46,076 bases of DNA, taken from assembly GCF_001194135.2 (NCBI RefSeq), contig NC_068981.1:171645658-171691733 (forward strand). Direction: 5' to 3'. The notes beneath the pieces were generated by a model. The model had not been told where the DNA came from, ran no database searches, and was given only the letters and a program-made list of their open reading frames with translations. Every line of letters starts with the position of its first letter. Positions within the stretch are counted from its first letter, which is position 1. Shown here one piece after another: positions 1 through 46,076 of the stretch. A program made the translations under genes and the position numbers. The stretch comes from Octopus bimaculoides (taxonomy: Eukaryota).

Positions 1-37
1 AAAGAGAGAGAGAGAGAGACAGGTAGATAGATAGATC

Positions 38-75
<38 letters not shown>

Positions 76-118
76 GACAGACAGACAGACAGACAGAGAC
101 AGACAGACAGAGACGGAC

Positions 119-184
<66 letters not shown>

Positions 185-229
185 CAAAGAGAGAGAGAGA
201 GATTCAATGACCAATTTAGAAAAGGAAGT

Positions 230-270
<41 letters not shown>
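1..270. repeat. Compound microsatellite (GA)n/(GACA)n/(GATA)n
   Basis: Directly visible tandem repeats. Confidence 0.95.
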
Positions 271-274
<4 letters not shown>

Positions 275-740
275 ATATGAATGGAAAATGAGACGTAACT
301 CGAGTGCGGGAGTGAGAAACGAGTAGGTCAAAGAGGAGAGAAAAGGAACGAGTGGGTGGGGAAGGGTAATAACTCACATAATCAGTTTCCACACTGAATA
401 ATTGAACAAGGTGGGGTCTCTTGAAATTTCATAGCATTATGCATTAAAGGTCTCAACAAACATGAACCGGAGATGCTATTTAGGGAGCTGACCCTACATT
501 AGCCGAGGTCAAAATGCATTTAACTTTGTTTCTCTATAAATGTATGTGTACAACATAAATATACACTTACACAAACAGGCGCGCGCATAGACGTACGCAC
601 ACATACACTATAATATATACTATAATGTGCACCAGATGAAACCTGTAGCTTTTAGCCAGCACTGCTTGTATAAATTAAACTTCAGTTGTAACGTAATACT
701 ATGCAGCGTCAAAAGTGAAAGGCGCAAACGCATCTGTAAT

Positions 741-780
<40 letters not shown>

Positions 781-802
781 CGTGTGTGTGTGAGTGCACG
801 TG

Positions 803-1238
803 TTATTTCTTTACCACTCACAAGAGGCTACACACAGAGGAGACAAACAAGGACAGACAAACGGATTAAGTCAATTATATCGACCCCAATGCGTAACTGG
901 TACTTATTTAATCGACGCCGAAAGCATGAAAGGCAAAGTCGACCTCGGCAGAATTTGAACTCAGAACGTCAAGACAGACGAAATACTGCTAAGCATCTCG
1001 CCCGGCGTGCTAACGTTTCTTATTTCTTTACTGCCCACAAGGGGCCACACACAGAGAGGACAAACAAGGACAGACAAACGGACGAAGTCGATTATATCGA
1101 CCCCAGTGCGTAACTGGTACTTAATTTATCGACCTCGAAAGCATGAAAGGCAAAGTCGACCTCGGCGGAATTTGAACTCAGAACGTAGCGGCCGACGAAA
1201 TACTGCTAAGCATTTCGCCCGGCGTGCTAACGTTTCTG
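803..1238 (-). mobile_element. Two tandem copies of a tRNA-derived SINE (here family B)
   Basis: Units of about 218 bp sharing gcaaagtcgacctcggc-gaatttgaactcagaac (reverse complement of a B-box-containing head). The same family recurs many times in the window. Confidence 0.8.
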
Positions 1239-2174
1239 NNNNNNNNNNNNNNNNNNNNNNNNNNNNNNNNNNNNNNNNNNNNNNNNNNNNNNNNNNNNNN
1301 NNNNNNNNNNNNNNNNNNNNNNNNNNNNNNNNNNNNNNNNNNNNNNNNNNNNNNNNNNNNNNNNNNNNNNNNNNNNNNNNNNNNNNNNNNNNNNNNNNNN
1401 NNNNNNNNNNNNNNNNNNNNNNNNNNNNNNNNNNNNNNNNNNNNNNNNNNNNNNNNNNNNNNNNNNNNNNNNNNNNNNNNNNNNNNNNNNNNNNNNNNNN
1501 NNNNNNNNNNNNNNNNNNNNNNNNNNNNNNNNNNNNNNNNNNNNNNNNNNNNNNNNNNNNNNNNNNNNNNNNNNNNNNNNNNNNNNNNNNNNNNNNNNNN
1601 NNNNNNNNNNNNNNNNNNNNNNNNNNNNNNNNNNNNNNNNNNNNNNNNNNNNNNNNNNNNNNNNNNNNNNNNNNNNNNNNNNNNNNNNNNNNNNNNNNNN
1701 NNNNNNNNNNNNNNNNNNNNNNNNNNNNNNNNNNNNNNNNNNNNNNNNNNNNNNNNNNNNNNNNNNNNNNNNNNNNNNNNNNNNNNNNNNNNNNNNNNNN
1801 NNNNNNNNNNNNNNNNNNNNNNNNNNNNNNNNNNNNNNNNNNNNNNNNNNNNNNNNNNNNNNNNNNNNNNNNNNNNNNNNNNNNNNNNNNNNNNNNNNNN
1901 NNNNNNNNNNNNNNNNNNNNNNNNNNNNNNNNNNNNNNNNNNNNNNNNNNNNNNNNNNNNNNNNNNNNNNNNNNNNNNNNNNNNNNNNNNNNNNNNNNNN
2001 NNNNNNNNNNNNNNNNNNNNNNNNNNNNNNNNNNNNNNNNNNNNNNNNNNNNNNNNNNNNNNNNNNNNNNNNNNNNNNNNNNNNNNNNNNNNNNNNNNNN
2101 NNNNNNNNNNNNNNNNNNNNNNNNNNNNNNNNNNNNNNNNNNNNNNNNNNNNNNNNNNNNNNNNNNNNNNNNNN

Positions 2175-2210
<36 letters not shown>

Positions 2211-2570
2211 GTGCGTGTGTGTGCGTGTATGTATATATATATGCGCGCGCGTATGTGTGCATGTGTATGTACGCATGTATGTATTATGCATGTAAGCATG
2301 TATGTATGTATGTATTATGTATGTATGTATGTATATCTGCATGCATCGATGTATGTAGGTATGTATGTGTGCACGCGCATATATTTTATTGTCAGGTCGC
2401 TAGAGAACATTATTGGCAACCCCACCAAGTAAGTTTGGGGCAGGAGTATTTCGAACAAAAAGCAGATAAACCAAGAGGAATCAATGGCTATTCAATAATG
2501 GGTGCTACTTTGGCGTGTGATCTACAGCTTAAAGGGCGATTATTCGCGTCTGCCAAAGTTACTGGATTGA

Positions 2571-2910
2571 AATCGTGAAACACTCGAACCCATAATTCAA
2601 AGAGAAGTTTCAGAAAACTCAGTTATTCATTCCGACGAATGGCCAGCATACTCCTGTCTAAATCGTCTAAATTTCTGCCATTCTGCTGTCAACCACCAAA
2701 GACATTGTGTTGATCCAAACACTGGAACCAATACTCAAGCAATTGAAAGAACCAGGTTGGATTCGAAAATTCGTATTTTGAAAGAAATGAGGAGTGAACC
2801 AAAGAACCTTCCAATCTCACCATAATTATTTTTGTTAGCTACAGATGAGGAAGAGTGCTGAAGACGTATTTCTTGCGCTTCTAGCAGATGTTCACTCAAT
2901 TCATCGATAA
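2571..2910 (+). pseudogene. Merlin/ISXO2-like transposase catalytic and C-terminal remnant
   Basis: NRETLEPIIQREVSENSVIHSDEWPAYSCLNRLNFCHSAVNHQRHCVDPNTGTNTQAIER matches Merlin TL.PII...SD.W.AY...VNH...VDP.TG..TQ.IE. A frameshift and a stop occur afterwards. Confidence 0.82.
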
Positions 2911-2954
2911 AATTATTCAAATTTGTATTTCATCTTTATTATGAAATTGCTATA

Positions 2955-3380
2955 CTCTCTTTACTCTTTACTCTTTACTCTTTTTACTTGTTTCAGTCAT
3001 TTGACTCCGGCCATGCTAGAGCACCACCTCTAGTCGAGCAAATCGACCCCAGGACTTATTCTTTGTAAGCCTAGTACTTATTCTATCGGTCTGTTTTGCC
3101 GAACCGCTAAGTTACGAGGACGTAAACACACCACCATCGGTTGTCAAGCGATGTTGGGGGGACAAACACAGACCGCACAAACACTCACACACACACACAC
3201 ACACATATAAATATATACGACGGGCTTCTTTCAGTTTCCGTCTACCAAATCCACTCACAAGGCTTTGGTCGGCCCGAGGTTATAGTAGAAGACACTTGCT
3301 CAAGGTGCCACGCAGTGGGATTGAACCCGGAACCATGTGGTTGGTAAGCAAGCTACTTACCACACAGCCACTCCCGCGCC
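2955..3380 (-). mobile_element. Full-length tRNA-derived SINE (here family A) inserted in the Merlin element
   Basis: Head rc ggcgcgggagtggctgtgtggtaag..., internal (CA)n/(TA)n tract and (gtaaaaga)n tail. Near-identical to copies at 10305 and 38771. Confidence 0.88.
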
Positions 3381-3543
3381 TCTTCAAATTTTTTATAAAT
3401 TTCTTTGTACACACTTGTAAATATATTTTTTTCAAAATTCTTACTATTTTAATAATAAAACCATGTTTCATTTATCTTAGTAAATAATAATAAGAAACCA
3501 AAAATAAGCAATATAATAATTAAAATATGCGCGTAGATCACAC

Positions 3544-3746
3544 AAGTTTGACAGCCGCGAGTTTTGCAACGTAAAGTTGGGGAAATTTCACCTTTTTTCC
3601 CCTTCTCTTCGAGCTGCCTTCGTTTCTCCACCACAACGATGACATGGTGCAACTTTTTCTTCATCATCTAAAAGGCCATTTCTTTGTAAAAATGCAATTG
3701 TCTTCGTCTCGTCGCTGAACGCATTATAAAAACTTTTACCCAACAT
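3544..3746 (-). pseudogene. Merlin-like transposase N-terminal zinc-binding remnant
   Basis: MLGKSFYNAFSDETKTIAFLQRNGLLDDEEKVAPCHRCGG, then after a frameshift TLRCKTRGC. Resembles the Merlin I.FLQ..GLL...CxxC...RC..C N-terminus. Confidence 0.65.
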
Positions 3747-4289
3747 CTTTTTAGAAATTGGAAAGTAAACTAAAAAATAACCTAAAGTAATCGCCCTTTA
3801 TGTCGTAGATCACACGCCAAAGTGGCACCCAATAATTTTTACATATTCACGTTAAGCTGTATGTATATTTAATAACATGTTTTCGTTTCATTCAAATGAG
3901 GTGTGGAAGGAATAAATAACCTCCCTCTCTTCACTTTCGAAGTTAACGACACCAGACCTCAAGGAGCAACTGATGAAGATGGCAACATATTATTATACTG
4001 GGATAGAAACCCTGATGCCATGGGGAAAATATTGAATGTACGAAGACATCGTGATTGCGAAACTTGTAAACTATTTGTCCATGTTACATCCACCAGATAA
4101 CTCATAATGAGTCATAAAAAAGTATCATAATGAGTACAGTTCACCCCAAATACATACATACACACATACATACACACACACACATACATACATACACCGA
4201 AGATATCACCTACATCATAAGCAGTTGTCTGAAAATCTACCGATGAGACCTGATGTGGTAGCTAGGACACTCTATAGGACACACAAAAA

Positions 4290-4575
4290 ATCAATATTCA
4301 AAGTAATCGAACATAAACAATGAAATGGGTTATTTCCCTTAAGTGTTTAAAAAATATTGAACAGGTGCTATGGATTATTTCCCTTGGGTGTTTAAAAAAT
4401 CGTTATACGAGGCAGATATAAAAGTCCCTTCCAGGGGTCGTATTATCAATTTTTTCAACAATCTATGTCACGAGGTCTCCAGACAAGTTTCATCAAAATC
4501 AATAAAACGATGTAGGAGGAGTTAACTAACAACGCCACAAACAAACACACACCGATTTTCCACATATGTAGTAGA
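4290..4575 (+). mobile_element. Helitron-like non-autonomous repeat remnant
   Basis: aagtttcatcaaaatc... followed by a (caaa)n tract and a terminal tagtagat, a layout typical of small Helitron/Helentron-derived repeats. Family assignment is inference. Confidence 0.3.
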
Positions 4576-4674
4576 TATATATATATATATATATACAAAT
4601 GCATATACAGACATATATAAATGTATGTATTTATATATACATATAGAGAGAGCGAGATAAAAGGGGAAAGAGGG

Positions 4675-4726
<52 letters not shown>

Positions 4727-4745
4727 TGTATATAANNNNNNNNNN

Positions 4746-4791
<46 letters not shown>

Positions 4792-5634
4792 TGTATATAA
4801 TCCCACACACTATCACACACACACAAGCCTATATACACGTCAATGTATACTTTCTACTGTGTGTCATTATAAAGCTTTCTTATTTCGTTATTTACTGACA
4901 GTTTCAATAAAATTTATGACAAAATCTTAGTAACTCTTGTAACATATATTTGTCTAAATCCCTTGTGATCAAGAACTGACTTTTTAACAGCCTCGTGACA
5001 GAAATGACATTCATATATTTTGGAAAATTGTTGTTTGACTACTGTAATTTGACAGAGATATATGTAGCATGCAGGAATTCTATTTTATGAGTCATTAAAT
5101 TCGGCGACGCTATCATAAATTTTTAAAATATATGAATTTTGGAGATGTATTTGCCTGTGTTGAAATTAAAACAATTACAGCGTTGAAGATGTGTATAAGC
5201 CATTGAAATACACACGAAGACTTAACTTCACTTCAACATTTATTATTTAGTAGCAAAATTTTCGTCGCACCAACAGCAACTTGGTCACTGAGACGAGTCC
5301 ACTGCAGCTGGTTTTAGGCAAGGTTGGAGGTTATAAATATATGTTGTATTTTTTTCATCTATATAGGTCAGTTATTCTAGTTGTCATCGCCTGGTGCTCA
5401 TAGTCAGTTTAAGTATTTGGTTGTAACCCGTATACTTTCTCTTCCGTTCTCTAAGTTAATGGGGATTCTTTTGGCGTTGTCTAGTACAAGTCAGGAATTA
5501 TTGACTTCAAAGAAAGGAAAGTGTCTTTAATTAAAGGAGAGAAACAATAAGGAGAAAAGTTGCCACAAAATGTATTTTAAATATGAAACAAGTTATTAAA
5601 AAAAAAAACTAATAGCAATATTTCAAATAATTAA

Positions 5635-6268
5635 GTCGGTGAGCTGGCACAACCGTTAGCACGCCAGGCCAAATGTTTACCTGTATTTCATTTGTCTTTA
5701 CGTTCTGAGTTCAAATTCCACCGAAATCGACTTTTCCTTTTCATCTTTTTTAGGGTCGATAAAATAAGTACCAAGTAGAGCACTCAGGTCGATGTAATCG
5801 AGACTTACGCTCGTCCCGCAAGTTGCTGGCCATGTACCAAAATTTGAAACCAATGCTTCTAATAAGCGTTTGTAACACAGGTACCAGACCAGGAATTGAT
5901 AAGGAGGTGTTAACCGATTAAACTGATCTCAATATTTGACTGATACTTTATTTTATTGACCTTGAGAGGATAAAAGGCAAAGTTCACCTGTGTGGTATTC
6001 GAAAGCAAAAAGACCCGAAATGAAGTCATTTTGTCTGGCTTTGATAACTCAGTCAAGCCACTGACCTTAATAATTACTAATTTAAGGAGTAAGCCAACAA
6101 TTTAGGAAGTGATGTATCACATCGACTCATGGACTTGATTGGTGCTTAATTTTATTGACTCTGGAAGAATGAAAGGCAAAGTTGCTCTCAGTGGAATTTC
6201 AACTCAGAATGTCACTATAACATGGCATTCTATTTGATGTTCAAATGCTTCTGTCAGCTCATCGCTTA
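5635..6268. mobile_element. Cluster of three family-B SINEs (one +, two -)
   Basis: gtcggtgagctggc...gttctgagttcaaattcc...tttcatc on + at about 5635-5853. Reverse-complement copies at about 5870-6066 and 6090-6268. Confidence 0.7.
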
Positions 6269-7357
6269 CAGCAATATTTCTCACAATAAAATAAGAAAGG
6301 AAAAATTAAGACTGTGACTGTCAATATTACCTAGAACCCAATGCGTTGTAGTCTAATTTTCATCAAGTGCTTGTTCCGTTATATTTAATAAAAATTTATT
6401 TCGAATACATTTTCGAATCCCCCCCTCCTCACGTCATACAAAATGGAACTATCAATCAAAGTAGTCAGATTTAATTAAAAGCACTGAGTTATATGTTTTA
6501 TATTTACCCTGATGGTAAAACACAAGACATCGAGCACGAATGTATGACTTTATTAAAAGGTCATTTATCTAGTCGTGAATTTGCGTATATTTAATATCAT
6601 CAACTGATACAAAATATATTTTATTTAACGCTGTTTTCCATAATAACTGAAATTTTGTGTAGGTTTTTATCCAAGAGATGTTACAGGCAATAATTACATT
6701 TTAGAAAAGTGTTCAATTTTAATTAACCTGAGAAAAGTCAGTGCAGTTTTATATTAAAAGATCATTTTATACCTCGTTCTGAATTTTAACCTTTAGATTT
6801 GTTAGTTCAGAAAGTTTTCACGAAATTCCTTTCGGCGCACACAATATATTCTATATGTGTAATGGAAAGTTATATAGAATAAAAATTATATATTACACCA
6901 GTTAATAGAAAAATACCCATATATCTTTTCTATTTACATCCACTGTTGAAGTAAAACATTTTTTTTTCTTACAATTCTAGATTAATCAATATACATAACA
7001 CCTGAAGGAATTTTTTGTCTTTTCCGAAGATGCTTATCTATCTGTGACCTTCTACTACTTTAAACAGTAATGTATGCGTTAAGTCGTTCGGGAGGGAAGA
7101 TTAGAATGTGGTTATGACAATCGTTGAGGGAGAGAGTACGTGAAAAAAAAAAAAAAAGAGAGACACCGCTGGAGAATAAAGAAAAGAGAGAGGCAGCTGT
7201 AGATGTAAAATAGTGTGAGAGTGAATATATTAGTGAAAAAAAAAAGACTTGCAGTAAATTTATATTTCTGAATTATGCATGCGCACACTTCTATATATAC
7301 ACATGCATGCATACATACATACGTACGTATGTCTGTGTGTGTATGTATGTATATATC

Positions 7358-7402
<45 letters not shown>

Positions 7403-7417
7403 CTATATATACATATA

Positions 7418-7555
7418 TAGAGAGGTGGCACCGTTAATCGAAAAGTCAACTTCGTTAACCATTAATCTGTTAACCAAAAAGTTAACTTCGTTAATCCGTT
7501 AATTCTTTGAAAATACAAGGGCAGTTAACGTTAATCCGTTAATGTTAACTTTTAT
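7418..7555. mobile_element. Probable hAT-type element end with subterminal (cgttaa/gttaac) repeats
   Basis: TAGAG-like start followed by many short gttaac/cgttaat motifs in both orientations. The other end was not identified. Confidence 0.3.
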
Positions 7556-9309
7556 TGAAAAAGGCATAACTACATTTTAATACTCAATCGATTTTGTTGC
7601 CTCATAAATTCCAGAAAAATGGATACTTTTTAACGAAATTTTCACCAAATAATCGCTTATATCTTGTAGGTTGAAATTCTGTAAAGATTTGATGGAAAAA
7701 ATGTTCCGAGGGGTTGGGGAGAGGAGTTTCGGAAAATTTATACAAATACCTTTCGAACGGTGTAGATTACTATTACAAAGAAATTTGTAGGCAAAATTTT
7801 TGGAAGGGGGCGAGGGTTAGGAGATTCTGGAAAACGAAGTTTCGGAGTAGACGGCCCACATAAGTTGGAATTTCTCCGTTTCGATAGGGATTTTTTCCAA
7901 TGTTTTTCAACCCAAGTTTTCAGAATGATGGGAGTCATCTTTTCACGAAAAAAAGAAAAAAATTTTTGAAATTTTTTTTTTTACTCCCGCCACCCCCTCA
8001 CCACCCCAGGCCGAAACGATTTCGGCCATTTTCTTTTTCACTATGCACTTAAAACCCGTGAGAGAAACATTTTTGGTTTCACAAAAAAATTGTTAATAAT
8101 TTCAAAGGANNNNNNNNNNNNNNNNNNNNNNNNNNNNNNNNNNNNNNNNNNNNNNNNNNNNNNNNNNNNNNNNNNNNNNNNNNNNNNNNNNNNNNNNNNN
8201 NNNNNNNNNNNNNNNNNNNNNNNNNNNNNNNNNNNNNNNNNNNNNNNNNNNNNNNNNNNNNNNNNNNNNNCGTGATTTAAGGGAGATCTGGCTGTTGTTT
8301 CTAGCACATCCCAAAACCTGCCCCTTCGTTCCTTTCTCGCTCACACATTTATTGATATTTTTCAATATTTTTCTCCCCATAAATAAATTTACACACGTGT
8401 AGTCCCAACCGAGCGGGGCCGTGTTACGTGTGTGTGTGTGTAAGAAAAAAACACCTAAAAGCATCTTTAGTGTTCATATTAATCTGTGTTTGTTCACGTT
8501 ATTTTGAATTACTCGGGTTCAAGAGGAGTGTCCATAATATTTGCTTGTAACTTTATAAATTTTTTACATACAGATTTGAAATTTTGTCAGTGGGTGCTTT
8601 ATATACCACTGGTTTATTGTTATGTAATTTTAGCTAATCTTGCTAAATTTGACTTTTATGGGAAGGTAAATTTAATTAACAGGCGTCAAAGCAATGACAT
8701 TATGGATAAACACTAAAACTGAAATTCTTAATGCATATTTGATTTGTTACTAAAATTATCCCACATGGCAACCGACAAAAGTTATGCGGCTTTTCAAGAG
8801 GAGGTACTTAATTTGAATTAATTAAAATACAGGTATAATCGGTACAAGATTTTATTCTCTCAGTAAATATTTCGTACTTCGGTGTGAAATCATTTTTTCC
8901 ACGGTTCTTTTCAGGTGCATTCAACGTATCTGACCTCCAAACCCGCTGCAAGCCACTTTTTTTCCAGAAAAGAAAGGTGGTAGGGGTGGTAGGGACCTCG
9001 AATTTTCCCACCAAAGGAGTTTTGTTTCGCGGGTATTTTTTCCTTTTCCAGGTTATTTTGCATGCTTTCGACGAATGTGACGTCGAAATCACGCGTAAAC
9101 GGCTCCTTTTTCTAGAAAAGGAAAGATTTCACCGCTATTTCTAGCATGCCCTGCTACACGTAACAGCTATTTGCGTTCACACCGAAATATTTACCAACTT
9201 TTCTCCTTCCATTTGTTTTTTCCACTTTATGGAAGTCAATATTTTCTTTGTTGACATCCACCTCAGTTAATTTTGCTTTTCTCCCAGTTCTGTACTTTCT
9301 GGATGAAAA

Positions 9310-9429
9310 GCCCTCACATTATCTCAAAGCTACGAGAATTCACTAACGTGATTTGTTTATTTCCTTAAAAGATTTCGTAGGGGGATTCGATACAACGGGT
9401 TTTGGCAGGTTTAAGCACTAAAGGGTTAA
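9310..9429. mobile_element. piggyBac-type terminus (...TAAAGGG|TTAA)
   Basis: The rc reads TTAA CCCTTTAG. Shares the internal motif atctcaaagctac-aga with the MITE at 42752-42969. Confidence 0.5.
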
Positions 9430-9548
9430 AAAGTGCCAAAACTGTAAAATCAGCTTTTGGGAGTTTCTTTGTCCGATTTTAAATTCAGATTGCAAAGAGC
9501 TGGAATAAATACCATGAAGTATTCTGTTCAACACTCTAGCGAACCCGC

Positions 9549-10112
9549 CAATTCGCCGCTTTCAATTCAATTCAATGCTTATTATTATTTTTATTGAACG
9601 TTCCCACCAAACAAAACTTAGTTCACTTTTGAGGGTTAACTAGGAACAAAGGAACCAACACTCATGTCCTTGAACAAGCAGAGATGAAAATCACCGAGGG
9701 GTTGATCACTTACCATCAGCTATTTTGGTCATATACAAAGGATGGAACAACAGATGACATTCCAATGATCATCTTTTATTCTGGATTTGCAACAGGAAGA
9801 TGCTATCGTGGATGACCATAACTGAGATTCAGGGATATCCTGAAGAGAGACCATCAGTCCAAAATCTACTGAGGATCCCGTGCACAGAATGTTTCGATCA
9901 AATATGTGTATCCACAATCACGTCCGATAAATTCTCCGTCATCAATTCACCATTTTTTTTTCTTTTCTTCCAATAAAATAGTTTTTAACTATTAATGGTG
10001 TGATAACTATGGATATATTTTCTCAGTTAACTTTCCTTCGCGGTGAACTTTTCTCGCTATGAACCTTCTTCACGGTGAATTGATGCCGGTGAACTTCCTC
10101 TGCGGTGAATTG
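9549..10112 (+). mobile_element. Mutator-like (MULE) remnant
   Basis: Inverted motif caattcgccgc (9549) / gcggtgaattg (10102). Repeated cggtgaa subterminal motifs at 10030-10112. Degenerate GWNNR...HP...FILDLQQED peptide across frameshifts resembles MULE transposase C-termini. Confidence 0.42.
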
Positions 10113-10304
10113 ATAATCAACTACCGTCATCAGAAAGCTGAAGGTGAAAAAAAGACGAAACGCAAAAAGTCGAAGAAAAACTAACAACTTCTTGGATCGA
10201 ATAAACCCACGACCACAATCCGATTACCAGAACAATGATTTTTCTGATTGTTACCTTCACTATTACGCATAAAAACATACTTTTTTTTTTAATATTTACA
10301 TATA

Positions 10305-10710
10305 CGTGGCTGTGTGGTAAGTAGCTTGCTTACCAACCACATGGTTCCAGGTTCAGTCCCACTGCGTGGCACCTTGGGCAAGTGTCTTCTACTATAGCCT
10401 CGGGCCGACCAAAGCCTTGTGAGTGGATTTGGTAGACGGAAACTGAAAGAAGCCCGTCGTATATATGTATATATATATATATGTATGTGTGTGTATATGT
10501 TTGTGTGTCTGAGTTTGTCCCCCCAACATCGTTTGACAACCGACGCTGGTGTGTTTACGTCCCCGTAACTTAGCGGTTCGGCAAAGAGAGACCGATAGAA
10601 TAAGTACTAGGCCTACAAAAAAGAAGTCCTGGGGTCGATTTGCTCAACTAAAGGCGGTGCCCCAGCATGGCCGCAGTCAAATGACTGAAACAAGTAAAAG
10701 AGTAAAAGAG
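10305..10710 (+). mobile_element. Family-A tRNA-derived SINE
   Basis: gtggctgtgtggtaag A-box, ggttcagtccc B-box, ggcaccttgggcaagtgtcttc core and gtaaaaga tail. Confidence 0.88.
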
Positions 10711-11070
10711 TATACACTTACGTTTCGATCAGTTTGATTCTCGTCTTCTATTGATATTTCTGTGCTTTTTAGAACAAAAATATGAGAGGCTTTTCAACGC
10801 GAATACTGCCGTAATACGGCTTCTAACAATACATCCACGTTAAGGAGGGTATGAAGATTGCCATTCGATATTAATACTGCTTCCTTCACAAATATTTAAA
10901 TCTAAATTAATGGTAATAAATGCTCTTGTACATTTTGCCCCTGACGCATCTATACTGAAAATATTAATCATCGTTTAAATATTAGAAATCATGCTTTATA
11001 TGGGTTTGATTTCTGTTCTACTTATCTGATTTTATCTTGTATATGATATATATTATTTCTTGATTTATAG

Positions 11071-11149
11071 AGCAAGGGAACCTGGATTCAAGCGGTCATT
11101 TGTCCGTATCATCGTATCACATGATGGAGTGGTATTGTGGATACCTGTG
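11071..11149 (+). CDS. Cys-loop receptor exon, loop E region: (x)AREPGFKRSFVRIIVSHDGVVLWIPV
   Basis: Acceptor tattatttcttgatttatAG and donor GTAAGT at 11150. 79 nt, phase 2 to phase 0. IIVSHDGVVLWIP matches the nAChR V.V..DG.V.W.PP motif. Absent from the ORF track. Confidence 0.87.
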
Positions 11150-14100
11150 GTAAGTTTTTTTTTTCTACGAAACCTGTTGTTCTTTAGATTCTTTTACACC
11201 TTCTNNNNNNNNNNTATATAATACACGAAGAAACGAATCCAAAGTAATCTTCCGTTCTTGTTGAGTCAAGAAGAAGAAGAAGAAGAAGAAGAGAGTAGTC
11301 ACGTTTTGTTTAACTTATTCCTTTATTAATTTAATGGCGTTAGTGTTCGCGTATGTATATGCACTTTTTTGTTTAGCCAGAGAGGCAAGGACAGGGCCCG
11401 TGAACCTTCATTTTTGCAGGCCCTCTAAAATTGATGGGAGAAAGAGAGTAAGTTATTCCCAAACCGATGAACTGACCTGAATGCTTGCATTTAGTCAACA
11501 GTGTGAACTCGGCTAAAAGTCCTTTGTAACAAAGAGAGCTTTTAAATAGGGCGATGAATTCGGTCTACCACCAAAAGACTCACAACACAAAACCTCAGAT
11601 AAATGTAACATGTCTCATCAACGTCACTTCGCAGCTTTGGACTGGCACTTCATTTTATCGACTACTAAAGTATAATAAGAAAAGTTGACCTGGAGCTGTG
11701 TGGTAGTGAAAAGAACTTTTTAACTATATGGTCATGCCGATGTCTGTATGAATCTCTTAAGCACAACAATTCCCGCGCTTCTTTGTTAACGTGAAACAAG
11801 TACCTCATCATTTGTAAGCGCATAGCAATGCTCGAATCATCTATTAGCATAAAACGAATGTTGCATCACTTGTGAGCATAGTTTGTAAGCTGATTGAGTC
11901 GTTAGCGTGAAATCTGAACTGCTTTAGATGTCAGGAATGAAATGATATATGAATACATCGAAATATACATAATGGTGTTGTTTGCCTTGAGATATTTTGT
12001 ATGAAATTATGTATTATAAAAGCTTGTTGAATACACGTGTCTGTACATATGCATATACATGTATTACCAAACATTACTCTCATCTTCTTAACCGATGCAA
12101 AAGAGCAATAAACTTTGGCTGTTATTATTAGTAGTCGCTTCAAGGTCGTAAACTGGAAGAAATCTTTAGAATGTCGGGCAAAATCCATTGCGGTATTTCT
12201 TCTGGATCAGTACGTTCTGAGTTCAAATCCTGCCGAGGTCAAATTTGCAATTTATCTCTCTGGGCTCAATAAAATAAAGTACTAATCAAGTACTGAAGTC
12301 AACTAACCTCTTCCTACAAAACTATTAGTCTTGTTCCTAAATTACAAATCATTTTAAGTGTAGTGGAATGGCAGAATATTTTCACGTTGGACAAAATGCC
12401 GTTGGGTATTCGATCTGACTTTTTACGTTCTAAGTTCAAATTTCGCCAAAATCAATTTTGCCTTTCATCCTTTCGGGTCCAATAAAAAAAAATACTAGTC
12501 GCATAAGATCGACCATCTCTTTCTCTTAAAATTGTTGAACTTGTTCCAAAGGTTGAAGCAGTTAAAGTGACGAGCTGGCAGGATCGTTAACGCGTCGGGC
12601 AAAAATGCTTTTGCGGTATTTCTTCCGGCTCTTTCATTCTGAGATCAAATCCTGCCTGTGTCAGCTTTACCTTCTATCCTTTCGGGATCGATAGAATAAA
12701 ATACCAGTCAAGTACTGGGATCGATGTAATCGATTGCTTCTAAAGTTGTGGACCTCGTGCCACAAGTTGATATTATTGCTATGATAATTACGTTGGCTGT
12801 TTAGAATTTGGTTAGTTTGCAACGCACAAGTTGTATCAACCGACATTCAAACAATTCCATAAAACCACAGTCCCTGCATTACTACTTCATCTATTGATCC
12901 TTAAGGGTGAAAATCAATGTTGACCTCAGCAGGAAGTGAACTCAGAACCTAAGGAGTTGGAATAAATAATACAAAGCATTTCATCCAACACCACCTGTTG
13001 GTCTTATTGTTGTTGTGGTGATGGTCATTGTCGTCATTGCTGTTGTGGTTATTGTTGTCACTAAACCCCTGGTTAGCCCTGAGACATTTTAATTATGATC
13101 TTCCCGTGTGATTTTTTTCCTAAATATAAAGAACCAAGAAACAAATTTTTCAATGCACTCCACTTTTTTTATTTTTAGTCATGTTACCGCAGTTGTACAC
13201 GATGTACATATATATATATATATATANNNNNNNNNNNNNNNNNNNNNNNNNNNNNNNNNNNNNNNNNNNNNNNNNNNNNNNNNNNNNNNNNNNNNNNNNN
13301 NNNNNNNNNNNNNNNNNNNNNNNNNNNNNNNNNNNNNNNNNNNNNNNNNNNNNNNNNNNNNNNNNNNNNNNNNNNNNNNNNNNNNNNNNNNNNNNNNNNN
13401 NNNNNNNNNNNNNNNNNNNNNNNNNNNNNNNNNNNNNNNNNNNNNNNNNNNNNNNNNNNNNNNNNNNNNNNNNNNNNNNNNNNNNNNNNNNNNNNNNNNN
13501 NNNNNNNNNNNNNNNNNNNNNNNNNNNNNNNNNNNNNNNNNNNNNNNNNNNNNNNNNNNNNNNNNNNNNNNNNNNNNNNNNNNNNNNNNNNNNNNNNNNN
13601 NNNNNNNNNNNNNNNNNNNNNNNNNNNNNNNNNNNNNNNNNNNNNNNNNNNNNNNNNNNNNNNNNNNNNNNNNNNNNNNNNNNNNNNNNNNNNNNNNNNN
13701 NNNNNNNNNNNNNNNNNNNNNNNNNNNNNNNNNNNNNNNNNNNNNNNNNNNNNNNNNNNNNNNNNNNNNNNNNNNNNNNNNNNNNNNNNNNNNNNNNNNN
13801 NNNNNNNNNNNNNNNNNNNNNNNNNNNNNNNNNNNNNNNNNNNNNNNNNNNNNNNNNNNNNNNNNNNNNNNNNNNNNNNNNNNNNNNNNNNNNNNNNNNN
13901 NNNNNNNNNNNNNNNNNNNNNNNNNNNNNNNNNNNNNNNNNNNNNNNNNNNNNNNNNNNNNNNGAACGAAAACACCTAAAGCTCCACGAGGCTCCGGCAG
14001 GGGATGGTGGCGAACCCTGCTGTACTCTTCCACCACAACTTTCTCTCACTCTTACTTCCTGTTTCTGTTATACCTGTAATTCAAAGGGTCAGCCTTGTCA

Positions 14101-14692
14101 CACTGTGTCACGCTGAATATCCCCGAGAACTACGTTAAGGGTACACGTGTCTGTGGAGTGCTCAGCCACTTGCACGTTAATTTCACGAGCAGGTTGTTCC
14201 GTTGATCGGATCAACTGGAACCCTCGGCGTCGTAAGCGACGGAGTGCCAACAAGTATTGGATTGAGACAGCTGCGTGTGTAGCAATAGCACTGAGCTGCT
14301 CTCCATTGTGAATTTCACCTGAGCCGTGCAGAAGGCAAAAACTGAAACCTTAGATTTCCAATCTCTCACGACAATCCAACTATCGACATTCTGAGAAAAA
14401 TATAAACAATAGTGCCTAAAATTAGCAAGAATCCAAAAGTGTCTTCGTGAGATATCAGTAATTTCGAACTCCGTGAGAAGTGAGAAATTTAAGAATCAAG
14501 GATTTCACTACCTAACGGAGAGTATAGAAAGGTGAAGATGCTGTTAACCTGGCAGTCTGCATTTGAATAAATAAACTGTGGATGCTGCTGTAAAATGCTT
14601 GAAGTATCAGAGCATTGTAGTGATTCAGTGTCTGTTTCAGTCAAGATTGGAAACTTGTCAATATAGCCTCTTTGAGTATAAAAAGTGACTCG

Positions 14693-14742
<50 letters not shown>

Positions 14743-14891
14743 NNNNNNNNNNNNNNNNNNNNNNNNNNNNNNNNNNNNNNNNNNNNNNNNNNNNNNNNNN
14801 NNNNNNNNNNNNNNNNNNNNNNNNNNNNNNNNNNNNNNNNNNNNNNNNNNNNNNNNNNNNNNNNNNNNNNNNNNNNNNNNNNNNNNNNNNN

Positions 14892-14943
<52 letters not shown>

Positions 14944-15194
14944 GGAAATGACATGATTACTATTACGAATACCAATTCAATCATTGCTGTCATCAATACA
15001 AATACCACATCGTCGCTTCTGTGATGTAATCACTATCACCACCACCACTACCACCACCATCATTGTCATCGTTGTAATCATAAGTAACCTCTGTAACAGT
15101 GACTACCACCACTACTGTCACGATCGTATCACCTCTAGTTACCACCAACATCACTACAATTTTAATCACCACCATCAACTATGCACTTGCTATC

Positions 15195-15232
<38 letters not shown>

Positions 15233-18200
15233 CGCCCTCTCTACCATTACTATCACTGTCGAAGGAATCTCTATGGGATCGCTCGACCTATTGAAAATAG
15301 CAGCCAAACCTCTCTCAAATCACATTCCACCGTTTTTAAAATACAAGAAAGGTACATTGGAAAACCTAATCCAAGACATGCATAAAAAGTGATGAGCGTG
15401 AGTAGAACGCCTTTGACCATGATTCTACTTTATTAGGAGTTCCAATGGGGTTGCAAACAAGTGCTACTACCCTCGTATTGCTAACCATCAACCATAATTT
15501 AACCACTACATCGCCAACCTCCAAACACCATACTTATCAAAAATTATAACTTTGTTTCTTCATTATCTCTTATTTATATTTATTATTATATTTTCGTTTT
15601 TATTTTAATATATGTTTATTCTGTGGAGGCGCGTGGCCTTAGTGGTTAGGGTGTCAGCATCATGATCGTAAGATTGTGGTTTCGATTCCTGGACCGCGCG
15701 ACGCGTTGTGTTCTTGAGCAAAACACTTCAATTCACGTTGCTCCAGTGCACTCAGTTGGCAAAAATGAGTAACGCTGCGATGGACTAGCGTCCCGTCCAG
15801 CTGGGGGACACATACGCCATTGAAACCGGGGAAACAGGGCCCATCATAAGCCTGGCTAGGCTTTAAAAGGGAGCATTTATTTATTTTATATTTTTTATTC
15901 TCTTTTCGCAGACCAAATATGAAGTGCAATGCTTTCCAAACACCACTTTCTTCCCGTTCGACATACAGATCTGCTCCTTGATCCTAGGTTCAGAGATTTA
16001 CAACATTCGCCACATGGACATGAATTTTGTCAAACGCCCCATCCCTTCATGGAACATCGACGAACATCCGCTGTGGAAGGTGGAACGCATAACTACCGAG
16101 AAGATCCTCAATAAGTGCGCAGGGTGTGACGTACCCTATGTTAACCTGAAGATAAACTTTCACTTCACACGTCACGCCACTGTTCCTTTCTACACATTCC
16201 TGTTGCCGTGTTTTCTGCTGTCTTCTCTCAGCCTCGTCCTCTTCTTGTTACCATCAGATTTTGCCGACAAAGTTACTTTAGGTCAGTAAATCATGTCACA
16301 TTTCCTGATGCCATCTTTTGTATTGCTTCTGTTTTGATACGTGCATGTTAATCTTGTTGCCAGTAAATCATTATTAAAGGCGGCGAGCTAGCAGAACCGC
16401 TAGCATGCTGAGCAAAATACTTAAGGGCATTTCATCTAGTTTTGAGTTCAAATTTCGCCGAAGTCAACTTTGCCTTTCATCCTTTCGAGTCGATAAAATA
16501 AGTACCAGTTCAAAACTGGGGCCAATGTAATCGACTTATTCCCTCCTCGCGAAAATGCTGGCCTTGTACCAAAATTTGAACCTAATACGTCATTATTATA
16601 GGCAACGAGCTGGCAGAATCATTAGAGTGTCGGTCAAAATGCTTAACGGATTTTCTTTCTGCTTTTTACGTTCCGAGTTCAAATTCCACCGTAATCTACT
16701 TTGCCTTTCATACTCTCGGGGTCGATAAAATAAGCACCAGATGAGCACTTGGGTCAATGTAACCGACTAGACCCGTCATTCAATATTTCAGGCCTTGTGC
16801 CTGTAGTAGAAAGAAATAAGTCATTATCAACATCTTGTAACATTGTTCGTTTTTAGCACGTTATGCTTAGATAACTGTTATTTCTATCTGATTTGTTATT
16901 GCCAAAAACAAGGTACTTGACTGTATGTTTGTTTGGTATCTCCATGTGTATATCATTTTCTTTCATTAACGTGCTATTACCAACTCCCTGATACGTGGCT
17001 GCTGATTGGCTATCAATACGTTAACACCAGTTACTTACTGTCTGTCTGTTATCAATACATTCTAACCAACCGGCATTCGGCAATAATGTATTGATAACAG
17101 ACATTGTGAGGAAAATGTGTTGATTATTGCAACAAAAAGAAAGAAGTCAAAGCAGTGATGGCTACCTATCTATTGGTGAACTGAACCTGGAATAAATTGT
17201 TGCACGTAAGATATCACAAATAGGCTACACAACGGTCTGTCTACAATGACAGGTTTGGAGACTGGATTCTGTTCTAAGACGGAGCGTTTCCAAAATGATC
17301 AGATAACATATTCTCACCAACAGCTTGGTAAACTTGTTAATGTATAATAAAATGTTCTGTCAAGAAATTGCATGAAACGCCAGCAAGGGATTTGGAGTCA
17401 TGATCCACGAGAATGTATATGCAATGTAATTCTCAGTTAAGCAGAAGCATTGTATAATTGAGAAAGTTTGTGGGTGGAGCTTCGTCGTTTGATTAATTAC
17501 CTGTGCGTTGTAAGATTACTCGATCAAGGCTCATCTGGGGCTACAGAATAACAACGACAACGTAGACACTTGATCATCTCACCATTACAAGAAAACAACA
17601 ATCCTATAGCTTTATCAGGAAAAAAACAAATTCGTTTATTAATGAGCATCCTTTGTGTAATGAACTGGCAAAGTCATTAAAAAAACAGATAAAATTCTTT
17701 GGAATATCCATTCCGGTACTCTCCTCTAAGTTCAAATCTTCCGAAGTCAACTTTACTTTTCATCTTTCCTGGGCAGTGTGAAGGTGGAATTGTAAGGGCG
17801 TCGCAAAAGATGCCTTCAGGTGCATAGTTCAAATCCCACTTCCTGTTACCTGATAAAAGTAAACAATGTCACTTTAGTTCTATATTTAAGAGATGAGGAA
17901 TTATGTACATTATTTACATTATTTACATTCGACGGATATTTATGAGGGGAAATATCCGTCGAATGTAAATAATGTAAATAGTGTAAAGAACGTCACTTCA
18001 ATCAGAAGTTGAGATTGACAGATAATACCAATAACAAGAGAGAGAGAGAGAGGAACAGATTCTTTGATCCGATCAGAAGATTGGCTGCGATTTTTAGAAA
18101 CTTCTGTACCCCATCTCTCCGCATTCAGTAAGCTAGGAGTCAAGGAGCAAGCTCGACGCCTGCCACTCAATCTGCTAGAAATAGCGTACCTCGTGCCGTA

Positions 18201-18651
18201 TTATCTATCCATAGCGTACTCATGCCGTATTGTCGTTCATAAACTTTCTTTACTATAACAGATCTGAGGCAAGATTAGAATAGAATAGATGCATGTACCA
18301 ATCTTTTGGCTACATGGTACTCATTTTGTTTTTACAGATCTGTTTTGCCTTTAAGTTTCAGATTGTTGGCACCTGTCACAGACATTGTAGTGTCCCTTTT
18401 ATATAGTGTCAGAGTGTTTTATTTCTCGAGGGTTATATTTAGTTAAAGGTCAACTTTTTTGTTTTTCGTTTGTTTCGCTAAAGAACGGTCTGGCGCGTAA
18501 CACAGGGTTGTTGGGGTCATGATCATAATATCATAGGTTCGATTCCTGGACCAAGTGGTGTGTTGTGTCCTTGAGTAAGATACTTTATTTCACGTTGTTC
18601 CAGTCTACTTAGCTGAAAATGAATACCAGCCAATTACTGCTGAAGCTCTCT

Positions 18652-18687
<36 letters not shown>

Positions 18688-19616
18688 CAGCTGTCATGCC
18701 CTTAATCTTCCATTGGTTAAAGGTTGGAAGGCCGAAAGGGTGCCTAAATGTTTTCGGTAATGTATAGGCCCCTAAAGTAATTAGATAAAAGCTTGATACA
18801 CGCTGCCAAGTCGTACACGCTTGCGAATGAGGGTTATGGTTTTGCTAAAGAGTACTTCTGATCTTGACAGCAGACCACAAATTTTGTATAGGGATGTAAT
18901 TAATTCTATTGTACTTCAAAATTTGACACGTATTTATTTTATCGACCAAGGGAAAGTAATAATATCACCGAGTATGATTTGAACCCAGAATGCAAATATG
19001 TGTCAATAAAGACCATTAGATGGCGACGATGACAACGAATACGACGATAAAGATGATGATGATGATGAGGAGGAGGAGGAGGAGGAGGAGGAGGAGGAGA
19101 ATGACGATGACGACGACGAAGATTATGATGACGATGATGATGACGATGATGATGACGATGATGATGATGATGATGATGACATTGGTAATGGCGATGACGT
19201 ATTATTATATTCATTTGTCTTTTATCCAGGCTTCGGATTATTCATGGCGTTCTTCGTTCTTCTATTGTATCTCGTATCAGTTCTACCACCTTCACAAGAG
19301 CTTCCTTATTTTGGTAAGTTACTCCTTTGAAGAATATCTTTTGAAAACGTTTTCGGATTGGCGTCCTTCCCAACCAATTCAGTGTAAACTGCTCTATTAG
19401 CGTAACCTCTGTGTGCGTGTGTATGTTCGTGTGTATCAGTGCGTTTGTACGTGTGCGTAAGTACATACGTACGGACGTATGTATGTATGTATGTATGTAT
19501 GTATGTATGTATGTATGAACATATGTATGTATGTATGTATGTATGTATGAACATATGTATGTATGTATGTATGTATGTATGAACATATGTATGTATGTAT
19601 GTATGTATGCATGAAC

Positions 19617-19647
<31 letters not shown>

Positions 19648-20652
19648 CATGTGTGTGTGTGTATGTATGTATGTGTGTGTATAAATGCATCTATGTACAT
19701 AAATACATATACGTGTGTGTGCATGTATGGGTATATATAAATGTATGTATGCCTTTGTATGTATGTATGCATGCATATATGTATGTATGTATGTATGTAC
19801 GTATGTATGTGTGCATGCATGCATGCATGCATATGTACGTACGTATGTAAGTGAATCAAGAAGAAGGTAAGAATTGAAGTGTTGATCTGCATTGGCCATT
19901 AATTCAGAATATCATTAAATATAATCATTTCAATGTAAAGAGACTTATCGTGATCTGTGTTGGCAGGAATAAGTGTAGTAAAAAGGGGGAAAAAAGTCAG
20001 GTATATCCATGTGCTGTAGCGTCAGTAGGGATGATGGCTTTTGGTTAACTTAATTAAATATCAAGCCAAGAGGTTGACAGTTCGTATCGTGACTCCGAGG
20101 GACCTGTACGTGGTCAAGAAATCTTCTAGAAATTGCAGTCATATCTCCCTCAATTCATACTTATGAGTCTTAAATGAAAATGTGTATATTGAATAGTTCT
20201 ACATACCCACAAAGTTATCGATCACAGATGGGCTGCCTTTTATCATTGTATTGTGACTCCTAGGAATCTCTACGTAGTCAAGAAATCTTCAAAACATTGC
20301 AGTCAAGTCTCCCTCAATTCATACCGATGAGCCTTAAAAGAAAATTGGTATATTGAATAATTTAGTTCTACATAGCAACAAAGTGACTGAACACAGATAT
20401 ATTACATCTACATATACACACATATATGCATATACATATATGGTCGTGTGGGATGTTGAAAAACATACTTTAAACACATAAAAAAAAGCTGATGACAGTG
20501 AAACCTGTTAGAAAATTGTGATTTTTTTTTTCTTCCGGCAAAATTTATTGGTTAAAACATGCACTAAAATCTATTGCGTAAAAATATTTTATACAAAAAA
20601 TTTTTTTGATGCGAAAACTTTTCGCTAAAATTTCATTCTACGCACTTTTTTT

Positions 20653-20688
<36 letters not shown>

Positions 20689-31400: not shown

Positions 31401-32317
31401 TATTATTTTATAATGGTTTGCTTATTTCAAATAATCATAGAGGCTTACTTGAATCATAAGTGGATGAGTTATTCACTCTCATCAGTCTACCCTTCTTTGC
31501 AGAATCCATAAATACATTTTCTTTCCTTTATCATTTATTGTATTATTCTTATTATATCTAGAATATTTTTGATTAAAAAAAAACATTTAATGTGTCCTTC
31601 CCAATTTATTACATTAGCTAAAGAATTACAACACTGCAGTGTGTCTGTCATGTCAACAGTTTGTTTTAAATGCTTTTTTTTTTTACTACTTACCTTTACC
31701 AATAGATTTATTTATTTAATTACTTTTGTCTTCTGTATTTATCAGTTGTATATATACAGTGCCAACATTTATTTTTTGTATTGGGAATCCATTATTGTAA
31801 CCTATAATTCCTTAATGCAATATATTTGTAACAATCATATACAAAGCCTCACTAATCTAATTTCTTTCTAAAGTATTTCTATACTTCTGTTTCTGTTTCA
31901 CAGATTGTGTTTGATTTCTTTGCTCCAATACTTTGTTTGAAGGACATGGTGAAAAAGAGCAGATCACAATATTTGATTGCAGAAGAGAACAGCTTCCAGC
32001 TCAGCATCAATAATTATTGCTCATTACCAAAAATACAGAACCAAGGAGAAGTTGACAAAGAACACCTCTGTGAAGATGACTTGCCAGAAAGTCTATCTCC
32101 GAGATCAGACTACCAACAAATAGAAGCAGATATTGCTAATATCAGAAGAATTGCCAGTGACTATACAAAGAAGCTCAGTGAAGCAGAATCAGAGAAAAAA
32201 GTATTAGATGAGTGGAAACGATTAGCAATGGTGCTCAATTGTTTATTTTTTGTTTGTTATTTGTTCCTATTTGGTGGTTCGCTCATTGCTTATTTTCTGT
32301 TGGCTTACATCAAATAA
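11071..32317 (+). CDS. Partial multi-exon gene: atypical nicotinic-acetylcholine-receptor-like Cys-loop ligand-gated ion channel subunit, join(11071..11149,15912..16281,19230..19313,21948..22063,31904..32317); 5' exons not visible
   Basis: Manual splicing gives 1063 nt (1 nt + 354 codons incl. stop) with no internal stop. Contains the C-x13-C Cys-loop (CFPNTTFFPFDIQIC), pre-M1 Arg, M1 ...LLPC..., LLPSDFADKVTLG (cf. alpha7 LLPADSGEKISLG), M2-M3 Pro, M3, MX/MA helices and M4. Confidence 0.92.
12165..12775 (+). mobile_element. Three head-to-tail family-B SINEs
   Basis: Three repeats of gttct(g/a)agttcaaat...ttgcctttcatcc...aaataaagtac. Confidence 0.7.
13964..14255 (+). mobile_element. SINE with a conserved central domain (Deu/Nin-domain-like)
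   Basis: tgtggagtgctcagccacttgcacgttaatttcacgagcagg core, with a second copy at 38285-38510. The domain name comes from recalled similarity, not a search. Confidence 0.6.
14696..14940. repeat. (CT)n microsatellite spanning an assembly gap
   Basis: Directly visible on both sides of the N run. Confidence 0.9.
15020..15260. repeat. Degenerate (CAC/CAT/TAC)n low-complexity tract
   Basis: Directly visible. Explains the His/Thr-rich ORFs 14984 and 15099. Confidence 0.85.
15625..15872 (+). mobile_element. tRNA-derived SINE (here family C) ending about 40 bp upstream of the Cys-loop exon acceptor
   Basis: ggaggcgcgtggccttagtggttaggg A-box, ggtttcgattcc B-box and gtgttcttgagcaaaacactt core. Related copies at 18500, 30162 and 37433. 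Confidence 0.82.
15912..16281 (+). CDS. Cys-loop receptor exon: Cys-loop, loops B, F and C, M1 and start of M2 (TKYEVQC...ADKVTLG)
   Basis: Acceptor ttttattctcttttcgcAG and donor GTCAGT at 16282. 370 nt, phase 0 to phase 1. Overlaps ORF 15924..16289. Cys codons at 15930 and 15972 are separated by 13 residues including FPFD. Confidence 0.96.
16379..16820 (+). mobile_element. Two head-to-tail family-B SINEs
   Basis: ggcggcgagctagcagaacc... and ggcaacgagctggcagaatc... heads, each followed by the B-box and tttgcctttcat. Confidence 0.8.
17043..17103. repeat. Perfect 19-bp inverted repeat with a 23-nt spacer
   Basis: TGTCTGTTATCAATACATT (17043-17061) / AATGTATTGATAACAGACA (17085-17103). Confidence 0.9.
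17911..17980. repeat. Perfect 31-bp inverted repeat with an 8-nt loop
   Basis: TATTTACATTATTTACATTCGACGGATATTT (17911-17941) / AAATATCCGTCGAATGTAAATAATGTAAATA (17950-17980). Confidence 0.95.
18500..18645 (+). mobile_element. Degenerate family-C SINE
   Basis: ggttcgattcctggacc...tgtgtccttgagtaagatactttatttcacgttgttccagtc. Confidence 0.6.
18890..19000 (-). mobile_element. Degenerate family-B SINE fragment
   Basis: tatttattttatcgacc...aaagt...tttgaacccagaa is the rc of the family-B body. Confidence 0.5.
19019..19199. repeat. (GAT/GAC/GAG)n trinucleotide tract just upstream of the M2 exon
   Basis: Directly visible. Confidence 0.9.
19230..19313 (+). CDS. Cys-loop receptor exon: M2 pore helix and M2-M3 loop (GFGLFMAFFVLLLYLVSVLPPSQELPYFG)
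   Basis: Acceptor tcatttgtcttttatccAG and donor GTAAGT at 19314. 84 nt, phase 1 to phase 1. Hydrophobic helix with the conserved 23' Pro. The ORF track shows only a different frame here. Confidence 0.9.
19440..19850. repeat. (TATG)n compound microsatellite
   Basis: Directly visible. Generates the MYVC/HTYI ORFs. Confidence 0.95.
20083..20398. repeat. Diverged tandem duplication, period about 164 bp
   Basis: gtgactcc at 20089 and 20253. Both units contain tcaagaaatcttc, attgcagtca, tctccctcaattcatac, tatattgaata and cacagat. Confidence 0.8.
20780..20934. mobile_element. About 155-bp MITE with imperfect TIRs (TTTTAACGT-TATAAGGAACC)
   Basis: Ends ttttaacgtgtataaggaacc / gttccttgtaaagttaaaa. 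A second copy lies at 29975-30128. Confidence 0.65.
20979..21228 (+). mobile_element. Probable LINE 3' end encoding one intact and one degenerate C2H2 zinc finger
   Basis: CGVCQRVCKSNGGLKRHVRIH fits C-x2-C-x12-H-x3-H. Second finger WNLCGCFFETLSGLKSHIRRH has a first-Cys-to-Trp change. A stop follows at 21180-21182. Such C-terminal fingers occur at the end of some RTE-type ORF2s. Confidence 0.45.
21948..22063 (+). CDS. Cys-loop receptor exon: M3 and start of intracellular loop (GIYLCFNLAILTLSTFLNVLVVNLANSHARSKIAKPLRA)
   Basis: Long poly-T tract plus tttacAG acceptor and donor GTAAGT at 22064. 116 nt, phase 1 to phase 0. Lies within ORF 21755..22207. Confidence 0.92.
22522..22810 (+). mobile_element. 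Family-B SINE plus the head of a second copy
   Basis: ggcggcgagctgacagaatcgttagc...gttctgagttcaaattc...gcctttcatcctttcggg. A second head starts at about 22760. Confidence 0.82.
23987..24489 (+). mobile_element. Possible solo LTR
   Basis: TGTGA...TCACA termini, TATA-like tatatagag near 24056 and AATAAA near 24284. More GC-rich than the flanks. No matching TSD found. Confidence 0.3.
24798..25400 (-). mobile_element. Two adjacent RTE-type LINE 3' ends with (GAT)n tails
   Basis: (tca)n-tttaacgtc...ccatgct(g/a)gcatgggtt motifs at about 24800 and 25208. Same 3' UTR as the RTE copies at 41221 and 44340. Confidence 0.72.
25690..25990 (-). mobile_element. Degenerate family-A SINE
   Basis: gggcttcttctttcagtttccatctaccaaatccactca...agtagaagacacttg with a (CA)n tract. 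Confidence 0.68.
27700..28200 (+). mobile_element. Interspersed repeat, probable LINE 3' end with (AAT)n tail
   Basis: GC-richer block ending in caataataataac. No diagnostic ORF motif recognised. Confidence 0.3.
28190..28625 (-). mobile_element. Two family-B SINEs separated by an (AAT)n microsatellite (28412-28471)
   Basis: ggtactta-ttt-atcgacc...gaaagg-aaagt--acctcagc-ga-tttgaactcagaa occurs twice. Confidence 0.75.
29975..30128. mobile_element. Second copy of the about 155-bp MITE
   Basis: ttttaacgtatataaggaaccc ... gggttccttatgcacattaaaa. The internal sequence matches 20780-20934. Confidence 0.65.
30162..30385 (+). mobile_element. Family-C SINE nested in the RTE copy
   Basis: ggaggcatatggcatagtggttagg...gattcctggac...gttgctccagt. 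Confidence 0.68.
31904..32317 (+). CDS. Cys-loop receptor terminal exon: MX helix, intracellular loop, MA helix, M4, stop (IVFDFFAPILCLK...DEWKRLAMVLNCLFF...AYIK*)
   Basis: CTAAT branch-like motifs and acceptor ttctgtttcacAG. Phase 0, 414 nt, TAA at 32315-32317. EW...AMV motif typical of pre-M4. Matches ORF 31907..32317. Confidence 0.93.
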   Translation: MVFDFFAPILCLKDMVKKSRSQYLIAEENSFQLSINNYCSLPKIQNQGEVDKEHLCEDDLPESLSPRSDYQQIEADIANIRRIASDYTKKLSEAESEKKVLDEWKRLAMVLNCLFFVCYLFLFGGSLIAYFLLAYIK

Positions 32318-32318
32318 A
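32313..32318 (+). promoter_or_regulatory. Possible polyadenylation signal AATAAA overlapping the stop codon
   Basis: Sequence AAA TAA A. An ATTAAA near 32435 is an alternative. No transcript evidence. Confidence 0.2.
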
Positions 32319-32597
32319 TGTAGAAAAAAAAATATGTATATGTTTGCCAAGAATTTTCATCTAAAATCATGTTTCATCTAATGTCAAGTGTGGAGACAAT
32401 TATTGATGGATATTAGTCATCATTCCTTCCATTCATTAAACCTTTGCACTATTGTTTATTTAAAACTTTATTTCTTTGCACAGTTAATAGTATCAATGTC
32501 TTTTATAATTTTAATTTATATACATACATGCTTACATACATAAATGCATATAAGTATATGTATATATATATATATATATGTGTGTGTATACATATAT

Positions 32598-33168
32598 GCA
32601 TCATCATCATCATCGTTTAACGTCCGCTTTCCATGCNNNNNNNNNNNNNNNNNNNNNNNNNNNNNNNNNNNNNNNNNNNNNNNNNNNNNNNNNNNNNNNN
32701 NNNNNNNNNNNNNNNNNNNNNNNNNNNNNNNNNNNNNNNNNNNNNNNNNNNNNNNNNNNNNNNNNNNNNNNNNNNNNNNNNNNNNNNNNNNNNNNNNNNN
32801 NNNNNNNNNNNNNNNNNNNNNNNNNNNNNNNNNNNNNNNNNNNNNNNNNNNNNNNNNNNNNNNNNNNNNNNNNNNNNNNNNNNNNNNNNNNNNNNNNNNN
32901 NNNNNNNNNNNNNNGCTCGAAAATCCTACAGGAGCCAGTCAGGCGGTACTGGCAACGGCCACGCTCAAAATGGTGCATCTCATGTGCCACCCGCACAAGA
33001 ACCAGTCCAGGGGCACTGGCAACGATCTTACTTGGCTTGCCGGGTCTTCTCACGCACAGCCCATTTCCAAAGGTCTCGGTCCGTAGTCATCGCCTCGGTG
33101 AGGCCCAATGTACGAAGGTCTTGCCTCACCACCTCAGCCCAGGTCTTCCTGGGCCTACCTCTTCCATG
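32598..33168 (-). mobile_element. RTE LINE 3' end (spans a gap)
   Basis: GRGRPRKTWAEVVRQDLRTLGLTEAMTTDRDLWKWAVREKTRQAK* plus the (GAT)n tail at 32598-32614. Confidence 0.85.
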
Positions 33169-33169
33169 C

Positions 33170-33204
<35 letters not shown>

Positions 33205-33406
33205 CATACATATATATATATAGTCATCTATGAATTCATAAATCAAAAAACAATATGCACTCGTATATATTTGTCAATAGAGTGGATATATTAATCAAAA
33301 TATCTCTGAAGAGCACATGGTGTTATTTAAATGTGTTCTTATCTAATATTCAGTTATCTAATACCCTGTGCAAAACTGTTGGGTAAGATCAGTTGAAATG
33401 TATCCA

Positions 33407-34327
33407 TTGGGTCATCCCATAAATAATGCAGGTCTTTTTATATTCCTTTTATTTTTCAAAATTAAGATAAACAAAGTTCTTTTTTAATCTAATATATACT
33501 CTCCTTTATTTTCTACAATGCTCATCCAACTATCCAGTAGACTTGCAAGGCCCCTCTTTCAAAATTGTCCATGATGAAAAATACTCCTCCAATACTGTTC
33601 TGACCTCATCTACAGAATTCATATTTTTTCCATCCAAATGATTTTGAAGACTGTGGAATAGGTGATAATCAGATGGGGCAATGTCTGGCAAATATGTAGG
33701 GTGAGGCATTGTTTCCCATTCAAACTGCTCCAGCCTTTGGAATGTCATCCTTGCTGTATGTGGACCAGCATTATCCTGATGGAAGAACACCATTCATTTT
33801 GAAACCAAAGATGGTCGTTTTTCTTCTAGCGTTGATTTGAATGACTGGTTGAATGACCAAATCCAAGCTTCTCTGCTAGTTCCTCAACAGTTACGAATGG
33901 AATTTTGTTCCACCAGAGTTTGCAGGACATCCTCTTTGAGTTCAACAGATCTTCCAGGATGAGGCTTGTCTTCTAATCTGAAGTTTCTGGCTCAGAATTT
34001 CTGGAACCACTGTTGACACTGCTTTACACTTATTGTCCAATCTCCATATACTGCATTAATATTCCTTGTACTTTCCATTGTGTTGTTGACTTTACTGAAC
34101 TCATAAAGCAAAATATGCTGAATATTCTCCTTTTTCACTTCCATTATAGCTTTAAAAAATAACTGTTAAACCGAACTGCACTCTTCAAAACATGCACTAA
34201 GAATAAGGACAAAGCAAAATTACTACCTGCTTTTATAGCAAGTTGATGCAGGTAGTTTATCCTGTCCCCCTCTGACTTTTATTTCATGTAATTGAAAAAA
34301 AACCATATCATTTATGGGATCACCCAG
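33407..34327 (-). mobile_element. Mariner (D34D) transposon, internally deleted
   Basis: Imperfect TIRs ttgggtcatcccataaat (33407) / atttatgggatcacccag|TA (34327). N-terminal HTH region MEVKKENIQHILLYEF... starts at 34144. HQDNAGPH to PDIAPSDY has exactly 34 residues between the two Asp. Only 921 bp long. Confidence 0.9.
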
Positions 34328-34350
34328 TATAACATTGTACACTTTGCTTA

Positions 34351-34401
<51 letters not shown>

Positions 34402-35109
34402 CATGTAAAAAATTTAGTATATAAATGAGGTTAATAACTGGTGGCCTTCCTATATTTCCTATGCTGGAAATTCATCCATTTCTATTTCTCTTGTCCCCTT
34501 TTACTATGTCTTACCGCCATCAAAACACTCCACCAAATGCTTCACCCTAATCTTTATTCTCAGACCTATAATCCTCTGGAATTTAGTCCCAGTTTGAGTT
34601 TGCTTTACAGGCTTCAACAAACAAAACTTCAATAACATAACCTCATCTAAACTGGGAGTGCCTATGAAAATCATATTCACTGGCCCTCTTTCTTCATGGG
34701 TTAAAATATCTTGCTTATCATGTAAATTGGATACAGACAATATGAGTGACATTGAGATTAAACATTTGAAGGTCAATGATTGAAACAAAAGTATAAGCAG
34801 CAAAAATAAGAATTCAAGATATACATACATGCATACACGAAATTGCTGGTGTTACATCAGAATTTTCCTCCCCCAAGAAAGATATCCAAACAAGGAGTAG
34901 GGACTTTTCATTCCTAACAATTGGATGACCATTAACTCTACTGAGTTCATCTGCTCTTTGGCATTTTTTGTTTATCATCCTGCAGGGTGCCCAATGAGCC
35001 ACACTCCTAACCAAGCAGGCTTGGTAGAGTTGCTTGTTTAACTACCAATAGCCTGACTATGCCTTAGGATAATAGGTTACATGTCAGCAGTAGCACTAAG
35101 AATGAACTA

Positions 35110-35117
35110 GCACGCAC

Positions 35118-35153
<36 letters not shown>

Positions 35154-35160
35154 ACACACA

Positions 35161-35227
<67 letters not shown>

Positions 35228-35836
35228 ATACACACATACATACTGGGATATGTAACACACTGCCTAAATACCAATCTTGAGAAATTAGGTTCCTCAAAAC
35301 CAGAAAGGAGAAAGGTAATTCAAAGACTGCAGATCCAAGCCATCTCTGGAACTGTAAAAATCTGTGAAACTTTCCAGAAGTTTAGCATTTAAGTATACAT
35401 GAGCATGTCTAGACATGCAGTTATATGCATGAGAATACATACATAAAACAAAACATACAAATCTAACATATACACACAAACATATATATAAAAATACCCT
35501 GTTGATGTTATTGAAATTCCAATCAAGGAGCATTGGATCTAGGTTAGAAACCAGCTCTTTCTCTATTGGTAAGAAATTTGGAAATAAACTGAATAATGAC
35601 ACACATACATATGTACATACTTGCATGCATACATACATACATACATACATACACACATACACACATACATACATACATACATACATGCATGCATACATGC
35701 ATGCATGCATGCATACATACATACACACATACACACATACATACATACATGCATGCATACATACATGCATGCATACATACATACATGCATGCATACATAC
35801 ATACATACATGCATACATACATACATACATACATAC
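35110..35836. repeat. (CA)n and (CATA/CATG)n microsatellites
   Basis: Directly visible at 35110-35240 and 35600-35836. Confidence 0.9.
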
Positions 35837-37432
35837 ATTGCCTATTGGGTGCCTGCATGGGTGTATGTGCTTGTGTTAAAGAAGTTTGCTTTGCAATCAC
35901 GTTGTTCCAAGGCTGGTTTCACTGTACAGTGCCTTGAGCAAGTGTCTGTTGCTATAACTAGAGCTTAATTGAGACTGAACCTTGTGTGATGGAAACTGTG
36001 CAGAAGCTCATCATATGTATGAGTGTGCTTGTGTGTGTGTGTGTGTGTGTCTGTGTGTGTGTGTGTGTTAATGTCTGTGTCTGTGTGTGTGTGTCTGTGT
36101 GTGTGTGTCTGTGTGTGTCTGTGGGTGTTATGATATNNNNNNNNNNNNNNNNNNNNNNNNNNNNNNNNNNNNNNNNNNNNNNNNNNNNNNNNNNNNNNNN
36201 NNNNNNNNNNNNNNNNNNNNNNNNNNNNNNNNNNNNNNNNNNNNNNNNNNNNNNNNNNNNNNNNNNNNNNNNNNNNNNNNNNNNNNNNNNNNNNNNNNNN
36301 NNNNNNNNNNNNNNNNNNNNNNNNNNNNNNNNNNNNNNNNNNNNNNNNNNNNNNNNNNNNNNNNNNNNNNNNNNNNNNNNNNNNNNNNNNNNNNNNNNNN
36401 NNNNNNNNNNNNNNNNNNNNNNNNNNNNNNNNNNNNNNNNNNNNNNNNNNNNNNNNNNNNNNNNNNNNNNNNNNNNNNNNNNNNNNNNNNNNNNNNNNNN
36501 NNNNNNNNNNNNNNNNNNNNNNNNNNNNNNNNNNNNNNNNNNNNNNNNNNNNNNNNNNNNNNNNNNNNNNNNNNNNNNNNNNNNNNNNNTATATTATATT
36601 ATATATATATTTACAAGCAGTTAAATATATGCCAAGTCATAGTGTGACCAATGCTTTCACTACTATAAAGTGCTAGGTCTTACAGACAGCTTGTGAGACT
36701 CAATGATGGATGCATATATATAAAACACACATAAAACTCAGCCATATAAAGATATATTTAAAAAATGAAATATATATGTGTGTATAAATATTTACATATA
36801 TGTGTCTGTGTGTATGTCTGTGTGTATGTCTGTGTGTGTGTGTTCAATTTTATATTATATATTTTTTATTATATCTTTGATATTTTTTATAAAACATAAA
36901 ATATTACCAAAAACTACATCTCATGTTTGATACTCATTATATCTTACACATTCTCAGTTTTATCATAATTCAGCAATTCCAGCACCAGCACACTCAGCTG
37001 ATATCTAGTGCCAAATTATACAATTACTCACTCATGTCATCACGCAATCAATCAACATTGATTACACCATACACACTCTAATCACTTCACATTTGCCCCT
37101 AATTAATCTTTTACATATTCAATTCCCATAGCATAGTGTCATGTCGTAAGCATATGGTTAAGAAATTCACTGTGCAACCATATAGTTCCAAGGTCAATCT
37201 CACTGTGTAACACATTAGGGATAACTTCTAGTGTAGCCTCAGATTTTGATACATAGACTGCATCAAGCATCATATTTCATATCAAGCTCAGATGGTGCTT
37301 CTAACAGTCCACTGGCACGAGTGCTAATCAGATGGCACTATCATCGGCCAGGCACTAGTGTTCCATAGTTTACTAGTGAATTATTCTCAGTTATGCAAAA
37401 ACTTTCATTTTGTGCTCTCTGTGTGGGGGGGG

Positions 37433-37650
37433 GAGGTCAGTGACTTAGTGGTTAGGGTGTCAGACTATGACCATAAAATTGTGGTTTTGATTCCCGAGCC
37501 GGGTTATGCATTGTGTTCTTGAGCAAAACACTTCACTTCACATTGCTCCTGTCCACTCAGCTGACAAAAATGAGTATTCTTGTGATGAACCAGTGTCCCA
37601 TCCAGGAGGGAATATATACACCAGAGAAACCGTGAAACTGGCACTGGTAC
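37433..37650 (+). mobile_element. Family-C SINE
   Basis: gacttagtggttagggtgtcag...gattcccg...tgtgttcttgagcaaaacacttc. Confidence 0.75.
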
Positions 37651-37972
37651 TATGAGTCTATATGACTCAGGAAATAGCTTCATCCTTCATATATATATAT
37701 ATATANNNNNNNNNNNNNNNNNNNNNNNNNNNNNNNNNNNNNNNNNNNNNNNNNNNNNNNNNNNNNNNNNNNNNNNNNNNNNNNNNNNNNNNNNNNNNNN
37801 NNNNNNNNNNNNNNNNNNNNNNNNNNNNNNNNNNNNNNNNNNNNNNNNNNNNNNNNNNNNNNNNNNNNNNNNNNNNNNNNNNNNNNNNNNNNNNNNNNNN
37901 NNNNNNNNNNNNNNNNNNNNNNNNNNNNNNNNNNNNNNNNNNNNNNNNNNNNNNNNNNNNNNNNNNNNNNNN

Positions 37973-38115
37973 TAACTGGTACTTATTTAATCAACCCCGA
38001 AAGGATGAAAGGCAAAGTCGACCTCGGCAGAGTTTGAACTCAGAACGTAACGCTAGACGAAATACCACTAAGCATTTCGCCCGGCATGCTAACGATTCTG
38101 CCAGCTCGCCGCCTT
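37973..38115 (-). mobile_element. Family-B SINE (5' portion)
   Basis: Ends in gattctgccagctcgccgcc, the rc of the family-B head. Confidence 0.82.
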
Positions 38116-38284
38116 GTATGTATGTATGTATGTATGTATGTATGTATGTATGTATGTATGTATGTATTCACGTATGTATATATATGCGTGAGTAGTAATT
38201 TACACTTAAAGTATTGTAATCATTTTTTGCAACATTGCTTGCCCTTTTTGAAAAGAAAATGTTGAAGACTGCCTGAACCCATGC

Positions 38285-38510
38285 TCTATTTCATGTTGTT
38301 CCAGTCCACTCAGTTGGTAAAAATGAGTTGTACCTGTATTTCAAAAGGGCCAGCCATGTCACATTCTGTGTCACACTGAATCTCCTTTAGAACTACTTTA
38401 CGAGTACTCATGTCTGTGGAGTGCTCAGCCATTTGCACATTAATTTCACAAGCAGGCTGTTCTATTGATGATATCAATTGGAATATTCATTGTTGTAACC
38501 AACTGAGTAC
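38285..38510 (+). mobile_element. Degenerate copy of the Deu/Nin-like-domain SINE
   Basis: tgtctgtggagtgctcagccatttgcacattaatttcacaagcaggctg matches the 14150-14200 region. Confidence 0.62.
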
Positions 38511-38770
38511 TAGTATGTTATGTTAATTAAGTATTGTGTATGTATCACAGCTGATATATCTTGGACTCTACATACATTATCATGGATCCTATAATGTACA
38601 TGTATACAATATCTTAATGTTTTATGTACCCAGTATTCTACATAAACTACATATTACATGCACTCCATAAATTACATGTATTCTATACATAATAATTACA
38701 TAATACACTACATATGAAATATATGAATGAAACATTTACTTTATTTACATATGTAAATATGTAAATATTA

Positions 38771-39180
38771 GGCGCAGGAGTGGCTGTGTGGTAAGTAGCT
38801 TACTTACCAACCACAAAGTTCCAGGTTCATTCCCACTGTGTGGCACCTTGGGCAAGTGTCTTCTACTATAGCCTCGGGCTGACCAAAGCCTTGTGAGAGG
38901 ATTTGGTAGACGGAAACTGAAAGAAGCCTGTCGTACATATGTATATATATGTGTGTGTGTGTATATGTTTGTGTGTCTGTCCCCCCAACATCGCTTGACA
39001 ACCGATGGTGGTGTGTTTAGGTCCCCGTAACTTAGCGGTTCGGCAAAAGAGACCGACAAAATAAGTACTAGGCATCCAAAGAATAAGTCCTGGGGTCGAT
39101 TTGCTCGACTAAAGGCGGTGCTCCAGCATGGCCACACTCAAATGACTGAAACAAGTAAAACAGTAAAAGAGTAAAAGAGA
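38771..39180 (+). mobile_element. Full-length family-A SINE
   Basis: ggcgcaggagtggctgtgtggtaag head through gtaaaagagtaaaaga tail. Confidence 0.88.
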
Positions 39181-41220
39181 ATCCATACATAATATGTATC
39201 CTCTGCAACACTTGCTGCCTGTACTCCCTTAAATACTGCACATAATATGTATATTGTAAACTTATACGCTTTGTATGCCATACTTGTAGAGTATAATCTT
39301 AAAATAACCTAATAATCCTAAACTAACATATACTCTAATTATAGCCTATACTATACTAATATTCTCTAATTCAATATGTCTACTATGCCCATGATGTTTG
39401 AGACAGAGATATATTAAGTTTTACATACCACCAATAGTTTATATACACTCTGAATTATATATGTACCCATTACATTTATAGCAGATGTTTCATTCTGTAT
39501 ACAAACTGTATGATAAATGATTATGATAATGAATTAAAGTTACGTTATTCATAAACATTATAAAATATTTTTCTACTTCTTAAATGGTAACTTAATACTG
39601 TTGTCATGATTCGACTCTGTGTGTAGGTGTGTGTGTCAAAACAGGAAATTGGAAAAAGATTGTAAGATATCTCCTAGAAGAAATTATTCAGCCAGAGAAT
39701 TACACACTTAAGCCATTTAATTATAATTTTGGAGTATTGGAATATGCAGATGTACATCACGAGGACCCACCTTGGATTATAACCCTAACTACATACTATA
39801 TATACAAACACACACTCACATACAACACACACAAACATGCACACACACACACACAAACATGCATGCACTATAGTGACAAAGAGGAAGAATGGATGCTTAA
39901 CACCACTTGATGGATAAATATATTCTTTCTTTGTGGATTAAGAATGCTACCAATGGTTTCTTGTGAAAAAAAATTCACAATTTTCTAGTGTTTTGCTTTA
40001 AAATGTTGGTAATCCATTTCCATGTTGGATATGGTTTGAAAATTGTGAATTTTTTGGAATGAAACAATTGGTAACATTGTTATTCCACAAGTGAACATAG
40101 ACATTATACTGAGACAGTGTTTTCTATAGCTAGATGTTCTTCCTAACATCAGCTCCGACCTATTTCCAAGCAATCTACTAATCTCCCAAGTCTATCTCAC
40201 TGTCAAAGCTTGTAAGTAGTTAATGTCCTAGCCACTTGTTATTTGATAGGTTGTGTAATTATCATCTTGTTTGAAATTATGCAAAGAAAGTAGAGATAAA
40301 CAACACTGTTTCTATCAGCTTTTTACTTACAATCACTGAACAGGAAGATGAGCAACAATACAAACGCATTCATACAAACCCACAAACTTGCACACATAAA
40401 CATATATGCATTCATACTTACATACGTACATGCACACACACACACACGCGCACACACACACACACACACACTTATACATACATACATACATAAATACATC
40501 AATACACACATGCATGCATGCATACATGCATACATACATACATACATACATACATACATACATACATACATACATACATGCATACATATATATATACATA
40601 AAATTAAAAGAAGAGAATGCTTTGAGAACTTCATCAGGAAAAAAGTAAGTCAGCATTTACATTTAAAACTATGCAGCTACAAGTTTTGATTGCTTTAAGA
40701 AGATAATTCCATCATGCTGAAATAAAAGGGAAAATAAATTGAAATAAATCAAATTCAATCAATCTTACATAATATCAGTTCTGAAAGTTCATACGTTTTT
40801 CTTATAAAGATCCTTCTGGTTGTTGTCAGCTAATAGATGACAGCAACCAGCTGTAGTGTTTGTTAGTCTTTTCCTGATGGATGCTGGGTTATAATAATAG
40901 TAATAACAGTTTTTGCTAGTATCATGACCCAGCAGCCAGCAAACATAGTCCAATGACTGCTACTATATGAAATTTTGTAAGAAAAACATGTGAACTTCGA
41001 AAACTGCTCTCACAAAAAATTTATATGATTTTATTAATTTCTTTTCTTTATCCTTATTGCATGAATAAATCATGTAAAATAATTGAAACTGGTAACATCT
41101 TTTGATAAGAATTCAAACATTTTCTTTCTATTCATGATTCTCAAAGTATTTTCTCCTTTTGTTTTCAATATATACGTGTATATATATTGTTTTCAGCATA
41201 TATGCATGAATATATACATA

Positions 41221-42606
41221 TCATCATCATCGTTTAACGTCCATTTTCCATGCTGGCATGGGACTGGACAGTTTGACTGGGGTCTGGGAAGCCAGGAGGC
41301 TGCACCAGGCCCCAATCTGATCTGGCAGTGTTTCTACAGCTGGATGCCCTTCCTAACACCAACCACTCCAAGAGTTTCGTGGGTGCTTTTTACGTGCCAC
41401 TGGCACAGGGGCCTGAGGAGCTGGCATCAACCATGATTGGATGGTGCTTTTTATGTGCCACTAGCATGGAAGCTAGTCAAAGCGGCACTGGCACTGGCCA
41501 TGTTCGGATGGTGCTTTTTACGTGCTACCGGCATGGGGATCACAACTACAATTTCCATTTGATTTGATTTTGATACTGCTGTTGATGTTAATGTACTTAA
41601 CTCAATAGGTCTCCTCAAGCACAGCATGTCACCCTACAATCCAAAGTACTTTTGAGTGGGCTGGTTATGCAACACTGGTGTAGGTTATAGCTGTGGAATT
41701 ACTTTTTTTGCTGGATCTTCTCAGTCACAGCATACTTCCAGAGGTCTCTGTCTTTTGTCACTGCCTCTGTGAGGCCCAACATTCAAAGGTCATGCTTCAC
41801 CACCTCATCCTATGTCCTCCTGGGTCTCCCTCTACCACAGGTTTCCTTCCACTGTTTCTTCACACAGCTCTCCTCATCCATCCACAGTACATGACCATAC
41901 CAACCAAACATCTCTCTTGCACGCCACATCCAAGGCTTCTTATGTCTAACATTTCTCTGAGGTTGCTTACACTCCAGTGGATCATGCTAGCTTCATTTCT
42001 TTCGAGCGTACACATATCTTCAGCACACATGCATCATACAATCTACCTTTCACTCTGAGCGAGAGGCTCTTTGTCAGCAGTAGGGGTAGACGCTTTCTGA
42101 ACTTTTCCCAGGCTATTCTTATTCTAGTAGTAACACTCTCTGAGCATCCACCCCCACTACAGACTTGGTCACCTAGGTAGTGGAAGCTATCAACTGCTTC
42201 TAGTTTCTCCCCCTGGCATGTGAAGGAATCTGTTTTCTGAGCTTCTGTAGTGTTTATTGTCCCTGTGCATCTGCCATCCATAGCTTACACTGGGTACATC
42301 TTATGGAGTTTTTACCTACACCTTTTCTACAGATCGAGAAGGGGTGTGTGATGTGTTCGCCTTCCTACTTACTAGAACTTTGGTCTTTGCAACATTGACT
42401 CTAAGGCCCTTCCATTCTAAACCTTGCTTCCACACCTGAAATTTCTTCTCTAGTTCTGGTAGTGATTCTGGTATGAGGGCCAGGTCATCGGCATAGAGGA
42501 GCTCCCAGGGGCAACCTGTCTTGAATTCCTCTGTTATTGCCTGGAGGACTATGATGAATAAAAGGGGGCTGAGGGCTGATCCTGGTGGACCCTTACTTCT
42601 ACCCGG
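41221..42606 (-). mobile_element. 5'-truncated RTE-clade LINE
   Basis: GSALSPLLFIIVLQAITEEFKTGCPWELLYADDLALI (YADD motif) and EKLEAVDSFHYLGD...RIRIAWEKF...LSLRVKGRLYDACV, followed by the 3' UTR and (GAT)n tail at 41221. Frameshifts are present. Confidence 0.92.
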
Positions 42607-42751
42607 AATATATATGTGTATGTGTGTGTGTGTATGTATGTATATGTGTGTGTATGTGTGTGTGTGTGTATAAACCTATGTAGTAAACATATAGACATAG
42701 CAAATTTAACTATTTCTCCATAGATTGAAAAGAATAGGTGAACAATCTTAA

Positions 42752-42969
42752 CCCTTTAGCATTTAAACTGGCCATATCAGGCAAAAATTGTTTACCTGTT
42801 CTATATTGGAACTGGCCAGATCTGGCCTCTCACACCTACTCTTCAATGACATTCTAAAAGTAAACAATCCGATAATCGAAATCTCAAAGCTACAAGAATG
42901 CATGATTAATTCAAAACAATGTGAATAAATAAGCATTACATTTGACAGATTAATGTGACTGCTAAAGGA
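42752..42969. mobile_element. piggyBac-type MITE, 218 bp
   Basis: TTAA|CCCTTTAGCA ... TGCTAAAGGA|TTAA, with TTAA at 42748-42751 and 42970-42973 and one terminal mismatch. Confidence 0.8.
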
Positions 42970-43559
42970 TTAATAAATCTTTGAACATTATTGGCTCTCA
43001 ACAGAGGTGTCTGCATCATTCGATCAATCCCAGATAAATAACCAGCCACTAAATATATGCTATAAACTTTATATAGCTCTCTGTGTTTATATACACATAT
43101 ATATATGTATATGTTTCATGTACCAGAAGTTTGTATCTTATTTTACATCTTATTTTTACTTACTTTTAACTCCAATGATGAGTTGGTTTTCACACCATTT
43201 CTACTTAACTTCCTGTGTCTTACAAAAATATCAATAATTCAATTTCAACGCTGAGATTATTTTCTAATTAGATTATAATAAAATTTTTATTTCCATAAGA
43301 TTCTTTTTGACTTCATTCATTTCTTCTGTTTTAATGTTTTTCTTTCTTGTCAGTTTCTGAATGCTTGTATAAAATGTTTAAGATAAACATTTGTCTGGCT
43401 ACACTTATCATTATTAAACTCATGCAAGGTGAGATTTAATTAAGCCTACTCATTTCACTTTAGCTGAATATATTTGGGAGTTAATAGTTGTATTATCCAG
43501 CTTTGATTACAATTCTCCAACACAAAATAATTACATTTATACTAGTATATTAGAAAAAG

Positions 43560-44195
43560 GCAACGCATGACTGTGTGGTAAGAAGTTTGATTCCCAACTA
43601 CATGACTCTGGGTTCAGTCCCACTGCATGGCTCCTTGGGCAGATGTCTTCTACTATAGCCTCAGGCCACCTAAAACCTTATGAGTGGATTTGGTAGATGG
43701 AAACTGAAAGAAGCCCTTCATGTGTTTGTGTGTGTGTGTATAGTTTAAATTTACAGAAAACAAAAGACAAAAGCAGGTGAAGGAACACCAAATTGGTGTA
43801 TTAGTTTAATGCTTGGGAAGAATGGAAAAGTCATTGACATTTCAAGCATATGTTCTTCGACAGAAAGGATTAAGCAGAAAAAAAATGGAGAAAGAACAAA
43901 AACAAAACAAAGAGAGAAAAAAATGTGCAGGGGTTAACAGTTCAACATGATGAAATGGCTATAAGAAATAATATCCATGAATGTGTAAATGTGTCTCTGT
44001 TTGCTCCCCTACCATCACTTGACAACTGGTATTGATGTGTTTACGCCCCTATAACTTAGTGGTTTGGTACAAGAAACTGAAAGAATAAGTACTAGGCTTG
44101 AAATATAAGTCCTGAGGCTGATTTGTTCATCTAAAACCCTTCAAGGTGGTGTCATGCCATGGTCACAGTCAAACGACTGAAACAAGCAAAAGATA
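43560..44195 (+). mobile_element. Degenerate family-A SINE, head (43560-43740) and tail (43995-44195) separated by unrelated sequence
   Basis: gactgtgtggtaagaag...gggttcagtcccactg head; ccatcacttgacaac...gactgaaacaagcaaaaga tail. Confidence 0.65.
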
Positions 44196-44339
44196 AAAAT
44201 ATGGAAGATAAATATAATGCATCAAAGTTCAATTGCTGACAATATACACCAAAATATATGAAATATTAAAATATAAAAGATATGGTTTTGTTAAGTGTTG
44301 AATTAGTTACCCCGACCAGCTCTTATGAAAGGACTTGAG

Positions 44340-45033
44340 TACTTTTAGCAGAGTCCCCTCTATAGTAAGCATTTAAGCCAGGTTTCCAGTTTGAGGATAA
44401 CACGCCTGCACAGTGAAAAAATATCTGGTCATGTACTACGGATGGATGAGGAGAGATGTGTGAAGAAGTGCCACTCCCAAACAGTTGAAGGAATCCGGAG
44501 TAGAGGTAGACCCAGGAAGACATGGGATGAGGTGGTCAAGCATGACCTTTAAATGTTGGGCCTCACAGAGGCAATGATGAAAGACCAAGACCTCTGGAGA
44601 TATGCTGTGACTGAGAAGACCCGGCAAATAAAGTGAGTTCCCAGCTGTATCCTACACCAGTTTTGCATAACCAGCCCCAGCCCATTCAAAAATACCTTGG
44701 ATCACAGGGCGACCTGCTGTGCTTGAGGAGACCTATTGAGTCAAGTACACCAACATTGAAATGAAAATCAAATGAAAATTGTAGCTGTGATACCTATGCC
44801 AGTGACACGTAAAAAGCACCATCTGAATGTGGCCAATGCCAGCCCCCTTCTGGTCCCTGTGCCGGTGGCATGTAAAAAGTACCCTCTACACTCACAGAGT
44901 GGTTGGCGTTAGGAAGGGCATCCAGCTGTAGAAACACTGCCAGATCAGACTGAAGCCTGGTGCTGCCTCCTGTCTTCCCAGACCCCGGTCGAACCGTCCA
45001 ACCCATACTAGCATGGAAAACGAACATTAAACA

Positions 45034-45072
<39 letters not shown>
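44340..45072 (+). mobile_element. RTE LINE 3' end with a long (GAT)n tail
   Basis: GHVLRMDEERCVKKCHSQTVEGIRSRGRPRKTWDEVVKHDL..LGLTEAMMKDQDLWRYAVTEKTRQIK*, then UTR and (gat)n at 45034-45072. Confidence 0.88.
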
Positions 45073-45074
<2 letters not shown>

Positions 45075-45440
45075 GAGCACTCAGAGAGCACAAACCTCCG
45101 CCAAGGCAACACCGACATCTTGTCAACGTTTAGCAGGAGATGATTTTTAAAATGTGAATATCTGAAATAAACTCAACTGCTCTCACATATGAGAATACTA
45201 AAAATGAACATGACTGCTCTCAAAAATTAAGTAAAAAAACAGGAAAAATAATCCAAAATCCTTGTCCGGTACCAGATCGATCCCAAAATCTAATCAGTTT
45301 GTGCCAGTCATGAGGTTAAGCACCCCTGAAAGTTTCATCCGAATCTATTCAGTGGTTCTTGAGATATGTTGTCCATAGACAAACAAACAAACAAACACAA
45401 CTGAAAACAATCCCTCTGCCTTCGCAAAGACAGAGGTAAA
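45073..45440 (+). mobile_element. Helentron-associated (HINE/DINE-1-like) non-autonomous element
   Basis: 5' cctccgccaagg, internal aagtttcatccgaatc, (caaa)n tract and 3' stem cctctg (45413) / cagagg (45431). Family assignment is inference. Confidence 0.5.
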
Positions 45441-45464
45441 AATATATAGTTTATTTTTTCCAGT

Positions 45465-45910
45465 CATTAAAGTGCAGCCATGCTGGGGTCCCTCCTGCCA
45501 AGGTTTAGTTGAACTATTTGACCTCAGAGCTTATTTTCTTCTTGCCTGGCACTTATTCTATCTGTCTCTTTTTTTTTTTTTTCTCCAAACTGCGAAGTTA
45601 CGAGGACATAAACAAACCAACACCAGCTGTCAAGGAGTGGTGGGAGACAAACAAAAACACAAACATAAAGACACATATATATCATTATATTTATATATCT
45701 CTCTATCTCTCTATATATATACATACATATCATCATCATCATCATCGTTTAACGATGATGATGATGATGATATGTATGTAACAGGCTTCTTTCAGTTTCC
45801 ATCTACCAAATCCGCTCAAGGTTTTGGTCAGCCTGAGACTATAGTAGAAGACACTAGCCCAAGATATCATGCAGAAGGATTGAACTCAGAACCATACAGT
45901 CATGCCTGAA
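45465..45910 (-). mobile_element. Degenerate family-A SINE
   Basis: ggcttctttcagtttccatctaccaaatcc...atagtagaagacact...ttgaactcagaaccat. Confidence 0.65.
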
Positions 45911-46045
45911 AAATGCATAAAAAAGATATAAGAAATATATAGAATACATATATGTATGATAAAATATTGCACTATTTCTGACTGGTGAGACTATGAGGGG
46001 AGGAGGTGGAGGAGGACAATGATAATGATGGTGGTGATGATGATA

Positions 46046-46076
<31 letters not shown>

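What the first reader, a model, noticed from the sequence alone, without database searches (positions are those of the whole stretch)
15912..16281. Orphan nAChR-like channel whose agonist site has lost the acetylcholine aromatic box
Seen: loop B reads CSLILGSEIYN where nicotinic receptors have C.LKFGSW.Y, so the cation-pi Trp (alpha7 W149) is Glu (codon 15993-15995). Loop C reads KILNKCAGCDVPY, with no TyrC1, no vicinal CC and TyrC2 retained. The frame is intact over 353 codons with good splice sites, so this does not look like decay. Known: these residues are required for ACh/nicotine binding, and cephalopods carry an expanded set of atypical AChR-like subunits, some of which are sucker chemotactile receptors. 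Inference: this subunit senses a non-cholinergic ligand or modulates heteropentamers, and is a candidate new sensory or neurotransmitter receptor. Loops A and D lie in exons that are not visible, so the site is only partly assessed.
Basis: partly seen in the sequence, partly recalled or inferred. Interest (0 to 1): 0.85.

Follow-up and report, generated by a model that had tools for sequence, protein, structure and literature searches.

The report
Octopus nicotinic-like subunit without acetylcholine site
This is one exon of an already predicted but unstudied octopus gene for a nicotinic-receptor-like ion channel subunit that has lost almost every residue needed to bind acetylcholine yet is strongly conserved, making it a reasonable but unsurprising orphan receptor.

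Summary
Window 15912-16281 (+) is an exon with AG/GT splice sites that encodes the Cys-loop, loops B, F and C, and M1 of a pentameric ligand-gated channel subunit. The loop B Trp (alpha7 W149) is Glu at 15993-15995. Loop C reads KCAGC, with no TyrC1 and no vicinal Cys pair; TyrC2 is kept.

My 353-codon, five-exon model is 100% identical to aa 84-436 of Octopus bimaculoides RefSeq XP_014777761.1 ("neuronal acetylcholine receptor subunit alpha-5-like"). The exons for loops D and A lie about 11.5 kb upstream of the window. They show W55->Leu and Y93->Phe.

The gene is not decaying. dN/dS against O. sinensis is 0.07, and an Argonauta ortholog is 79% identical and keeps CxGC.

It is probably not a chemotactile receptor. 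Those are reported to be intronless, whereas this gene has at least 6 introns, 5 of them at the positions of a Haliotis alpha-10-like gene. Its nearest relatives are only 31-36% identical.

Loss of the acetylcholine signature is common in this family: 12 of 67 scorable relatives keep 2 or fewer of 7 residues.

Verdict: a real, constrained, non-cholinergic orphan subunit, and a new member of a known kind. Ligand, partners and expression are unknown. Interest is modest.

The parts
11071..11149 (+). 79-nt exon encoding AREPGFKRSFVRIIVSHDGVVLWIPV (loop E region; P0001 aa 84-109). Its first base completes a codon started in the upstream exon.
   Evidence: AG acceptor and GTAAGT donor; 100% match to P0001.
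15912..16281 (+). The exon of the finding (370 nt; P0001 aa 110-232 plus 1 nt). It encodes the Cys-loop, loop B, loop F, loop C and M1.
15930..15974 (+). Cys-loop CFPNTTFFPFDIQIC: two Cys 13 residues apart, an FPFD motif and an N-T-T sequon.
   Evidence: Read directly from the sequence. Both Cys are invariant in 84 relatives.
15993..15995 (+). GAG = Glu at the loop B cation-pi Trp position (alpha7 W149).
   Evidence: HMMER alignment to alpha7 and alpha6. Among 84 relatives this position is W in 73; E occurs only in Octopus, and Argonauta has A.
16116..16127 (+). Loop C tip Cys-Ala-Gly-Cys. The first Cys sits at the TyrC1 position and the last at the second vicinal-Cys position.
   Evidence: CxGC is conserved in O. 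sinensis, O. vulgaris and Argonauta. A disulfide between the two Cys is inferred, not shown.
16137..16139 (+). TAT = TyrC2 (alpha7 Y195), retained.
16185..16253 (+). M1 helix PFYTFLLPCFLLSSLSLVLFLLP.
   Evidence: Pfam Neur_chan_memb; helix 199-221 in the AF2 model.
19230..19313 (+). 84-nt M2 exon, (G)FGLFMAFFVLLLYLVSVLPPSQELPYF(G). Together with the end of the previous exon the pore reads -1' Asp, 0' Lys, 2' Thr, 6' Gly, 9' Met, 13' Val, 16' Leu, 20' Ser.
   Evidence: 100% match to P0001.
21948..22063 (+). 116-nt M3 exon, IYLCFNLAILTLSTFLNVLVVNLANSHARSKIAKPLRA.
31904..32317 (+). Last exon: post-M3 segment, intracellular loop, MA helix, M4 and the TAA stop.
   Evidence: helix 366-435 in the AF2 model.

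Best explanation
The finding is exon 4 of at least 7 of an intact Octopus bimaculoides gene (RefSeq XP_014777761.1, chromosome CM046601.1). The gene encodes a complete Cys-loop receptor subunit of the nicotinic branch.

**Shown**
- The subunit has the Cys-loop with FPFD, M1 to M4, a long MA helix, and an acidic -1' residue without the anion-type Pro-Ala-Arg motif.
- It lacks the acetylcholine aromatic box on both its principal and complementary faces.
- It is under strong purifying selection, with the channel domain most conserved.
- It has the ancestral intron-rich gene structure.

**Inferred**
- It assembles into pentameric cation channels whose interfaces involving this subunit do not bind acetylcholine.
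- It therefore most likely contributes a remodelled orthosteric pocket for a non-cholinergic ligand. The features of that pocket are a CxGC loop C tip (probably disulfide-bonded), the retained TyrC2, and hydrophobic loop D and E residues.
- It represents a loss of cholinergic binding in an octopod lineage that is separate from the intronless chemotactile receptors.
For: - **Identity.** The model is 100% identical to P0001 over 353 codons. Names and accessions come and the genomic position.
- **Family.** Pfam Neur_chan_LBD scores 3.7e-31 and Neur_chan_memb 1.6e-18. The best solved-structure relatives by sequence are human alpha6, alpha4, alpha7 and beta2 (E to 7e-21). By fold, the AF2 model (pLDDT 88.4) best matches alpha7 and muscle nAChR (TM 0.8-0.87).
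- **Site loss.** Shown.
- **Constraint against O. sinensis.** dS 0.118, dN 0.0085, omega 0.07, from 25 synonymous and 7 non-synonymous differences. Omega is 0.11 in the ECD and 0.045 in M1-M3. Flanking introns are about 93-95% identical.
- **Deeper conservation.** Argonauta is 79% identical overall and 94% in M1-M3. CxGC, TyrC2 and the loop D Leu are conserved.
- **Pore.** A-D-K at -2'/-1'/0'.
- **Gene structure.** 5 of 6 intron positions coincide with a Haliotis alpha-10-like gene.
- **Stepwise loss along the lineage.** P0003 keeps W149 and CC. P0002 has Ala at 149 but keeps CC. Octopods have lost both.
Against: - There is no functional or expression evidence of any kind.
- The binding loops are slightly less conserved than the rest of the ECD between Octopus and Argonauta (70% against 80%). 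That fits a relaxed, unused pocket as well as a rapidly tuned one.
- The loop B residue differs between genera (Glu or Ala).
- The annotated Octopus models lack a signal peptide. One search shows this is an annotation gap, but the first exon was not found.
- Unusual pore residues (9' Met, 6' Gly) leave open whether it conducts as a homomer.
Confidence: 0.5

Rival explanations
1. It is an accessory (structural or modulatory) subunit. It co-assembles with canonical octopus alpha-type subunits and occupies non-binding positions in an ACh-gated heteropentamer. There it tunes conductance, desensitisation or trafficking, as vertebrate alpha5, beta3 and beta1 do. It has no ligand of its own.
For: - Both faces lack ACh-binding residues, so it cannot form a canonical site with any partner.
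- The channel domain (M1-M3, 94% identical to Argonauta) and the intracellular loop (omega 0.06) are more conserved than the binding loops (70%).
- The pore signature is the cation type.
- O. bimaculoides has many canonical partners, including an alpha-10 gene on the same chromosome.
Against: - Known accessory subunits generally keep the loop B Trp; 73 of 84 relatives, including beta-like ones, keep it.
- The gene sits on a long branch with alpha-10-like, homomer-type relatives rather than in a beta clade.
- The conserved CxGC and TyrC2 in loop C suggest the hairpin is still under selection.
Confidence: 0.33
2. It is a member, or an intron-containing sister, of the cephalopod chemotactile receptor family. 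On this reading it would be expressed in sucker sensory cells and gated by poorly soluble environmental molecules.
For: - Like CRs, it is a cephalopod nAChR-derived subunit without the ACh signature (PMC11526382).
- A broader 'CR-like' clade is reported in molluscs (PMC13174522), and I could not test membership of it.
Against: - CRs are described as intronless and as a cephalopod-expanded family of up to 26 genes (PMC11526382, PMC13174522). This gene has at least 6 introns at ancestral positions.
- No second pLGIC gene lies in the window or within 10 kb either side of the gene.
- The CR structures CRT1 and CRB1 never appear among the 60 best PDB sequence hits or the 50 best fold hits, whereas human nAChRs do.
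- Octopus carries a charged Glu in the pocket, whereas the CRT1 pocket is described as hydrophobic and aromatic (bioRxiv 10.1101/2025.03.03.641191).
Confidence: 0.1
3. It is a decaying or non-functional gene copy, and the lost residues reflect relaxed constraint.
For: - Many canonical residues are lost.
- The annotated Octopus models start at an internal Met without a signal peptide.
- No transcriptome-derived member was seen in its protein cluster.
Against: - Omega is 0.07 over 351 codons, with 25 synonymous against 7 non-synonymous changes.
- All splice sites and the reading frame are intact in O. bimaculoides and O. sinensis.
- The Argonauta ortholog is full length with a signal peptide.
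- The Octopus first coding exon is open upstream to an acceptor site and matches Argonauta there.
Confidence: 0.03

Closest known systems
Molluscan 'alpha-10-like' nAChR subunits (e.g. Haliotis cracherodii XP_071106607.1; O. bimaculoides alpha-10 XP_052825757.1)
   Same: - These are the nearest named relatives, at 30-35% identity.
- 5 of 6 intron positions are shared.
- The Cys-loop, four-TM and MA-helix architecture is the same.
   Different: - They keep the full ACh signature: W55, Y93, W149, Y188, CC and Y195.
- They carry Ala at -1' in a P-A-K motif, which is anion-type, whereas this gene has A-D-K.
Cephalopod chemotactile receptors (CRT1, CRB1 and the roughly 26 O. bimaculoides CRs)
   Same: Both are cephalopod nAChR-derived subunits that no longer have the ACh-binding residues. 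Functionally, both are candidates for non-cholinergic ligands.
   Different: - CRs are intronless, and their pocket is hydrophobic and aromatic (PMC11526382, PMC13174522, bioRxiv 10.1101/2025.03.03.641191).
- This gene is intron-rich and solitary.
- It carries Glu (Octopus) or Ala (Argonauta) at loop B.
- It is more similar to human nAChRs than to any CR structure in the PDB lists.
Alpo4 from Alvinella pompejana (PDB 8BX5) and other orphan lophotrochozoan nAChR-like receptors
   Same: - Both are isolated, fast-evolving lophotrochozoan nAChR-family members without the vicinal Cys pair and with unknown ligand (PMC10338036).
- 8bx5 is among the PDB hits.
   Different: Alpo4 keeps the key aromatic residues. 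This gene has lost four of the five.
Vertebrate accessory subunits alpha5, beta3 and beta1
   Same: - RefSeq's automatic name is 'alpha-5-like'.
- The subunit is not expected to form agonist sites.
- The pore is the cation type.
   Different: - There is no orthology; the gene lies on a separate long lophotrochozoan branch.
- Vertebrate accessory subunits retain the loop B Trp, and alpha5 retains the vicinal Cys pair (established knowledge).

Membership tests
Cys-loop (pentameric ligand-gated) receptor superfamily, nicotinic branch | Neur_chan_LBD plus Neur_chan_memb domains | tested here: met
   Pfam E 3.7e-31 and 1.6e-18, both above the curated cut-offs.
Cys-loop (pentameric ligand-gated) receptor superfamily, nicotinic branch | Cys-loop: two Cys 13 residues apart, with the FPFD motif | tested here: met
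   CFPNTTFFPFDIQIC at 15930-15974. Both Cys are invariant in 84 relatives.
Cys-loop (pentameric ligand-gated) receptor superfamily, nicotinic branch | Beta-sandwich ECD followed by four TM helices; nearest solved relatives are nAChRs rather than 5-HT3, GABA or Gly receptors | tested here: met
   AF2 model with pLDDT 88.4 and the expected strands and helices. The top 50 fold hits are all nAChRs. In the sequence hits nAChRs rank ahead of 5-HT3A.
ACh-binding alpha-type nAChR subunit | Vicinal Cys-Cys at the tip of loop C | tested here: not met
   C-A-G-C aligns to Y-E-C-C of alpha7.
ACh-binding alpha-type nAChR subunit | Aromatic box (alpha7 W55, Y93, W149, Y188, Y195) | tested here: not met
   The residues are L, F, E, C and Y. 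Only Y195 is kept, and Y93->F is conservative.
ACh-binding alpha-type nAChR subunit | ACh- or nicotine-evoked current | not testable with these tools
   Needs heterologous expression.
Cephalopod chemotactile receptors (CRs) | Intronless gene (retrogene origin) | tested here: not met
   There are at least 6 introns in the coding region. 5 are at the positions of a Haliotis alpha-10-like gene. The feature is taken from PMC11526382 and PMC13174522.
Cephalopod chemotactile receptors (CRs) | Phylogenetic placement in the CR clade | tested here: inconclusive
   No CR sequence could be obtained. Indirect evidence only: CRT1 and CRB1 are absent from the 60 best PDB sequence hits and the 50 best fold hits, while human nAChRs are present. 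The nearest named relatives are alpha-10-like.
Cephalopod chemotactile receptors (CRs) | Sits among paralogous receptor genes (tandemly duplicated family) | tested here: not met
   There is no other pLGIC-like sequence in the 46-kb window. No other called gene lies within 10 kb of the 45-kb gene in either Octopus species. Only this range was examined, and the clustering of CR genes is from my own recollection of the CR literature, not from a paper read here.
Cephalopod chemotactile receptors (CRs) | Expression in sucker sensory epithelium; gating by poorly soluble molecules | not testable with these tools
   No expression or physiology data are accessible.
Canonical non-alpha (beta-type) structural subunit | Intact complementary face (loop D Trp) and placement in a beta clade | tested here: not met
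   Loop D has Leu. In the NJ tree it groups with P0002 and P0003 on a long branch among alpha-10-like sequences. A true Octopus beta-like subunit (P0042) hits human beta2 at E 1e-90, against 1e-19 to 1e-21 for this gene.
Anion-selective molluscan nAChR-like channels | Pro-Ala-Arg/Lys motif at -2' to 0' of M2 | tested here: not met
   The sequence is F-A-D-K, with an acidic -1'. Several of its nearest relatives do have P-A-K.

The most novel reading that the evidence does not exclude
Octopods may carry a second nAChR-derived non-cholinergic receptor lineage that arose independently of the chemotactile receptors. It would be an intron-containing, single-copy, strongly constrained subunit. Its orthosteric pocket would be rebuilt around a CxGC loop C tip and, in Octopus, an acidic loop B residue. 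It would be gated by an unidentified ligand, for example a cationic amine, a metal ion or protons.
Probability: 0.3. Interest if true: 0.6.

Novelty: new member of a known kind. Interest (0 to 1): 0.3.

Why it matters
Cephalopods turned nicotinic receptors into chemotactile taste-by-touch receptors. Knowing whether other nAChR-derived lineages also left acetylcholine behind would show how often, and by which steps, neurotransmitter receptors are re-purposed.

This gene is a clean deorphanisation candidate, for these reasons:
- It is single copy.
- It is conserved across Octopus and Argonauta.
- Omega is 0.07.
- The canonical site is fully lost on both faces.
- Its relatives show a visible stepwise path of loss.

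Against that, it is one of about 78 nAChR-like genes in O. bimaculoides (PMC6896357), and divergent members with substituted binding residues are already documented across molluscs. The finding confirms a known pattern and does not reveal a new one.

Tried and rejected
- **Word-index protein search with the exon alone** found nothing. The exhaustive representative search later found the exact protein.
- **phmmer with M2-M3 probes** gave only noise. A sliding BLOSUM scan then found the M2 exon and the loop E exon.
- **A WxPD motif scan for loop A** found nothing in the window. This was correct, because that exon lies outside it.
- **Pseudogene hypothesis** rejected by dN/dS.
- **Direct comparison with CRT1 and other CRs failed.** CR structures never surfaced in the PDB lists, which show only the best 60. 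P0042, picked as a possible CR, turned out to be a canonical beta-like subunit with introns.
- **van Giesen 2020 (PMC7605239)** is not held.
- **Taxon of the nearest relatives P0002, P0003 and P0005 (Logan transcript contigs)** could not be determined. The run accessions are absent from the paper library and no supplements are held.
- **Gene accessions** are not mentioned in any held paper.
- **O. vulgaris DNA** is not on record. The O. bimaculoides alpha-10 paralog gene is too long to fetch, so Haliotis was used for the intron comparison.
- **The first NJ bootstrap script** timed out. The numpy rewrite hit NaN distances in some replicates, so even the trivial Octopus pair scores only about 0.8. 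Support values are therefore rough lower bounds.
- **ARAGORN** finds no tRNA in the SINE-like element upstream of the exon.
Full report
**1. The observation**

Window 15912-16281 (+) is bounded by ...ttttcgcag|ACC and TTAG|gtcagt. It translates without stops to TKYEVQCFPNTTFFPFDIQICSLILGSEIYN...EKILNKCAGCDVPYVNLKINFHFTRHATVPFYTFLLPCFLLSSLSLVLFLLPSDFADKVTL.

- The exon carries a textbook Cys-loop: two Cys 13 residues apart, with FPFD.
- Pfam Neur_chan_LBD scores E 2.8e-9 on this exon alone.
- HMMER alignments to human alpha7 and alpha6 put the Glu of LGSEIY (codon GAG, 15993-15995) under the loop B Trp of FGSWSY.
- The same alignments put C-A-G-C (16116-16127) under Y-E-C-C of loop C. The Pro-Tyr of TyrC2 (Tyr codon at 16137-16139) is aligned.

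**2. The gene model**

No bacterial-style ORF list or alpha7 tblastn finds the other exons. I located them with sliding BLOSUM scans and by reading the splice sites.

| Exon | Window coordinates | Length | Source |
|---|---|---|---|
| Loop E | 11071-11149 | 79 nt | |
| Cys-loop to M1 (the finding) | 15912-16281 | 370 nt | |
| M2 | 19230-19313 | 84 nt | |
| M3 | 21948-22063 | 116 nt | |
| Intracellular loop, M4, TAA | 31904-32317 | 414 nt | |

- All exons have AG/GT boundaries and compatible phases.

**3. Identity**

An exhaustive HMMER search of 1.84 billion cluster representatives returned a 436-aa protein that is 100% identical over all 353 codons, at its residues 84-436.

- It is Octopus bimaculoides XP_014777761.1, 'neuronal acetylcholine receptor subunit alpha-5-like isoform X1'.
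- Cluster mates at 90% identity or more come from O. sinensis (XP_029645319.2) and O. vulgaris (CAI9716434.1).
- An ortholog in Argonauta hians is 79% identical.
- The window is a stretch of chromosome CM046601.1 of assembly GCA_001194135.2. Window position 1 corresponds to locus L002 position 22540.
- The two exons encoding residues 1-83 lie 11.5-12.5 kb upstream of the window.

So the gene is already predicted in public databases. I found no paper that mentions it.

**4. The agonist site, now complete**

The table uses the full protein and alignments with relatives. Residue names follow human alpha7.

| Loop | alpha7 residue | This gene |
|---|---|---|
| D | W55 | Leu |
| A | Y93 | Phe |
| B | W149 | Glu |
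| C | Y188 | Cys |
| C | C190 | Gly |
| C | C191 | Cys |
| C | Y195 | Tyr |

- The loop E positions are Ile, Leu and Ile.
- Neither the principal face nor the complementary face can form a canonical ACh site.
- Argonauta has Ala at loop B and KCVGC in loop C. The CxGC arrangement, TyrC2 and the loop D Leu therefore date back at least to the octopod ancestor. The Glu is Octopus-specific, one base away from Ala.
- The two loop C cysteines are conserved in all four species. They probably form a disulfide at the hairpin tip in place of the vicinal pair. This is an inference.

**5. The channel**

- M2 reads D(-1') K(0') T(2') G(6') M(9') V(13') L(16') S(20').
- There is an acidic -1' residue and no Pro-Ala-Arg motif, which predicts cation selectivity by established pLGIC rules. 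Several of the nearest relatives do carry P-A-K.
- 9' Met and 6' Gly are unusual. Among 84 relatives, Met at 9' occurs only in this orthogroup.
- An AlphaFold2 model built on an 84-sequence alignment is confident (pLDDT 88.4). It shows the expected beta-sandwich, four TM helices and a long MA-M4 helix.
- Its best PDB fold matches are human alpha7 and muscle nAChRs.

**6. Is it alive?**

I recovered the O. sinensis locus and aligned the five exons. I then computed Nei-Gojobori estimates over 351 codons.

- There are 25 synonymous and 7 non-synonymous differences: dS 0.118, dN 0.0085, omega 0.07.
- By region, omega is 0.11 in the ECD, 0.045 in M1-M3, 0.06 in the ICD and 0 in M4.
- Flanking introns are about 93-95% identical.
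- All splice sites are kept in O. sinensis.
- Against Argonauta, M1-M3 is 94% identical and the ECD 76%.

This is strong purifying selection, which excludes the decay hypothesis.

The annotated Octopus proteins start at an internal Met without a signal peptide. However, the exon is open upstream to an AG acceptor and reads EEQKLINDLMDMYV. That matches Argonauta, whose model has a signal peptide. The truncated start is therefore an annotation gap.

**7. Where it belongs**

The nearest 50%-identity cluster representatives are only 31-36% identical:
- three unnamed transcriptome contigs (P0002, P0003, P0005);
- a Haliotis alpha-10-like protein;
- the O. bimaculoides alpha-10 subunit.

In an NJ tree of 84 representatives, the octopod orthogroup joins P0002 and P0003. 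Support is about as high as for the trivial Octopus pair. The group sits within a loose cluster of lophotrochozoan alpha-10-like sequences, not within canonical alpha or beta clades.

Along this lineage the site is lost stepwise:
- P0003 keeps W149 and the CC pair.
- P0002 has Ala at 149 but keeps W55, Y188, CC and Y195.
- Octopods have lost all but Y195.

**8. Relation to chemotactile receptors**

Two sources, one from the laboratory that discovered them, describe CRs as intronless, a hallmark of retroduplication (PMC11526382, PMC13174522).

- This gene has at least six coding introns.
- Five of them coincide in the alignment with introns of the Haliotis alpha-10-like gene.
- No other pLGIC lies in the window or within 10 kb of the gene.
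- CRT1 and CRB1 never appear among the best 60 PDB sequence hits or the best 50 fold hits, although human nAChRs do.
- The CRT1 pocket is described as hydrophobic and aromatic (bioRxiv 10.1101/2025.03.03.641191). Octopus here has a Glu.

I could not obtain CR sequences for a direct tree, so placement relative to the CR and 'CR-like' clades remains formally untested.

**9. How unusual is it?**

- O. bimaculoides has about 78 nAChR-like genes (PMC6896357).
- A 2026 survey of 3,586 molluscan sequences reports several clades with substitutions at agonist-coordinating positions (PMC13174522).
- Alpo4 is a solved orphan of the same kind (PMC10338036).
- In my own set, 12 of 67 scorable representatives keep 2 or fewer of the 7 canonical residues. 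They come from tardigrade, hemichordate, scallop, nemertean, annelid and amphioxus.
- Loss of the loop B Trp is rarer (11 of 84), and the CxGC motif is unique to this orthogroup.

**10. Mechanism**

The most likely reading (about 0.5) is this. The subunit forms or joins pentameric cation channels, and its remodelled orthosteric pocket no longer binds ACh but serves another ligand.

The main rival (about 0.33) is a ligand-less accessory subunit in ACh-gated heteromers.
- This fits the fact that the pore and ICD are more conserved than the binding loops (70% against 80% for the rest of the ECD).
- It fits less well with loss of the normally structural loop B Trp and with the conserved CxGC hairpin.

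CR membership (about 0.1) and decay (about 0.03) are unlikely.

**11. Verdict**

This is a real, intact, constrained, non-cholinergic orphan subunit. It is also an already predicted gene, and one more example of a well-documented pattern. No evidence yet supports a sensory role. Interest is modest (0.3). Novelty: new member of a known kind.

Noticed in passing
L002 9973-10138 (about 12.5 kb upstream of window position 1): RefSeq XP_014777761.1 and the O. vulgaris model start at an internal Met (MDMYV). The exon is open upstream to an AG acceptor and reads EEQKLINDLMDMYV, matching Argonauta EEQKLISDLTEKYV. The signal-peptide exon is unannotated in Octopus and I did not find it in the 10 kb upstream, which contains N gaps.
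   Followed up: partly
window 31904-31942 (start of the last exon): RefSeq isoform X2 (P0155) uses an alternative acceptor that removes IVFDFFAPILCLK just after M3. The O. vulgaris model CAI9716433 (510 aa) reads through into unrelated sequence instead of M4, which is probably a mis-spliced model.
   Followed up: no
window 2571-2822 (+): An ISXO2-like DDE transposase fragment (Pfam PF12762, E 4.8e-10) lies in the intron upstream of the loop E exon.
   Followed up: partly
window 42319-42675 (-): A reverse-transcriptase fragment (PF00078, E 1.4e-10) lies 10 kb downstream of the stop codon. Adjacent ORFs at 41985-42284 (-) and 30743-31000 (+) look retroelement-like but have no Pfam hit.
   Followed up: partly
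window 20913-21179 (+): A C2H2 zinc-finger ORF fragment (PF00096, E 1.7e-6) lies in the intron between the M2 and M3 exons, ending about 50 bases before the N gap at 21229.
   Followed up: no
window 33533-33793 (-): An ORF with a mariner/Tc1-like motif (HPTYLPDIAPSDYHLFHSLQNHL) has no Pfam hit at E 0.01.
   Followed up: no
window 2964-3381, 10306-10712, 38770-39179: A dispersed repeat of about 400 nt has copies about 90% identical to each other, in both orientations, with further copies elsewhere in the locus.
   Followed up: no
window 15620-15860: A tRNA-like SINE head (ggcgcgtggccttagtggttagg...ggtttcgattcc) lies immediately upstream of the finding's exon. ARAGORN calls no tRNA anywhere in the window.
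   Followed up: partly
whole window: There are 14 runs of N totalling 4,971 bases (e.g. 1239-2174, 13227-13963, 21229-21536). None interrupts a coding exon of this gene.
   Followed up: yes
chromosome CM046601.1 (outside the window): The canonical O. bimaculoides alpha-10 gene (XP_052825748.1) lies on the same chromosome and spans about 280 kb. Its M2 carries a P-A-K, anion-type motif, as do several other close relatives.
   Followed up: no
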